Source: Candidatus Aminicenantes bacterium (lineage in GTDB: Bacteria; Acidobacteriota; Aminicenantia; JAMOAD01). From it: 64,000 nucleotides of DNA. How positions within the stretch are numbered: position 1 is the stretch's first letter; each line of letters opens with the position of its first letter. Below, in pieces: positions 1 through 64,000 of this stretch. The translations under genes and the position numbers were made by a program. Under the pieces are notes generated by a model. It searched no databases. It had not been told where the DNA came from and worked only from the letters and a program-made list of their open reading frames with translations. The stretch lies in contig JAMOUT010000101.1 in assembly GCA_027061995.1 (NCBI GenBank), positions 12,211 to 76,210 of the forward strand, written 5' to 3'.

Positions 1-1220
1 ATTATGCAATAGCATATGATACTAACGGATTTGCCGATATTAACTATGATAATGTCAGACTTTGCGGGAAACTTGTTCCCCCTCTTTGGACAACAAGAGA
101 CCTCATGATTCATCTTGCCGAAAACAATCCTCTTGTAAAGGCAAGACTTGAACTTGCAAAAGTTCTGTATTGGCAGAGTCAACATGAAAGGGCAAACATA
201 AAATTCAAAGATGCAAAAAATGTCGGTGCGAATATAGTTGAAGTTTTATTTAATTGGGGTTCAAATCTTGATATGGAGGGTGATCTTCCGAACGGATTAA
301 AAAAACTCAGACAAGCTAATAAACTTGCCCCGAAAGATAAAAGGATAATGAAAGCTTTAAAAAGAGCTGAAAACAGAAAACATCTTTTCTTCAAACCTTA
401 TTATGATACATGGGAAGATAGTGATAATCGAAGTTATTGGGGATACGGCGGTTCGATAGAAAAATATCTCAGTGATAATTTTCAACTTAATTTTTTCGGG
501 AATAGAAATCATTGGGAAAGAACAGGTTTTGGTTTTGAAGAGGGAACAAGATATGGTGCCGGGTTTAAATACCATTTTGCAGAAGAGAGATGGTTTAATT
601 TCAAATTATGGTATCTTGACATGGATATTGCACAGGATCATGTGGGGGGACAACTTGCTTTTCACATTCCAAATGCCAAATGGGGAGGACATTTTGATAT
701 TGAAGTTGCCCATGAAGAGATAGAAACAGTTGAAGCAATAAGAGATAAAATATATTCAAACCGATTTACCCTTTTTACATACTCAAGAATTCAGGATATG
801 TGGGATCTTTTTGTTAATTTATCTTACAAACACAATACAGACTCAAATGATATTATTTTCCTTTACGGGAGATTTTACAGAAGATTTAAAGAATGGCCTT
901 TTCTCGGAATAGGCTATCTATTCAGATTCGGTGATAGTGATTTTGATCCGTATCAATATTATGCACCCGAACAACTTCAACAACATCAAATTTACGGAAC
1001 TTCACGGGGTGAATTCGGCTTTATCCATTATAGTGTAACAGCTCAAGCAGGTTACGCGAGAGAAAGAAGAGAACCTTGGAAATTCGTTTGGGGATTAAGA
1101 GCTGAAGTTGATCTTACAATATTACCTATTTTAATAATAAACGGAAGTTATATAAGACAGGATTCACCTCGCTACAGAATGACCGAATATAAAATCGGTT
1201 TGACTCTAAGAATTTTTTGA
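1..1220 (+). CDS. TPR-repeat N-terminal / predicted outer-membrane beta-barrel C-terminal protein (PgaA-like exopolysaccharide porin candidate); 5' end outside window
   Basis: Frame 3 is open from position 3 with no stop before the ATG at 105, so the gene starts upstream of the window. TPR-like helical repeats (LVKARLELAKVLYWQSQHE). The C-terminal half is aromatic-rich with alternating hydrophobic residues and ends ...GLTLRIF, a terminal Phe typical of OMP barrels. Confidence 0.5.
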   Translation, partial: YAIAYDTNGFADINYDNVRLCGKLVPPLWTTRDLMIHLAENNPLVKARLELAKVLYWQSQHERANIKFKDAKNVGANIVEVLFNWGSNLDMEGDLPNGLKKLRQANKLAPKDKRIMKALKRAENRKHLFFKPYYDTWEDSDNRSYWGYGGSIEKYLSDNFQLNFFGNRNHWERTGFGFEEGTRYGAGFKYHFAEERWFNFKLWYLDMDIAQDHVGGQLAFHIPNAKWGGHFDIEVAHEEIETVEAIRDKIYSNRFTLFTYSRIQDMWDLFVNLSYKHNTDSNDIIFLYGRFYRRFKEWPFLGIGYLFRFGDSDFDPYQYYAPEQLQQHQIYGTSRGEFGFIHYSVTAQAGYARERREPWKFVWGLRAEVDLTILPILIINGSYIRQDSPRYRMTEYKIGLTLRIF

Positions 1221-1236
1221 TATAAAACTTATTATA

Positions 1237-2205
1237 TTATTTTTTTCTTTTTAATTTTTCAACCGCTTCCGATACAGTGTAAAATTTCACTTTTTTAGCC
1301 GCATATTTTATAAGTTCTTCAAAATATGACCTTTGCATCCCGTAGCAAGGTCCTACAATAAATTTTGTTCCTGATTTTGCCACATTCTTTAAATTATTAT
1401 TATCAATTAATATCTTTCTTCCGCTAAACCCCTTTACTTTCAAATCCGTATTTTGAATTCTTGTATTTGTATCGGGAACAAGACATAGAGCATTATGGTT
1501 CAATGGTTTAAAATCATCTTTTGCAATTATATAATCGTCCCCCACTGAAATAATTTCACCTTTTATATAATGATCCTCTTCAAATATTTCATGACTGTAA
1601 ACAAACATTATCTTATCCTGCATTTTGGCAAAATTTATCCACATCTTTACCTGTCTTAACGGAATATAATAACCCAAATCAATAGAAGTTCCGGGATAGG
1701 ATTTGTCATTATAAAGCTTATTTGTCAAAGGTAACGGACTGTATCTTCTGAAGCTATTAAATTTTTCATAGGCAATCTTTGAAGTCAACTCATTAAAAGA
1801 GTTAAAAGGGAAAACTATTGAACGGATACGATTAATACCATTTGACTGAAACTCGGATATTGATTTTTCCACCTCATCCTTTAACCATCTATCAATACCG
1901 TATTTTTCAACATATTTTGCAGAATTAAAATGATGATAAGTATGAGTTCCTATCTCCCATTTATAATAATTTTGCAATTTTCTTAAATCATCGAAAGTTA
2001 AGTATCCACTGTGAACTCTTTGGTTATTCACAAATACTGTCGCAACGCCTCCGACTTTTTGTAATTCGGGAGCAGCAATATTAATCCAGCTCGGATACCC
2101 GTCATCAAATGCTATTGATATCCCCCCCCTCTTTTGTTGAGCGGGTAATATCATAACAAATGCTATCAGATAAATAATAAATAAGATATAAATTCTATTT
2201 TTCAT
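1237..2205 (-). CDS. polysaccharide deacetylase (CE4 / NodB-homology), secreted
   Basis: N-terminal signal peptide. NodB motifs IAFDDGY (TFDDG-type) and THTYHH (H-S/T-x-x-H) are present. Confidence 0.75.
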   Translation of the reverse strand: MKNRIYILFIIYLIAFVMILPAQQKRGGISIAFDDGYPSWINIAAPELQKVGGVATVFVNNQRVHSGYLTFDDLRKLQNYYKWEIGTHTYHHFNSAKYVEKYGIDRWLKDEVEKSISEFQSNGINRIRSIVFPFNSFNELTSKIAYEKFNSFRRYSPLPLTNKLYNDKSYPGTSIDLGYYIPLRQVKMWINFAKMQDKIMFVYSHEIFEEDHYIKGEIISVGDDYIIAKDDFKPLNHNALCLVPDTNTRIQNTDLKVKGFSGRKILIDNNNLKNVAKSGTKFIVGPCYGMQRSYFEELIKYAAKKVKFYTVSEAVEKLKRKK

Positions 2206-3268
2206 ATTCCCTCCGTTTTTTCTTGTATTTCCTTATCAGGCTATACAATGAATTATCATTAGAACCGAGATACCAAAGCATAATTTCTCCGTATTCAGCT
2301 TTTATGGCTGCTTCTATTTTTTCTTCCAAACTAATCGGATCATCAAACCAAAGTTCATCTCCGTTTTTATCTTTAATATACGGAACTCTTGATTTTCTTT
2401 CCCTTTTTAAATTCACTGAGTTCAGATACTTTTGAGATTCTTTCCATGAGTATCTTATTATATTTTTATTTTTATGCCAATAAAACCCTTTTAGTGCAAT
2501 TGCAATAGAGGGGCATCCCTTTGCATCTCCTTCAACCCTCTCTTTTAATTTCTTAATAAATTTTGGCGTTGACCTTGGGCCGGGACCCGTAAAATTACCG
2601 TGTAAATTATAACTCATAACAATGAGATTCATTGTCCCCCAATAAGGAAGAGGACCTTTTGTCGGTTCGATGATTATTTTAAGTTTTTTATTCTCACTTT
2701 TCAATGCCGCGGATAATTCAATAAGATAATTTTGGTAACCTCTCTCTTCTGACTTTTTTATATTTTCAAAATCAAGATCAAGTCCCTTAAAACCGAATTT
2801 GTTCATGATTTTTATAATCGAATCTATATTTTTCTTTCTTATTTTATGGTTATAGAAAATTTTTCTTAATATTCCGATATCCTTTAGTATTGTTTTCTTT
2901 TTCCCCCTTCTTAAATCATTAACTATTGTTATCCAAGGGGAAAACCCCTTCTTTTTCGACAATTTTATGAATTTTATAATCTGCCTATGACTTAAACCGT
3001 CAATAACAGCCTCCCCTTTTTCATTAAGTTCAAGAGAAAAAAGTGAAATTCTGTCAAATAGATCTCCATGGGTTTCAACCTCTTCAAAACCTGAACTATC
3101 CCAATACACCACCCAACCTCCGAGACCTATCGTAGATGCAATCGCCACACCTTTTAATAAAAAAAGCGATATTAGTATAATTACAAATTTTTTGAATATT
3201 ATATTAAATATCTCTATTAGAATATTAATTTTAACTTTTTCATTATACTGATTTAAAGACATCTGCAA
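2195..3268 (-). CDS. glycoside hydrolase family 18-like protein (membrane-anchored/secreted)
   Basis: GGWVVYWDS start-of-barrel motif. The GLDLDFENI motif matches the GH18 DxDxE catalytic motif. IMLWYLGSND matches the C-terminal GH18 motif. Overlaps the downstream deacetylase by 11 nt, so probably an operon. Confidence 0.55.
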   Translation of the reverse strand: MQMSLNQYNEKVKINILIEIFNIIFKKFVIILISLFLLKGVAIASTIGLGGWVVYWDSSGFEEVETHGDLFDRISLFSLELNEKGEAVIDGLSHRQIIKFIKLSKKKGFSPWITIVNDLRRGKKKTILKDIGILRKIFYNHKIRKKNIDSIIKIMNKFGFKGLDLDFENIKKSEERGYQNYLIELSAALKSENKKLKIIIEPTKGPLPYWGTMNLIVMSYNLHGNFTGPGPRSTPKFIKKLKERVEGDAKGCPSIAIALKGFYWHKNKNIIRYSWKESQKYLNSVNLKRERKSRVPYIKDKNGDELWFDDPISLEEKIEAAIKAEYGEIMLWYLGSNDNSLYSLIRKYKKKRREYEK

Positions 3269-3337
3269 TTATACATCATATTGTTTTGCTTGACAATTTA
3301 ATAAATCAATCTTTTAAATAATTTTTTAAACTTTCTA

Positions 3338-3366
3338 TTGACAAATTTTAAAATTTCATAGATAAT
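3338..3366 (+). promoter_or_regulatory. sigma70-like promoter for tRNA-Gly (TTGACA - 17 nt - GATAAT)
   Basis: TTGACA at 3338-3343, a 17-nt spacer, GATAAT at 3361-3366. The mature tRNA 5' end at 3375 lies 8-9 nt downstream. Confidence 0.45.
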
Positions 3367-3374
3367 TAACCCTT

Positions 3375-3446
3375 GCGGGCATAGCTCAGTGGTAGAGTAT
3401 CAGCTTCCCAAGCTGAGTGTCGCGGGTTCAAATCCCGTTGCCCGCT
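3375..3446 (+). tRNA. tRNA-Gly (anticodon CCC)
   Basis: Cloverleaf folded by hand. Acceptor GCGGGCA/TGCCCGC. D-stem GCTC/GAGT. Anticodon stem TCAGC/GCTGA with loop TTCCCAA (U33, anticodon CCC, A37). T-stem GCGGG/CCCGT with TTCAAAT loop. Discriminator U73. No encoded CCA. Confidence 0.85.
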
Positions 3447-3471
3447 AAAATAAATTATAAGAGAGGATAAA

Positions 3472-3972
3472 ATGGGATTTATATCTAACAAACCAAAAAA
3501 AGTTTCAAATTCAGGTAATGATTTTGATAATCATTACTCATCGCAAGGGATATCTTCTGAAAAAACCATTATCGGTAAAACCATTAAAATAGAGGGCGAA
3601 GTTAAATCTGACGAAGATGTTATCATAGAAGGTAAAGTAAGCGGCAAAGTGGAAGTCGGCAAAACTCTTACCATCGGAAAGCACGGTTATGTAAACGCAG
3701 AAATATCAGCTCGTATTGTCAGAATTCTCGGAAAAGTTGAAGGTGATGTAAAAGCTATCTATAAAGTTGAGATTGTTCCCGAAGGTAAACTTTACGGAAA
3801 CATTAAAGCTCCTAAGATTGTTATTGCGGAAGGGGCATTATTCAAGGGAAGCGTAGAGATGAATGATAACAAGGAACTTCTTAATAAAAACAATTCTCTC
3901 GAATCACCGAAGACAACTACTGTCGAAAATAACAAACAAGGGAAAAATAATAATTCAAAAAACACTCTTTAA
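3472..3972 (+). CDS. bactofilin family cytoskeletal protein
   Basis: Repetitive beta-helical bactofilin (DUF583) signature (IEGEVKSDEDVIIEGKVSGKVEVGKTLTIGKHGYVNAEI...VEGDVKA...). Disordered K/N-rich C-terminal tail. RBS AGAGAGGA upstream. Confidence 0.8.
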   Translation: MGFISNKPKKVSNSGNDFDNHYSSQGISSEKTIIGKTIKIEGEVKSDEDVIIEGKVSGKVEVGKTLTIGKHGYVNAEISARIVRILGKVEGDVKAIYKVEIVPEGKLYGNIKAPKIVIAEGALFKGSVEMNDNKELLNKNNSLESPKTTTVENNKQGKNNNSKNTL

Positions 3973-4772
3973 TGAATAGAAATAAAACATGGTATTTAAT
4001 AACCGATAAAAATCATAATAATGCCGCTTATAATATGGCGGTTGATGAATTAATCTTAATAAAATCAGAAGAAAATAAAGATACTACATTTTTAAGATTT
4101 TACGGATGGAACCCACCCTCAATTTCAATAGGAAGATCTCAGAAACATAAAAAAGTCGCAAATTTAGAACTTCTTAAAAAATACGGAATAGACCTTGTCA
4201 GAAGGCCGACAGGAGGAAAAACTGTTCTTCATTATGATGAATTAACCTATTCAATAGCTTCATCGGATAATATCTTTATGAGTTTCACATCAATACGGGA
4301 TGTATATAATTTGTTAGCGAAAGCTTTGCTTAAAGGGCTTCAAAATCTTGAGCTTGACGCCGAGATCATTAGTAAGGATCCTAAAGGATTGGTAAAAACA
4401 GATATGCCCTGTTTTTCATATCCCACCCGAGATGAAATCGTTATCAAAGGGAAAAAAATAATTGGTAGTGCACAAAAAAGATCTAAAACCGCTTTCCTTC
4501 AACATGGTTCAATCCCTGTAAAAGACAGAAGAGAACTCTATGCGGAGATTACAGGTGTGGATAAACAGATTCTCCTTGATTCCATGACAAGTATTGAGCT
4601 TGAAATCGGAGATACTGATTTTCATATAATAAGAGACTCTTTTGTAAAAGGATTTAAGGATGAATTTAAAATTGATTTTAAGGAATATGTTTTTGATAAA
4701 GAGGATATTAAAACAATTAATTCTCTTATCAATAATAAATATTCCTCTATTGATTGGAATTACGAGCTCTAA
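3972..4772 (+). CDS. lipoate-protein ligase A N-terminal-domain-like / octanoyltransferase (BPL_LplA_LipB family, LipM/LplA-N type)
   Basis: Collinear similarity to E. coli LplA recalled from memory: NxAVEE, RxxxGRSQ, RRxTGGxxV(F/L)HD, KGKKIxGSAQ (catalytic Lys region). At 266 aa it lacks the LplA C-terminal accessory domain. Start overlaps the bactofilin stop (TAATG). Confidence 0.7.
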   Translation: MNRNKTWYLITDKNHNNAAYNMAVDELILIKSEENKDTTFLRFYGWNPPSISIGRSQKHKKVANLELLKKYGIDLVRRPTGGKTVLHYDELTYSIASSDNIFMSFTSIRDVYNLLAKALLKGLQNLELDAEIISKDPKGLVKTDMPCFSYPTRDEIVIKGKKIIGSAQKRSKTAFLQHGSIPVKDRRELYAEITGVDKQILLDSMTSIELEIGDTDFHIIRDSFVKGFKDEFKIDFKEYVFDKEDIKTINSLINNKYSSIDWNYEL

Positions 4773-5697
4773 GCTATTTTCAACAGAATATTTAATCCAA
4801 ATCCATACGATAAAACAAAAAGATATTAAAGTTTTTAAAGAACAACTTATCAAATATAGAGAAATCGGTTTTTCAGGAGCAATAATAAGAGTTTTTCAAA
4901 ACAGAGATGATAGTTATCACTATATATCCCCTATATTAAACAAGAAAGGAGTTTATTTTTCAAACAATGAAAGGACTCCTACAATATCCCCGATTATTAA
5001 TAAACTAACCTCTGATTATAATATTCCCGATTTTAAAACAATTGTTTGGATGAGCACAAGAAGGATGGATTGGGTCAATGGGAAAAGATTCGGAAAATAT
5101 CTTATTCTTCAGAATAAGCAAAATCAAAAAAATATTTTATCTTATTTTAAAAGTTTAGCTAATTTCAAAATAGCTGGAATATTAATTCAAGATGACTTGG
5201 TTATAAAGAAAAAAGAGGAAAATTTTTTGGGAGTAAAAAATAAAAAAGAGATAATTCTTCAATACCTTCAAAATATAAAAAAAATTATCGGCAAAAAAGA
5301 ACTTATAACAAATATCTATTATGAAGTCCCGTATAATTCGGCAATAGGAGACAGCTGGTACGGACAAAATATGGATGATTTTTTTAATGTCGGAGTTGAT
5401 AGTGTTGCGATAATGCTATACCAAAAACAAATCCAAAGAGAGTTAAAATTAAATGATACAAAATTATATCAATATATAAATAAAATCATAAATAATCTAA
5501 AACCTTATGCTGAAAAAACTTATATAAAACTTCAAATAACAGATTTTAAAACCGGGAAATTCATAAAAATAGACAGATTATTGAAAATAATTAATCTTAT
5601 CCCCGATAATTTCAAAGGGATTATATTCACCCCCGTTAGAACCGATAAATTTACATATCTCTATTTAAAATCATTAATCGGTAGGATAAAAAAATAA
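4660..5697 (+). CDS. hypothetical protein (possible TIM-barrel glycoside-hydrolase-like fold; N-terminal hydrophobic segment)
   Basis: Long ORF with an N-terminal hydrophobic stretch. No motif I can assign with confidence. The annotated start overlaps the preceding gene by 113 nt, so the true start is uncertain. Confidence 0.4.
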   Translation: MNLKLILRNMFLIKRILKQLILLSIINIPLLIGITSSKLFSTEYLIQIHTIKQKDIKVFKEQLIKYREIGFSGAIIRVFQNRDDSYHYISPILNKKGVYFSNNERTPTISPIINKLTSDYNIPDFKTIVWMSTRRMDWVNGKRFGKYLILQNKQNQKNILSYFKSLANFKIAGILIQDDLVIKKKEENFLGVKNKKEIILQYLQNIKKIIGKKELITNIYYEVPYNSAIGDSWYGQNMDDFFNVGVDSVAIMLYQKQIQRELKLNDTKLYQYINKIINNLKPYAEKTYIKLQITDFKTGKFIKIDRLLKIINLIPDNFKGIIFTPVRTDKFTYLYLKSLIGRIKK

Positions 5698-5784
5698 ATT
5701 ACGGTTAAAAAATTATCCAAAAAATTAAAAACCGGATTACTTCTCTTAAAACTTTTATCTATTATATTAAATATTAAATAAAAA

Positions 5785-5818
5785 AAGGGGGAGCAAAACC
5801 GCTCCCCCTTATATTTTT
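5785..5818. terminator. bidirectional rho-independent terminator between the convergent gene 4660..5697 and gdhA
   Basis: AAGGGGGAGC ... GCTCCCCCTT perfect 10-bp stem with a 6-nt loop. T-run on the + strand after the stem and A-run before it (a T-run for the minus-strand transcript). Confidence 0.65.
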
Positions 5819-5830
5819 CAGCTTTTCCTA

Positions 5831-7189
5831 TTAAACGATTCCATAAGCAAGCATTGCATTAGCTACTTTTAAGAAGCCGGCAATATTTGCTCCATAGAGA
5901 TAGTTTCCTTTATGTCCATATGCTTCAGCAGCTTCAAGTGAATTCTTATGAATACTCTTCATAATATTAAGAAGTTTTGCATCCACCTCTTCTCTTGTCC
6001 ACTGAAGTCTCAAACTGTTCTGACTCATTTCAAGACCTGATACCGCGACACCACCTGCGTTTGCCGCTTTTGCAGGACCGTAAAGAACATTATTATCAAT
6101 ATAAATCTTGATTGCATCAAGAGTTGAAGGCATATTTGCACCTTCGGATACACATACTACGCCGTTTTTAACGAGTGCATCAGCGTGATCTCCGTTAATT
6201 TCATTTTGAGTTGCCGAAGGAAGTGCCACATCAGCTTTAATACCTTGCTCTTTTACTACATCCCAAACACTTTTACCTGCATAATAATCAACTCCGTATT
6301 TATCAGCATACTCTTTTACTCTTCCTCTTTTTACATTTTTGAGTTCCATTAGGAAATCCCATTTTTCCCCTTTGATACCATCCATATCAACAACTGTTCC
6401 CGATGAATCGGAAATTGTGATTACTTTTCCACCGAGTTCATTGATTTTCTGGATTGTATATTGGGCAACATTTCCGGATCCACTTACGATGACTGTTTTA
6501 CCTGAAAAATCCAATCCTCTTGTTGCGAGCATCTCTGCCGCAAAATAAACATTACCATAACCTGTTGCTTCGGGTCTGATTAAGCTTCCGCCCCAGCCGT
6601 ATGCTTTACCTGTTAGGACTCCGCCTGAATGCTCATTGGTTATTTTTTTATACATACCAAGCATATAACCGATCTCTCTTCCTCCGACTCCGATATCTCC
6701 GGCGGGAACATCCGTGTTAGGTCCGATGTGTCTGAAAAGTTCTCTCATAAAAGAATATGTAAATCTCATAACCTCTGCATCCGATTTTCCTTTAGGATCA
6801 AAATCAGATCCACCTTTTGCTCCACCCATGGGAAGGGTAGTCAAAGCATTTTTGAAAATCTGCTCAAAACCCAAGAATTTAATAATTCCTTCATAGACCG
6901 AAGGATGAAATCTCAAACCACCCTTATAAGGTCCGATTGCATTATTAAACTCAATTCTCATCCCTCTGTTTACCTGAACATTTCCTTCATCATCTTCCCA
7001 AGGAACTCTGAAAATAACCTGTCTATCAGGTTCCACGATTCTGTCATAAATTTTAGCTTTGACAAATTCGGGATGTTTCTCAACGGTAGGTTCAAGAGTT
7101 GTTAAAACCTCTTCGACCGCCTGATGGAATTCAGGCTGTGCCGGATTTTTTACTTTAACTTTTGCGATTACATCACTAATAACTGACAT
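5831..7189 (-). CDS. gdhA: NADP-specific glutamate dehydrogenase
   Basis: Hallmark GDH motif GGAKGGSDFDPKGKSD and full-length Glu/Leu/Phe/Val dehydrogenase architecture. Confidence 0.95.
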   Translation of the reverse strand: MSVISDVIAKVKVKNPAQPEFHQAVEEVLTTLEPTVEKHPEFVKAKIYDRIVEPDRQVIFRVPWEDDEGNVQVNRGMRIEFNNAIGPYKGGLRFHPSVYEGIIKFLGFEQIFKNALTTLPMGGAKGGSDFDPKGKSDAEVMRFTYSFMRELFRHIGPNTDVPAGDIGVGGREIGYMLGMYKKITNEHSGGVLTGKAYGWGGSLIRPEATGYGNVYFAAEMLATRGLDFSGKTVIVSGSGNVAQYTIQKINELGGKVITISDSSGTVVDMDGIKGEKWDFLMELKNVKRGRVKEYADKYGVDYYAGKSVWDVVKEQGIKADVALPSATQNEINGDHADALVKNGVVCVSEGANMPSTLDAIKIYIDNNVLYGPAKAANAGGVAVSGLEMSQNSLRLQWTREEVDAKLLNIMKSIHKNSLEAAEAYGHKGNYLYGANIAGFLKVANAMLAYGIV

Positions 7190-7481
7190 ATAATACCTCC
7201 TTTGATATTTAATTGATTTATTAAAATTCTTTGATTTGTAATGTTCATTGATAATTATATCAAATTAAAATCTATTGTCAATAATTTTTCAAAAAAAAAC
7301 GGACAAACCTTATATCTTTAAACTCACTCTTTGGTTTATGATTCTTGTTTTAACTCTGTTTATTATAGAAAAGATTCTTTAAAAAAATATTCAAGTTCTA
7401 TTTAAGATTTATTAGATTTCTTTCAAGATACTAAGAGAAATTCAATGAATAGTTTTCAGTTTCCGTATTCTTTTAACTTTA

Positions 7482-8609
7482 TCATAGCCCTATTATCTTA
7501 TATACCGTAAAAAATTGATTTCCGGAATTATCGTATCTTATCGTATATAGTCTTTTATTTTTTATTTTTTGATAACCACTGTTTGCTTTACTATATACGG
7601 GAAGAGGAATACTACATAAAAGCCACCCTTTTTCATTAAATATCTCATGGATATAATTTCCCGAATGATTATCTATTTCATAGGTTTGAACAAATATATA
7701 ACCAGCATCCGATAAAGTCATCGTATGAAAAGGGGGAAGATATTTCGGAAAATAAAATTTGTTTTTTATCTCTTTCATGAATCCCCGTTTAAATAATGAT
7801 TCGAATTCCTTAATATATCTTTCATAAGGTTTTATTTTTTTATAATTCACTCTTATTATTTTTTTAATCAATTTACCGTTCAAATTATAAACTCTAATCT
7901 CATAACCATCCTGCTGTGAAAAAGAATATATTTTTGAGTTCCTTACCATAAAACCCATATTGCCATAAACAGCAGGTATTTTATCCCCCGTAGTAAAAGG
8001 ATTATCCATCTTTCTTTTACTCAGAACCACCAATAATTTATTATCTTTTGAATATAAAACATTTTCTATAAACAGAGTTTTTTTCTCTAAAAATGATTTC
8101 TCCTTTATATAATTTCCGTTTTCCAGGACATAGAAATTCGGCGAATTATAACCAGCTCTCTTTTTCTCTTTTATAAAATTTCCTTCACTATCAAAATAAA
8201 TAACTTTCATATTTCCGCTATCGCAAATAACAAGTCTCCCTCTTCCATCAAAATACATTGAAGAAACTTCCGCTATCTCCTCAGGACCTTGTCCTATTTT
8301 CCCGAAATTTTTAATAAATTTACCTTTATTGTCAAAAATAAAAATACCTGATTTATCCGAAAAAAAGTATATATACCCTATTTTTGAAACCGCGAAAGTT
8401 CCGAATTCTGCAAATTTCTTATCTAATAATTTATCGCTGATACCTATTTCAAATTCTTTTTCAAGTTTTGGACATCTTCCGTCATTTTTTAAAAAGGAAT
8501 AGTTTTTGATAATTTTAATACCATTTTTATTCTCAATTTCATAAGATTTTTCTGTTTTAGCACAGAACCCGAAAATCAAAACAAAAATAAAAAAACACAA
8601 TTTTTTCAT
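7482..8609 (-). CDS. lipoprotein, 6-bladed beta-propeller-like (GQGP-repeat family)
   Basis: Lipobox-type signal peptide (…LIFGFCAK). GKIGQGPEE motif typical of NHL/TolB-like beta-propeller lipoproteins. Paralogous to the partial gene at 63198..64000. Confidence 0.5.
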   Translation of the reverse strand: MKKLCFFIFVLIFGFCAKTEKSYEIENKNGIKIIKNYSFLKNDGRCPKLEKEFEIGISDKLLDKKFAEFGTFAVSKIGYIYFFSDKSGIFIFDNKGKFIKNFGKIGQGPEEIAEVSSMYFDGRGRLVICDSGNMKVIYFDSEGNFIKEKKRAGYNSPNFYVLENGNYIKEKSFLEKKTLFIENVLYSKDNKLLVVLSKRKMDNPFTTGDKIPAVYGNMGFMVRNSKIYSFSQQDGYEIRVYNLNGKLIKKIIRVNYKKIKPYERYIKEFESLFKRGFMKEIKNKFYFPKYLPPFHTMTLSDAGYIFVQTYEIDNHSGNYIHEIFNEKGWLLCSIPLPVYSKANSGYQKIKNKRLYTIRYDNSGNQFFTVYKIIGL

Positions 8610-8634
8610 TTTATTACTCCTTTGCTCCTCTTTT

Positions 8635-9195
8635 TTAAATATACCTTCTTACTCTTTTTTTATATTTACGATATTTTTCACCATGAAGATTCTCAAGATA
8701 TTTTTCCTCTTTTAAAATCATAAGATGAAAAAGGATGATTGTGATTATCACTGTTATAAACAAAATGAGCGATGGAAGAGATAACAGCATACCGATTAAA
8801 ACCAAATCATATGAAAGAAAATAGGGATTCCTTGATATTTTGTATAAACCTGTTTCTATAAGCTCTGTTTTTTCATTTTCATCAACCCCTATTCTCCAGG
8901 ATTTTTTCATATTCAAAGATGAGAGAATACTTATTATTAATCCCATAGAGATTAAAAAAGCCCCTATTGCCCTTAAAACAGGGGAAAAACCTATTATAAA
9001 AAGATACTTTCCTATCTCCGGAAATAAAAGATAAAACAGGAATATAACCGAAGATAAACCTGCGAAAAAAACCGAGCTGTTTACAAGCGAATTTTTCGCT
9101 TTAACAGGCTTTCTTAATTCTTTGGATAATAGATAAGCCCTTAAAAAGAAAAACAGGTAAAAAACAAATATTAAAAATATCAAAAAATATCTCAT
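8635..9195 (-). CDS. isoprenylcysteine carboxyl methyltransferase (ICMT/PEMT) family membrane methyltransferase
   Basis: Polytopic membrane protein. A conserved RNPYFLSYDL-like segment and a C-terminal EE(K)xLxxxxGxxY motif are characteristic of ICMT-family enzymes. The start overlaps the pbpC stop by 4 nt. Confidence 0.55.
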   Translation of the reverse strand: MRYFLIFLIFVFYLFFFLRAYLLSKELRKPVKAKNSLVNSSVFFAGLSSVIFLFYLLFPEIGKYLFIIGFSPVLRAIGAFLISMGLIISILSSLNMKKSWRIGVDENEKTELIETGLYKISRNPYFLSYDLVLIGMLLSLPSLILFITVIITIILFHLMILKEEKYLENLHGEKYRKYKKRVRRYI

Positions 9196-11510
9196 TGTCT
9201 TAATATGATATCATCTTTTCCGAATATTTTAATATTGATGCTTACAGGTTTTCCCTGATTCCCGTTCTCATCTATTATCTCTATCTTATGGATTCCCTGT
9301 TTAGCCGAATAAAACATTTTAAATCCTTTTCCTATGAATCTGTTATCCACAAACCAATAAACACTCATATCGGATTTAAGAGGGATTTTTCTCTTTTCAA
9401 TATTTGTGTTTCCGGGGAAAATAAAAACTTGTTTATCTTCGGGAAATATTATCTTTGCTGTTTTATAATTTGACACATCTCCGCATCTTCTATCCCGAGC
9501 GGGAAGTTTTTCAAGAAGAATCCCCCTTTTACGATACCAAAAGGCTATATCCGGAGGATAAACTCTGAAAATCTTTTCTTCGTAATCCTCCTTGTCATTC
9601 ATAACGGATGGACAAACTATTTTACCGGTTTTTTTGTCAATAAAAAATTTTTTATGATAGGGACATTTTTTTCGTGGAACTCTGTTTTTCAAAACCAATA
9701 CCTGTTTCAGATTCTTTTCCCCTTCGATGGGAAGCATCCCCGAATACCTGCAAACCTCTATCTTTATCAAATCATTGGGCTTTTTAAACCATTTCTCTCC
9801 TCTGCCTCTGTTTTTGAGAAAATTAAAAATCTCAAATAAAAGGGGGGTGGCTATCCTTGCTCCGACAATATCGGCTGAACTTTCATTGTCAAAATTGCCG
9901 CTCCAGACCCCTACGGTAAAATCGGGATTATATCCCACACTCCAAGCATCAAAATGGCCGTAAGATGTCCCGGTTTTCCATGCTATTATGGGGATATTTT
10001 CAATATATCTCCAGCTTTCGGGGAAATCAGGTCTCTGATGCTCTGACAGGATTTTCGAGATAAGATAAGTTGTCCCGGGGGAATAAATCTTTCTCCCTCT
10101 TAACCCCTTTTCCCCTTTCAGGTATCTTATATCATAAAGTTTTCCGCCGAGAGGGAAAACAGTGTAAGCTCTTGTAAGCTCGAGAAGATTGATACTGCAT
10201 CCTCCGAGAATAATGGATAATCCGTAATTATCAAATGATTTGAGAGAATTGAATTTTAATCTTCCGAGTAGATTATAAAATTTCTCAAGACCAACCTCTT
10301 TTAAAAGATTTACCGCGGGAACATTTAAGGATTGGGCGAGAGCTGTTTTTGCAGGCACAAGCCCTCTGTATATATCTTTATAATTCTTAGGAGCATAAGC
10401 TTTAAACTCTATGGGGATATCTTTTAAAAGTGTATCCGTGTTTAAAAATCCGTTTTCTATCGCAAAGGCATAGAGAAAAGGTTTGAGAGTTGAACCCGGA
10501 GAACGAAGGCTTAAGAACCCTTTTATCTGCCCTCCGTTTTTATCAAAATAATCCTGAGAGCCTATGATAGCTTCAAATGTTTTTTCTCTGTTATTTATCA
10601 CTACTACCGAGAGATTTTTCACCATAAGATTTTTTATGGATTGATAATAATTTTTTACTATTTTTTCAATCCCTTTTTGAGTATTATAATCTATTGTGGT
10701 TATGAGTTTTTTGTTTTTCGGGAATTTTGTTTTTAAAAAATCGGAAAAATGGGGAATATTAAAAGGTAAAGGTTTTTTTGAGGGAAAACTTTTTATCTTT
10801 AAACCTCTTAAATAATCTGCCCTGTTAAGTATTTTTTTTGATTTGAGTTTTTTCAATAGCTTTTTATAGTATTTGAAGATTTTTTTTCTGTTTTTCCCTT
10901 TTAAATTTAAAAGATTGGGATTTTTGGGGATGATGGTTAAAAGTGCAATCTCCTGAGAGTTAAGTGCTGTAACTGGTTTTCCGAAATATATCCGCGAGGC
11001 GGCTCCTATCCCCTCTATATTTGAGCCGTAAGGAGTTATATTAAGATATATCTCCATAAGCTTTTTTTTGGAATAATGAAGTTCAAGTTGGACAGCTCTT
11101 GCAGCTTCGATAATCTTTGACAATATATTTCTGTTTTTAGGCTCCATCATCCTTGCTATCTGCATTGTGATTGTAGAGCCGCCGGAAACAACTTTTTTTG
11201 CTTTTATATTATTGATAAAAGCTCTTACTATTGATAACGGATTTATCCCGAAATGATAGAAAAAATATCTGTCTTCGGATATGAGAAAGATCTTAATTAT
11301 TTTTTTCGGTATTTTGTTGTAAGGGATAAATATTCTTACTTTATCATCACCTGTCAGATAGAGTCTTGCGAGTTTACCGCTTTTATAATAAACAATCGTT
11401 GATTTTTCAGGGAAAAGTCTCTCTTTCGGCAAAGGAAAAATCCTGTCAAATAAAAACAAAATGAATAATAAAACCGCTATTATTAAAATCGGTTTTTTAT
11501 ATTTTCGCAT
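9192..11510 (-). CDS. pbpC: penicillin-binding protein 1C (GT51 transglycosylase + transpeptidase + PbpC C-terminal domain)
   Basis: N-terminal signal anchor. GT51 motifs (EDxxFxxHxGxxxxSIxRA). Transpeptidase region and C-terminal PbpC-type domain. Sits immediately downstream of the alpha-2-macroglobulin gene, as in the conserved yfhM-pbpC pair. Confidence 0.85.
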   Translation of the reverse strand: MRKYKKPILIIAVLLFILFLFDRIFPLPKERLFPEKSTIVYYKSGKLARLYLTGDDKVRIFIPYNKIPKKIIKIFLISEDRYFFYHFGINPLSIVRAFINNIKAKKVVSGGSTITMQIARMMEPKNRNILSKIIEAARAVQLELHYSKKKLMEIYLNITPYGSNIEGIGAASRIYFGKPVTALNSQEIALLTIIPKNPNLLNLKGKNRKKIFKYYKKLLKKLKSKKILNRADYLRGLKIKSFPSKKPLPFNIPHFSDFLKTKFPKNKKLITTIDYNTQKGIEKIVKNYYQSIKNLMVKNLSVVVINNREKTFEAIIGSQDYFDKNGGQIKGFLSLRSPGSTLKPFLYAFAIENGFLNTDTLLKDIPIEFKAYAPKNYKDIYRGLVPAKTALAQSLNVPAVNLLKEVGLEKFYNLLGRLKFNSLKSFDNYGLSIILGGCSINLLELTRAYTVFPLGGKLYDIRYLKGEKGLRGRKIYSPGTTYLISKILSEHQRPDFPESWRYIENIPIIAWKTGTSYGHFDAWSVGYNPDFTVGVWSGNFDNESSADIVGARIATPLLFEIFNFLKNRGRGEKWFKKPNDLIKIEVCRYSGMLPIEGEKNLKQVLVLKNRVPRKKCPYHKKFFIDKKTGKIVCPSVMNDKEDYEEKIFRVYPPDIAFWYRKRGILLEKLPARDRRCGDVSNYKTAKIIFPEDKQVFIFPGNTNIEKRKIPLKSDMSVYWFVDNRFIGKGFKMFYSAKQGIHKIEIIDENGNQGKPVSINIKIFGKDDIILRQ

Positions 11511-11513
11511 ATA

Positions 11514-14500
11514 TTATTTTATTATAAATCTCCCTTTATTATTCAAGCTTCTTTTCATAGGTGAATACATAAGCTCCCCTTTGACTGGCGGCAGAACAAA
11601 ATCACCTTTGCTGACAGCTCTTATGACATAATAGAAAAATCCCTGCTTTGCATTATAGTTTCCGAAAATCATCAATCTGTCATCCCTTATATCGGTATAT
11701 TCGGGGATAAAAGAGGGTTTGCCGAGCCAATTAATCGGATGCTCTCTTCCGATTCGCGGATTTTCTATCTCAAATCCTGCGGGGATTCTGTCAACTATGG
11801 CAAGATTATCCAATCGTCCCATAAAACTTGTGATAGTTAATTTTACCACTATAAGGGATGCAACGGTTGTTGAATATATTCCCCCTTCCGCGGGAATAGG
11901 GGTTCCGTCCATAGTATAATATTTTCTCTCTATATTAAATCCGTTTGAGATATTTTTGTAAAAACTGTCTTTTTTTCTTCCTGAAACCGTCAAAAACAGA
12001 TAAACAGGTTCACCTTTATTGATTATTTTAATATTCTCCCCATGATAATCGGCAATATTGTAAAAACCACCTGTTTTACCGATTTTCTTAACTGTTTTAT
12101 CATTAACCATTATCTCAGCATTAATATCCGATAATCTCTCTTTTCTTAGAATTTTACCCAAGCCGAGAACAGACCATACAAGCTCCTGAGTTGTATAATA
12201 ATATGAAGGTCTTTGTTTTAGCATTGCGACTATCTGTTTTGCATAAGTGAATTTTTCGGGAGAATCTGTTTCAGCCGTAAGATAGAGCCTGACAGCATAG
12301 CTCCTTAAAGATGAGCCATAGTATGAACTCATAAAATCCATTCCCGAATTTTCTTTGAGTATTTTCTTTCCTCTCTCATAATTTCCGAGATTTATGTATG
12401 CTCCGCCGATAAAAGCTCGTCCTTCAAGACTCATATATTTATAATAATTATCATAGTATGAATCAAGTTCTCTTTGGGTAAATCTACCGAGTTTTGTTAA
12501 AACATATATTGTATAAGCTGATCTATTGAATTGATAAATGTAATAATTGCCCTCTTTTTGTGCGGGTTTTTTGTATCTTATGGAATCTTTCAGATAATTA
12601 ACTCCGTTTCTTAATACAAAATCTGGGATTTCGTATCCGTTTTGTTTTGCTTCATAAAGAAAATGCATCGCATAGGTTGAACCCCAAGCAACTTCATAAC
12701 TGCCCCCTGGCCAAAATGTAAATCCGCCTGAAACAGTTTGCATTGATAGAACCCTGTTTATCCCCGCATCAACATATTTATATATGTTTTTATCTTTTAA
12801 AATATCGGGATTTATTGTATTCAAAATATCTTTCAGATACAACAGAGGAAATACGGATGAAACCGTCTGCTCTATACATCCGTAAGGATACCTTATAAGA
12901 TTTTGCATAAACCCGAGCTCTTTAATATATTCGAAATTGGATATTGAAAGATTGAGATTTACCCCCGATTTCCATTTTGTAAGATCAACGGGAACAGTAA
13001 ATTCTCCGTTTTCAATCTTATAAGAGTTTACTTCCTGCTCTTCAGGCATGGAATCCTTTATCGGGATATCAATCTTTTTGTCCACTTTTGTAGAATCATC
13101 GGAAGCAATAAGCTTAAATATTGCCGCCTTTTTATTTGTGTCCATAACTGAGAACATAAGATTAAATCTAACCGAACTATTCTTTTTTATCAATATCTTG
13201 GGTGGGAGTGAGGATTCGAGTTTGAGATTATCATTTGCTAACTTTAACCTGACATATTGTGAAGTCCCTTTATTATTGAATATTTCAACCGGAACCGTGA
13301 ATCTGTCCCCCTTTATGAGAACTCTCGGAAGAGTGGCTTCTATCGTAATATTATCTTTTATAAAAACCGTTTTTTCACCGTTTCCGAATTTTTCCCCTGC
13401 CGTTGCCACAACCATAACCCTTAATCTACCTTGGTAATTTGGAATTTTAAATTTAACTTCCCATTCACCTCTGTTATTGAGTTGTCCTATACCCGACCAT
13501 AATGATACAGGTTTTACCCTTCTTACGACAGGAGGTTTACCTTTTTTCATCACTCCTTCATCTCCGGAACCAGCTCCATTCCTTCTGTAATCTGAAAGAT
13601 CAGGCAAAAGCATACCGAACATATCGTATGTCCATGTTTCAAGCCTTCTTTTCCTGAAAAAGAATCCTACGGGGTCAGGGGTGGAAAAATCTGTTATTTG
13701 AAGTATCCCCTCGTCAACCGCTGCAATTGTTATATTAACAGGTTTTTTTGATTTTGTTTTAACTTTTATTAAAAGATTTTCTCCCGGTTTTACCTTTTCG
13801 GGAGTTTTTATATCTATTTTTAACAGATTTTTGTCGGGGATTATTTTCAGAGGGGCGGTTCCGAAAGCTCTCGAAGGAAAAGGATCATTATTATCGGTTT
13901 TCTTGATTATCAAAAGGGAGATATAAACATTGGGAAGATACATGTTTTTTCTGATTTTAATCTTAATATCCTGTTTTCCCCTCTTAATATCTTTCCATTT
14001 TGAATAAAGGAGCTCATTCCCCTCGACACTTATCAAAAGTTTGCCGTCAAAAGGTGCTGTAAAACCAACCTTTACTTTATCACCTACCTCTGCAACTTTT
14101 TTATCAAGGATAAGATTCATTCTTTCGGCTGGCCTGCTCCTCTTTTCCTCTCCTCCGATATCCCACCAATAAGTGGAAAGAATTGCATCCGTGATAGCAT
14201 CACCGTTTTTATCTTTTACTCTGATTCTGTATGTTCCCCAATTAGGGGTAAAAGAGATGTTGAATTTTCCGTTTGAACAATCCGTTTTTCCGCTGTCAAT
14301 CAATTCTTCATAACTCACCCTTTTATATTTTGATCTCCATTCATCTCTATCATAATAATATACCCAACTGTAATCTCTCTTATATATCTCAAAAACAAGC
14401 TTTTTATTCTCTTTAATCAATTTACCGTCGGAACTTAGGATAACCCCTTTAAGCTCGGTCTTTTCCCCGCTGCCGAGGTATCCTGCGGGAGTTTCTATCC

Positions 14501-16949
14501 CTATATATTCTTTAAAAGGTGAATAAATCGAAGAAACTTTCCTTAAAACACTTTTCCCGCTATCCCCTTCACAAACTTCACTATCCACTAAGATTTTCAT
14601 CTTCCCGGAATATTTTCCTGTCGGGATTGTAACCTTTACTTGTTTTTTACCGTTTTCATCGAGTTTACCACTCTCCTCATATATTTTGATTTGTTTAAAA
14701 TCGGATATTTCTGTCCCGAAAACATATCCCGAATAATTTTTAAAACTTGTTATAATCGGAACCATGTAAGCTGTTATTTTGAATTTTCCCTCTTTAACGG
14801 GAGGTCCGAAAAGATAGTTGGCTTTAAGCGTTATTTCGGGGGTTTCATCAAGTTGAAACTCTTTCTTATTAATCTCCGCTTTAAGTTTTATTCTTTCGGG
14901 GATAAAATCCTCAAGTTTTATATAATAATATCCGATTTGTTTGTCTCCGAGAAAACATCTTACCGGATATGTTCCTGTTTTATCATAATCAGAGAATGCT
15001 ATTTTCCATTCCATCATTCCGTTTGCATTAGGCTTACCTTTCAGGATTTTTTTCAGTTTACCGTCGGGTCTGAATATTTTAAGATTAAAAGTTAAATCAT
15101 TTACAGGTTTTAAATTGGAATCTCTTATTATTACGGCTATATTCGCTTTTTCTCCCGGGCGGAAAATATCTCTTTCCGAATATATGAATGCCTGATAACC
15201 GGATTCAGATTCATAAGGCGCTCCACCTGTATCATAATCCGAAACATCTATTTTGGAATAATCAGCATCAAGATATGTGAAATCATCCCCTTTTTCCGCT
15301 GTGATTAAAAGAAGTTTTCCCGTGGATTTAAGATTTTCAATATTAGTAAATTCAACCGAACCATCACTTCCCGTATATGCGGAACTTCTTATCTGATTAT
15401 TGATTGTAAGAAGAGATATTTTCACACCACTTATAAAATCATGATTTTTCAAATCAAGTGCCCAAACCTTAATGGTGTTTTTACCCCTTTTATATACAAG
15501 TCCTATATTTGTAAGATTCACCCAAATAGTATCAGAGTCATAACTATTGCCCGTCGGGAATATCTTTATCTCAAAAACCCCTTTTTGTTTTTCTCCCGTA
15601 AATTCTTTTAAACCAACACTTGTAATAATCTCTTTGTTTTTTGTTTTACCGAGAATTATATCCTTTTTGAAAATTTCGGATGATACATACTCATCTGCCT
15701 CTCTTTCATCTTCCCAATTGTTTTTATAATATTTTGCATACCAAAAAGATAGATTATTGGGATATATTTTTCTGATTATGATTCTCGCTTTTTCAATATT
15801 AACACTTTTTATTTTTACTATGGGATTATCCCCTTTCGGAAGGTATCTTCCTTTATAAAGAAAATTAAGTTCTTCCGAGAAATCGGGGACCTTAACAAAA
15901 AATTTCTCATCCTTGTCAATCTCTTTATTATCCGTTGATTTAAGACCTTTTTTTACCGTTATATTAAACTTTTCTCCGGGTTGAAAATCAGCGCTTATTA
16001 TCGCAAGTTTTCCCACTTTTCGAACGGAATATTTTATAAAAGGGGAAATACTAAAAAAGGAGGAAAAATCATTTGCTTTAATTTCCGATGAGAATCTTAA
16101 AAGAAGTGAAAATTTTTGATTTCTCTCTTTAAATTCATATTTCACGAGTTTAAAATATCCGGGTTCAATTAATTTCAAAGATTTAACGAATGTTTTCCCG
16201 AGAGTTAATTTATTGTTTTTTACGGTAAGTTCGGAACTTATTTTTAATATTAAGGGATACTTTGCTTTTATAATATAATCGGGAAGATTGGATATATTTA
16301 TGTAAAATATTTTATTATCTTCATTTGATGAGATTTCAAAAGGGAACTCTTTCCCCGTTTCATTATCAATGAATTTCAGAGATTCTTTCAGATTCTCACT
16401 GTCAACCGAATAATTGAAAGGTATCTCTATTTTAGCACTTTTATCATAATAATTTATTGAAATAACCGAGGGTTCGAGAACCTTAAAATCTTCAGTTGTA
16501 AAAAAGAAATTCTTAGTCTCCTTTAATTTTACTTTATCGGTTAAACTGCCTGTTAAGGCAACTCTGTATGTTGTGGCGGGTTTATACCTTTCTTCGGGGT
16601 AAAAAGCCAAGCGGGATGAGTTTTCCCAAAAGATGGAACCTCTGACCGGGGGGTAAAGTTTAATAGGAAAATCCCTTGTTATAAGTGTTCTGCCTTTGAT
16701 TTTTTTATTAACAGGGGTTGAAAAATCTATATATACTGGAACTTGTCCTTCGGAAGGGTTTTTAAGAAGAGAAAATTTAATATTCACTTTATCTTCAACT
16801 TTACTTTCTATATCAACAATCTTTGTGGTGGTTCGCACAATTTTTTCGATTTCACCTCCACTCTTTTTAAAAAGTTTCCCCTTAACAAAGAGAAAACCGA
16901 CTATCAAAATGATTATGATTGAGAATATTACTATATTTTTTTTGTTCAT
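11514..16949 (-). CDS. bacterial alpha-2-macroglobulin family protein (YfhM/ECAM-like) with thioester motif
   Basis: 1811 aa with an N-terminal signal anchor and large MG-domain architecture. Thioester CxEQ motif present as YPYGCIEQTV. Terpenoid-cyclase-like TED region follows. Confidence 0.85.
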   Translation of the reverse strand: MNKKNIVIFSIIIILIVGFLFVKGKLFKKSGGEIEKIVRTTTKIVDIESKVEDKVNIKFSLLKNPSEGQVPVYIDFSTPVNKKIKGRTLITRDFPIKLYPPVRGSIFWENSSRLAFYPEERYKPATTYRVALTGSLTDKVKLKETKNFFFTTEDFKVLEPSVISINYYDKSAKIEIPFNYSVDSENLKESLKFIDNETGKEFPFEISSNEDNKIFYINISNLPDYIIKAKYPLILKISSELTVKNNKLTLGKTFVKSLKLIEPGYFKLVKYEFKERNQKFSLLLRFSSEIKANDFSSFFSISPFIKYSVRKVGKLAIISADFQPGEKFNITVKKGLKSTDNKEIDKDEKFFVKVPDFSEELNFLYKGRYLPKGDNPIVKIKSVNIEKARIIIRKIYPNNLSFWYAKYYKNNWEDEREADEYVSSEIFKKDIILGKTKNKEIITSVGLKEFTGEKQKGVFEIKIFPTGNSYDSDTIWVNLTNIGLVYKRGKNTIKVWALDLKNHDFISGVKISLLTINNQIRSSAYTGSDGSVEFTNIENLKSTGKLLLITAEKGDDFTYLDADYSKIDVSDYDTGGAPYESESGYQAFIYSERDIFRPGEKANIAVIIRDSNLKPVNDLTFNLKIFRPDGKLKKILKGKPNANGMMEWKIAFSDYDKTGTYPVRCFLGDKQIGYYYIKLEDFIPERIKLKAEINKKEFQLDETPEITLKANYLFGPPVKEGKFKITAYMVPIITSFKNYSGYVFGTEISDFKQIKIYEESGKLDENGKKQVKVTIPTGKYSGKMKILVDSEVCEGDSGKSVLRKVSSIYSPFKEYIGIETPAGYLGSGEKTELKGVILSSDGKLIKENKKLVFEIYKRDYSWVYYYDRDEWRSKYKRVSYEELIDSGKTDCSNGKFNISFTPNWGTYRIRVKDKNGDAITDAILSTYWWDIGGEEKRSRPAERMNLILDKKVAEVGDKVKVGFTAPFDGKLLISVEGNELLYSKWKDIKRGKQDIKIKIRKNMYLPNVYISLLIIKKTDNNDPFPSRAFGTAPLKIIPDKNLLKIDIKTPEKVKPGENLLIKVKTKSKKPVNITIAAVDEGILQITDFSTPDPVGFFFRKRRLETWTYDMFGMLLPDLSDYRRNGAGSGDEGVMKKGKPPVVRRVKPVSLWSGIGQLNNRGEWEVKFKIPNYQGRLRVMVVATAGEKFGNGEKTVFIKDNITIEATLPRVLIKGDRFTVPVEIFNNKGTSQYVRLKLANDNLKLESSLPPKILIKKNSSVRFNLMFSVMDTNKKAAIFKLIASDDSTKVDKKIDIPIKDSMPEEQEVNSYKIENGEFTVPVDLTKWKSGVNLNLSISNFEYIKELGFMQNLIRYPYGCIEQTVSSVFPLLYLKDILNTINPDILKDKNIYKYVDAGINRVLSMQTVSGGFTFWPGGSYEVAWGSTYAMHFLYEAKQNGYEIPDFVLRNGVNYLKDSIRYKKPAQKEGNYYIYQFNRSAYTIYVLTKLGRFTQRELDSYYDNYYKYMSLEGRAFIGGAYINLGNYERGKKILKENSGMDFMSSYYGSSLRSYAVRLYLTAETDSPEKFTYAKQIVAMLKQRPSYYYTTQELVWSVLGLGKILRKERLSDINAEIMVNDKTVKKIGKTGGFYNIADYHGENIKIINKGEPVYLFLTVSGRKKDSFYKNISNGFNIERKYYTMDGTPIPAEGGIYSTTVASLIVVKLTITSFMGRLDNLAIVDRIPAGFEIENPRIGREHPINWLGKPSFIPEYTDIRDDRLMIFGNYNAKQGFFYYVIRAVSKGDFVLPPVKGELMYSPMKRSLNNKGRFIIK

Positions 16950-17158
16950 CTTTTACCTCCGAAAAAATATTATCAAAGAATATTTTCATTGTAAAGGGGA
17001 GGAATTTTAACCTCAAACCCCGGCACGGATTTAAGGAAGCCGTAACGACTACTCTGTTTCATAAACCCTCTTCCATCCGTTTAATCTCTTTCTCATTCGA
17101 GGTTTTGTTGTTAAAACCAAACACTTATATTTTTCTATTATTTACTATATAATATCAG

Positions 17159-19282
17159 ATGATGAAAAAGATAATCCTGTTTTTGATTTTACTTCTATCC
17201 GTCTATCTCTCCCTAAGTCAAAATCTTCCGGTTATTAAAGCCAAGCAATACAGACTGGATAAAAACAAAATGATTTTTGAAGGGGAAGTTATTGTTTCTC
17301 TTGATAAAATAAAAATATTTTGCAATAAACTTGTATATGATACAAAAACAAAGATAGGAATTGCTTCGGGAAATATTCAGGTTAAAGGTGATGATTTTTT
17401 CTTTAATGTATCGAGTTTAAAGTTTAATTTTGATAAACATAATTTTGTATCAAAGGATGTATTCGCATTAATTAAACCTGATATCTCCTTTAAAGCTGAA
17501 AAAGTTGAAAAGGTTAATAAGAAAAAATATATTTTTCATAAAGGATTTTTCACCACATGCACTCAGTGTAATCCGAGATGGAAAATAAAGTTAAATAAAG
17601 CTATTTATGTTGAAGATGATAGAATAGAGGTGATAAGCGCACTCTTTAAGATTAAGAGTGTTCCCGCTTTTTATCTCCCCTATTTTTATTATCCGATAAA
17701 AAGCAAAAAAAGAAAAACCGGATTTTTGATGCCTTTTGTCGGTTATTCGAGTTTTAAAGGGTATATGGTAAAAGAATCTTTCTTTTGGGCGATTAAAGAT
17801 AATATTGATTTAACCGTAAACGGGGAATATAACTCGCTTTTCGGAAAAGGGGTAAGCGGAGAATTCAGATCGGGAGATGCAAAAGGTAATTTTTTAAACT
17901 TTTCGGGAACATATCTAAAGGATGATAAAAATATAAATTATATAATAAAAGGTGGCAGTAAAATAAATTTTTCCGATACTTTATCGCTCTATATGAATAC
18001 GAATTTTAACAGTGGTTTGAATTTTATTCAAAATTATTCGGATAGTTTTAATTATGCTTTAACAAGAAATTTTTATTCCAATATCTATTTAAAAAAGAAT
18101 ATAAATAATTTAACAATCACTTTTTCTGCGGATCAAAGTGAAACTTTTTATTCTTATACCGACTCAACGAGAAAAATAAGACACTTACCGTCAGTGAGTA
18201 TTGATCTTTATAAAACAGAGATAATTCCCAAAACACTATACTTTTCTTTTAAAGCGGGTAGCAAAAATACGGGAAAATATACGAACGAGGATTGGTTATC
18301 CGTAAATAAGTTATATTTAAACCCCTCGATAGCCTTAAATCTAAAACCGACTCCATGGTTAACATTTGATTTTGATTATTCCTTTAATAATTACTTGTAT
18401 CTGAAAAGCTATGAAGAACTTAACGGGGAAAAAACAATTTCCGATAAGAATCTCTATTTTAACCAACATGAGATAAAAGCATCTATAATAGGTCCAATTT
18501 TTTTCAAGGTTTACGATACTTCCCGGTCAAATTTGTTTTACAAGATAAAACACACGATAGAACCCTCCGTTAACTATAGATATGTGCAACTTGTCGATGA
18601 AAAACCCATGATAATCCCCCTTGATTGGGAAGACTATTTTTTCTATTATAATCAGATTGATTTTACTATAACAAACAGAATTTATGCAAAAATTGATAAA
18701 GATACCCCTTCCAAAGAGATTATGAATTTCGGTTTTTCTCAATCCTATTTTTTAAATCCTTTGTATCAAAGACTATATTTTTTTCCACCTACAGGAGTTA
18801 ATAAAAAGGATATCAGATGGTCTGAAAAATCAATATTTTTAAGAATTAATCCGAGTTCTAATTTTTATCTGTCTGTTAATGGTTCTTATAATCAATACTA
18901 TAAATCATTTAGGAATCTGTCGGTTAGTCTTAATGCCAAAGATAGCAATGATATAATAAATGTTAATTATTCATACAACAGATTGAAAAGATTAAGACCT
19001 GATAATATTGTCGCTGCAATGGAATTTATGAGAGGTAAAATAGAGTTAAAGCCGTCCTTTCTGCCTATGGAATTTACAACCTTTGCGGATTATAATATTC
19101 AGACCAAAGAACTTTATTCCGCCGGAATATTCTTAAAATTAAAATTTCAATGTGTTGATTTTAATTTTCAAGTAAGAAAAAGGGGGTATATAACTATCGG
19201 CTCTGATACTCAGTTTCTTTTCAGTATTGGTTTCGGAACCATAAAACCCTCTGTTTCAACTATGGATAACCTTGACTTTTAG
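17159..19282 (+). CDS. lptD: LPS-assembly outer membrane protein LptD (OstA family)
   Basis: Signal peptide. N-terminal OstA-like beta-jellyroll region followed by a large aromatic-rich beta-barrel. Confidence 0.75.
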   Translation: MMKKIILFLILLLSVYLSLSQNLPVIKAKQYRLDKNKMIFEGEVIVSLDKIKIFCNKLVYDTKTKIGIASGNIQVKGDDFFFNVSSLKFNFDKHNFVSKDVFALIKPDISFKAEKVEKVNKKKYIFHKGFFTTCTQCNPRWKIKLNKAIYVEDDRIEVISALFKIKSVPAFYLPYFYYPIKSKKRKTGFLMPFVGYSSFKGYMVKESFFWAIKDNIDLTVNGEYNSLFGKGVSGEFRSGDAKGNFLNFSGTYLKDDKNINYIIKGGSKINFSDTLSLYMNTNFNSGLNFIQNYSDSFNYALTRNFYSNIYLKKNINNLTITFSADQSETFYSYTDSTRKIRHLPSVSIDLYKTEIIPKTLYFSFKAGSKNTGKYTNEDWLSVNKLYLNPSIALNLKPTPWLTFDFDYSFNNYLYLKSYEELNGEKTISDKNLYFNQHEIKASIIGPIFFKVYDTSRSNLFYKIKHTIEPSVNYRYVQLVDEKPMIIPLDWEDYFFYYNQIDFTITNRIYAKIDKDTPSKEIMNFGFSQSYFLNPLYQRLYFFPPTGVNKKDIRWSEKSIFLRINPSSNFYLSVNGSYNQYYKSFRNLSVSLNAKDSNDIINVNYSYNRLKRLRPDNIVAAMEFMRGKIELKPSFLPMEFTTFADYNIQTKELYSAGIFLKLKFQCVDFNFQVRKRGYITIGSDTQFLFSIGFGTIKPSVSTMDNLDF

Positions 19283-19325
19283 TGAATAATAGTGTATAAA
19301 TATTGACTTATAATAAATTAAAGAG

Positions 19326-19538
19326 GTGATATTAGTGGCTTATGTACAGGTAAAAGAAAATGAAAAATTTGAGTATGCTTTAAAAAGGTTTAAAAGAAAA
19401 GTTCAGCAAGAGGCTATAATCAAAGAGGTAAAAAAACACTCCATCTATTTAAAACCGGGTGAGAGAAGAAGATTAAGGAAACTTCAAGCATTAAAAAGAA
19501 TCCATAAAAAGATGAGAAGATCCTCAAACGAAGGATAA
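19326..19538 (+). CDS. rpsU: 30S ribosomal protein S21
   Basis: VAYVQVKENEKFEYALKRFKRK... matches the S21 consensus ([21 protein letters not shown]...). Basic C-terminus. SD AAGAGGTGA upstream. The true start is probably GTG at 19335 rather than 19326. Confidence 0.8.
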   Translation: MILVAYVQVKENEKFEYALKRFKRKVQQEAIIKEVKKHSIYLKPGERRRLRKLQALKRIHKKMRRSSNEG

Positions 19539-19649
19539 TTCCAATATAAATCAAAAATTAAATATAAATTAAGATTTTTTTATAGTTAAATCATCTATTA
19601 AATTAAAAGATTGTTTTAATTTTAAAAGTTTAAACAAATTATTATCGTA

Positions 19650-20624
19650 TCAAATTTTCACTTTTTCAAAATATCTTTTTATTTTTTCAAGTGTTATCTC
19701 TTTTATCTTGTCAATATCACCTTCAATATAAAAACCCGAAGCATGAAAGTGCCCCCCTCCGCCGAAAGATTCGGCTATTATACTTGAATCCACATTATTT
19801 CTTGATCTTAAAGATACTCTGAAACTATTATCATCGTTTTGTTTAAAAAACATAACTAATTTTATTTTATGAATAGACCTTATTATTGTAACAATATCCT
19901 CGGTTTCAACATCCGAAAGCCCCAACTCTTCCAAAAAAGATTTGAACATAAATATAAATCCTACTGTTTCATTAAAATGTGTTTCAAGAGTTCCGAGGAC
20001 TTTTGATATAAGTAAGACTTTTTCTTTCGTATAATTTTCAAAAAGAAGTCTGTTAGTGTATATCGGGTCGGCACCGAGCCCGACTAATTCCGCGGCTGTT
20101 TGAAATGATTCAGCATTTACATTTGTGAATTTAAATCCGCCTGTATCGGATACTAATCCCAAATACAAAAGAGAAGCTATAGTTTTGTCGAACTCAATTC
20201 CGAGAGAAATACCCAATTGATAAACCATAATTGCAACAGCACTTTTCTCGGGATCAACCCAATTAATCTCCACTTGTCCGTCATTTGATCTATGATGATC
20301 TATCAATATCCTGAAATAATTATTAAGATTCTTTTGCCCTGACCTTGCTTCCGTTGAACACTCTATTAAAATAACAATATCAAAATCCTCAGGATAAATA
20401 TCTCCGTATTCTATAATCTCGGTATTAGGGAAATATGAGATAGGTGGCTGAGGTTTATCTTTATTTATATATTTAACTTCTTTACCTAATTGTTTTAACA
20501 TAAGATAAAGAGCCAAACTCGAACCTATTGAATCTCCGTCAGGTCTTATATGGGATGTTATCGCAATCTTTTTACTTTCCCCGATTTTTTTTACTATTTG
20601 TCCTATTATTTGCTCCATTTCCAC
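19650..20624 (-). CDS. nrnA: DHH/DHHA1 phosphoesterase, NrnA-type bifunctional oligoribonuclease/pAp phosphatase
   Basis: DHH motifs HIRPDGDSIGSS and DHH...; DHHA1 C-terminal GGGH motif. Located after rbfA. Confidence 0.75.
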   Translation of the reverse strand: MEMEQIIGQIVKKIGESKKIAITSHIRPDGDSIGSSLALYLMLKQLGKEVKYINKDKPQPPISYFPNTEIIEYGDIYPEDFDIVILIECSTEARSGQKNLNNYFRILIDHHRSNDGQVEINWVDPEKSAVAIMVYQLGISLGIEFDKTIASLLYLGLVSDTGGFKFTNVNAESFQTAAELVGLGADPIYTNRLLFENYTKEKVLLISKVLGTLETHFNETVGFIFMFKSFLEELGLSDVETEDIVTIIRSIHKIKLVMFFKQNDDNSFRVSLRSRNNVDSSIIAESFGGGGHFHASGFYIEGDIDKIKEITLEKIKRYFEKVKI

Positions 20625-20638
20625 TATCTCCTAATCAA

Positions 20639-20929
20639 TTAAATTGTTTTTTCAATATATTGTTTAAAAACAAGGTTTGGAGTATATCTTAAATTAAGAT
20701 TTTTTGCAATCTTTTTTCTGAAAAATCCCGAATGTATATTTAATTCCTCTATAATTTCACTAAGTTCCAATCCGAAAGAGCTTATAAAAACAGAAGCTGA
20801 TGACATATCATCGGAAAGAAGAACTTCCATCACGGATATAAACCCATTGTGTTGAAAATCCAATAATTGTCTTGATAAACTTCTTCTTATAAGATGTTCT
20901 ATTTTACCCTTTTTAATCTTTCTATTCAT
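20639..20929 (-). CDS. rbfA: ribosome-binding factor A
   Basis: Size (~96 aa), position downstream of infB, and an RbfA-like core (RRSLSRQLLDFQ...FISVMEVLLSDDMSSASVFIS). Confidence 0.7.
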   Translation of the reverse strand: MNRKIKKGKIEHLIRRSLSRQLLDFQHNGFISVMEVLLSDDMSSASVFISSFGLELSEIIEELNIHSGFFRKKIAKNLNLRYTPNLVFKQYIEKTI

Positions 20930-21200
20930 ATATATGCTCTATATTAAGAAGTTCGAATCCTATATTTTTTTCTATAGTATCTTTTATTTGAATAAATGTT
21001 TTATCTATAATTTTTTTATCATTACTAATCATAGCAATACCGAATTTTGACCTTTGCCATAAATCAAGAAAATCAATTTCAGCAATGGAAACATTATATT
21101 TTTTAATTTTGTCCTTTATTCTATTTGTAATTTTCCTTTTATCCTTTAAGGAATGTGCATGAGGTATGTATATCTCGAAGGAGAAAATCCCTGTTATCAT
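20922..21200 (-). CDS. DUF503 (YlxP-like) protein
   Basis: ~92 aa protein between infB and rbfA with an SLKDKRK motif. Conserved position of DUF503 in many nusA-infB operons. Overlaps both neighbours by 4-8 nt. Confidence 0.6.
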   Translation of the reverse strand: MITGIFSFEIYIPHAHSLKDKRKITNRIKDKIKKYNVSIAEIDFLDLWQRSKFGIAMISNDKKIIDKTFIQIKDTIEKNIGFELLNIEHIYE

Positions 21201-23251
21201 ATCTTTTGTTTTATCTTTTCTATTTTATAAGCTTCTAAAATATCGCCTTGTTTTATATCGTTAAAATTTTCTATCCTTATTCCGCATTCCTCGCCATTCC
21301 TTATTAAGTTAACATCTTTTGTATAGTGTTTAAGAGATGCAAGTTTGCCATCGAAAACCACCACTCCGTTTCTTGTTACCCTAATATTAGCATCCCTCTC
21401 AATCTTACCTTCTGTTACAAAACAACCGGCAACAGCACCTACCTTAGGAACTTTAAAAGTTTTTCTTACTTCGGCTGTTCCGAGAAAAATCTCTTTTTCA
21501 ATCGGATTAAGAATACCTTCGAGAGATTTTTTAACATCATCAATCAATTGATAAATTATGGGATAAAATCTTATCTCAACTTTCTCGGCTTTTGCAAGTT
21601 CTCTCACTTTTTTATTTGCTCTGACATTATAACTGATTATAATCGCATTTGTTGTCGAGGCGAGCAGAACATCCCCTTCGGTTATGGCTCCGGTAGCCAT
21701 ATGCACCAGATTAAGACTTACTTCTGGATGTTTGATTTTGCTTAAACTATCCTCAATAGCTTCAAGTGAACCCTGAACATCAGCTTTTATAATTAAAGGA
21801 AGTTTTTTTACCTGTTCCCCCTTTATTTTTTTATAAAAATCATCAAGGCTCAATCTCCCCTTCAACCTTTTTTCTTTTTCCTCTTTTAGTTTTTGATTTC
21901 TGAATTCCGCTATCTGTTGAGCCTTTTCAATAGTATTAACGACCTGGAAAGTTTCCCCTGCTTCAGGCATTTTTTGAAATCCCGTTATCTCAACGGGGGT
22001 TACCATCTCAGCTTCTCTTAAAGGTTTCCCTTTATCATCAATCATTGATCTGACTTTCCCGTATGTCGCCCCCGATATGAAAGGGTCGCCCAATTTAAGT
22101 TTTCCCTCTTGAATAATAACCGATGCCGTGATCCCTTTTTTTGAATCAAGTTTTGCTTCAAGAATAAATCCTTTTGCTGGAACATCATAACTACCCTTTA
22201 ATTCACTCATTTCGGCAACCAAAAGAATCATATCCAAAAGCTCTTCCAATCCAATCTTTTTCTTAGCGGAAATATCAACAGAAACAACATCTCCTCCGTA
22301 TTCTTCCACCAAAATATTGTATTTTGTCAACTCCTGCTTTACTTTCAAAGGATCAGCTTCAGGTTTATCTATCTTGTTTATCGCCACTATCATTGGAACT
22401 CCGGCTGTTTTAGCATGATTTATAGCTTCTATTGTTTGAGGTTTCACCCCGTCGTCAGCGGCAACTATTAATATTACGATATCTGTTATATTGGCACCTC
22501 TCAACCTTAGTTTTGTAAATGCTTCATGTCCCGGAGTATCTATAAAAACAATATGCTTACCATTATACTCAATCTTTGATGCACCTATATGTTGGGTAAT
22601 CCCCCCTTTTTCTCTCTCGGCTACTTTTGTATTTCTCAGAGCATCCAAAAGGGTTGTTTTTCCATGGTCAACATGTCCCATAACGGTTACAACGGGTGGT
22701 CTCTCTTTCAGGTTAACACCTTCAATCCGTTCCGTAATATCCTGTGCTAATTTTTCTTCAAAACTTTGTGTTTCAGCTTCAAGATTAAAAAGTGATAATA
22801 TTTTCGTAGCTTCTTCAATTGAAAGACTTTTATTAACAGAAAAGATAATCCCCTGAGTAATAAGCTTTTGAATAACATCCTTGGCTTTCATGCCCATTTT
22901 TTCCGATAATTCCTTGATTGTAATCCCTTCGAAAACAGTTATAATTCCGCTCTCTTTGTTTTTCTCAAAGTATTTTTTATCCCTTTTTTTCTTATCGTTT
23001 GTTTTAGATTTTTTTATTTTACCGTGTGAAGTTTCATGTTTTTTCTCTTCTTTTACAGTTGTTTTCTTTTTCACCGATTTTTTTTCTTTATCCTTATCTT
23101 GTTTATAAAATAAAATCAATTTTTTCTCTTCATCTTCAGATATCGTCTGACTTGCGGTTTTTTTATCTATGCCAAGTGTTTTTAATGCTTTAATAATCTC
23201 TTTATTTTCTCTATTTAATTCTTTTGCTATCGCATAAATTCTTTTTCCCAT
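21197..23251 (-). CDS. infB: translation initiation factor IF-2
   Basis: G-domain GHVDHGKTTLLD, DTPGH, NKID motifs. K/E-rich N-terminal region. C-terminal beta-barrel domains. Confidence 0.95.
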   Translation of the reverse strand: MGKRIYAIAKELNRENKEIIKALKTLGIDKKTASQTISEDEEKKLILFYKQDKDKEKKSVKKKTTVKEEKKHETSHGKIKKSKTNDKKKRDKKYFEKNKESGIITVFEGITIKELSEKMGMKAKDVIQKLITQGIIFSVNKSLSIEEATKILSLFNLEAETQSFEEKLAQDITERIEGVNLKERPPVVTVMGHVDHGKTTLLDALRNTKVAEREKGGITQHIGASKIEYNGKHIVFIDTPGHEAFTKLRLRGANITDIVILIVAADDGVKPQTIEAINHAKTAGVPMIVAINKIDKPEADPLKVKQELTKYNILVEEYGGDVVSVDISAKKKIGLEELLDMILLVAEMSELKGSYDVPAKGFILEAKLDSKKGITASVIIQEGKLKLGDPFISGATYGKVRSMIDDKGKPLREAEMVTPVEITGFQKMPEAGETFQVVNTIEKAQQIAEFRNQKLKEEKEKRLKGRLSLDDFYKKIKGEQVKKLPLIIKADVQGSLEAIEDSLSKIKHPEVSLNLVHMATGAITEGDVLLASTTNAIIISYNVRANKKVRELAKAEKVEIRFYPIIYQLIDDVKKSLEGILNPIEKEIFLGTAEVRKTFKVPKVGAVAGCFVTEGKIERDANIRVTRNGVVVFDGKLASLKHYTKDVNLIRNGEECGIRIENFNDIKQGDILEAYKIEKIKQKI

Positions 23252-23252
23252 G

Positions 23253-24281
23253 CTACTCCTCTTTTTGTAAATCTATGTGCCATCCTGTTAATTTGGAAGC
23301 AAGTTTAACATTTATCCCCTGCTTACCAATGGCTATTGCAAGCTGATCCTTAGGAACATAAACAATGGCTCTTTTTTCAGTCTCATTAAGTATTTTTATT
23401 CTACTTACCTTAGCCGGAGCCATTGCATTTTTGATATATATCTCGGGATTATCAGACCAGATTATCACATCGATTCTCTCACCGTTTAATTCTCTTGTAA
23501 CCGCAAGAATTCTATTGCCCCTCATTCCTATACAAGCCCCTATGGGATCTATGTTTTTTTCTTTAGTGAAGACCGATATTTTTGATTTTTCTCCGGGCTC
23601 TCTAACAACGGATTTTAACTCAATTGTTCCGTCGGAAACCTCGGGAATCTCAAATTCAAGAAGTTTTATTAGAAATGTCCTTGAACTTCTCGTAACTATG
23701 ATCTGAGGATCCCTCTCCTCTTTATACACTTTTTTAATTAATGCTTTAATATCCTGACCTCTAACAATGTTGTCCGACTTAATCATCTCTTTTCTCGGAA
23801 GTAAAGCTTCAACTTTTCCGATACTTATGACAACATCATCTCCGAGAAATCTTCTTACTTTTCCCGTTATTATATGATTTATCTTCGGGGAATATTCCTT
23901 GTATATTTTCTCTTTTTCAGCGGTATTTATCTCACTGTATATAATTGTTTTGGCGGCTTGTGCCGATATTCTTCCGAGAATTTCGGCAGGCATGTTTATT
24001 TCAATAATATCACCTATTTTAATATTCGGGTCATCTTTACTCGCTTTTTCCCAAGAGATCTCCTTAAGAGGATCACTTACTTTAGCAACCACTTTTTTCT
24101 TTGTCGAGATATTAATCTCTCCGTTTTTCCAATCAAATGACACATTTACCGGTTCATCCGTTTTAAAATAATTTGCGGCTGCAGATTTTATAGCATCTTC
24201 AATAGCTTTAAAAAAAACTTCCTTGTCGATTCCTTTTTCCGCACTAACCTGACTAATAATATCTAATAATCCTTTTGGCAT
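23253..24281 (-). CDS. nusA: transcription termination/antitermination factor NusA
   Basis: S1 domain plus two KH domains (IGACIGMRGNRI). Immediately upstream of infB. Confidence 0.9.
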   Translation of the reverse strand: MPKGLLDIISQVSAEKGIDKEVFFKAIEDAIKSAAANYFKTDEPVNVSFDWKNGEINISTKKKVVAKVSDPLKEISWEKASKDDPNIKIGDIIEINMPAEILGRISAQAAKTIIYSEINTAEKEKIYKEYSPKINHIITGKVRRFLGDDVVISIGKVEALLPRKEMIKSDNIVRGQDIKALIKKVYKEERDPQIIVTRSSRTFLIKLLEFEIPEVSDGTIELKSVVREPGEKSKISVFTKEKNIDPIGACIGMRGNRILAVTRELNGERIDVIIWSDNPEIYIKNAMAPAKVSRIKILNETEKRAIVYVPKDQLAIAIGKQGINVKLASKLTGWHIDLQKEE

Positions 24282-24383
24282 TTTATCCTTCCTTTTTTAC
24301 AAGCTATTATAATGAAATATTAAAGAAAATGCAACCTTCCTATATTCGTCAAAAATAACAAATAGTAATTTTTCTTTTTTATT

Positions 24384-25715
24384 TTAAAGAATAGCGAGAT
24401 ATTTTTTCAATTCATAATCGGTTACCTTTACTCTGAATTCATCCCAATGAGCCTTTTTCGATTCTATGATTTTTCCGAAGGCTGATTCTCCGAGTGCTTG
24501 TTTCAGGATATCCCCTTTTTCAGCTTCAAGAATAGCTTCAATCAAAGATCCGGGCAGTGATTCTATACCCTCCTCTTTTCTTTTAATATAATCAAATTTA
24601 TAAATATTTTCTTCCTGAGGTTTCGACAATTGGTATCTCTTTTCAATTCCGGTTAATCCCGATTTTAAAAGAACGGAAAACAAAAGATAGGGATTTGACG
24701 CGGGATCGGGAGCTCGATATTCTATTCTTGTTCCCGAAGGTTTTCCCATTCTTGTTTTCGGAACCCTGATAAGGGGAGATCTATTACTTCTTCCCCATGA
24801 GATATAAACAGGTGCTTCATATCCGGGAACAAGTCTTTTATAAGAGTTCACCCATTGATTCGTGATTAATGTTATCTCTTTTGCATGATTTAAAAGGCCT
24901 GATACATAGTATTTTGCTATATCGGATAATTTTGCTTCATCATTATCAGAATAAAAGGCATTTTTTCCCTCTTTAAACAGAGATTGGTGAACATGCATTC
25001 CACTCCCGTTTATATGTTCAACTGGTTTAGGCATAAATGTCGCATAATAACCATTGTCAATAGCTATTTTTTTCACGAGATATTTAGCTGTTATAAGATT
25101 ATCAGCCATTGTTAATGCGTCAGTGTATTTAAAATCAAGTTCATACTGAGAAGGGGAGACTTCATGATGAACATATTCAACTTTAATTCCCAATTTTTCA
25201 AGATGTAAAACGGTCTCCATTAACAGATTTTCTCCTGTGTCAGGAGGAACCAAATCAAAATATCCGTTATAATCTATGAAATCAACTTCAAAAGGTTTTT
25301 TAAAATAAAAAAACTCAAGTTCGGGACCAACAAAAAACGAATATCCGAGAGATTTTGCATAATCGAGATTTTTCTTTAAAATACCCCTCGGAGCATCACT
25401 ATAACAGGAACCGTCCGGCATAACAACATCACAAAAGATCCGTGCCACTTTTATATTATCCTTATTATTGTCATTTTTAAACGGAAGAATTTTAAAAGTG
25501 GAAAAATCGGGTTTCAAAAACATATCACTCTCTTCTATCCTTGTAAAACCTCTTATTGAACTTCCGTCAAAGGAAGCTCCTTCGTCAAGAACATCTCCTA
25601 TTTGATCCTTAAATACATTAACGGTTTTAAGATTACTCTCAAGGTCAACAAACCAAAGCTGAAGAAACTTAATATTCTCTTTCTCGATAATTTTTTTTAC
25701 ATCTTTTGCGTTCAT
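24384..25715 (-). CDS. glnA: glutamine synthetase, type I
   Basis: 443 aa with the GS beta-grasp N-domain and catalytic domain motifs (…MHVHQS…, NPY). Typical GSI length. Confidence 0.9.
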   Translation of the reverse strand: MNAKDVKKIIEKENIKFLQLWFVDLESNLKTVNVFKDQIGDVLDEGASFDGSSIRGFTRIEESDMFLKPDFSTFKILPFKNDNNKDNIKVARIFCDVVMPDGSCYSDAPRGILKKNLDYAKSLGYSFFVGPELEFFYFKKPFEVDFIDYNGYFDLVPPDTGENLLMETVLHLEKLGIKVEYVHHEVSPSQYELDFKYTDALTMADNLITAKYLVKKIAIDNGYYATFMPKPVEHINGSGMHVHQSLFKEGKNAFYSDNDEAKLSDIAKYYVSGLLNHAKEITLITNQWVNSYKRLVPGYEAPVYISWGRSNRSPLIRVPKTRMGKPSGTRIEYRAPDPASNPYLLFSVLLKSGLTGIEKRYQLSKPQEENIYKFDYIKRKEEGIESLPGSLIEAILEAEKGDILKQALGESAFGKIIESKKAHWDEFRVKVTDYELKKYLAIL

Positions 25716-25738
25716 ATTACCTCCTCTTTCTTAATATT

Positions 25739-26143
25739 TTATAACCACTCTGATGTGGAATCCTTATAATACTCTTTTTTCCAAACGGGAAAATCATGTT
25801 TCATAAATTCAAGCAATTCCCCGACACATTCCATAGCTTCTTTTCTACCCTCTGAACTTGCAGCTATAATGATAGTATCTTCTCCGGTTTTTAATTTTCC
25901 TTTTGCCTGAAAGATAAATAATTTTTCTATCTTATTCTCGTATTCCTCTATTCTTTTTTCCACAAGCTTTTTACCCGTATCCTCATCAATCTCATATTCA
26001 AGATATAAAACATCTTTTGAATTATTCTTGTTTTTCACTTTTCCGTTAAACAAATAAAAAGCTCCTGAATTTTCAGAATTAAGATAATCCATGATCTCTT
26101 TTATATCCGGAGAAGTATGTGAAATCATAAACTTGAAATCCAT
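25739..26143 (-). CDS. moaE: molybdopterin synthase catalytic subunit MoaE
   Basis: Collinear with E. coli MoaE, including the C-terminal FPVWKKE...W motif. Confidence 0.75.
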   Translation of the reverse strand: MDFKFMISHTSPDIKEIMDYLNSENSGAFYLFNGKVKNKNNSKDVLYLEYEIDEDTGKKLVEKRIEEYENKIEKLFIFQAKGKLKTGEDTIIIAASSEGRKEAMECVGELLEFMKHDFPVWKKEYYKDSTSEWL

Positions 26144-26382
26144 TAACCGCCCCTGTATATCGGATGAATAGATACTATATCCCCTTCCCGTATCTCTTTC
26201 TCCCCCAATGACCCGTTTATCGCAATATTGAAAATTCTTTTATCGTCAATTCCATACATATTACAAATTTTTCTTTTGATAAACTCGGTATCAATCATCT
26301 CTTTATCTTTAATTGACAGTATCTCCTCCCCCTTTTTTGCTATCTCTTTTAAACCGGCGAAATATCTTATTTTTATTTGCAT
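26143..26382 (-). CDS. moaD: MoaD/ThiS-family sulfur-carrier protein (C-terminal GG)
   Basis: 79 aa, ends ...YRGG. The stop overlaps the moaE start (ATGA). Confidence 0.6.
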   Translation of the reverse strand: MQIKIRYFAGLKEIAKKGEEILSIKDKEMIDTEFIKRKICNMYGIDDKRIFNIAINGSLGEKEIREGDIVSIHPIYRGG

Positions 26383-26440
26383 TTTTAGAATTGTATTATA
26401 TAATAAGATTGATATTAAGTAAACAAATAAAGAGGCAAAG

Positions 26441-27760
26441 ATGAATATAAGTTTTTTTATCTATTTTATTATAGGGTTTGTTTTCGGAGGTATAATATTA
26501 TTCTTCCACATGTCAAAATTTAAAAAAATCAGCAGTATATATAAAGAGAGGATAGATGCTCTTGAAGAGGAGAATGAGACTCTCCTTGATGAACTTGATA
26601 ATGAAAAAGAGGAGAGAGTTATTTTTAAAACAAAACTTGAGGAAACAGAGAAAAATCTTTTGGAGCAGAAAAAACTACTTGATGAAGCAAATGAGAAATT
26701 AACCGAAAGCTTTAAAGCGATTTCAAATGATTTATTAAGCTCAAATCAGAAAGTATTCATTGATATGGCTGAAACTGTTTTTAAAAAATCGATTGAAGAG
26801 ACAAAAGGAACATTAAAAGTAAGTGAAGTGAATATTGAAAAAATCATCAATCCGTTAAAAGAAAATATTGAAAGATACAATGTATTTCTAAGGGAAGCTG
26901 AGAGAAAGAGAGCGGAAGAATTCGGTAATTTAAGCACACAGGTTAAGAATCTTATGATTCTTAATCAGAATTTGCAAAAAGAGACATCAACCCTTTCAAG
27001 TGCTTTAAAAGCTCCCAAAACAAGGGGGAAATGGGGAGAGCTAACTCTCAGAAACCTTGTAACAATGGCGGGAATGTCGGAGTATTGTGATTTTGAGGAA
27101 CAAGTTCATTATCAATCCGAAGGAAAGACGCTCATTCCCGATATGATTGTTAATTTCCCCGATAAAAGAAAGATCGCAATAGATTCCAAAGTTCCTTTTG
27201 ATGCATATTTCAGGGCAATAGAATCAACGGATGATGAGTTATCCGAAAAATTTTTCAAAGAACACGCGAGAACAATAAAAGAACATATAAAAAAACTCGG
27301 TAAAAAAGAGTATCAGGAAAGAGGTGGAGACAGTTTTGATTTCGTTGTGTTGTTCTTACCCGCCGAATCATTCTTCAGCGAAGCATTAAAAAGAGATAAT
27401 AATATTATTGAGGAGGGGATAAAACAAAAAGTTATCATAGCAACCCCCACAACTCTTCTCGCACTTTTAAGAACGGTTGCTTACAGCTGGAGGCAGTATA
27501 AGATGGTTGAAAATGTAAAAAAGATATCGGAGACAGGACGAGAGTTATATAATAGATTAAAGGTGTTTTCAGGACATTTCGCCTCAATTGCAAAAAATTT
27601 ATCTCAACTTAATGCAAGTTTTAATAAATCTGTCAGCTCTTGGAAAAGCAGAGTGATTCCGCAGGTTAAAAAATTAAATGAACTCGGAATCTCGGATAGC
27701 AGCGAAAGTCTATCCGAGATAAATCCAATTGATTCTGTTCCCGAACAACTTAAAGAATAA
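26441..27760 (+). CDS. rmuC: DNA recombination protein RmuC
   Basis: N-terminal TM. Long coiled-coil region. Conserved RmuC nuclease-like core (…DMIVNFPDKRKIAIDSKVP…). Confidence 0.8.
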   Translation: MNISFFIYFIIGFVFGGIILFFHMSKFKKISSIYKERIDALEEENETLLDELDNEKEERVIFKTKLEETEKNLLEQKKLLDEANEKLTESFKAISNDLLSSNQKVFIDMAETVFKKSIEETKGTLKVSEVNIEKIINPLKENIERYNVFLREAERKRAEEFGNLSTQVKNLMILNQNLQKETSTLSSALKAPKTRGKWGELTLRNLVTMAGMSEYCDFEEQVHYQSEGKTLIPDMIVNFPDKRKIAIDSKVPFDAYFRAIESTDDELSEKFFKEHARTIKEHIKKLGKKEYQERGGDSFDFVVLFLPAESFFSEALKRDNNIIEEGIKQKVIIATPTTLLALLRTVAYSWRQYKMVENVKKISETGRELYNRLKVFSGHFASIAKNLSQLNASFNKSVSSWKSRVIPQVKKLNELGISDSSESLSEINPIDSVPEQLKE

Positions 27761-27768
27761 TATTATCT

Positions 27769-28500
27769 TCAACTCAATTGTTTTAATGAATTAATATTTA
27801 TTTCACCGTTGATATTAACAATTTTTAATAAAAAATTCATTATCTTTTTTTCATTATCAAATTTTACCGATATAAAATTTATGGGGGGCATTGATTTTGA
27901 TACTTTTAAAAAATTATTTATGGATAACGGGATTTCAATACTATTCTTTGTTTTGCATTTACCACATAATATTTTGCTTCCGTCGGATGAAAGATAAAAT
28001 TTATTAAAACTTTCATATTTTTTTCCGCACTTATAGCAAGTATCAAATTCGGGAAGATACCCCTCTATCCTTAAAAACCAAACAAGAAAATAATTAAATA
28101 ATTTCTTCACCTGTTGTTTGTTTTCTTTAAGAGTTTTTATTACGGCTTTTAAGAGCCTTAACATTTTATCCTGTCTTATTCTTTGAGGTGTAAGTTTAAT
28201 TATTATCTCAATTATTGCCATAAGATAATTATAATTATCAATAGTATCAAAAATAGGTGTATTATTCTCTATTAGATTGACCTTTTCCAATATGGGAAAT
28301 TCAGAATTTTCTTTTTCATAAAGATTCATCTCAATCTCATTTAATGGTTCAAGTGAACCACCGAATCTGTTTTTCCCTTTTTTCGCCCCTTTTGCCACAG
28401 CTATGAAAAGTCCCCTTTCTTCCGTTAATAGATAAATAAGTTTATCAAGCTTTTGGGAATCTCTGTAAAAAAGGGTAAATCCTTTATCCGTTTTTTGCAT
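27769..28500 (-). CDS. recO: DNA repair protein RecO
   Basis: N-terminal OB-fold region and a C-terminal Cys4 zinc finger (CYKCGKK…CGKC), as in RecO. Confidence 0.75.
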   Translation of the reverse strand: MQKTDKGFTLFYRDSQKLDKLIYLLTEERGLFIAVAKGAKKGKNRFGGSLEPLNEIEMNLYEKENSEFPILEKVNLIENNTPIFDTIDNYNYLMAIIEIIIKLTPQRIRQDKMLRLLKAVIKTLKENKQQVKKLFNYFLVWFLRIEGYLPEFDTCYKCGKKYESFNKFYLSSDGSKILCGKCKTKNSIEIPLSINNFLKVSKSMPPINFISVKFDNEKKIMNFLLKIVNINGEININSLKQLS

Positions 28501-28503
28501 TTA

Positions 28504-29910
28504 TTATACATGATAAAAAGCTTTCGCTAATTGCAAAAATATAAAAAACCCGAAGGTATCCGTAAACATTGAAACAAACATATTCGAGGAAAGGGCGGGA
28601 TCTATACCGCTAACTTTGAAACTCATCGGGATAATCGTCCCCATCAAAAGTCCGTTTATTATATTTATGGATATCCCCAGTCCGAAAATCAATAATGTTA
28701 TAGGCTCAATGGGTTTTCCGAGTAATTTATAAGCCAAATCAATAAATATGGCACCGAAAGTTCCCACGATTATCCCTAACAGTAAGCCGAGGAAAGAATG
28801 TTTTATCAATAATCGTTTTCCTATCTTCCAATCAAAATCCGCTATTGAAAGTTCACGAACAACAACTGCATTGGTCTGATTACCTGCCACACCTCCGAGT
28901 GCGGCTACAAGAGGCATTAGAGCTGCCAAAACTATCACATCTTTTATCACCCCTTCAAACATTGTTATTACTATAGCGGAAAAAAAGGTAGTTAAAAGAG
29001 CAAGAAGAAGCCAAGGCAATCTCTTTTTAAGACTTTCCGGAAGAGGATCCTGAATTCTTTCACCACTTACAACACCCGCCATTTTATATATATCTTCAGT
29101 TGCTTCTTCATTAATAATATCAAGAACATCATCAACGGTGATAACACCGACAAGGTGAAGCTCATCATCGACAACAGGGATGGCAACAAGATTATACCTT
29201 GCAACTTTTTTAGCCACCTGTTCTTGATCCGTGTCTGTTTTAACGAAAATAGGATCTTTAAGCATTATATCTTTTAATTTTGTGGAAGGGGGAAAAAGTA
29301 ACAATTTTTTCAGAGAAACAACCCCGGTCAATCTGTTATTTTCATCAACAACATACAGATAAAAAGGGATTTCAACATCTGCTGCAAGCTGAATTGCTGC
29401 AACAGCATCCGATATTCTCGTATTTTCTTCCAGAGCATAGAAATCGGTTGACATCATTCTTCCCGCAGTATCTTCTTCATACTGCAAAAGTTCTTTCACA
29501 TCCTCCGATTCCTCTTTACTCATACATTTTATAATTTTCTCTTTTATATCTTCGGGGAAATGGGATAACAGATCAACCGCATCATCCGATGAAAATTTAT
29601 TTAATATCAAAGATATCTCTTTCGGCTCAAGATTTTTCAAAAGTTTTACAGCATCTTCAGTGTCTATTTCACTTAGGACAGTTGCAAGTTTTTCAATATC
29701 TTTTGTTTTTAAAAGGTCAAAAAGTATCTCTTTATTTTCAAAAACAAGCCTGTCAAAAATATATGCTATATCTTCCGCTCTAAGTTTTGACAAAAAATTC
29801 CATAATCTTGTTTTTGCCCCTGTATTTATATATCTTCTCACTGAAGAAACAAGTATATCAAAGTTTTCATTCTTATTTTTCATCCCTTTTTTTATCACAA
29901 TTATCAACAA
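28504..29910 (-). CDS. mgtE: magnesium transporter MgtE
   Basis: MgtE N-domain, tandem CBS domains and a 5-TM C-terminal channel domain. The start codon may be an internal Met. Confidence 0.85.
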   Translation of the reverse strand: MLIIVIKKGMKNKNENFDILVSSVRRYINTGAKTRLWNFLSKLRAEDIAYIFDRLVFENKEILFDLLKTKDIEKLATVLSEIDTEDAVKLLKNLEPKEISLILNKFSSDDAVDLLSHFPEDIKEKIIKCMSKEESEDVKELLQYEEDTAGRMMSTDFYALEENTRISDAVAAIQLAADVEIPFYLYVVDENNRLTGVVSLKKLLLFPPSTKLKDIMLKDPIFVKTDTDQEQVAKKVARYNLVAIPVVDDELHLVGVITVDDVLDIINEEATEDIYKMAGVVSGERIQDPLPESLKKRLPWLLLALLTTFFSAIVITMFEGVIKDVIVLAALMPLVAALGGVAGNQTNAVVVRELSIADFDWKIGKRLLIKHSFLGLLLGIIVGTFGAIFIDLAYKLLGKPIEPITLLIFGLGISINIINGLLMGTIIPMSFKVSGIDPALSSNMFVSMFTDTFGFFIFLQLAKAFYHV

Positions 29911-29985
29911 AAGTAAAGATAATATCGACTATATTGCAAAAAATCATCCTTTTAATTGTTTATCTTGAAATATATAGTCCTATAA

Positions 29986-31731
29986 TCAGGAATTAAATTT
30001 TACATCCCAATTCTTTAATCTGTAATAATCTTTTAAAAGAGAGATATATTCCCCTTTTGTTAAAGAGTTTTTATCGAACGGATTTTTAAAAAATATATCA
30101 GGAAGCATATCATCATCAGGTTGTTTCATCCCCTCCCTGATATTAAATCTCCTCGCCATATCCGTTATATCGGTAGCAATCTCTTTTAATCTGTTTTCAC
30201 TATATTCCATACCCATGGTTATATATAAAATCGTTTTAATCTCATCATAATAAACAATATCTCTGAAAAACCGACAAAGGATAAGAGTATCGTATATAGT
30301 CAGCCTGTTTTCATACTCAATGAGAAGTTTTGCTTTTCCTTTAATTTCCTCGGGAGAAATTATTCCCGCAAGTTCCGGTTTGTAAAAAGTGGTTCTAAGA
30401 TGACATGCACCTCTGTCCGAAACACCGAATGAAAGCCCCATCCCTTTTAATACTCTCGGATCATAACCGGGAGGCTCCAACCCTTTTACATGAATCGCTA
30501 TCTCTTCAAGACCCAATAGTTCGGCAGCTCTTTTAACTCCATGGGATAAAATCTCCCCTACCCCCTTTCTTTTTGCAATCAGATTTAAAAGTTCGATAAT
30601 ACCGTCCACATCCCCATACTCTATTTTAAAATCTATTTTCCCCCTTTTGTTCGCTTCAACTGCAAAAGAGGTTATGTTTGCAGCTGTTATCGTATCTATC
30701 CCCAATTTATCGCAAACATCATTAATATATGAAATCTCCCTTAAATCATCCACAAGATTCAAACCTCCGAAGCCATTTATTGTTTCATATTCAGGACCAT
30801 CAAGAGAAACTCCCTTTCTTCTCCCGTCTTTCACTTTGCTTTTTCTTGTGCATCCTATAAAACAATAACCGCATGATTCAGCTTTAACGGCAAGGGTGTT
30901 TATTAATGCATCACCATTGATTTTATCTGTAAAAGGAACGCTCCCCTTATGCCAATACTCCGTGGGAAAAGCATTAGCGTTCGTAGTGTATCCGACCGTA
31001 ATTGATGTTCCGTATTTTCTATATGCCTTAAAACCCGTAACTTGTTTTCCCCTTTTTAAAAGAGCTCTGTTATATTCTTTCAAAATCTCTTTTGAGAAAA
31101 TCTCTTTTTCACTGTTTCCGTAAAAAACTATTGCTTTCAGATTCTTGGAACCCATGACAGCTCCTATACCCGTTCTCCCGAGACTTCTTCCGAAATCATT
31201 ATTAACATAAGCAAAACTAACAAGATTTTCTCCCGCCACCCCTATTGTTATGGCTGAAGCATTAAATTTATTATATTTCTCTTCAAGTATTTTTTCCGCC
31301 TCAAAAGCATCAAGACCTCTTAAACTTTCATCCTCAATAAATTCAACTTTTTTATCGGTTATTACAAGATATCCGAATTTATCCATTTTCCCGTTTATAA
31401 TAATCGCATCATAACCTGTCCTTGCCAAATTAACAAAAGCTTTCCCCCCCGCATAAGATTCAGCATAAAATCCCGTGAGAGGTGATTTTGTAAAAGCGGC
31501 AAACCGATTTGCACCCCAGATGTTTGTTCCGATAACAGGACCTATTGTAAAGATCAACCTGTTTTCAGGAGACAAAGGATTAACACCCTTAGGATTCTCT
31601 TTTAATAAAAGATATGTCCCCAACCCTTTTCCCCCGATATAGTTTTTATATATCTCTTCATTCGGATATTCCATATAACTCTTTTTCAGACCGAGTTCTA
31701 TTTTTATTATTCTTCCGAAGTTGCCTTTCAT
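29986..31731 (-). CDS. aldehyde:ferredoxin oxidoreductase (tungsten/tungstopterin AOR family)
   Basis: N-terminal AFOR_N signature (FGRIIKIELGLKKSYMEYPNEEIYKNYIGGKGLGTYLL). Conserved Cys residues for the [4Fe-4S] cluster. ~580 aa. Confidence 0.85.
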   Translation of the reverse strand: MKGNFGRIIKIELGLKKSYMEYPNEEIYKNYIGGKGLGTYLLLKENPKGVNPLSPENRLIFTIGPVIGTNIWGANRFAAFTKSPLTGFYAESYAGGKAFVNLARTGYDAIIINGKMDKFGYLVITDKKVEFIEDESLRGLDAFEAEKILEEKYNKFNASAITIGVAGENLVSFAYVNNDFGRSLGRTGIGAVMGSKNLKAIVFYGNSEKEIFSKEILKEYNRALLKRGKQVTGFKAYRKYGTSITVGYTTNANAFPTEYWHKGSVPFTDKINGDALINTLAVKAESCGYCFIGCTRKSKVKDGRRKGVSLDGPEYETINGFGGLNLVDDLREISYINDVCDKLGIDTITAANITSFAVEANKRGKIDFKIEYGDVDGIIELLNLIAKRKGVGEILSHGVKRAAELLGLEEIAIHVKGLEPPGYDPRVLKGMGLSFGVSDRGACHLRTTFYKPELAGIISPEEIKGKAKLLIEYENRLTIYDTLILCRFFRDIVYYDEIKTILYITMGMEYSENRLKEIATDITDMARRFNIREGMKQPDDDMLPDIFFKNPFDKNSLTKGEYISLLKDYYRLKNWDVKFNS

Positions 31732-31740
31732 TTTATCACC

Positions 31741-32580
31741 TCAATATGTTTGATTTATTATTCGTTTCAGTTTTTCTCTATACTTTAAAAAGTGATTGTA
31801 GTTTAAAGTAACACCTTTTAATCCTTTCTCCCTCACCACTTTCACCCGCTCTTTCGAAATAATCTCGGTTAAAATTATTTCATCGTTTTCCACCCTCTGC
31901 AACTCTTCCCCCTCAGGTCCGTAAATTGCGGATTTTCCAACAAGATAATTATTGACCCCGTTAAAACTCGCAACATAAGCATTGTTTAATATTGCATAGG
32001 ATTTGGCTATATTTAATTCCAACTCTCTGTCAGAGGTTGTGGTATAGTGGGGATAAATTAAAAGTTCCGCTCCTTTTAATACCATGGCTCTTGCAATTTC
32101 AGGGAAAAAGATATCATAGCAGATACCAATACCTATTTTAATCTTTCCCTCGAAATCAAAAACAAATATATTCTCGCCATGTTCAATCAATTCAAAAGGT
32201 TCCCATGGAAACATCTTATCATAGTTTCCCATAATTTCACCATTTTTATTAATAACATAAAGTCTATTAAATATTTTTCCTTTTTCTTTTACATACATTG
32301 AACCCGGAATCACCCATATTTGATTATCCTTTGCAATATTTTTTAATTCTTCAATATATTTATTATCCAAAACAATAATATCCTTTTGAGCACCTTGAAT
32401 GGCAAGTTCGGGAAAAATGATGAGTTCGGTTTTATAAAGTTTCGAGCTTCTCAACACAATTTCTTTCATTTTTTTCAAATTTTCTTCATAATTACCCGGC
32501 TTTATTCTCATCTGTGCAAAAGCAATTTTCATTTTGACCCTCCTAATATTTCCTTGAAAACTGTTTTTAAGAAAATCCAC
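31741..32580 (-). CDS. carbon-nitrogen hydrolase family amidase (nitrilase superfamily; N-carbamoylputrescine amidase-like)
   Basis: MKIAFAQMRIKPG...EN start. Catalytic E-K-C triad context (…FPEL…, …GICYD…). The likely true start is the internal Met at ~32532, giving a 4-nt overlap with the upstream gene. Confidence 0.75.
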   Translation of the reverse strand: MDFLKNSFQGNIRRVKMKIAFAQMRIKPGNYEENLKKMKEIVLRSSKLYKTELIIFPELAIQGAQKDIIVLDNKYIEELKNIAKDNQIWVIPGSMYVKEKGKIFNRLYVINKNGEIMGNYDKMFPWEPFELIEHGENIFVFDFEGKIKIGIGICYDIFFPEIARAMVLKGAELLIYPHYTTTSDRELELNIAKSYAILNNAYVASFNGVNNYLVGKSAIYGPEGEELQRVENDEIILTEIISKERVKVVREKGLKGVTLNYNHFLKYREKLKRIINQTY

Positions 32581-33740
32581 CCACTCTTTTTTACCGCTTC
32601 ACCACTTCTCAGAGGAAATTTAGTTTCATCCTTAGAACTTTCTGCTATCATTTCAGGATGAAAACCGAGTAGAACAACTTTTCCTTTTCCATAATTAAAA
32701 TCAAATGCAGCCAACCTGTTTTTGGAATAATACGCAATAGGATTAAACTTCCCTTTTACTTTAAAATAGGGTCCTCCCAGATAATACATATTTTTAACAA
32801 TTCCGTTTTTAAATTTAATTTTTGCTATCCCGGCCATAGGCCAATGAGAAATATCGTCCAAAGGGCCTATCGCAGAATCATAGAATTTGAGTATCCCTTT
32901 GTATTTCACACCTTTCCAAACAATATTTTTCGCTCCGAAATATGCTCCGGCACAGATTCCCAAATAATTTCCCCCGTTTTTTATAAAATCAATAATGTTT
33001 TCAGCTCCTTTTTTACCAATATCCCTTGAGTAATAGCCTGCCCAACCACCCGGAAAATAAATAACCTTTATATTTTTAAATATTTTACCGTTTATTACAT
33101 CTTTTGCACCCATTGTTTTGTAAGATATTTTCGCCCATTCAAAAAATTCCTGAGACGCTTGTAAATTTTTGTAATAAGCCCCCGAGTCAATGTATATCCC
33201 AACATCAACCTTACCCTTTCTATTAACCGGCACTCTAACTTCTGTCAAAAGTTCGTTTTCAGGAGTATTCCGAGGAATGTTTAGATAAACCTCGGAATAA
33301 TTTCCTACGACAGTTAAATTATGCTTATCTATATAATTATTTAAAATACCATAGGCTCTTAAAATATGTTTATAACTACCTTTATAAATTATATAAGCGA
33401 CAAGTTCTGATCTCACCCTTTTAAATTTCACAATATCATCTGAGCACGGGGGATAAACACCCGGAAAATATACGGGAATTCTCGCCTCTGATCTTGAAAA
33501 TTCCTTCGAGGTAAGTGAATTACTAAGATATACAACTTCACCGTAACCATTGATTTTATAACCAAAATCAATCAAATAATTATAAATTATATTGAATTTC
33601 CCACTTAAAAGAGAATAATCTCCCCTATGTTTAATATAGGCTACAAACCTCGTATCAGTAAATTTAACTCTAACTTGTGAAAAAGAGAAAATATGTAAGA
33701 TTAACAATATATTAAAAACAAACAATATTTTTTTATTCAT
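32529..33740 (-). CDS. secreted fusion protein: duplicated GyrI-like small-molecule-binding domain + BPL_N/class-I glutamine-amidotransferase-like domain
   Basis: Signal peptide. Two tandem GyrI-like halves (VRVKF…VAYIKHRGDY / VKFKRV…VAYIIYKGSY). C-terminal FPGGWAGYY…GICAGAYFG motif of the BPL_N/GATase1-like fold. Confidence 0.45.
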   Translation of the reverse strand: MNKKILFVFNILLILHIFSFSQVRVKFTDTRFVAYIKHRGDYSLLSGKFNIIYNYLIDFGYKINGYGEVVYLSNSLTSKEFSRSEARIPVYFPGVYPPCSDDIVKFKRVRSELVAYIIYKGSYKHILRAYGILNNYIDKHNLTVVGNYSEVYLNIPRNTPENELLTEVRVPVNRKGKVDVGIYIDSGAYYKNLQASQEFFEWAKISYKTMGAKDVINGKIFKNIKVIYFPGGWAGYYSRDIGKKGAENIIDFIKNGGNYLGICAGAYFGAKNIVWKGVKYKGILKFYDSAIGPLDDISHWPMAGIAKIKFKNGIVKNMYYLGGPYFKVKGKFNPIAYYSKNRLAAFDFNYGKGKVVLLGFHPEMIAESSKDETKFPLRSGEAVKKSGWIFLKTVFKEILGGSK

Positions 33741-35034
33741 ATTCTTTTTCGACCTCCATGATCAAGCTTACAAGAATATCAAGAGCTTTGTCAAGATATT
33801 TATTACTTATTGTAAGAGGCATAAGAGTTCTTATAACATTACCGTAAACTCCGCAGGATATTAGTAAAAGCCCCTTTTCTCTTGATTTTGAAATTAATTT
33901 TGACACAAATTCCTTGAATGGCTCTTTTGTTCTTTTGTCTTTAACAAATTCAATCCCAATCATAGCCCCTTTTCCTCTTATATCCGCAATATATTTTGAT
34001 TTTGTTTTTATTTCACTTAATCTTTCAATTACCCTTTCTCCTATTAATTTCGCATTATTCCAAAGTTCATTTTTTTCCATGAATTTAATTGCCGAAAGTG
34101 CGGCGACACAGGAAACAGGATTTCCTCCGAATGTCCCACCAAGCCCCCCTTCCTGAATATTTTCCATTAATTCTTTTTTACCTATAACCGCTGAGAGCGG
34201 AAGACCTCCTGCAATAGATTTTCCCAAAGTTATCATATCATAATCAAGTCCTGTTTGTTCCCAGTAAAACATCGTTCCCGTTCTACAAAAACCGCTTTGT
34301 ATCTCATCAACAATAAGTAAGATTCCATATTTTTTCGTGATTTCCCTTAGTTTTTTTAAATATTCAAGTGGTGCCGCGACAAAACCGCCTTCACCTATTA
34401 AGGGTTCTATTATAACAGCCGCAATTGTTTCAGGATCAAAATACTTTATAAAGTGTTCTTCCAGGATTTTTATATAATAATCCGCACACTCCTTTTCACT
34501 TTGAAAATCTTTTTCCCCTCTAAAACAATAAGGATAAGGAACTCTATAAACTTCGGGCAAAAACGGTCCGAAACCTTTTTTATAAGGATTTACCTTTGAT
34601 GTCAAAGAAAGTGTTGATATTGTTCTCCCGTGGAATGCATAATCAAAAGTTAAAATTCCCGATCTTTCGGTATAATGTCTTGCTATTTTCATGGCATTTT
34701 CAACAGCTTCTGCTCCGGAGTTTAATAATATTCCCATTTTATCAAATTGTCCGGGGGTGATTTTCACTAATTTTTCCATCAATTCAATATAAGGGGTATG
34801 CATATATGTATGAAAGCAAGCATGAGTGAATTTATCAACCTGCTCTTTTATCGCTTTTGCAACTTCTTTATTGGCATTCCCAACATTTAGAACTCCTATT
34901 GAGCCTGTAAAATCTATATACTCATTCCCAAGGTTATCATATAATAAAAAATCCTCGGCTCTATCCATAATAATTTTATGCACATTATATACAGCCTTTG
35001 GAATAATTTCATCTCTTTTTTCCTCCGGTTTCAT
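33733..35034 (-). CDS. class-III PLP-dependent aminotransferase (GABA/ornithine/putrescine aminotransferase family)
   Basis: Typical AT-III motifs (…VDEIQSGFCRTG…; PLP-lysine context LGKSIAGG). ~430 aa. Confidence 0.85.
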   Translation of the reverse strand: MKPEEKRDEIIPKAVYNVHKIIMDRAEDFLLYDNLGNEYIDFTGSIGVLNVGNANKEVAKAIKEQVDKFTHACFHTYMHTPYIELMEKLVKITPGQFDKMGILLNSGAEAVENAMKIARHYTERSGILTFDYAFHGRTISTLSLTSKVNPYKKGFGPFLPEVYRVPYPYCFRGEKDFQSEKECADYYIKILEEHFIKYFDPETIAAVIIEPLIGEGGFVAAPLEYLKKLREITKKYGILLIVDEIQSGFCRTGTMFYWEQTGLDYDMITLGKSIAGGLPLSAVIGKKELMENIQEGGLGGTFGGNPVSCVAALSAIKFMEKNELWNNAKLIGERVIERLSEIKTKSKYIADIRGKGAMIGIEFVKDKRTKEPFKEFVSKLISKSREKGLLLISCGVYGNVIRTLMPLTISNKYLDKALDILVSLIMEVEKEYE

Positions 35035-35130
35035 TTAATCCTCCTAAAATATGTTTTATTTAAAAATCCACGATGATATCGCCTTTAGCAGGAGGGGGAT
35101 TTATCCCCGCTTCCTGCTATATGGCTTGCT

Positions 35131-38100
35131 TTAAAATTTAAAATTTAAGGAAAAGTAAACAATTCTTTGTCCGAGAGCTGTTACTTTTTTCTTCCATCCC
35201 GGATGAACATTCAATATTGTTCCGTCAGGATTTATTGTAAGATGTGTTCCATATCTCTGATAAAGAAGCGCACTCCCAAAAAGATTCATTATATCCATTG
35301 AAAAAGTAAATACAGATTTATTCCCGAGTTTAAACTCTTTCAAAAGTTTAATATCCAACTGATTAAAATCAGGGCCTCTATGCGTTCCAATCGGTTCCGC
35401 CAATACTTCGGGTTTATACCATGTAGGCACATTCGGTAAAGAATTATTTACAACTATCACACTTCTTTGAATCGGAAGTCCCGACATATATCTGTAATTA
35501 AAACTGAAGAATATATTAAACGGGATTTTAAAAGTTCCTTGCAATTTCACAAGAAGAGGTCTGTTAAAAGTGGGATCAGAGCCTTGACGATTCACCATAT
35601 AATTGGGATCATCAAAGGCTGTGCTCACGCCATTTGTCTCGTAAAAAGCATTTCCCAAAGTTGCTTCGGCTTTTGAGAGAGTAACAGAGGCGAGCATCTG
35701 CCATCCGTGGGATAAAGCTTTTCTTAATGTAAATTCAAGTCCTTTGTATTTTCTATAAGCTTCTTTTGGATTTGTAACTTTAAATATTGACGGAGCAAGA
35801 CTATTCACAAGAAAATATACTTCATATTTTTTATCATCTGATGTCCCTAAAACACCATCCCAACCGGGGTCCACAACACTCTGTTTTACAAAATCAGAAG
35901 ATTTCTTACCATAATCCGTATCTTCTATTAGATCACCATCATACCTATCAATATAACTGACGGAAAAAGAAAAATCCTTAAAAAGTTGTCTTTCAAAAGT
36001 TATGATAAATTCCTTAGTGTAAGGTGGTTTTAAATTAGGATCTATTCTGTCTTTCGGATGTTTGTAACCGCCCCATGCCCACATAGGTTCATAGTAGTCT
36101 GTCGTATCAAACTTATCATTCCAATTTGAATCATACCAGTAAAAGGCAATGTATGGGTAATACATCGGATTAATATCGGATGCATACTGAATATTCATAT
36201 AGGAGTAATATTTTCCGTAAAAACCTTTTAGTGCTGTTTTACCGTCACCAGTAAGATCAATGCTAATACCAAGCCTCGGAGAAACGGTTTTCCAAGTCAT
36301 ATAATCCTTTACTTCAGGATAACTTCTCGGGGCGAAAAAATCAAGACCATAACCATATGCAGACATCATTGTGCTCATCCAATATGAATTCTTTAAAAAT
36401 GTGTTCCACTCGGGAGAACCGGTTGTTTGTTGAGCTGGTATTCGGGCATTTGAATAATCATATCTCAGACCGAAATTAAAATATACCCTACCATTAAACA
36501 ATGAAAAATCATCCTGGAAATAGGCACTGTATCTGCTGGTTCTGTCTTTTTGAATACTGTTACCGGACTTTGTTCCGATTGATCTTGCATAGAACTTACC
36601 CGCTCCCCACCACCATATTGAAAACAGATGATTACTTCCGTTTTCGGTAAAATATTCGGCAGGTAGTAAATCACCAATATTCCCCGGCATCCAAGTATCC
36701 CAATCATCTTTTGCAAACTCTATTTCGGCTCCGATTTTTATTTTATGATCTGCACCCAATAAATTACTAATGAATTTTGTGAGGGATGCCATGGTTTGAA
36801 ATCTTCCCCTATTATATACCTCATTCATCCAATATCCTTTATAGAATAGACCTTTTGAGATATCATATGCTCTATAGCCTGTCCCATCTCTCATCAGAAG
36901 CGGAAAATATTTATGGATATAGCCTGTCCTAAAATCAAAATTCGTATTTTGATTAATCGCCCAATTTAACTTCAAATAAGCTGTTATATCTTTTTCATGA
37001 TCCCAATTCGGGGCCGCTTCAGGAAGATACTTCCATCCTATATAATAAGGACTACCGTTTACAACAACTCCCTGATGAACATCCCATCTCGGCTCATATG
37101 CATTTATATAGTTGAAAACAGTATCAAGTTTTAGATTTTGAGAAAGATTTGAAGTGAATTTCATAAAGATATTATGCTCTTTATGTGTAACAGCATCTTT
37201 TGATTCAAAGCCGGCCGGAGTATATTTCCATCCGATATATCTATATGATGAAAAAAACCAGAGTTTGTTTTTTACAATCGGTCCGCCTATATTAAGTGCC
37301 ATATCATTATTATAATTTGTCTTCAAAGGGGTATATTCAACTTTTTCTTTCTTATAAATATCCATTCCCGGTTTATCAGACGCAAGAGAATCAAGGGTAA
37401 AATAATAGTTAAGTTCTCCCATCAGATTATTGTTTCCCGACTTAGTAACAACATTAACATAAGAACCGGTTCCCTCTCCCACTTCAGCGGGATGTGCCGC
37501 TGTTTGAAGCTCTACCTCTTCAATGGCATAATAATTGATATTAGTCGAAAGATATCCGTGCCTCGGATCATTCATCATGAAACCGTCAAATGCATACACA
37601 TTATCTCTTATTGATGAGCCATGAGTTGCAAAAGCTCTCGAATATGTAACATTATCGGTAACAACTCCAGCTGCAGAAGCGATGATGTCATATACATCCT
37701 TTTTAAGCGGAATCTCCTCTATGAGTTCTTTTGAATATGTTGTTGATCTTTTTGAACTTGAAGCATCAAGTAGAATAGGTTTCGCTTCCACAACAACATT
37801 TTCGGAAACTTTTAACGGAAGTTTGATTTTTAATGTGTAAGTTTTACCCACATTAATTCTTACATTTTTTACTTCAACAGGGGCAAATCCGGATAATTCC
37901 GTTTTCACATTATAAATTCCGGGAGATAATTCAAGAAAAACAAACTCCCCTTTTTCATTTGAAATATAATGTTTTGTTAAGGTATCTCCATTCACCATAA
38001 CCATTGCTCCCGGAATCGGCTTGCCGTTTTCATCAACAACCTTTCCTTTTAACACTCCTGTCTGCATCTGAGCATAAATTACAGAGGAGAACAAGAATGC

Positions 38101-38142
38101 TAAAATTAAAAGGAAAAGAAGCGATTTTTTTTGTTTTTTCAC
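35131..38142 (-). CDS. large outer-membrane beta-barrel protein, TonB-dependent receptor-like with N-terminal carboxypeptidase-regulatory-like domain
   Basis: Signal peptide. CarbopepD_reg-like Ig fold (GVLKGKVVDENGKPIPGAMVMV). Plug-like region. ~700-aa aromatic-rich barrel ending in terminal F (…LNFKF). Confidence 0.65.
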   Translation of the reverse strand: MKKQKKSLLFLLILAFLFSSVIYAQMQTGVLKGKVVDENGKPIPGAMVMVNGDTLTKHYISNEKGEFVFLELSPGIYNVKTELSGFAPVEVKNVRINVGKTYTLKIKLPLKVSENVVVEAKPILLDASSSKRSTTYSKELIEEIPLKKDVYDIIASAAGVVTDNVTYSRAFATHGSSIRDNVYAFDGFMMNDPRHGYLSTNINYYAIEEVELQTAAHPAEVGEGTGSYVNVVTKSGNNNLMGELNYYFTLDSLASDKPGMDIYKKEKVEYTPLKTNYNNDMALNIGGPIVKNKLWFFSSYRYIGWKYTPAGFESKDAVTHKEHNIFMKFTSNLSQNLKLDTVFNYINAYEPRWDVHQGVVVNGSPYYIGWKYLPEAAPNWDHEKDITAYLKLNWAINQNTNFDFRTGYIHKYFPLLMRDGTGYRAYDISKGLFYKGYWMNEVYNRGRFQTMASLTKFISNLLGADHKIKIGAEIEFAKDDWDTWMPGNIGDLLPAEYFTENGSNHLFSIWWWGAGKFYARSIGTKSGNSIQKDRTSRYSAYFQDDFSLFNGRVYFNFGLRYDYSNARIPAQQTTGSPEWNTFLKNSYWMSTMMSAYGYGLDFFAPRSYPEVKDYMTWKTVSPRLGISIDLTGDGKTALKGFYGKYYSYMNIQYASDINPMYYPYIAFYWYDSNWNDKFDTTDYYEPMWAWGGYKHPKDRIDPNLKPPYTKEFIITFERQLFKDFSFSVSYIDRYDGDLIEDTDYGKKSSDFVKQSVVDPGWDGVLGTSDDKKYEVYFLVNSLAPSIFKVTNPKEAYRKYKGLEFTLRKALSHGWQMLASVTLSKAEATLGNAFYETNGVSTAFDDPNYMVNRQGSDPTFNRPLLVKLQGTFKIPFNIFFSFNYRYMSGLPIQRSVIVVNNSLPNVPTWYKPEVLAEPIGTHRGPDFNQLDIKLLKEFKLGNKSVFTFSMDIMNLFGSALLYQRYGTHLTINPDGTILNVHPGWKKKVTALGQRIVYFSLNFKF

Positions 38143-38143
38143 T

Positions 38144-38383
38144 TTAACCTCCTTTTTTATTGTGTTCTTTCATTATTTTGATAATTTCAATAGTCCCTCC
38201 TATAATAGTAGCAAGCCATATAAGTGGAAGGGAATATATCAAAAGATAGATCATTGCCCCAATCATATTTCCTAAGAAGAATATATAATAAAGCACAAAA
38301 AGGATGAAGATTATTATCCACCCTACTTTTTTTGTTATCTTTAATTCTCCGAAAAACAATCTAATAATTTTCTTTAAACCCAT
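38144..38383 (-). CDS. small two-TM membrane protein associated with the sodium:solute symporter
   Basis: 79 aa with two hydrophobic helices. Overlaps the upstream symporter stop by 10 nt, the usual position of small SSS-associated subunits. Confidence 0.35.
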   Translation of the reverse strand: MGLKKIIRLFFGELKITKKVGWIIIFILFVLYYIFFLGNMIGAMIYLLIYSLPLIWLATIIGGTIEIIKIMKEHNKKGG

Positions 38384-39849
38384 GGTATCTCCTTCCAGAG
38401 AGTCTTATTAACGATTTCATCGGGTTCTTGTTGATCAATATAGCTGATAAAAACCATAAATATTAAAGAAACGAATAGCCCTATATGAACAAAGTGAAAT
38501 CCTCCGACAATAGCATTAGGAGAACCTTTCCTATACCACGCAAATAATGAAAAAACAAAAGAGGATATTAAACCGGAAATAAGAGAATAGTAAGCCCCTC
38601 TGGAAGTTCCTCTTTTCCAAAACCATGCTGCAAAAACAGGAACTAATAATCCAGAAACAGCAAGTCCTTGTCCTATTATCCATAGCGGGATAAGAAAAGG
38701 AACCCATAAAGCCGTCGCTATACCAAATAAGGTTGTTACAATAACAGCTATTCTTGAAATTTTTATATGATCATATTTTTGAGTTATTTTTGTTTTTTTA
38801 AGGAAATCATTATACATCAGTGTAGCACCGTTTAACAGAAAAGAGGAAGCACAGGACAAAACAGTCATGAGAAAAGACACAAGTAAAAACAGACCAATTG
38901 CAGGATGAATTACTTTTGTAATGAAGTAAAGATATATTTGGTCCCCCTGAATTGAGGCGGGGAGTGAAATTATGTTAGCTTTTGCAGCGGACTCTATCAG
39001 CATCCCCCCTATAAAAGATATGGCTCCCCATGGAGATGATAAGGATACCGCAACCATTGCATCAAAAGATGTTTGTGCACTTTTTGCCATATATGCCCAT
39101 TGATAAAGCCAAGGATCAACAAGATAAAATAATCCCATTGTTATAATCCAGACAGTAAAAATAGAGAAATCAGTATTATAAGCATTTAGTTTTTCAGGGG
39201 ATAAAAATTTGTGTAAATTTGAAAAAGACGCACTTATTCCACCATTGTAAAATATTGTAGCTCCAAAAAATATTAATAAACCGGCACCTTGAAGTATTGA
39301 CTGAATCCATTGTGCTGTTATGGCTGAATATTGTCCCCCTGTTACAGTATATACCAAGATCAAAACAGCACTAATTATAATTCCGTATTTCATATTTAAT
39401 CCGAAAGCCACCTTAAAAACGATTCCGAGAGCCACAAATTGAAGACCGGCGATAAACACTGGCCTTAGATAACTAATGAAAGAGGACAGTATTCTTATTT
39501 TCTCCCCGTATCTGGTTGCAAGAAAATCAGGTAAAGTATAAGCTTCATTAATTCTACCGAAAACATTAAGTTTTTTTGCAAAAGCAAAAGCAAAAATAGG
39601 TAATGTTAATCCTGACACCGCAATGAGCCACATAGAGGAGTAGCCGTCATTATATCCGTATCCTACAAATCCGGCGGTAGATGCCCCCCCTATTGCCGCT
39701 CCCGTATAAGCTCCGAAAAAAAGCCAAAATCCTATATTCCTTCCCATCAACAAAAACTCTTTTGGTTTTGAAACTTTAGAAAATTTAACCCCAATAAACA
39801 AAAATAGAAAAAAGAGAATAATTAAGGCTGTTATTGAAACAACACTCAT
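38374..39849 (-). CDS. sodium:solute symporter family (SSF) transporter
   Basis: ~13 TM segments. SSF-type glycine-rich segments (GGASTAGFVGYG, GGQYSAI). Confidence 0.8.
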   Translation of the reverse strand: MSVVSITALIILFFLFLFIGVKFSKVSKPKEFLLMGRNIGFWLFFGAYTGAAIGGASTAGFVGYGYNDGYSSMWLIAVSGLTLPIFAFAFAKKLNVFGRINEAYTLPDFLATRYGEKIRILSSFISYLRPVFIAGLQFVALGIVFKVAFGLNMKYGIIISAVLILVYTVTGGQYSAITAQWIQSILQGAGLLIFFGATIFYNGGISASFSNLHKFLSPEKLNAYNTDFSIFTVWIITMGLFYLVDPWLYQWAYMAKSAQTSFDAMVAVSLSSPWGAISFIGGMLIESAAKANIISLPASIQGDQIYLYFITKVIHPAIGLFLLVSFLMTVLSCASSFLLNGATLMYNDFLKKTKITQKYDHIKISRIAVIVTTLFGIATALWVPFLIPLWIIGQGLAVSGLLVPVFAAWFWKRGTSRGAYYSLISGLISSFVFSLFAWYRKGSPNAIVGGFHFVHIGLFVSLIFMVFISYIDQQEPDEIVNKTLWKEIPWV

Positions 39850-39850
39850 G

Positions 39851-40639
39851 TTAAAAAGTGGGAGGAGTATTTATCCAAATTACAACAGTCATATTATCAG
39901 TGGGATTAATCCATTTGTGAGGCCTTGAGCTATTAAAATATAAGCTATCTCCCGGTCCCAGTATATGCTCAATCTTTCCTTCTATAATAATTTTCAATTT
40001 CCCGGATAGAACAAAAATAAACTCTTCACCTTTATGACAATAGAACTCTTCACTACCCGCTCGCGGTTCGATATAAAACATATGAGGTTCCATTGCAGTA
40101 TCCCCTTCTGCAAGAAGCTCCATCCTAACTCCTTTTATATCCATGAAGATTGATTTTCTCTCCCCCGCCCTTATAAGCTCTCTCGGTTTTCCCTCAGCCG
40201 AAAAAAAGTATAATGTATTTACATTTAAGGCATTAGCAATTCTTTTTAAATTTACAATCGAAAGATTTGTCTTACCCTGTTCTACCTGGTTAAGAAAGGA
40301 GATTGAAAAACCTGCTTTCTTCGAAAGTTCTTTTACAGAAACTCTGTTTCTCTGTCTTAATCTTTTTATTTTATCACCTATTCTTTCCCTATTTAATGCT
40401 TCTTTCCCTATTTCTTCATCTTTACCTATTTTAAGAATCTCTTTAATGGCTTCACTCTTATAACCCTTATCCTTAAGTTCTTTGACCTTCCTAATAATAT
40501 TTAAATCACCTTCGTCAAAAAACCTAAATCTACCTTTGGATCTTTTGCTCTTAATCAACCCCTCTCTTTCCCAGAACCGAATTGTGGAAGTGCTTACTTT
40601 TAATATTTTTGCTATATCACCTATGAAATATTTTATCAT
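39851..40639 (-). CDS. transcriptional regulator with MerR-type HTH + XRE-type HTH + C-terminal cupin domain
   Basis: N-terminal IGDIAKILKVSTSTIRFWEREGLI (MerR HTH). Central RLRQRNRVSVKELSKKAGFSISFLNQVEQGK (XRE HTH_3). C-terminal cupin (…HKGEEFIFVLSGKLKI…GDSLYF…PHKWIN). Confidence 0.7.
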   Translation of the reverse strand: MIKYFIGDIAKILKVSTSTIRFWEREGLIKSKRSKGRFRFFDEGDLNIIRKVKELKDKGYKSEAIKEILKIGKDEEIGKEALNRERIGDKIKRLRQRNRVSVKELSKKAGFSISFLNQVEQGKTNLSIVNLKRIANALNVNTLYFFSAEGKPRELIRAGERKSIFMDIKGVRMELLAEGDTAMEPHMFYIEPRAGSEEFYCHKGEEFIFVLSGKLKIIIEGKIEHILGPGDSLYFNSSRPHKWINPTDNMTVVIWINTPPTF

Positions 40640-41081
40640 CCTATAATATAATTACAATTTTTATCTTTGTCAAGTCTTTTATTTTATCATTTTTTTCAAC
40701 CCTTTTCGTCCCTTCTTCTCTTACTTTGTAATATTTTTCTAATTTTATATTCAATTACAAGCTTTATAAAAGGTTGATAAATCAGAGTTCGGACTTGAAT
40801 TTATGCAAAGTATTAAAAACTAATATAAAAATTAATAAATTTAAAATTATCAGAATTTTGCAAATAATGATTAAACACCTTTCAATTCGTTAAATCTCAG
40901 ATTATTAATATGGAAATTTATTTGACACAAAATATTTATTATGTTAGTATTTTTTACAGTTGTAAATATTTAGAAGGGAAAATGTATTCATCTAAAATAG
41001 CTGACATTAAAGGGAAAGAAAGGGAATCAAATAGTTATAAACATATAGAACCACGCTTTATATTTTTAGTTATTTTAAACA

Positions 41082-43910
41082 ATGGAAATTGAAAATAAAA
41101 ATAATATTATTCAATTCATAAAAAAATGGGGATTTTTTTTCATTCTTACTTTTGCCATAAGCACTCTTCTCATTGATATTTACGATAGCTACAGCTCATT
41201 CAAAAATCGTTCCAAACAGATGCGAGAAAATTATGTGGCTCAACAAAAACGGGAGATAAAACAACAAGTTATTCAGGTTGTTAATACCATTCGTTTTCAA
41301 TTATTATTACTTGAGAAAAGGATGAAAAACATCACAAAAGAGAGAGGGGACCTGCTTTTTAATCTGATCAATAGTATTTATATGAATAATAAATACAAAA
41401 AGAGTGATAAGGAGATAAAGGAAATAATATTAAACAACTTGAGAAAAATTAAATTTAATATTGGAGAAGGTTGTTGTTTTATTTATTCTTTATCCGGAAA
41501 AGTTGTTTTATATCCCGAAAACCCATCGCTTGAAAGAAAAAACCTACAAAAAATAAAAAATCAAACAGGGGAATTTATAATTAAAAAATATTTTACAGAG
41601 GTAAAAAATAAAGGGGAAATAATTAAATCCGAATTTTATAATAAAGCTTATTCAGAAGAAGGTAAATATTATAAAAAAATCATTCACCTAAAATTATTCA
41701 AACCTTTTGGTTGGATTATAGGAAATTTCGTATATATCGGTAGTATTGAAAAAGAGATGAAAAAAGAGCTGTTAAAAAACATCAGTAAAATAAGATTCGG
41801 CAAAGAGGGGTATATTTTCATAAACAGATTTAACGGGAATACATTAGTTTCAAACGGGAAAATATTCTCCGGAAAGAAAAAATTGTGGGAAATTTTTAAT
41901 AAACATCCTGATAAGATGAAAGATATTTTTAAAAAAGAGTATAATGCAGCCTTAAAACCGGAAGGTGGCTATATCTATTATACATTCATTAAACTAACAA
42001 GTCCTAATAAGGAATCTCCAAAAACCTCGTTTGTTTTCGGCATTCCGGAATTAAAATGGCTCGTTGGTTCGGGAGTATATCTTGATGATATTGAAAGTGA
42101 TATTTTAACCATGCAGAAAAATTTATTACACGATATAATAAAAAAAATGTTCTGTTTTTTATTAATAATAACAGGGGTCATCTTTATTTTCCTGTTCTTA
42201 TTACAAAAATTAACCAATAAGCTTAAAAATGATTTTAACCTGTTTTTCTCTTTTTTTAATCAAGCGGTTTATTCAAGTAAACCGATAGATATTGACGAAG
42301 TCAGATTTCAAGAATTTAAAACAATGGCAATTAACGCCAATAAAATGTTGGAAGAGAAAAACAGGTTTCAACAAGCATTATTAAATGAAAAAGAGCAACT
42401 GTTTGTAACAATTCGGTCAATCGGAGACGGAGTTATTACCACAAATAAAAAAGGTGAAATTAGAATCATGAATAAAGTCGCTGAAAAACTAACCGGATGG
42501 AAACTAAAGGATGCGGAAGGGAAAAGTTTGGATAAAATATTTAATATTATTAATCAAAATACGGGAGAAAAAATAATAAACCCGGTGGATAAAGTATTAA
42601 AAAAGGGGGATATTATAGAATTTGCAAATGATACTGTTTTAATTTCAAAAAATAAACGGAAGTATAATATAGAAGATAGCGCAGCCCCCATAAAAGACAA
42701 ACAAGGTAAAATACTCGGGGTCGTGTTGGTATTCAGGGATGTATCAGAAAAATTAAGAACCGAAAAACAACTTATCAAGGCAAAAAAATTGGAATCCGTA
42801 GGTATTCTCGCAGGAGGAATCGCACATGATTTTAATAATATATTAATGGGAGTTTTCGGAAATCTTGAAATTGCAAAATTAAAAACCAAAGATAACCACC
42901 CCGCTTATAAATTTATAGAAACCGCAAATAATGCTCTCGAAAGAGCAACCAATCTGACAAATCAATTACTAACCTTTGCAAAAGGGGGAGATCCTATATT
43001 AAATGTTGTTGATTTGGAATCAATTGTAAAAAAAACAGTTGATTTTAATCTTGCCGGAAGTAATATAAAAACGCACTATAAATTCCCCTCACAAGGATTA
43101 TGGAGAATAAAAGCTGATAAAGGGCAAATCAGTCAGGTTATTTCAAATATAATCATCAATGCTAAAGAGGCTATGCCTGAAGGGGGAAACATCTTCATTT
43201 ATGCCGAAAACATTAAGAATACCGATAAAACATTAAAACTCAATTTACAAGAGAATTTCGTAAAATTGTCAATAAAAGATGAAGGGATAGGGATTTCTAA
43301 AAAACACATTGATAAAATTTTTGATCCCTATTTTACAACTAAGCAAACAGGGAGCGGCTTAGGACTTGCTACGGCTCACAGTATTATCAAAAAACATCAA
43401 GGGGAGATAAAAGTTGAGTCAACGGTGGATTCAGGAACTATTTTTACCATATATATACCCGCAGTAAAAGATAAAAAAATATTAGGAAAAAAATTTAAGA
43501 AAGTGATATCTCATACAAAGAAATTTAAAAATTGTAAGGTCCTTATTATGGATGATGAGGAGATTATACTGGATGTAGCAAGCGAAATGTTTAAATCACT
43601 CGGATGTGAAATTGAAACAGCCGCTGATGGTAAAGAAGCAATTGATAAATTTAATTTATCAAAAAAAGAAAACAAAACTTTTGATTTAATCATAATGGAT
43701 TTAACTATTCCGGGTGGATTAGGGGGAAAAGAAACCATAAAAAAGATATTAGAGATTGACCCCAAAGCAAAAGTTATTGTTTCAAGCGGTTATTCCACGG
43801 ATCCTATAATGGCTAATTATAGAGAATACGGGTTTAAAGGAAGGCTCGTGAAACCATTTAAATTAAATGATTTAAAAAGTGAGTTGTTAAAAATTTTAAT
43901 CGAGTATTGA
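41082..43910 (+). CDS. hybrid sensor histidine kinase/response regulator (periplasmic Cache-like sensor, PAS, HisKA, HATPase_c, REC)
   Basis: Two TM segments flanking a ~300-aa extracytoplasmic domain. PAS. H-box GGIAHDFNNIL. N/G1/G2 boxes. C-terminal receiver with the phospho-Asp context IIMDLTIPG. Confidence 0.8.
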   Translation: MEIENKNNIIQFIKKWGFFFILTFAISTLLIDIYDSYSSFKNRSKQMRENYVAQQKREIKQQVIQVVNTIRFQLLLLEKRMKNITKERGDLLFNLINSIYMNNKYKKSDKEIKEIILNNLRKIKFNIGEGCCFIYSLSGKVVLYPENPSLERKNLQKIKNQTGEFIIKKYFTEVKNKGEIIKSEFYNKAYSEEGKYYKKIIHLKLFKPFGWIIGNFVYIGSIEKEMKKELLKNISKIRFGKEGYIFINRFNGNTLVSNGKIFSGKKKLWEIFNKHPDKMKDIFKKEYNAALKPEGGYIYYTFIKLTSPNKESPKTSFVFGIPELKWLVGSGVYLDDIESDILTMQKNLLHDIIKKMFCFLLIITGVIFIFLFLLQKLTNKLKNDFNLFFSFFNQAVYSSKPIDIDEVRFQEFKTMAINANKMLEEKNRFQQALLNEKEQLFVTIRSIGDGVITTNKKGEIRIMNKVAEKLTGWKLKDAEGKSLDKIFNIINQNTGEKIINPVDKVLKKGDIIEFANDTVLISKNKRKYNIEDSAAPIKDKQGKILGVVLVFRDVSEKLRTEKQLIKAKKLESVGILAGGIAHDFNNILMGVFGNLEIAKLKTKDNHPAYKFIETANNALERATNLTNQLLTFAKGGDPILNVVDLESIVKKTVDFNLAGSNIKTHYKFPSQGLWRIKADKGQISQVISNIIINAKEAMPEGGNIFIYAENIKNTDKTLKLNLQENFVKLSIKDEGIGISKKHIDKIFDPYFTTKQTGSGLGLATAHSIIKKHQGEIKVESTVDSGTIFTIYIPAVKDKKILGKKFKKVISHTKKFKNCKVLIMDDEEIILDVASEMFKSLGCEIETAADGKEAIDKFNLSKKENKTFDLIIMDLTIPGGLGGKETIKKILEIDPKAKVIVSSGYSTDPIMANYREYGFKGRLVKPFKLNDLKSELLKILIEY

Positions 43911-43930
43911 AGAATTATTATTCGATTTTA

Positions 43931-44641
43931 TCAATTCCCTTTAATCAAATCGGGTCTTTTGTTTTTTGTAATCTCAATAGATTTTTGTTTTCGCCATTCA
44001 TCTATAAGTTTATGGTTACCCGATAATAAAACTTCGGGAACTTTCCTTCCCATAAAATCCCTCGGTTGTGTATATTGCGGATAATCCAGAAGCTCGGTTT
44101 CAAAAGATTCATTAATAACACTCTCCTCCTTTCCCACTACCCCTTTTATATGTCTTGATATAGCCTCTATAAGAACAAGCACCGCCGCATCTCCCCCTGT
44201 GATTATATAATCCCCTATGGAAATCTCCATATCAACAAACTCTTTTACCCTTTCATCAACCCCCTCATATCGCGGACTAATAAAAACAAGATTTTTATCC
44301 ATGGAGAGTTTTTTCGCCATTTTTTGATTAAATTTTTTTCCTGTCGGAGATAAAAGGATGACTTTTGAATCTGTTTTTTTTATGAATTTTAAAGCATTGT
44401 AAATCGGTTCAACCATGAAAACCATCCCGCTACCACCACCAAAAGGCCTGTCGTCAATCTGTCTGTGTTTGTTATTTGAATAATCTCTCAAATTATGAAT
44501 ATGCACTTCTACAATTTTATTCTCAATCGCTTTACCGATAACTCCGAATTTTAAAGGAGTTTTATAATAATCGGGGAAAATCGTTATTATATCAAATATC
44601 ATTATTACTCTCCTCCTTAATTTCATGAACGGGGAAAACAA
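43931..44641 (-). CDS. trmD: tRNA (guanine37-N1)-methyltransferase
   Basis: MIFDIITIFPDYY… SPOUT TrmD signature. The likely true start is the Met at 44602. Confidence 0.85.
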   Translation of the reverse strand: MFSPFMKLRRRVIMIFDIITIFPDYYKTPLKFGVIGKAIENKIVEVHIHNLRDYSNNKHRQIDDRPFGGGSGMVFMVEPIYNALKFIKKTDSKVILLSPTGKKFNQKMAKKLSMDKNLVFISPRYEGVDERVKEFVDMEISIGDYIITGGDAAVLVLIEAISRHIKGVVGKEESVINESFETELLDYPQYTQPRDFMGRKVPEVLLSGNHKLIDEWRKQKSIEITKNKRPDLIKGN

Positions 44642-47369
44642 TCTTAAATTTTGTTCCTATGTTCGGTTTTGAGTGAACAAAGATATCACCATTGTGTTCT
44701 TTTATAATATTATATGTTATGGAAAGTCCGAGACCCGTTCCTTTTTCCGCCTCCTTTGTTGTAAAAAAAGGATCAAAAATAAACGGAATATCCTCTTTAT
44801 CAATACCCCTCCCTCTATCCATTATTTCAAGATTAACCAATTTATCCCGTTTATAGATTTTGATTCTAACCTCCTCCCCTTCCAAAGAGGCATCTATCGC
44901 ATTAATAACAAGGTTTATTATCGCCTGCTGTATTTTAACTCTGTCACCTTTAATCAAAAGATTCTCCCCTTCGATAATAAATTTTATTCTCTTTTGTTTA
45001 ATTTTATGTTCAAGGATTGTTTTTAATTCTTCTATAGCTTCATATATGTTAAAAGGAACTTTTAATCCCTGCCCCTCTCTTGAAAAATTCAAAAGACTTC
45101 TTATAAGATTTCTCATCCTCTCGCTCTGCTCCCTTATTTTAGATGCTATCTCTTTTTGTTTTTTGGTTTTTGCCGTTGACTCAAGTATTTGAGAATAGCT
45201 TGATATTCCGGTCAAAGGGGTGTTAATTTCATGGACTATCCCCGCCGAAAGCAAACCGAGAGACGCTAACTTTTCCCTTGTAATCAATTCCCTTTCAAGG
45301 TTAAGTTTTTCCGTTATATCGGACAACAGCACAATTTTTTCATCACCTTTTTTATCAAGATTAAAAACACTTGCTTCAAGATTTTTTCTATTTTTATTGT
45401 TATCCTTAAAATTAAACCTGAAAAAAGATTCATTAAGATTATGATTTACTATTTTCTCCCCTATATCATTACCGAAAACAGCCTCCAATCTTTCTCCAAC
45501 GGCATTCTCTTTTTTTAAACCGAGTAATTCCTCCATATATTTGTTCCAATGCTTAATTCTTCTCCCTTTATCAACAACAAATATCCCAACTTTAACATTC
45601 TCAAGAATATTATCACTGAAATCCTTTAAAGATCTTATCTCTTCTATCCTGTTTTCAAGTGATGAATATAATGAAGCATTTTCTATGGCAAGAGATATCG
45701 AGGGGGCGATAGCAAGGAGCAATGACCAATCCTCAGTTGTCAGATAGCTCCCGTCGATTTTTTTACTCATTGATAAAAATCCTATTATCTTTTTTTGGGA
45801 AACAAGTGGTAATATATGAAAAGCCTCTATATTATTCAATTTTATTTTATCAAGTCTTTCAAGCCATCTTGTTTCATCAATAGAATAAAACCATAAAAAA
45901 TCATTCGTCCTCATTTTTTCGAGAAAACCCTCGGAAAAGAAAATTCTCCCGAGAAGAGTTTGTTGCTCTTGTGTCATACTATTTAGTAAGATAAAATCTC
46001 CGGATTTTTCCTCAAAAAGATAAAGAGAAGCTTGTTTTAACAGTAAAGCGGATGTAAGAATCTCCAAAAATCTCGAACTCAATACTTTAAGATTTTTCTC
46101 GTAAGTTACTATTTTTGAAAAACTTATAAGATTCTCCCTTTCAAAATATGAACGACGATAAAAGAGTTTATTCGATAGTTCTTCAAGAAAAGTATATAGA
46201 GGGTTTAAGACAAGAACTCCGAGAAGAATAGCGGCAGCTCCTATGGTAATTCCTCCTTGAAAATCGGGAGCAAAGTTCACTATTATAAAGACATAAAAAG
46301 TAAACACTATGACAAAACCCAAAACATATACGAAATACTTCTTGGCTATTATTTCAAAATCCATAAGTTTATAACCTGAGATAGCATAAGCGAAGGTTAA
46401 AGGGATTACCAATTGAAAAAGAACTATGAATTGCGCCCATTCGGGAGGAGCCGGGTTTGAGAAAAAAGGTAAAACATAGAATAAAAAAAACGGAACAAAT
46501 CCCGCATTTATACCCCAAAAAATCCATTTTAGTTGATTTTTATTGTAAATAGTATCCGATTCTTTGTATCTTTTCCAAATAAAAATCAAAGTTAATAAAA
46601 ACACTATACTAAAATATCCGAGAGAAATTTTTGAGAACAGATTTTGTATAAAAGTTTGGTCAAGACCGGATAATTTTTCCAAAGTTTGCGTATAAATAAT
46701 AATATACAAAGCGGTCAAAAAGCCACTAAAAATATAAAGAAAATCTCTGAATTTATTGAATTTCTTATACTCTGTCGGAAAAGTCAGAAAAAAATGGAAT
46801 AAAATCGGAGGAAAAAGAAAAAAGGAGATCTTATCTATCCAAAAAAATATCTGATCCCAGAAATCAAAAGAACTGGTCGGTGAAAATACATAAACAGAAT
46901 AAAAAGTTAAACTTACAAGAAAAAACAGATTTTGGGAGTAAGCTGTTAAGCTTGACGGAAGGAAAAGGATATAATATCCGATAAAAAGTGTGGCAAAACC
47001 GATTAATAAAAGGTAAAAGTAAACCATCGGGATTCTTTTTACTATTATGGCTCCTTGGGAATAAAGAAGATTTTTCCCCCTCGCCAAATAGTAAATGGAT
47101 TTTTCACCAATCTTTTTATTTGCCAAAGCTTGCTGATAATCAAGGGGGGAATTAATCGGAATATTATCAATTTCCAATAGTGTATCCCCTTTTTTCAAAG
47201 GGGGAAAAAAGTTGTGTTCCTTTATAATTTTTTGAACCCTTAAGGAACCATTGGCGTATTCCCAAATAATTCCGTCATAAGTTTCTTTATAAGTAACTTT
47301 TTTATAAATATTAAATATCCCGAGAGATATGAATAATATAACAATAAATGATGTTATTATTTTTCTCAT
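44592..47369 (-). CDS. membrane sensor histidine kinase (periplasmic PDZ-like region, multi-TM module, GAF, PAS, HisKA, HATPase_c)
   Basis: N-terminal signal anchor. ~8 TM helices. H-box SAGIVHEINTPL. HATPase N/G boxes (…DRGRGI…GTGLGLSI…). Confidence 0.75.
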   Translation of the reverse strand: MRKIITSFIVILFISLGIFNIYKKVTYKETYDGIIWEYANGSLRVQKIIKEHNFFPPLKKGDTLLEIDNIPINSPLDYQQALANKKIGEKSIYYLARGKNLLYSQGAIIVKRIPMVYFYLLLIGFATLFIGYYILFLPSSLTAYSQNLFFLVSLTFYSVYVFSPTSSFDFWDQIFFWIDKISFFLFPPILFHFFLTFPTEYKKFNKFRDFLYIFSGFLTALYIIIYTQTLEKLSGLDQTFIQNLFSKISLGYFSIVFLLTLIFIWKRYKESDTIYNKNQLKWIFWGINAGFVPFFLFYVLPFFSNPAPPEWAQFIVLFQLVIPLTFAYAISGYKLMDFEIIAKKYFVYVLGFVIVFTFYVFIIVNFAPDFQGGITIGAAAILLGVLVLNPLYTFLEELSNKLFYRRSYFERENLISFSKIVTYEKNLKVLSSRFLEILTSALLLKQASLYLFEEKSGDFILLNSMTQEQQTLLGRIFFSEGFLEKMRTNDFLWFYSIDETRWLERLDKIKLNNIEAFHILPLVSQKKIIGFLSMSKKIDGSYLTTEDWSLLLAIAPSISLAIENASLYSSLENRIEEIRSLKDFSDNILENVKVGIFVVDKGRRIKHWNKYMEELLGLKKENAVGERLEAVFGNDIGEKIVNHNLNESFFRFNFKDNNKNRKNLEASVFNLDKKGDEKIVLLSDITEKLNLERELITREKLASLGLLSAGIVHEINTPLTGISSYSQILESTAKTKKQKEIASKIREQSERMRNLIRSLLNFSREGQGLKVPFNIYEAIEELKTILEHKIKQKRIKFIIEGENLLIKGDRVKIQQAIINLVINAIDASLEGEEVRIKIYKRDKLVNLEIMDRGRGIDKEDIPFIFDPFFTTKEAEKGTGLGLSITYNIIKEHNGDIFVHSKPNIGTKFKIVFPVHEIKEESNNDI

Positions 47370-48478
47370 AAACTAAATTTTCTGATCCCCCAAACATATA
47401 ATACTCTGTCTTTATTTATATATAAATCAAGAAAAATCTCAGATTCAAGAAAAGGGAGATAGGTATTCAACATAATTTTCGGAATAAATCTATAGTATAA
47501 TCTTCTAAAATATACAGGATTATTCTCACAATTAAAAAGAAAAGGATATTCCACACCTATTTTCGATACCCCTATCTTTTTCATAACTCCCATTTTAAGA
47601 TACAGTGAATTGTTTTTTACATACTTTGAATCAAAAAGATACCCTCCCGAAAGAAAACCTGTAAAATCATCATCATTTTTTATAAAACTCAACTCATATA
47701 AATTAAATGAATCAGTTCCTATTTTAGAATGGTTTTGCAATATTTTAAGTTCATAATTATCAATTTTTTTAATAAGTGAAAATGTTTCAAATAATTCATT
47801 CTGATTATATTCTTCCCTTTTCGTCAAGCCGTATTCGGGGGATAAGGGTTTTTCACCATTTGACAGAGACAATCGGGTTTTTAACCCTTTCACCCATTTA
47901 AACAAAAGCTGTGTATTAAAAAACTCCCCCCCTGTTTTATTAATATCTTTTCCCAACCCGAAATCAAAATTCAAACGACCTGTTTTAATATTTCCGTTAA
48001 AAAAAAGAATAGTCTCTTTCAACCTATTATAACCGGAGTTTATCACACCAATCTCAGAGTTAAAACCTCTGTTTTTATAAGTTAAAGGTGTTATACTAAA
48101 ACTCGAACCACTACCTGTGTGATGCAATTCAAGCACTGAACTCCCTATCACTGGTTTTTTTATTATCTCCCGCTCCTCCTTTTCAAGGATGTGTTTTATC
48201 GAAGCTTTGAATATTAGTTTGAATTTTCTCCTTTTCTTCGCCAAATAAATCCTATTTCTGACTTTTATATAATTAATCGCAAGAGTTCTGTCCCTTTTCA
48301 TTATGGATGTTGTTGTCAATTCTTCTTTATCAGCTTTTCTATCTCTCATCAAAGTTGATATATCTATTTTTTTCTTTTTTGCAAAAGAAGGTATTACAAT
48401 GATTAGAATAGATAAAAGAATTATGATTTTATTCCTAAACATAATATAAATAGTAATTAATTTTTTATCAAAAGTCAA
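47366..48478 (-). CDS. hypothetical secreted/outer-membrane protein
   Basis: The ORF-track start is TTG. The Met 12 codons in (~48442) begins a good signal peptide (MFRNKIIILLSILIIVIPSFA). Beta-rich, aromatic-rich C-terminal region. Stop overlaps the sensor kinase start (ATGA). Confidence 0.4.
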   Translation of the reverse strand: MTFDKKLITIYIMFRNKIIILLSILIIVIPSFAKKKKIDISTLMRDRKADKEELTTTSIMKRDRTLAINYIKVRNRIYLAKKRRKFKLIFKASIKHILEKEEREIIKKPVIGSSVLELHHTGSGSSFSITPLTYKNRGFNSEIGVINSGYNRLKETILFFNGNIKTGRLNFDFGLGKDINKTGGEFFNTQLLFKWVKGLKTRLSLSNGEKPLSPEYGLTKREEYNQNELFETFSLIKKIDNYELKILQNHSKIGTDSFNLYELSFIKNDDDFTGFLSGGYLFDSKYVKNNSLYLKMGVMKKIGVSKIGVEYPFLFNCENNPVYFRRLYYRFIPKIMLNTYLPFLESEIFLDLYINKDRVLYVWGIRKFSL

Positions 48479-48816
48479 TATTACCTACCTACCCCTAAAC
48501 CTTGAATAAAAACCGCAGAAACAGTGAAAAAACATCGAAAAACATTCCCTTTCATCGGTTCCTACCAAATATAAAGCAAAGCAGTCAAAGCGATAATATG
48601 AGCCTCTAAGCAAAGTGAATATCTTGTAATCCGGAAAATATAATGGTAAAGCTTAGCATTAACGGAACAAGCAGTCATTCAATCCCGAAAGTATCTATCT
48701 GTAATAAAACAGCTAAAGTTCCGTTTTTTTAAAGAGCAAACACCTTTAAAACCCTAACAAAACAAAAAAATCAGAACTAAACACTCAGAAGTCTCGGAGG
48801 GCACTTCCCGTTTCTC

Positions 48817-48845
48817 TTGACAATATCTTGCTATTCTGTTATTTA
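48817..48845 (+). promoter_or_regulatory. candidate sigma70 promoter upstream of tolQ (TTGACA - 17 nt - TATTTA)
   Basis: TTGACA at 48817-48822, a 17-nt spacer, TATTTA at 48840-48845. Implies a very short or absent leader before the first in-frame ATG at 48852. Confidence 0.35.
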
Positions 48846-49562
48846 TATCAAATGTTATTAATGATAAATGAAGCTTTACAAACACAAAACAGTGTTAATG
48901 TTTTTGATTTTTTTTCTCAGATCGGTCTGGTAGGCAAGATAGTTCTAATATCACTAATCTTTTTCTCAATCGTTAGTTGGGCGATAATTTTTTTTAAATG
49001 GAAAATTATTAACGGGGAAATCAGAAAATCCAAAAGATTTTTATCCAAATTTCACGATGTCAGAAGTATGCAGGATAAATACAGAGTAGCTAACAGAAAC
49101 AAAGGGAATATTTTATCCGACTCTTTCAGGTATGCTTACGAGGAAGCGATGAATCAAATAAGAGGCAAGGAAAAAGATGCACCCCCCGAAACAAATAAAC
49201 TTGATATTGAATCAATAGAAAGAGCTATGCTGTTAAAAATAAATGAGGGGATAAGCAGAATTGAAAATAAATTGAATTTTCTTGCGACAACAGCCTCGGT
49301 TACCCCTTTCATAGGACTTTTCGGAACAGTTTGGGGGATAATGGATGCTTTCAGACAGATAGGTTTGCAAGGATCCGCTGACCTTGCCACGGTAGCACCC
49401 GGAATTTCCGAAGCTTTAATTAATACGGCAGCAGGACTTTTTGCAGCTATTCCCGCAGTTATAGCTTATAATTATTTTCTCAAGAAAATAAATGAAACAT
49501 CTTCCATTTCCGAAAATTTTGTTCTTGAAGTAGCGAATATATTTCAAAAAATAAAATATTGA
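48828..49562 (+). CDS. tolQ: MotA/TolQ/ExbB proton-channel family protein
   Basis: Three-TM TolQ/ExbB topology with a conserved C-terminal half (…[10 protein letters not shown]…[15 protein letters not shown]…). The ORF-track start is TTG; a true ATG start is likely at 48852 or 48861. Confidence 0.8.
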
Positions 49563-49563
49563 T

Positions 49564-49983
49564 ATGAGACGAATATCAAGATATAAAAACAGAATCAATC
49601 AATCCCTTTCTGAAATCAATGTAACTCCCCTTGTTGATGTTATGCTTGTTTTACTTATCATATTCATGGTAACAGCTCCCATGATGAAATCCGGAATGAA
49701 AGTTAATTTACCTCAAGCTGAAGCAAAAGAGATAAAAAAGGTAAATGATGTTGTGATTTCAATTACAAAAAGCAGATATATATATGTGAATAAAACAAAT
49801 GTTAATGTAAAACTATTAAAAAACACATTGATTAATATGTTCGGAAACAGAAAAAATAAAGTTGTTTTTTTGGAAGCGGATTCTTCCGTTCCCTATGGGT
49901 ATGTTGTTTTCGTGCTTGATGAGATTAAAAAAGCGGGAATTGAAAAAGTAGGTGTCATAGTCAGACCCAAAAAGAAAAGATAA
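49564..49983 (+). CDS. tolR: ExbD/TolR biopolymer transport protein
   Basis: [19 protein letters not shown]… single TM with periplasmic domain. Typical 139 aa. Confidence 0.8.
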
Positions 49984-50765
49984 TGGCTCAAAAAGAGAAA
50001 AAAACATTTGAAATCGCCGTAGGTATATCCATTTTACTTCATATATTTATTTTCGGATTATTAATAGAAAAGCCATTCGCATCACCGCGAAAAAAGAAAA
50101 TCACCTATTATGTTGATTTAATGAATTTTTCTCCGGGAGGAGGGGGGATTAAAAATTCATCAAATTACAAAAAAATCAAACCTATCAAAAAAAAGCCTGT
50201 AAATAAAAAAAAGAAAATATCTATGAAAGAACTTACGGCTGAAAAACAAAAATCTAAAAAGAAAAGGGATTTAACATACTCAAAACCGGTGAAAAAAATA
50301 AAAAAAAGAAGGAATAAAATCAATAAAAGACCTATCAAAAAAAGAAAAATAATAAGGAAAACCCCTCTTGAAGAGGTTTATGAAAAATTCAAAAAAGAGA
50401 AACAGAGTAATGATAATGGTGGAGTGGGTTTCGGAATAGGTTCGGGCAATGGAAATGGTTCCATGATAGGAAATTTTCCGTATGCCTATTATATAGAAAT
50501 TGTAAAAAACAGAGTATCTTCAAACTGGATAACCGCCACAGGCAATTTTACCGTTAGAACGAATTATATTGTTATTGTCAGTTTTACAATAATGAAAAAC
50601 GGGAGAATCAGAGATCTTATCGTTGAAAAAAGCTCCGGTATAGATTCTCTTGATACTTCAGCCTTAAGAGCTGTAAAATACTCCGTTCCTTTCCCCCCCT
50701 TACCGAAATCCTATGATAAAAAAGATTTATCCGTATTTATACAATTTGTCCTAAATAAAAAGTAA
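49983..50765 (+). CDS. TonB/TolA-family energy transducer (TM anchor, K/P-rich linker, TonB_C-like domain)
   Basis: N-terminal TM. Long lysine-rich low-complexity linker. C-terminal ~90-aa domain with the TonB C-terminal fold pattern. Position between tolR and tolB argues for TolA function. Confidence 0.6.
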
Positions 50766-50779
50766 ATAGAGAGGAAGAA

Positions 50780-52069
50780 ATGAAAAAACATATGATAATT
50801 ATCTTTCTGATTTTCATCTGTCTGATTTTTTTCTGGCAGAGCAAACTGTTTTCCCAAAGAGTCGGGATTACAATTGAAAAAGGTGTGGCTGCAATATCCG
50901 TCGCAACACCTAAGCCTATCTTTAAAACAAAAAAGGATATAGCGATAAAAACGGGAAATTATATTTATGGTGTTTTTAAAGATGATCTCAGGTTTTCATT
51001 GGTTTTCAGTTTGGTTCCCGAAGGATTTACCTCTTATATCCGTCCTTTGAATCCGAAACAGATATTTTTTAAAGATTGGGAATCCATAGGGGCTAAGATA
51101 CTTGTTGTAACCGAAGTAAACGAGGACACCGATGATAATATAATTTACTCTATAACAGTATATGATGTAAAAACATCAAAGATGATATTCGGAAAAAAAT
51201 ACAGGGGAAAAATTAAAAGCGGAAGACTTATAGCTCACAAAGCGGCTGACGAGATGATGATTAATTTCGGAGAAAAGCCGGTTTTTTCCTCTAAAATAGT
51301 ATTTGTATCATCAAGAGACGGAAATAAAGAGATTTATATGATGGATTATGACGGTAATAATCAAACAAGACTTACAAAAAACAGATATATTGATATATTA
51401 CCGGCAATCTCTCCCGATAAGAAAAAAATAGCATATACCTCTTACAGAAGCGGAAAACCCGATTTATATATACAATATCTGTATGAGGGCATTTTAAAAA
51501 AGATTTCAACAGGTGGAGTTAACTATGGCGCTAAATGGAGTTGCGATGGTAAATATCTTGTTTACACATCCTCGAAAAGCGGAAATGCGGAGATATATAT
51601 TGCGGATTCCAACGGCTCAAATTCCCAAAAAGTTACTTTTTCAAGATGGGTTGATTCATCTCCCGATCTTTCTCCGAGCAATAATGAGATTGCATTAACA
51701 TCCGATAGAACAGGCTCTCCTCAGATATATGTAATAAACAGAGACGGAACAAACATAAGAAGAATAACTTTTGAAGGAACTTATAATGATTCACCCGCTT
51801 GGAGTCCCGACGGAGAAAATCTTCTTTTTGTTTCAAGAATAGAGGGAAGATTTGATATTTATAAATACAATTTCAGAGCTCAAACTTATTCAAAATTAAC
51901 TAACAGAGGAAGAAATGAAAACCCTTCATGGAGTCCGGACGGAAGACATATAGTATTTTCCTCGACAATAAACGGGACACCTCAGATATATATTATGGAT
52001 TATAAAGGAACAAGAAGAATAAGATTAACATATAAAGGTAAAAACACAATGCCTTATTGGTCAAAATGA
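50780..52069 (+). CDS. tolB: Tol-Pal system beta-propeller protein TolB
   Basis: Signal peptide. TolB N-domain. Repeated PD40/WD40-like blades (…PAWSPDG…, …PSWSPDG…). Confidence 0.8.
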
Positions 52070-52815
52070 AGATAAGCTTTTGCACCATAATTCTAAATGA
52101 AGAAAAAAACATAAAAGCTCTCATAGAAAATATTAATGAAATCGCTGATGAGATCATTGTTATTGACTCTGGTTCAACCGACAGAGGGTTAAAAATAGCA
52201 AAAGAGATGGGGGTAAAAGTCCTTTATAATGAATGGATTGATTATACCTCACAAAAAAATTTTGCAATTTCAAAAGCTTCCAATGAATGGGTTTTTGTCC
52301 TTGATGCGGACGAGAGATTATCGGATGAACTGAAAAAGAATATTAAAATTATAAAAGCAAAAGAGACTGATAAAGATGGTTTTCTTATAGCGAGAAAATC
52401 TTTTTATCTCGGCAAATGGATAAATCATTCCGGATGGTATCCCGAAAGAAGGATAAGATTTTTCAAAAAATCAAAAGGGAGATATTACGGAAGATTCGTT
52501 CATGAAGGGTTGGCTTTTGACGGAAAATCGGAAATATTATCGGGAGATATTCTCCACTACTCATATAAAGATGTCAATGACCATATGGAACGATTAAATA
52601 AATACTCTTTTCTCGGAGCAAAAAGGAAGAAGGAGGAAGGTAAAAAATTCTCTTTCACGAAACTTTTTTTATCCCCTTTTATCAGATTTATTACCCATTA
52701 CATTGTAAGATTCGGTTTTCTTGATGGATTTCAAGGGTTTTTAATAGCTGTTTTTTCAGGTTATTATGTTTTTTTAAGAGAGATAAAACTTTGGGAACTT
52801 AGTAAAAAAGATTAA
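52057..52815 (+). CDS. family 2 glycosyltransferase (LPS core-type, WaaE/KdtX-like)
   Basis: [13 protein letters not shown]…IVIDSGSTD (GT2 DxD context) and DADE motif. Overlaps the tolB stop by 13 nt. Confidence 0.75.
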
Positions 52816-52828
52816 ATATAATTTTGTT

Positions 52829-53248
52829 TTAATTCTTTTCTATTATATCTTTGTATTTTCCGTTCTTAGGGTCGTATTTGAATTTACCGTCAGCATAAAT
52901 TAAATCATCAATAGTGGATTTTTTCCCGTCTTTTCCCACAATCATTATCATATACCCGTCAATACCTGTTTTTTTATATATTATCTTATTACCCCAAGGA
53001 TCTTTAACAGGTATCTTTTTATCATAGGTTTTTAAGATAATCGAACTTAGTGAATCAATAGATTCCGCCTTAGGTGAAAATCCCCAATCTATTACATATG
53101 TTTCCACACCTTCGACGATCTCTTCGATTGAATTATATGCTTTTCTTGCATCATCTCTGCTAAAAAAGCCTATGAAATTATTAAACGGCCCTACATAAAG
53201 GAAAATTATGATAAATAAAAAAGCTACAACTATAATTATTTTTTTCAT
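52829..53248 (-). CDS. T2SS GspG-like pseudopilin-domain protein with plain TM anchor (no prepilin leader)
   Basis: C-terminal region resembles the GspG globular domain (…KDPWGNKIIYKK…GKDGKKSTIDDLIY vs GspG …DPWGNPYQY…GADG…DDI). The N-terminus is a plain signal/TM segment lacking the G-F-T-L-I-E prepilin motif. Overlaps the hldD stop by 4 nt. Confidence 0.45.
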   Translation of the reverse strand: MKKIIIVVAFLFIIIFLYVGPFNNFIGFFSRDDARKAYNSIEEIVEGVETYVIDWGFSPKAESIDSLSSIILKTYDKKIPVKDPWGNKIIYKKTGIDGYMIMIVGKDGKKSTIDDLIYADGKFKYDPKNGKYKDIIEKN

Positions 53249-54255
53249 TTTAAATCTCTATATTTTTTTTCCGCTATATATCTATTATCAGTAAGATAAT
53301 TCACAACATAATCCTTAACAGCAACTTTAAAATCGGTTATATCTTTATCATATCCTAATTTTCTGATTTTTGATATATCCGCCTTTGTTAAATATTGATA
53401 TTGACTCTTAATATTTTGAGGGATATCTATATATTTTATAACAGGTTTTTTACCTACGGATTCAAAAACTTGCTTCACTAAGGTGTTCCAACTTGTTGTT
53501 TTTCCCGAACCTATATTAAAAATACCTGTTAATATATTATTATCAAAAAAGAATAAAACCATATTTACGGCATCCTTAACATAGATAAAATCTCTTAATT
53601 GTTCACCATCTTTATATTCGGGATTATATGATTTGAATAATTTAACTTTACCTGTTTTTATAATTTGCTCATAAGCTTTGATAATAAAACTTCTCATATT
53701 CCCTTTATGATATTCGTTCGGCCCGAAAACATTAAAAAATTTAAGTCCCGTAATTTTATTCAATAATCCTGTTTTTTTAGCATAAACATCAAAAAGATGT
53801 TTTGAATAACCATAGATATTAAGAGGCCTTAATGTTTCAAGATATTCCTCATTATCTGAAAAGCCTCTACTCCCGTCACCATAAGTAGCCGCACTTGACG
53901 CATAAATGAATTGTATATTATTTTTAACCGCAGCTTCAGCCAATAATTTTGTATATCCGAAATTATTATTCATTAAATAATCCGCATCATCTTCGGTAGT
54001 ATCGGAACATGCCCCGAGATGGAAAATGGTTTTTATATTCCACGAGGAAATCTTATCTTCTTTAACCAACTCTCTGAATCTGTTTTTTTCATAATACTCC
54101 GTGAAATCAAGTCCTCTGAGATTTTTCCATTTTTCGGTTTTTCCGAGAGAATCAACAACTATAATATTGGTATATCCTCTTATATTTAAAGCATATAATA
54201 GATTAGAGCCTATAAATCCTGCTCCTCCTGTTAATATTATCAAATCCTTTTTCAT
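53245..54255 (-). CDS. hldD: ADP-L-glycero-D-manno-heptose-6-epimerase
   Basis: Near-collinear match to HldD/RfaD recalled from memory: TGGAGFIGSN, HxGACSxTTE, YASSAATYG, PLNxYGYSK, FNVxGPxExHKG, DFxYVxD. Confidence 0.85.
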   Translation of the reverse strand: MKKDLIILTGGAGFIGSNLLYALNIRGYTNIIVVDSLGKTEKWKNLRGLDFTEYYEKNRFRELVKEDKISSWNIKTIFHLGACSDTTEDDADYLMNNNFGYTKLLAEAAVKNNIQFIYASSAATYGDGSRGFSDNEEYLETLRPLNIYGYSKHLFDVYAKKTGLLNKITGLKFFNVFGPNEYHKGNMRSFIIKAYEQIIKTGKVKLFKSYNPEYKDGEQLRDFIYVKDAVNMVLFFFDNNILTGIFNIGSGKTTSWNTLVKQVFESVGKKPVIKYIDIPQNIKSQYQYLTKADISKIRKLGYDKDITDFKVAVKDYVVNYLTDNRYIAEKKYRDLK

Positions 54256-54306
54256 ATTAATTTAATATATTCTAATTTTTTTATTTAATCAAGTAAATGA
54301 AAAAAA

Positions 54307-55449
54307 TCAATAAATATCAAACCTAACTAATCTACCGTCAAGTCCACCGTTGGACAAAACCTTTTTCCACTTTGCTCTTAGCCCTATTTTTTTTATATAT
54401 TCTCTGTTCCCGAAATATATATAAGCGGATGAATTTTTACACTTTTGTTTTAAAAAATCACCGAGATTTTTATAAAAAGTATCAAGGTTTTCCCCTTTTT
54501 TCATTCTTATTCCATACGGGGGATTACAAACAATAATACTATCCTGGATTTTGTCTATCTTGAATAAATCTTTCTGTTCAATAATAATCTTCCTCTTTTT
54601 ATCCAATGCCAAACAATTGTTTTTAGAAATTTTAACGGCATTACCGGAGATATCACTCCCCGATATCAAACCTCCGGGAATATCCTTTATTTTTTTCAAC
54701 TCCTCTTTTTTCACCTTATCCCATATAGCGGAATCATAATCGGGAAGTTTCTTAAAACCAAAGTTTTTTCTTAATATCCCGGCAGGTGTGTCGGTTACTT
54801 TAATAAAAGCTTCACATAGCAATGTTCCCGATCCGCAAAAAGGATCATAAATGGGGACATCCCCTTTCCATTCGGAATATTCGATTATGGCGGCTGCCAA
54901 GATTTCAGACATAGGGGCTTCAACAGCCTCTTTTTTATAACCCCTTTTATGCAAAGCCCCGCCGGAGACATCAACACTTATTATTGCTCTGTTTTTATCA
55001 ATAAACAGATCAAAATATACATCAGGGTTAAATTTTTCAACCGATGGTCTTTTTCCCTGTTTTTCCGTAAAATAATCGGCAATAGCATCTTTTAATCTTA
55101 ATGCTGCAAATTTTGAATGCTTTATATTACTGTCTATGACTATTGCATTGATAGCAAATGTTTCATTCACGGATAAAAAATCACCCCATTCTATCTGTTT
55201 TCCTGTTTTATAAAGATATTTATCGGAATGAACTGAAAAAGATATAACGGGAGCAAGTATCCTACTTATAAATCTTGTTTTGAAAACTATTTTATAAAGG
55301 ATATCCTTTTCAGCTTTAAAATATATCCCCCTGTAAACCGGTTTTATATTCGCAGCCCCGAAGGAATTAAGCTCCCTCTCTCCTAACTTTTTAATATCTT
55401 CCGAAATTCGTGCAAAATATCTCTTTGTTTTCATATATTGATGTTCCAT
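54307..55449 (-). CDS. THUMP-domain class I SAM-dependent RNA methyltransferase (RlmL/YcbY N-terminal-module-like)
   Basis: Collinear with the E. coli RlmL N-terminal half: VDxSGxxLHKRGYK, DPFCGSGTLLxEA, NPPYG. Confidence 0.75.
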   Translation of the reverse strand: MEHQYMKTKRYFARISEDIKKLGERELNSFGAANIKPVYRGIYFKAEKDILYKIVFKTRFISRILAPVISFSVHSDKYLYKTGKQIEWGDFLSVNETFAINAIVIDSNIKHSKFAALRLKDAIADYFTEKQGKRPSVEKFNPDVYFDLFIDKNRAIISVDVSGGALHKRGYKKEAVEAPMSEILAAAIIEYSEWKGDVPIYDPFCGSGTLLCEAFIKVTDTPAGILRKNFGFKKLPDYDSAIWDKVKKEELKKIKDIPGGLISGSDISGNAVKISKNNCLALDKKRKIIIEQKDLFKIDKIQDSIIVCNPPYGIRMKKGENLDTFYKNLGDFLKQKCKNSSAYIYFGNREYIKKIGLRAKWKKVLSNGGLDGRLVRFDIY

Positions 55450-55458
55450 CCGCGTAAG

Positions 55459-55971
55459 TCAACTCCCTAATTGATACAATAGTTTAAAGGTTAAACCATA
55501 CAATACGGAGATTAAAATCATTACAACCGTTAAAACAACAACATATTTTAATCCGAAATACAAAATCATCATAGGTAAAAGTTGTAATTTTACGGCGCGA
55601 TTAAATATGAAAACAGCTATTATCTCCCCTTTAATCCCATTATCTTTTAATTCTTTTAAAATCGGATACCAAAGATACACGGAGCCTGAGGATAAAATTC
55701 CGCTTAAAATCGAAACTCCCCATAAAACAAAAGTTTTCTGTTTTTTAAATAATTCGGCCATCTTTTTTACGGGAAACAATAATTCAAGGAAAAACATGAA
55801 TATGAAAATCAAAGCTAAAACAGGTAGTATTTTTTTCATAAGATTAAGAATATTACTGTTTAATACTTTGGTCTTATCAGGATATATTAACAATAATAGA
55901 ATATATAAGATAACCGAAAACAATAAGAATATATAATTATACTTTTTATTTTTTTTCTTTTTCTTATTCAT
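55459..55971 (-). CDS. predicted permease, C-terminal half-type subunit (4-5 TM)
   Basis: Polytopic membrane protein. The start overlaps the stop of the upstream membrane ORF (ATGA), suggesting a two-subunit/split permease. Confidence 0.4.
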   Translation of the reverse strand: MNKKKKKNKKYNYIFLLFSVILYILLLLIYPDKTKVLNSNILNLMKKILPVLALIFIFMFFLELLFPVKKMAELFKKQKTFVLWGVSILSGILSSGSVYLWYPILKELKDNGIKGEIIAVFIFNRAVKLQLLPMMILYFGLKYVVVLTVVMILISVLYGLTFKLLYQLGS

Positions 55972-56387
55972 AGGACACCCATAATAAAAACCGTTATAAA
56001 AGCAACTATTATTGAAAAAATAAAACTTAACAAATTCCTTAGAATTGAAAACTTTTTACCGAGAAACATCATCTCCGCCGGAATTTGAACAAACCCGACC
56101 GTTATCCAGGAAACCAAGAATGCTGTAACAGCAATAAGACCGACTCCGTTTTTTAGTAATTCCCCGCCTATAATATAACTGTTTATCGGATTTCCGGCAA
56201 ATAAAGAACCAAAAGCGGCTCCGATTATCGGATCAAATGCATTATGGTGAAAAAGTGTGTTCAAGAATTTTTTCGGAACAAATGTATTAAATATTCCCAT
56301 AAGAATAATAACTCCAATTATTATGGGAGAAGCAAATATAATTGAATTAAAAGCTTTTTTAAAAGCTTGTTTAATCTTTAAAAACAT
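55968..56387 (-). CDS. predicted permease, N-terminal half-type subunit (4 TM)
   Basis: Polytopic membrane protein with glycine-rich helices (GAAFGSLFAGNPINSYIIGG). Translationally coupled to 55459..55971. Confidence 0.4.
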   Translation of the reverse strand: MFLKIKQAFKKAFNSIIFASPIIIGVIILMGIFNTFVPKKFLNTLFHHNAFDPIIGAAFGSLFAGNPINSYIIGGELLKNGVGLIAVTAFLVSWITVGFVQIPAEMMFLGKKFSILRNLLSFIFSIIVAFITVFIMGVL

Positions 56388-56397
56388 CGAATCTCAC

Positions 56398-57054
56398 CTA
56401 CCTTCCTTTTATTATTGACAGTGATTCAACATAAACAATTTCGCATGCATGATTTCCCGTATCATCTCTTGTTAATGAACTCTGCCAACTCCATCCGTCA
56501 TCCCCGTTAACATTAACAAGATACCCATCCATCTTAATTATTTGCCCTTTTTTTACATTTTTTAAAATAGATGTTACTACACTTGTTGCCGGAATTATAT
56601 GCATATTCGCACTATGAGTCTCTATCTCTTTACGAGGAATTGGAAACTCCTTAACTCTCCAATGATACCATCTTCCCGATTGAGATATCTTTATTTTTTT
56701 AAGAATAGACTCATCAGACATTCTTCCCCAACCAAGGGCAAGATCGGTAGGGGAAAGATCCGTTTCCCTCCCATGGTGATAATCCTTCTTTGATAAAACT
56801 TTAGCTTCAATACTGAACTGCGAAAGCAGAGTGATATTATATTTCTTAAATCTGAATGTTTCGGGAGTTTCCAAATCAGTTTGCACGGGCTCATCCGGAG
56901 CAAAAACTCCGGGGCCTAAATGAACGGAATTATCCCTTGTGAAAAAATATACTGCAACAGATAGAATAGCAATTATAATCACCGGTTTAAGATATTTTTT
57001 TAAATCAATCTCCTTTTGTTTTTTCTTATAAAAAGATCTTCCTTTTTGCTCCAT
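56398..57054 (-). CDS. hypothetical membrane-anchored protein
   Basis: K-rich N-terminus, one TM, then a ~170-aa extracytoplasmic domain. No recognisable motif. Confidence 0.4.
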   Translation of the reverse strand: MEQKGRSFYKKKQKEIDLKKYLKPVIIIAILSVAVYFFTRDNSVHLGPGVFAPDEPVQTDLETPETFRFKKYNITLLSQFSIEAKVLSKKDYHHGRETDLSPTDLALGWGRMSDESILKKIKISQSGRWYHWRVKEFPIPRKEIETHSANMHIIPATSVVTSILKNVKKGQIIKMDGYLVNVNGDDGWSWQSSLTRDDTGNHACEIVYVESLSIIKGR

Positions 57055-57060
57055 TATTCA

Positions 57061-57182
57061 CCTCCTTTATAAAGCTTCAAAGCTTAAAGTTACAAGCCTC
57101 AGGGCAGCTTTTTGGGCTTAAAGCTATTGAAACCCAAAGTATAAAGCCTCGAAGCTTCAAAACCACAAGCCTCGAAGCTTTT
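57061..57182. repeat. repeat-rich flank (left arm) of the four-helix-bundle gene cassette: multiple aagcctcgaagc / aagcttcaaagctt units plus the 32-nt inverted-repeat partner of 57759-57793
   Basis: The 57093-57124 segment caagcctcagggcagctttttgggcttaaagc is the reverse complement (about 29/32) of 57759-57793. aagcctcgaagc occurs at 57145 and 57167. Confidence 0.55.
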
Positions 57183-57539
57183 TCAATCTTTGTTTTTCGT
57201 CTTTTCTATCAAAGAATATAACATTCTTCTTATCTCTTCATCTCTTTTATTTAATTCTTCGTATTCTTCCACTGTTATATATTTTAAATCTCTACTCAAC
57301 ATCATTTGATATAACAATTCCTCACAACTTCCATATGCTATCTTTACATATCTTAAAAACTCCTTCTCACTCCCTCCTCCCCCTTCCTTTAGATTCATCG
57401 GTATTGAATACGATGCTCTTCTCATCTGAGCAACAAGTCCGTATATCTCATCTTTTGGATAATTTTTTGTTATTTCATATATTCTCAATACCAATTTATG
57501 GGACTTTTTAAAAACTTCATACTTATTTATATCTCTCAT
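57183..57539 (-). CDS. four-helix-bundle protein of the 23S rRNA intervening-sequence / Avd-like family
   Basis: 118 aa. Family signature …YPKDEIYGLVAQMRRASYSIPMNLKEG…EFLRYVKIAYGSCEELLYQMMLSRDLKYIT… (TIGR02436-like pattern: fpk.E.ygL.sQlrRAa.Si..NIAEG…sl.El.t.l.la.dl.yi). Confidence 0.8.
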   Translation of the reverse strand: MRDINKYEVFKKSHKLVLRIYEITKNYPKDEIYGLVAQMRRASYSIPMNLKEGGGGSEKEFLRYVKIAYGSCEELLYQMMLSRDLKYITVEEYEELNKRDEEIRRMLYSLIEKTKNKD

Positions 57540-57567
57540 CTTTCTCTTTATTATTCATTATCATTTT

Positions 57568-57793
57568 AGCTTCGATGCTTGGAGGCTTTATGCTTTTGGC
57601 TTTTAATTGTTTTCCCATTCCATAACTCCAAATATAATATATACAATATTAGAGAGATTTTTGCAAGGCATCTGAAAAAGCCTCGAAGCCTCGGAGCATC
57701 AAAGCCTCGAAGCTATTTAAAATCATGCAAACTTTTGCAAAAGCTTTATGCTTTATTAGCTTTAAGCCCAAAGAGCTGCCTTTGAGGCTCTTG
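57568..57793. repeat. repeat-rich flank (right arm) of the four-helix-bundle gene cassette
   Basis: gcttcgatgcttggaggcttt (57568-57590). Tandem aaagcctcgaagcctcggagcatcaaagcctcgaagct (57677-57714). Inverted-repeat partner gctttaagcccaaagagctgcctttgaggctcttg (57759-57793). Confidence 0.55.
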
Positions 57794-57870
57794 GCTTTTG
57801 GCTTCTTTTTACAATACTTGTTTTTTTTTAAATAATATTTTAAACTATTAAATTATAAGGAGGTTTTTAA

Positions 57871-58455
57871 ATGGTAAATAATTTAAAAGAATCATTGGTT
57901 ACTTTAAAAGAAAATTTTAAAGCGATTCAACAAGATGAAAAAGATAAAAATAAAGCATTCAAAAAATTTCTCGATCTTTTGTCCGAATTTCTTCAGAAAT
58001 CATTCGGTCTTGAGGAGGATGAAGTCTCGGTTCTAATTACCGATAAAAAAGAATCCATTATCTCTTTCGTTAAACCAAATTATCTCGTAAACTCCGGAAT
58101 GATTCCCTTAACATCCCAAGATTCAGTCGCAGCTCAAGCGATTAACAATTCAAAAGCAAAAGTTTTAAATCATATAAAAAAGAAAAGACACTCTTCCATC
58201 TTTGAGCATGTTAAACACCCTTCAAAGACTGTTTATCCCGTTCAAAAATTAATGGCTGTCCCATTGCTGTTAAACGGGAAAAAATACGGAGTTATAGAGT
58301 TAATGAGAAAAGGGTTAACCGCTTCAGACTCAGGGCCCGATTGGACGGAAGATGACCTAAAGAATATGGTCGAAATAGTAAAAGAGATTGTGTCATTTTT
58401 CGCTTATTTCAAACCTGAAGACTATAAACCAACATTAGTTGAAGATGAAAAATAG
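57871..58455 (+). CDS. hypothetical protein, possible GAF-like fold
   Basis: 194 aa soluble protein with no diagnostic motif. Overlaps the pyrE start by 17 nt. Confidence 0.35.
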   Translation: MVNNLKESLVTLKENFKAIQQDEKDKNKAFKKFLDLLSEFLQKSFGLEEDEVSVLITDKKESIISFVKPNYLVNSGMIPLTSQDSVAAQAINNSKAKVLNHIKKKRHSSIFEHVKHPSKTVYPVQKLMAVPLLLNGKKYGVIELMRKGLTASDSGPDWTEDDLKNMVEIVKEIVSFFAYFKPEDYKPTLVEDEK

Positions 58456-58984
58456 ATTAAAGAAAATAATACTTGAAAAATCGGTTTTTTTCGGAGACTT
58501 TACCTTGTCATCAGGAAAAAAATCAAAATATTATATTGATGCCAGAATATCAACCCTATTTCCCGAATCATCATATCTTATAGGTGAAATAATCTATAAA
58601 ATGCTTGAACCATGGACAGTTGATGCCATCGGGGGATATTCCATAGGCGCTGATCCGATAGTTACAGCTGTTTCCATAGTAAGTTTCCTTAAAGAAAATC
58701 CAATACCCGCTTTTATTATAAGAAAAGAGACAAAGCAATACGGTAGAGGTAAACAGATAGAGGGTAACTTTAAAGAAGGGATGAAAGTAGCTGTGGTTGA
58801 TGATGTTATAACCACGGGAAACTCCATAATAAACGGAATAAAAACAGTCAAAAACAATGGAGGGGAAGTTGTAGTGGCGATTTCCGTTATAGACAGAGGG
58901 GAGGGAGGTAAAGAAAAGATAGAAGCAATGGGAGTTCCATACATACCGATTTTCACCTTAGAAGATTTAGATATAAAAAATTAA
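58439..58984 (+). CDS. pyrE: orotate phosphoribosyltransferase
   Basis: PRPP-binding motif VAVVDDVITTGNS and type-I PRTase fold length (181 aa). Confidence 0.85.
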   Translation: MKMKNRLKKIILEKSVFFGDFTLSSGKKSKYYIDARISTLFPESSYLIGEIIYKMLEPWTVDAIGGYSIGADPIVTAVSIVSFLKENPIPAFIIRKETKQYGRGKQIEGNFKEGMKVAVVDDVITTGNSIINGIKTVKNNGGEVVVAISVIDRGEGGKEKIEAMGVPYIPIFTLEDLDIKN

Positions 58985-59041
58985 AAGTAAATATATATAA
59001 TTTCCTAATATAAATAATATTTAGAGGATTGGATATTTATA

Positions 59042-61711
59042 ATGGATGATAATTTTTTTCTTGATAATCTTCTGTTGCCAGCCGTTAAAATAAAAGATAA
59101 TAAAATATTAGATTATAATAAAAAATTCATATCCGATTTTGTAATAAAACAAGATATTTTAAATTCGGATATCTCCCGCATTATACATGAAAAAGATAAA
59201 GTTAAATTTGAAAAATTTATAAAAAGTAAACAATTAAAAATAAATTGCAATATAAAAAAAGGAAAAGTTTTCAGCCTATGTGAGATACAAAAAATATTCT
59301 ATGATGATAAAACAAAAGAATCAATTATAATTCTAAATTCCATATCAGGAAGTATTACCGAGAATAAAAATGAAAAAGGGTTTATAATCTCCATCCTGAA
59401 TGAAAAAGAGACCCAACTTGATTTTGTTGTTAATAGTTTGGATTCCTTTATATGGCAAGCTTATCTTACTGAAAGCGGCGAATATAGACATTCTGTAATG
59501 TCAAAAGGTTTAAAAAAAATATCCGGATATAAACCTGAAGAACTAATAAATAAATCCATTGAGTGGGATGACTTTGTTTATCCTGAAGACTTACCTATTA
59601 TTCAGAAGATGAGAAAGACAGCTTTGTCAGGTCAAAAAGTTGATTCTGAGTACAGGATTATATCAAAAGCGGGTAAAATAAAATGGGTGAGAGATATCGC
59701 AATCCCATACAAGGAAAAAGGTAAATTAAAATATTTAAATGGCTATTGTATTGATATAACAAAAGAGAAAGAAAGAGAAATAGAATTAAAAAAGATAAAA
59801 ACCGCAATTGAAGCTGCTAATGAAACCATCATAATAATGGATAACAAAGGGATAATCCAATATGTAAATCCCGCTTTTACAAAAATTTCCGGTTATTCTT
59901 ATAAAGATGCGATAGGAAAAGATATAAGAATCTTCAGAGGGGGTAACCTACCCCAGAAATATTATGATAGATTGTGGAAAACTATTCTTTCGGGAAAAAG
60001 ATGGCAGGGGAAACTGATAAAAAAGAGGAAGAACGGAAGCACACATGTGGTATCAGCCTCCATCGTTCCCATAAAAAACAGGAAAAAAGAGATAACAAAT
60101 ATTCTTACAATACATAAAGATATTACAAAAGAGGAAGAATTAAACGAATTATTTAAAGAGATAGTCGAAGCTCTTGGGGAGATAGGACTTTCATTTATTA
60201 TTATTCAAGATAACAATGAAAAGATGGGCATAATAACCTATGCAAATGAACTTTTTATGAAAATAACCGGTTACATGAAAAAAGAGCTAATAAATAAAAA
60301 ATCATTTTTTGATTTTATAAAAGACGAATTAAGAGAAAATTATAGAAAGAAATATATCCAAAGTAAAAAAATAAGAAATCTTTCTCTCACCTTTAAAACC
60401 CATTTTCTAACCAAAAAAGGGAGATTATCAGTGGAGGTCATAACCACAAAAATAGAATATCTCGGAAAGCCCTCTTATTTTGTAATAATTAAAGATATTA
60501 CAAAAGAGGAAGTATATGAAGAAAATATGAGACAAGCACAAAAATATGAAGCTTTGGGAAATCTTACAGCGGGTATAGCTCATGATTTTAACAATATTAT
60601 AGGGGGGATTCTCGGGTATATAACCCTTCTTAAAAAAGATGTTAAAGGAAATAAAAAAGCGGAAGATAAAATCAAAATAATAGAAAAAACAGGAACTAAA
60701 GCCACGGAACTTATTAAACAACTTCTCGGTTTTTCAAGACGGGGAAAATACGAAGCAAAACTTATAAATATCAATAAAAGTATTATTAATATGCTGAAAA
60801 TACTTGATAGAACTTTGTCAAAGAACATAGAGATTAAAAAATCTTTAGATAAAAACATAAACTCAATATATGCTGACCCATCTCAAGTTGATCAAATCAT
60901 AATGAATCTGTTAATAAATTCTTCTCAGGCGATGAAAGAGGGAGGAACAATATACATAAAAACAAAGGAACAAATGATTGATTTTGAATTTGTTAAACAG
61001 CACCCCTACGCCAAAAGGGGTAAATATATGGTAATGACAATAAAAGATACGGGAACGGGGATGAGTAATGAAACTTTGAAACATGTTTTCGAGCCCTTTT
61101 TCACGACTAAAAAGCCAGGGGAAGGAACAGGTCTTGGGCTTTCAACAGTATATGGAATTGTAAAAAATCATAATGGTTTTATACTAATAAACAGTGCGTT
61201 AAACAAGGGAACCGAGATTAAAGTTTATCTACCGTCAACAGGAAAAAAAATATTTGAAAAAGAGGAAAAAACCGAAGAGGAGAAAGATAAAAATAACGAA
61301 GGTGTAAAAGAGAAAAAAAACGAGAATAAAAAAGAGAATAAAAACAATGATTTCATCAAAAAGAAAATACTTATTATAGATGATGAGAAAATCATAAGAC
61401 AGATGTTAGAAGATTTTCTTTCAGGTAATAATTATAACACTGTTTGTGCGGAAAATGGTTTTATAGGTGTTAAAATATATAGGAAAATGAAACCTGATCT
61501 AACAATATTAGATATGAGAATGCCTGTTATGAGTGGAAAGGAAACTTTTAAAACAATTCGTAAAATCAATCCCAATGCAAAGATAATCATTATTACAGGT
61601 TATTCCCTTGATAATGATGTTAATGAAATATTAAAGGAAAAAGCGGTTGCATTTATTAAAAAACCATTTAAACTTGAGCAAATATTAAAATTAGTTGAAC
61701 ATCTTATATAA
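59042..61711 (+). CDS. cytoplasmic multi-PAS hybrid sensor histidine kinase/response regulator
   Basis: Several PAS/PAC modules. H-box AGIAHDFNNIIGG. HATPase N/G boxes. A K/E-rich low-complexity linker (KEEKTEEEKDKNNEGVKEKKNENKKENKNN). C-terminal REC (…LDMRMPVMSG…). Confidence 0.8.
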   Translation: MDDNFFLDNLLLPAVKIKDNKILDYNKKFISDFVIKQDILNSDISRIIHEKDKVKFEKFIKSKQLKINCNIKKGKVFSLCEIQKIFYDDKTKESIIILNSISGSITENKNEKGFIISILNEKETQLDFVVNSLDSFIWQAYLTESGEYRHSVMSKGLKKISGYKPEELINKSIEWDDFVYPEDLPIIQKMRKTALSGQKVDSEYRIISKAGKIKWVRDIAIPYKEKGKLKYLNGYCIDITKEKEREIELKKIKTAIEAANETIIIMDNKGIIQYVNPAFTKISGYSYKDAIGKDIRIFRGGNLPQKYYDRLWKTILSGKRWQGKLIKKRKNGSTHVVSASIVPIKNRKKEITNILTIHKDITKEEELNELFKEIVEALGEIGLSFIIIQDNNEKMGIITYANELFMKITGYMKKELINKKSFFDFIKDELRENYRKKYIQSKKIRNLSLTFKTHFLTKKGRLSVEVITTKIEYLGKPSYFVIIKDITKEEVYEENMRQAQKYEALGNLTAGIAHDFNNIIGGILGYITLLKKDVKGNKKAEDKIKIIEKTGTKATELIKQLLGFSRRGKYEAKLININKSIINMLKILDRTLSKNIEIKKSLDKNINSIYADPSQVDQIIMNLLINSSQAMKEGGTIYIKTKEQMIDFEFVKQHPYAKRGKYMVMTIKDTGTGMSNETLKHVFEPFFTTKKPGEGTGLGLSTVYGIVKNHNGFILINSALNKGTEIKVYLPSTGKKIFEKEEKTEEEKDKNNEGVKEKKNENKKENKNNDFIKKKILIIDDEKIIRQMLEDFLSGNNYNTVCAENGFIGVKIYRKMKPDLTILDMRMPVMSGKETFKTIRKINPNAKIIIITGYSLDNDVNEILKEKAVAFIKKPFKLEQILKLVEHLI

Positions 61712-61757
61712 AAGAACCCTTTCTTAAACATATCATGAAAAATTACGATATAAAAAC

Positions 61758-62279
61758 ATGAAGCTAACATCAATTTCTATTAAAAACAATTATAATTATA
61801 TTAATCTTAGAAAGGTGATAAAAGACAACAATATAACAATAAAAGATAATATAGTAAGCATAATATCAGATTCTGAAATCATTATTAAATTTCGTTTTTA
61901 TCAAAAAATAACAATAACCGATTCCAAAGAGTTTGACAATCTTATGGCAACAATAGAATCAATGGCGATTGAGCTTACCAAAATAGCAAAAGAAAAAGGG
62001 AGAAAAAGGATTACGGTTGTTTTTACCGACCCGAACAGCGCCGTTAAAATAGCAAGTTTTGAGCATGGAAAATACTTTAAACAATATCTTTCAATAGCAA
62101 ACATGATAATGTTATCGGATGAAATAATTTATCGAAATGATAAAGAGATAAAACATTATACTATAACACCCAAAATTGTAGATTATTCGATTAAAACCAA
62201 AACAGAAGTTTATGAACCGAGAGATTTATCACTCAAGATAACCAATAAAATCATTCATAAATTTTATATGACAGAATAA
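61758..62279 (+). CDS. hypothetical protein
   Basis: 173 aa with no recognisable motif. Convergent with ispF, with a zero-nt gap. Confidence 0.35.
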   Translation: MKLTSISIKNNYNYINLRKVIKDNNITIKDNIVSIISDSEIIIKFRFYQKITITDSKEFDNLMATIESMAIELTKIAKEKGRKRITVVFTDPNSAVKIASFEHGKYFKQYLSIANMIMLSDEIIYRNDKEIKHYTITPKIVDYSIKTKTEVYEPRDLSLKITNKIIHKFYMTE

Positions 62280-62762
62280 TCAATCTCCCTTTAAAAGAAC
62301 TATGGCGTAAGCTTTTATCGCTTCCCCCTTTCCTATCTCCCCTATTTTTTCATTTGTTTTGGCTTTTATACTGATATTTTCCTCGGATATTTTTAATGCT
62401 GCAGAAAGATTTTTTTTCATTTTATCAATATACGGGTTTATTTTCGGTTCTTCCGCTACTATCGTGCAATCAAGGTTTGTTATCTCATATTTTTTATTAT
62501 TCATAATCTTAACAGTTTCTTCTAAAAGTATCATGGAATCAATGTCTTTATATTTAGAATCATTATCGGGAAAATGAGAGCCTATATCCTTTTCCCCCAT
62601 TGCTCCCAAAATAGAATCTATTATGGCATGAATTAAAACATCTCCGTCTGAGTGAGCTATAAACATTTTATGATACGGGATTTTAACACCTGCAATTACA
62701 ATAAATTCTCCGTTCTTCTCAAGTCTGTGAATATCATAACCTAAACCAATTTTTATTCTCAT
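62280..62762 (-). CDS. ispF: 2-C-methyl-D-erythritol 2,4-cyclodiphosphate synthase
   Basis: GLGYDIHRL…, HSDGDV(L)IHA, and GxHFPDxDxxxKxxDS metal/substrate motifs. Confidence 0.9.
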   Translation of the reverse strand: MRIKIGLGYDIHRLEKNGEFIVIAGVKIPYHKMFIAHSDGDVLIHAIIDSILGAMGEKDIGSHFPDNDSKYKDIDSMILLEETVKIMNNKKYEITNLDCTIVAEEPKINPYIDKMKKNLSAALKISEENISIKAKTNEKIGEIGKGEAIKAYAIVLLKGD

Positions 62763-63197
62763 TTTTTCACTATTTTTATTGTAATATATTTTTAGGAAAA
62801 TTCAAAATCATTAAATATAAACCCCAAAAATCGGATAATAAAGATAAAAACATTGGCAAGATAGCGAGAATATCATAAAAGAGTATAAATGGGATATAGG
62901 GTTGAGGAAGTTTTCATCGGGAGATGGACACAGGAATGGAATAGTGTTTTTATTCGGAGCAATAGCTCAGAGTTCAATAAGATATTTTTTGTCCCCCTTT
63001 TTCAGGATAACTCACTTTGAGCGTTTGTATAATAATAAATATATTAATATAAGAGTGCGAAAAAAAGCAAAAAGGTGTAAAATTAAGAATAAAAGAGAGA
63101 AAGAGAAAATGAGAAAAAGATTAAAGATAGAGATATTATTAAAGAGGATTGGAGGAGGAGAATCTTCGAGGCTTTTCAGACGCAACTTATATAGCCC

Positions 63198-64000
63198 TTA
63201 AAGCCTAAATCTATACCTATGAATCACCTGAGGGACCACATCTCCTGTCTTTTCATCAACTCTGTCTGCCTCAACCACATATACATATCCGTCCTTTACA
63301 TATCTTATATATCCTTTAAAAGGGATTCTTACCCCCTTAGCTATTGTTTTACCGTTAAATGTGTGTATATTGATAAAAGAATCTTCGGAATTATATTTTT
63401 TATACTTTAAAAGCCTTACAAAAAAATACCTGTTATTTATAGCTGCTGCATATGTAGGTGCAAACTTACTCTCCCACCATTTTTGATTTTTCTTTGTTAA
63501 TCCGTAGGGAGTCTCTCCATAAGGAAAATGCCCTTTGAACGGAAAATATTTTGTCTCTTTTTCCGCAGTATATGTTTTTACGAGTTTTAAATTATAATCA
63601 TATTGGTATATCTTGTATTTATTAGGGAAAATATATAAAAATCCGGTTTTATCGGAAAGTTCGGATATTCTGAAAGCACTGAATACCGTAATAAATTTTT
63701 TAAGAGGTATATCATCCGGCATAAATGCTGAGCTTATCATCTTACCATTCATATCATACTTATGAATGACATAATTATCAGAAGTATAGGGAGCCGTAGC
63801 TATTATTTTATTATCCGGACTTATGAAAAAATTTATGAAAGGGTCTTTTAAACTAAATTCCCTTTTATAATTATACCCCGGATAGGAATAAATTATGATT
63901 TTATACTTACCCTCATCCCTTATGTAGAGATTATCCTTTAAATCAAAACACGGATTAATAGGAACTAAATACTCGCCGGGGCCTTGCCCTTTTCTTCCTA
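63198..64000 (-). CDS. beta-propeller (GQGPGE-repeat) protein, paralog of 7482..8609; 5' end outside window
   Basis: The minus-strand frame stays open from 63752 to the window end (hand-translated: …GRKGQGPGEYLVPINPCFDLKDNLYIRDEGKYKIIIYSYPGYNYKREFSLKDPFINFFISPDNKIIATAPYTSDNYVIHKYDMNGKM…). Same motif family as 7482..8609. Confidence 0.5.
   Translation of the reverse strand, partial: GRKGQGPGEYLVPINPCFDLKDNLYIRDEGKYKIIIYSYPGYNYKREFSLKDPFINFFISPDNKIIATAPYTSDNYVIHKYDMNGKMISSAFMPDDIPLKKFITVFSAFRISELSDKTGFLYIFPNKYKIYQYDYNLKLVKTYTAEKETKYFPFKGHFPYGETPYGLTKKNQKWWESKFAPTYAAAINNRYFFVRLLKYKKYNSEDSFINIHTFNGKTIAKGVRIPFKGYIRYVKDGYVYVVEADRVDEKTGDVVPQVIHRYRFRL

What the first reader, a model, noticed from the sequence alone, without database searches (positions are those of the whole stretch)
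57055..57800. rRNA-intervening-sequence-like cassette outside any rRNA gene: Avd-like four-helix-bundle gene enclosed by a long inverted repeat and aagcctcgaagc repeat arrays
The 118-aa ORF at 57183-57539 belongs to the four-helix-bundle family. This family is found inside 23S rRNA intervening sequences and is homologous to the DGR accessory protein Avd (established knowledge). In this window it is not inside an rRNA gene. Both of its flanks are repeat-rich: a ~32-nt near-perfect inverted repeat (57093-57124 vs 57759-57793) could close a ~700-nt stem-loop around the whole ORF. Each arm also carries 2-3 copies of aagcctcgaagc-type units and HindIII-like aagctt palindromic pieces. This is exactly the architecture of an excised rRNA IVS (long RNase III-cleavable stem enclosing the ORF), but apparently free-standing. 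It may be a mobile or structured-RNA element, or a remnant of an IVS that transposed out of rDNA.
Basis: partly seen in the sequence, partly recalled or inferred. Interest (0 to 1): 0.7.

Follow-up and report, generated by a model that had tools for sequence, protein, structure and literature searches.

The report
Free-standing IVS-like four-helix-bundle gene cassette
A small gene of the family best known from inside ribosomal-RNA "intervening sequences" sits here between ordinary genes, wrapped in inverted arrays of short repeats as a discrete multi-copy DNA cassette; its relatives in several phyla are built the same way, which points to a possible source population for the rRNA insertions.

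Summary
The 118-aa ORF (57183-57539, minus strand) is a clear PF05635/TIGR02436 protein, and no rRNA gene is in the window. The flanking AAGCCTCGAAGC units and nested inverted repeats are far beyond chance and close a long stem on either strand.

New findings:
- Two related genomes share the flanking genes up to 57807 and from 57071. The repeat-bounded unit 57072-57806 is therefore a discrete 735-bp segment. It lies where the relatives have a cation-efflux gene.
- The core (5' arm, ORF, 3' arm) recurs at 97-99% identity in at least three contexts in the same metagenome, and every breakpoint lies in an arm.
- 29 of 43 non-redundant relatives have complementary 5' and 3' flanks built from lineage-specific 6-8-nt tandem units. 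None of 40 relatives tested lies in rRNA.
- ORF-less hairpins with the same arms occur in at least one lineage.
- The protein is under purifying selection (median dN/dS 0.14).
- Arm mismatches show no G·U bias, so the pairing looks maintained at DNA level.

It is not a DGR Avd: it scores below the Avd cut-offs, and no reverse transcriptase or TR/VR repeats were found.

Best reading: a mobile stem-loop cassette, the free-standing counterpart of ORF-bearing 23S IVSs. RNase III processing is inferred, not shown.

The parts
57072..57806 (-). Whole cassette: a 735-bp segment specific to this genome, bounded by imperfect terminal inverted repeats of about 50 nt
   Evidence: Nucleotide homology to the orthologous loci L080 (82-84%) and L083 (74-78%) runs 58409-57807 and 57071-55918. 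Between these points the relatives carry a promoter and a roughly 300-aa cation-efflux gene instead.
57183..57539 (-). Four-helix-bundle (23S_rRNA_IVP / TIGR02436) gene, 118 aa
   Evidence: PF05635 116.7 bits; TIGR02436 114.2 bits. PDB sequence matches 2gsc (7e-14) and 2rld (1e-8). R41, S45, N49 and E52 are invariant among 26 relatives. Median dN/dS among relatives is 0.14.
57556..57612 (-). Inner 5' arm (C): AAGCC-type units in the putative 5' UTR, ending about 28 nt before the start codon
   Evidence: Inverted repeat I2, 57130-57168 / 57564-57602. Duplex with the inner 3' arm is -40.5 kcal/mol, z -6.2. This arm is part of the 97-99% identical core shared with L001 and L031.
57128..57182 (-). 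Inner 3' arm (D): two GCTTCGAGGCTT units starting 3 nt after the stop codon
   Evidence: Homology with L001 and L034 ends at 57140, inside this arm.
57740..57806 (-). Outer 5' terminal arm (A): AAGAAGCCAAAAGCCAAGAGCCTC followed by the core GGCAGCTCTTTGGGCTTAAAGC
   Evidence: Inverted repeats I1 and I14. Core at 57759-57780. Duplex with the outer 3' arm is -66.1 kcal/mol, z -11. The terminal module recurs as the inner 5' arm in L074 and L002, and as its complement at the 3' end of L005.
57072..57140 (-). Outer 3' terminal arm (E+F): an inverted copy of the GGCAGCTTTTTGGGCTTAAAGC core plus AAGCTT-type units. It abuts the host Shine-Dalgarno sequence of the 218-aa gene.
   Evidence: This arm is absent from the L001 and L034 copies. 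Host homology resumes at 57071.
57674..57726 (-). Internal array (B): AAGCCTCG x 4.5 on the plus strand. It is 3'-arm-type on the gene strand and can form an ORF-less hairpin with arm C around the promoter-like site.
   Evidence: Tandem Repeats Finder: 57678-57713, period 8, 4.5 copies. Inverted repeats I6, I10 and I12. B/C duplex -36.8 kcal/mol, z -6.3.
57634..57666 (-). Putative cassette promoter: TTGCAA, 17-nt spacer, TATATA
   Evidence: Read directly from the sequence. The consensus scan did not list it because the -10 hexamer lacks T at position 6. The paralogue L002 has an 11-of-12 match, TTGACA-17-TATTAT, at the equivalent place (3871-3899), upstream of its 5' arm. This part is an inference.

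Best explanation
The region is an ORF-bearing stem-loop cassette: a discrete, multi-copy DNA module. In it, a functional four-helix-bundle (IVP-family) gene with its own promoter sits in the loop of a long hairpin. The hairpin's arms are inverted arrays of short (6-8 nt) tandem repeats.

Shown:
- The module has sharp boundaries at its terminal inverted repeats.
- In this lineage it occupies the place of a different gene.
- It recurs almost unchanged in other contexts, with breakpoints in the arms.
- Many diverse relatives have the same flank architecture.

Inferred:
- The arms are the element's working ends. They pair whenever the region is single-stranded.
- At DNA level, as hairpin- or cruciform-prone, slippage-prone repeats, they mediate the recombination that moves and reshuffles the cassette. 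Template-switch or gene-conversion processes keep them complementary.
- At RNA level, a transcript spanning both arms forms a stem of at least 30 bp. RNase III would cut this stem, as it does in the homologous 23S rRNA intervening sequences. The cassette would thereby be cut out of the host transcript, which would make it tolerable in operons or in rRNA.
- The protein is probably a multimeric nucleic-acid-binding factor. The related XCC0516 is reported as a homopentamer and the DGR accessory protein Avd is a homologue. It may act on the element's own arms. That last step is speculation.
For: - Boundaries: homology to two orthologous loci stops at 57807 and 57071, exactly at the terminal repeats.
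- Multi-copy and mosaic: the core 57597-57140 is 97-99% identical in the window, in L001 (followed by a small HTH_Rpn_C gene) and in L031/L034 (short ORF upstream, a lysS-like gene downstream). Further paralogues at 70-87% identity occur in the same samples. All breakpoints fall in arm units, and a metagenome contig ends inside the gene.
- Family-wide architecture: 29 of 43 non-redundant copies have complementarity between 5' and 3' flanks at z > 4. In the smaller first set the flanks beat those of 39 neighbouring genes (Mann-Whitney p = 6e-5).
- The arms sit close to the ORF. The 3' arm starts at +1 in 11 of the 29 significant copies.
- The arms are periodic: 33 of 41 5' flanks exceed the 95th percentile of shuffles, with periods of 6-8 nt and 7 the commonest.
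- Arm sequences differ completely between lineages (AAGCC, CAGCATT, CAAGC, ACCGTGN, GTGAGTA) yet remain complementary.
- ORF-less siblings: L025 has the same arms around the ORF (404 nt between the arms) and around 39 nt only.
- Arm mismatches: 43 G·U, 51 A·C, 60 transversions, so no wobble bias. This favours DNA-level maintenance.
- The protein is under purifying selection (dN/dS 0.04-0.26).
- Promoter-like sites lie upstream of the inner 5' arm in the window and in L002, so both inner arms would be co-transcribed. A transcript from that promoter still folds with its 5' and 3' ends paired (z -3.7).
- IVS precedent: the Coxiella IVS has a 28-bp terminal stem cut by RNase III, and tandem heptamers of variable number just 5' of its S23p ORF (PMC4990558).
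- IVP genes have been reported wedged between cas genes (PMC3936711).
Against: - No transposition or recombination enzyme is associated with the cassette, and no clean empty site or target-site duplication was found. The comparison is a replacement of 945 bp by 735 bp, not a simple insertion.
- That all copies come from one genome is inferred from shared samples and near-identity. It is not proven.
- There is no expression or processing data, so RNase III cleavage rests on analogy alone.
- The absence of G·U enrichment argues against strong RNA-level selection.
- 12 of 43 copies show no significant flank repeat. Three copies have significant direct arrays (L021, L060, L036), and two of those lack inverted arms.
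- ORF-less siblings were seen clearly in only one of 13 loci of at least 3 kb, with one more borderline, and not in this window's 64 kb.
- The quasi-palindromic unit in this copy makes local hairpins a competing fold.
Confidence: 0.55

Rival explanations
1. The arms are purely a cis-regulatory RNA structure of an ordinary resident gene. Pairing between the 5' UTR and 3' UTR would control the stability or translation of the four-helix-bundle mRNA, with no mobility involved.
For: - The inner arms lie between the promoter-like site and the start codon, and directly after the stop codon.
- Polarity is conserved: AGC-type units are always 5' and GCT-type always 3'.
- The transcript folds with its 5' and 3' ends paired.
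- The gene's own Shine-Dalgarno sequence is weak, which would fit tight control.
Against: - There is no excess of G·U over A·C in 154 arm mismatches.
- The outer arm pair lies outside the predicted transcript.
- The segment is lineage-specific, with boundaries at the arms.
- Near-identical cores occur in different contexts, with breakpoints in the arms.
- ORF-less hairpins with the same arms exist.
Confidence: 0.17
2. It is a non-autonomous transposon with terminal inverted repeats (MITE-like), moved by a transposase encoded elsewhere. The four-helix-bundle gene is a mere passenger.
For: - Imperfect terminal inverted repeats of about 50 nt lie exactly at the ends of the lineage-specific segment.
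- It is multi-copy.
- Decayed copies exist: L005, L019, L016 and L011.
Against: - The arms differ completely between lineages and track the ORF lineage.
- The arms are register-degenerate tandem arrays rather than a defined transposase-binding end.
- The ORF is always present in the same orientation and is under purifying selection.
- No target-site duplication can be called.
- No transposase was seen next to any of the loci whose genes were listed.
Confidence: 0.13
3. It is an orphan or remote accessory gene (Avd) of a diversity-generating retroelement.
For: There is weak homology to Avd models: NF033474 at 7.7e-9 and PF22296 at 2e-7. The homology between IVP and Avd is established (PMC10053308).
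Against: - Both Avd models score below their curated cut-offs (35.8 against 80; 31.9 against 40).
- No reverse transcriptase was found among the ORFs from 37 to 64 kb.
- There are no TR/VR-type repeats in the 64 kb.
- No copies on viral contigs and no PADLOC match.
Confidence: 0.03
4. It is a relic of a 23S rRNA intervening sequence that moved out of rDNA.
For: The ORF family is the same and the stem-around-the-ORF layout matches that of ORF-bearing IVSs (PMC4990558).
Against: - None of 40 related loci lies in rRNA.
- The family is very large and overwhelmingly stand-alone.
- The cassette has its own promoter-like site, which an IVS would not need.
- The gene is intact and under selection.
Confidence: 0.04
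5. It is a by-product of simple-sequence slippage in an AT-rich spacer. Under this view the complementarity is an accident of the palindromic AAGCTT-containing unit.
For: The unit is quasi-palindromic, and arms of the same polarity also pair. Short tandem arrays are slippage-prone: L009 has 16 copies.
Against: - Lineages with non-palindromic units (GTGAGTA, ACCGTGN, GGGATNT) show the same complementarity between 5' and 3' flanks.
- This is the only such cluster in the 64 kb.
- The boundaries are sharp.
Confidence: 0.03

Closest known systems
ORF-containing 23S rRNA intervening sequences (Leptospira, Coxiella burnetii and others)
   Same: - The ORF family is the same (PF05635).
- The ORF is enclosed by terminal complementary sequences that close a long stem.
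- Short tandem repeats lie just 5' of the ORF. Coxiella has two or three GACAGAT heptamers depending on the strain, and this window has 8-nt units.
- ORF-bearing and ORF-less versions both exist.
- The ORF has a weak ribosome-binding site (PMC4990558).
   Different: - This cassette lies between protein-coding genes, not in helix 25 or helix 45 of 23S rRNA.
- It carries its own promoter-like site.
- Its arms are nested and more complex.
- The ORF is intact and under purifying selection, whereas the Coxiella ORF is reported to be decaying.
- RNase III excision has not been shown here.
Avd, the accessory variability determinant of diversity-generating retroelements
   Same: A homologous four-helix-bundle fold. 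Avd is a small, basic, multimeric protein that binds nucleic acid and the reverse transcriptase (background knowledge; PMC10053308).
   Different: The ORF scores below the Avd-specific cut-offs. There is no reverse transcriptase, no TR/VR pair and no phage context.
REPIN-RAYT systems (a gene flanked by inverted REP sequences, with dispersed ORF-less REP doublets)
   Same: A small gene is bracketed by inverted copies of the same repeat, and that repeat also forms ORF-less hairpin doublets nearby (L025). The elements sit in intergenic spacers.
   Different: The enclosed protein is not an HUH/Y1 transposase and has no known catalytic motif. The arms are tandem arrays of 6-8-nt units, not a fixed REP sequence of 20-40 nt. 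The gene is multi-copy rather than single-copy.
Free-standing four-helix-bundle proteins of solved structure (XCC0516, PDB 2gsc; PDB 2rld) and those annotated in many genomes
   Same: The same family by sequence. They are stand-alone genes of about 120 aa wedged between unrelated genes, for example between cmr3 and cmr2, or between the guanylate kinase and NMN adenylyltransferase genes.
   Different: Nothing about flanking inverted tandem-repeat arms, cassette boundaries or ORF-less siblings was found for them in the searchable literature.

Membership tests
PF05635 / TIGR02436 four-helix-bundle (23S_rRNA_IVP) proteins | Score above the curated cut-offs of the family models | tested here: met
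   PF05635 116.7 bits against 33.8; TIGR02436 114.2 bits against 24.
PF05635 / TIGR02436 four-helix-bundle (23S_rRNA_IVP) proteins | Conserved RxxxSxxxNxxE motif and sequence similarity to solved four-helix-bundle structures | tested here: met
   R41, S45, N49 and E52 are invariant in 26 relatives. The motif is described in PMC3936711. PDB matches: 2gsc 7e-14 and 2rld 1e-8.
23S rRNA intervening sequence (IVS) | Inserted within a 23S rRNA gene (helix 25 or helix 45) | tested here: not met
   There is no rRNA in the window. The flanks are protein-coding genes conserved in relatives.
23S rRNA intervening sequence (IVS) | Terminal complementary sequences that close a long stem around the element | tested here: met
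   outer -66 kcal/mol (z -11); inner -40.5 kcal/mol (z -6.2).
23S rRNA intervening sequence (IVS) | Excised from the precursor RNA by RNase III without religation | not testable with these tools
   This needs RNA end-mapping in wild type and an rnc mutant, or in-vitro cleavage.
DGR accessory protein Avd | Score above the Avd-specific model cut-offs | tested here: not met
   NF033474 35.8 bits against 80; PF22296 31.9 bits against 40.
DGR accessory protein Avd | Adjacent reverse transcriptase | tested here: not met
   Pfam scans of the ORFs of about 160 aa or more from 37 to 64 kb, apart from the two permease-like ORFs at 55459-56387, found no reverse-transcriptase domain. Three of these ORFs (370, 173 and 184 aa) have no Pfam match at all. 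The first 37 kb of the window was not scanned.
DGR accessory protein Avd | Template and variable repeat pair (TR/VR) | tested here: not met
   No direct repeat of 40 nt or more above about 80% identity anywhere in the 64 kb.
REPIN-RAYT-like system | Gene flanked by inverted copies of a repeat that also occurs as dispersed ORF-less doublets | tested here: inconclusive
   Flanking inverted arms: yes. ORF-less doublets: clear in L025, borderline in L020. None was seen in this window's 64 kb. The whole genome was not available.
REPIN-RAYT-like system | The enclosed gene encodes an HUH/Y1 (RAYT) transposase | tested here: not met
   The only Pfam and NCBIfam matches are four-helix-bundle families.
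MITE or TIR transposon | Terminal inverted repeats at the element's boundaries | tested here: met
   Imperfect terminal repeats of about 50 nt lie at 57072-57140 and 57740-57806, and they coincide with the homology breakpoints.
MITE or TIR transposon | Target-site duplication and a clean empty site | tested here: inconclusive
   The relatives carry a different 945-bp segment at the site, so there is no empty site. Only a trivial TAAA is shared at both junctions.

The most novel reading that the evidence does not exclude
Four-helix-bundle (IVP) genes and hairpins with tandem-repeat arms may together form a widespread and so far undescribed class of bacterial genetic element. Under this reading:
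- The multimeric protein recognises the periodic arms of its own hairpin, as DNA or RNA.
- It promotes their maintenance or spread, in a relationship like that between RAYT and REPINs.
- ORF-less hairpins are the non-autonomous derivatives.
- The classical 23S rRNA intervening sequences are simply the copies that landed in rDNA.
Probability: 0.15. Interest if true: 0.85.

Novelty: new variant of a known kind. Interest (0 to 1): 0.6.

Why it matters
The origin of 23S rRNA intervening sequences and the role of their conserved ORF have been open since the early 1990s. The proposals that they are transposition remnants or mobile elements are reviewed in PMC4990558.

This locus and its relatives show three things:
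- The same ORF family lives mostly outside rRNA, at least among the relatives sampled here.
- Most of those copies have a conserved stem-loop cassette architecture.
- The arms evolve in concert, and the cassette behaves as a discrete, multi-copy, recombining module.

This supplies a plausible source population for IVSs and turns the question into experiments: RNase III mapping, binding of the protein to the arms, and censuses of ORF-bearing and ORF-less hairpins.

It also has practical consequences for annotation. These cassettes break metagenome assemblies. They can displace or separate host genes and their promoters. Their tandem-repeat arms could be mistaken for other kinds of repeat.

Tried and rejected
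- Long-flank duplex folding (200 nt against 150 nt) was too noisy, because large internal loops inflate both the observed and the shuffled energies. It was replaced by local alignment of the 5' flank against the reverse complement of the 3' flank.
- A multiple alignment of whole cassettes aligned the ORF but scrambled the low-complexity arms. Pairwise short-word BLAST was used instead.
- A column-wise covariation count on the alignable 'CAAGC' subgroup was abandoned. Hexamer arrays pair in several registers, so the columns are not homologous.
- The 26-sequence profile was too diverse for the locus scan. A 10-sequence profile worked.
- A viral-contig scan found no relatives. PADLOC found no match for the ORF.
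- Rfam found no family in the window region, even at E up to 1, nor in 40 related loci.
- Ralph & McClelland 1993 could not be read.
- The extra repeat-unit match at 63161-63183 and the nearby short ORF do not share significant similarity with the cassettes (13 nt, E = 0.19). They are treated as chance.
- P0161, a 1,218-aa hit with 23 matched stretches, is a perfect 51-aa tandem repeat and is dismissed as an assembly artefact.
Full report

Yes. The window holds a 118-aa ORF at 57183-57539 on the minus strand. It scores far above the curated cut-offs of PF05635 (116.7 bits against 33.8) and TIGR02436 (114.2 against 24). By sequence it matches the solved four-helix-bundle proteins 2gsc and 2rld.

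No rRNA gene is present in the 64 kb; the only Rfam match at gathering score is a tRNA. The unit AAGCCTCGAAGC, allowing one mismatch, occurs 8 times against 0.13 expected, and 7 of those lie within 57144-57713. This is the only place in the window where AAGCY/RGCTT pentamers are dense.

The repeat finder gives two nested inverted repeats:
- an outer pair, 57103-57139 / 57744-57780, extended by 57080-57101 / 57783-57804;
- an inner pair, 57130-57168 / 57564-57602, which hugs the ORF.

Folding 57060-57810 closes the outer stem on both strands (z -7.3 and -9.3). The arm-against-arm duplex energies are -66 kcal/mol (outer) and -40.5 kcal/mol (inner), 6 to 11 standard deviations beyond shuffles.

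One caveat applies to this copy. Its unit, AAGCTTCGAGGCTT, is itself nearly palindromic, so local hairpins and even pairing between arms of the same polarity compete.

**2. What are the true limits of the thing?**

The downstream 218-aa gene has orthologues at 81% and 74% identity in related metagenome genomes. Those contigs keep the window's operon: the 218-aa gene, a 139-aa gene, a gene of about 170 aa, and a THUMP methyltransferase. They also keep the divergent GAF-like gene.

Nucleotide homology to the window runs 58409-57807 and 57071-55918. Between those points the relatives carry a promoter and a roughly 300-aa cation-efflux gene (945 bp in L080), while the window carries 735 bp, 57072-57806. 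No remnant of the efflux gene is left in the window.

The repeat-bounded unit is therefore a discrete DNA segment whose ends coincide with imperfect terminal inverted repeats of about 50 nt. The strong Shine-Dalgarno sequence just beyond it belongs to the host gene. Because this is a replacement, no empty site or target duplication can be called.

**3. Anatomy on the gene strand, 5' to 3'**

- Outer arm A (57806-57740).
- An array of GGCTT-type units, B (57726-57674; AAGCCTCG x 4.5 on the plus strand).
- A promoter-like site, TTGCAA-17-TATATA (57666-57638; read directly from the sequence, not listed by the scan).
- Inner 5' arm C (57612-57556).
- A weak ribosome-binding site and the ORF.
- Inner 3' arm D, starting 3 nt after the stop codon (57182-57128).
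- Outer arm E+F (57140-57072).

The paralogue L002 has an 11-of-12 promoter match at the equivalent position, upstream of its 5' arm. A transcript from the window's promoter-like site still folds with its 5' and 3' ends paired (z -3.7). The outer arm A would lie upstream of that transcript.

**4. It is multi-copy and mosaic.**

The identical protein is encoded on another contig of the same metagenome (L001). That contig matches window 57633-57140 at 98.4% and then continues into a different gene, a 71-aa HTH_Rpn_C protein, without the outer arm.

Two further contigs carry the same core at 97-99% identity. L031 has a short ORF upstream and L034 has a lysS-like gene downstream. The shared core is 57597-57140, and every breakpoint lies in an arm unit.

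The L001 and L034 arrangements differ by a segment bounded by two direct copies of the GCTYCGAGGCTTTTT unit. That pattern is what recombination between arm units would produce.

The same samples also hold:
- a 78% paralogue followed by another small HTH_Rpn_C gene (L002/L003);
- a 70% paralogue (L030);
- an 87% pseudogene copy on a contig labelled Candidatus Aminicenantes (L005-L007 = L017).

One assembly ends a contig inside the gene. That these copies share one genome is inferred, not proven.

**5. The architecture is family-wide.**

I collected 19 loci from reference genomes and 53 from metagenomes. The reference-genome loci come from Aminicenantes, WOR-3, Clostridia, Melainabacteria/Gastranaerophilales, Tannerellaceae, Thermodesulfovibrionales, Acidobacteriota and Chryseobacterium. 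For each copy I aligned the 150 nt before the start codon against the reverse complement of the 150 nt after the stop codon.

- Of 43 non-redundant copies, 29 have inverted complementarity at z > 4. Three have significant direct arrays, and two of those lack inverted arms.
- In the smaller first set, the flanks beat those of 39 neighbouring genes (Mann-Whitney p = 6e-5).
- The arms sit tight against the ORF. The 3' arm starts at +1 in 11 of the 29.
- The arms are built of short tandem units. 33 of 41 5' flanks and 24 of 41 3' flanks are periodic beyond the 95th percentile of shuffles, with periods of 6-8 nt and 7 the commonest. One array reaches 16 copies.
- The unit differs by lineage (AAGCC..., CAGCATT, CAAGCN, ACCGTGN, GTGAGTA, GGGATNT, CCGCTNC), yet the two arms of a copy stay complementary.
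- Among 154 mismatched positions in the arms there are 43 G·U-type, 51 A·C-type and 60 transversions. There is thus no sign that pairing is selected specifically in the sense RNA. The pattern fits concerted evolution at DNA level.
- None of the 40 loci tested lies in an rRNA gene or matches any Rfam family.

**6. ORF-less siblings**

In L025 (Gastranaerophilales) the same arm family forms three hairpins within 3 kb:
- one with 404 nt between the arms, which holds the ORF (2935-2967 / 3372-3404);
- two compact ones, with about 30-50 nt between the arms, on either side of an lpxC-like gene.

A borderline case exists in L020. Within about ±3 kb this was seen clearly in one of 13 loci with significant arms, and not in the window's own 64 kb.

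**7. The protein matters.**

dN/dS across 44 pairs of relatives is 0.04-0.26, median 0.14. R41, S45, N49 and E52 are invariant. Decayed copies also exist (L005, L019, L016, L011), as expected for a family with turnover. Single-sequence search reaches 14,290 clusters at 50% identity, almost all stand-alone proteins of about 115-130 aa.

**8. What it is not**

It is not a DGR component. Both Avd models score below their cut-offs. No reverse transcriptase was found among the ORFs scanned from 37 to 64 kb. There are no TR/VR-like repeats in the window, no viral copies and no defence-system match.

It is not an IVS in the strict sense, because it is not in rRNA. 'IVS relic that left rDNA' is unlikely given that free-standing copies are the rule.

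**9. How it most likely works**

Shown:
- a discrete, TIR-bounded, multi-copy module whose arms are hot spots of rearrangement;
- arms that evolve in concert;
- a protein that is under selection.

Inferred:
- The arms pair whenever the region is single-stranded.
- At DNA level this makes them recombinogenic and lets template switching keep them complementary.
- At RNA level, a stem of at least 30 bp around the ORF is the kind of substrate RNase III cuts in the homologous IVSs. In Coxiella, the IVS has a 28-bp terminal stem cut by RNase III, and tandem heptamers of variable number sit just 5' of the ORF (PMC4990558). Such cleavage would detach the cassette from host transcripts. That would explain why these genes are tolerated between cas genes (PMC3936711), between housekeeping genes and, occasionally, inside rRNA.

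What the protein does is unknown. By analogy with Avd and the pentameric XCC0516, I guess that it binds the element's own periodic arms.

**10. Novelty**

The gene family and its free-standing occurrence are known. I found no description of the flanking inverted tandem-repeat arms, the cassette boundaries, the mosaic multi-copy behaviour or the ORF-less siblings in seven literature searches, and I know of none. The library lacks most subscription journals, so prior description cannot be excluded.

I rate it a new variant of a known kind (an IVS-type stem-loop element outside rRNA). It is of moderate to high interest because it gives the old question of where IVSs come from a concrete and testable answer.

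Noticed in passing
L001 512-727; L002 4428-4610; L003 2054-2236: A small gene of 60-71 aa directly follows the four-helix-bundle gene in three copies. It carries a precomputed HTH_Rpn_C (PF27070) hit and a weak PADLOC match to a 'putative invertase' model (8e-8). It may be a partner gene or a second cassette.
   Followed up: partly
L031 1303-1518; L001 about 780-940; L005 about 3773-3900 (degenerate): A short ORF family (…IEQRLKIIKLLIIIRYLYELQK…) lies next to the cassettes and reads into an arm unit. It has no Pfam match. Whether it is a real protein or just a conserved nucleotide module is unclear.
   Followed up: partly
window 57072-57806 compared with L080 604-1548 and L083 about 757-1722: This lineage lacks the cation-efflux (CDF) gene and the operon promoter that two relatives have at this site. 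The downstream operon (the 218-aa gene through the THUMP methyltransferase) may now depend on the cassette's promoter.
   Followed up: partly
L009 3388-3502: The 3' arm of this copy is expanded to 16.4 tandem copies of GCTGAAC, against 4.6 copies of the complementary unit on the 5' side.
   Followed up: no
L021 and L060 (flanks of the gene at about 3001 and 1501): In these two copies the flanking arrays are direct rather than inverted repeats (z_dir 22 and 15). The stem model does not explain them.
   Followed up: no
L013, L014, L015, L039, L043, L044 (WOR-3-like group): The 3' arm abuts the ATG of the next gene. The 5' hexamer array (CAAGCN) reads in frame as AQAQAQ… and may form the C-terminal tail of the upstream ORF.
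   Followed up: no
L008 2995-3375 and 4981-5340; L012 2911-3258 and 4578-4946: Two four-helix-bundle genes lie within 2 kb of each other. In L008 they are only 42% identical and have different arm units (CAGC-type and GGGATNT-type).
   Followed up: no
window 63161-63183: A solitary CTTCGAGGCTTTTCAGACGC resembles the cassette's 57690-57668, and a short ORF (MRKRLKIEILLKRI…) lies upstream. Only 13 nt match exactly (E = 0.19), so this is probably chance.
   Followed up: yes
window 47366-48478 (minus strand): A 370-aa ORF with no Pfam match even at E up to 0.1, located between a histidine kinase gene and an exbB-like gene.
   Followed up: no
P0161 (from the protein-representatives search): A 1,218-aa 'protein' made of a perfect 51-aa tandem repeat that partly matches the family. 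It is almost certainly an assembly artefact.
   Followed up: yes
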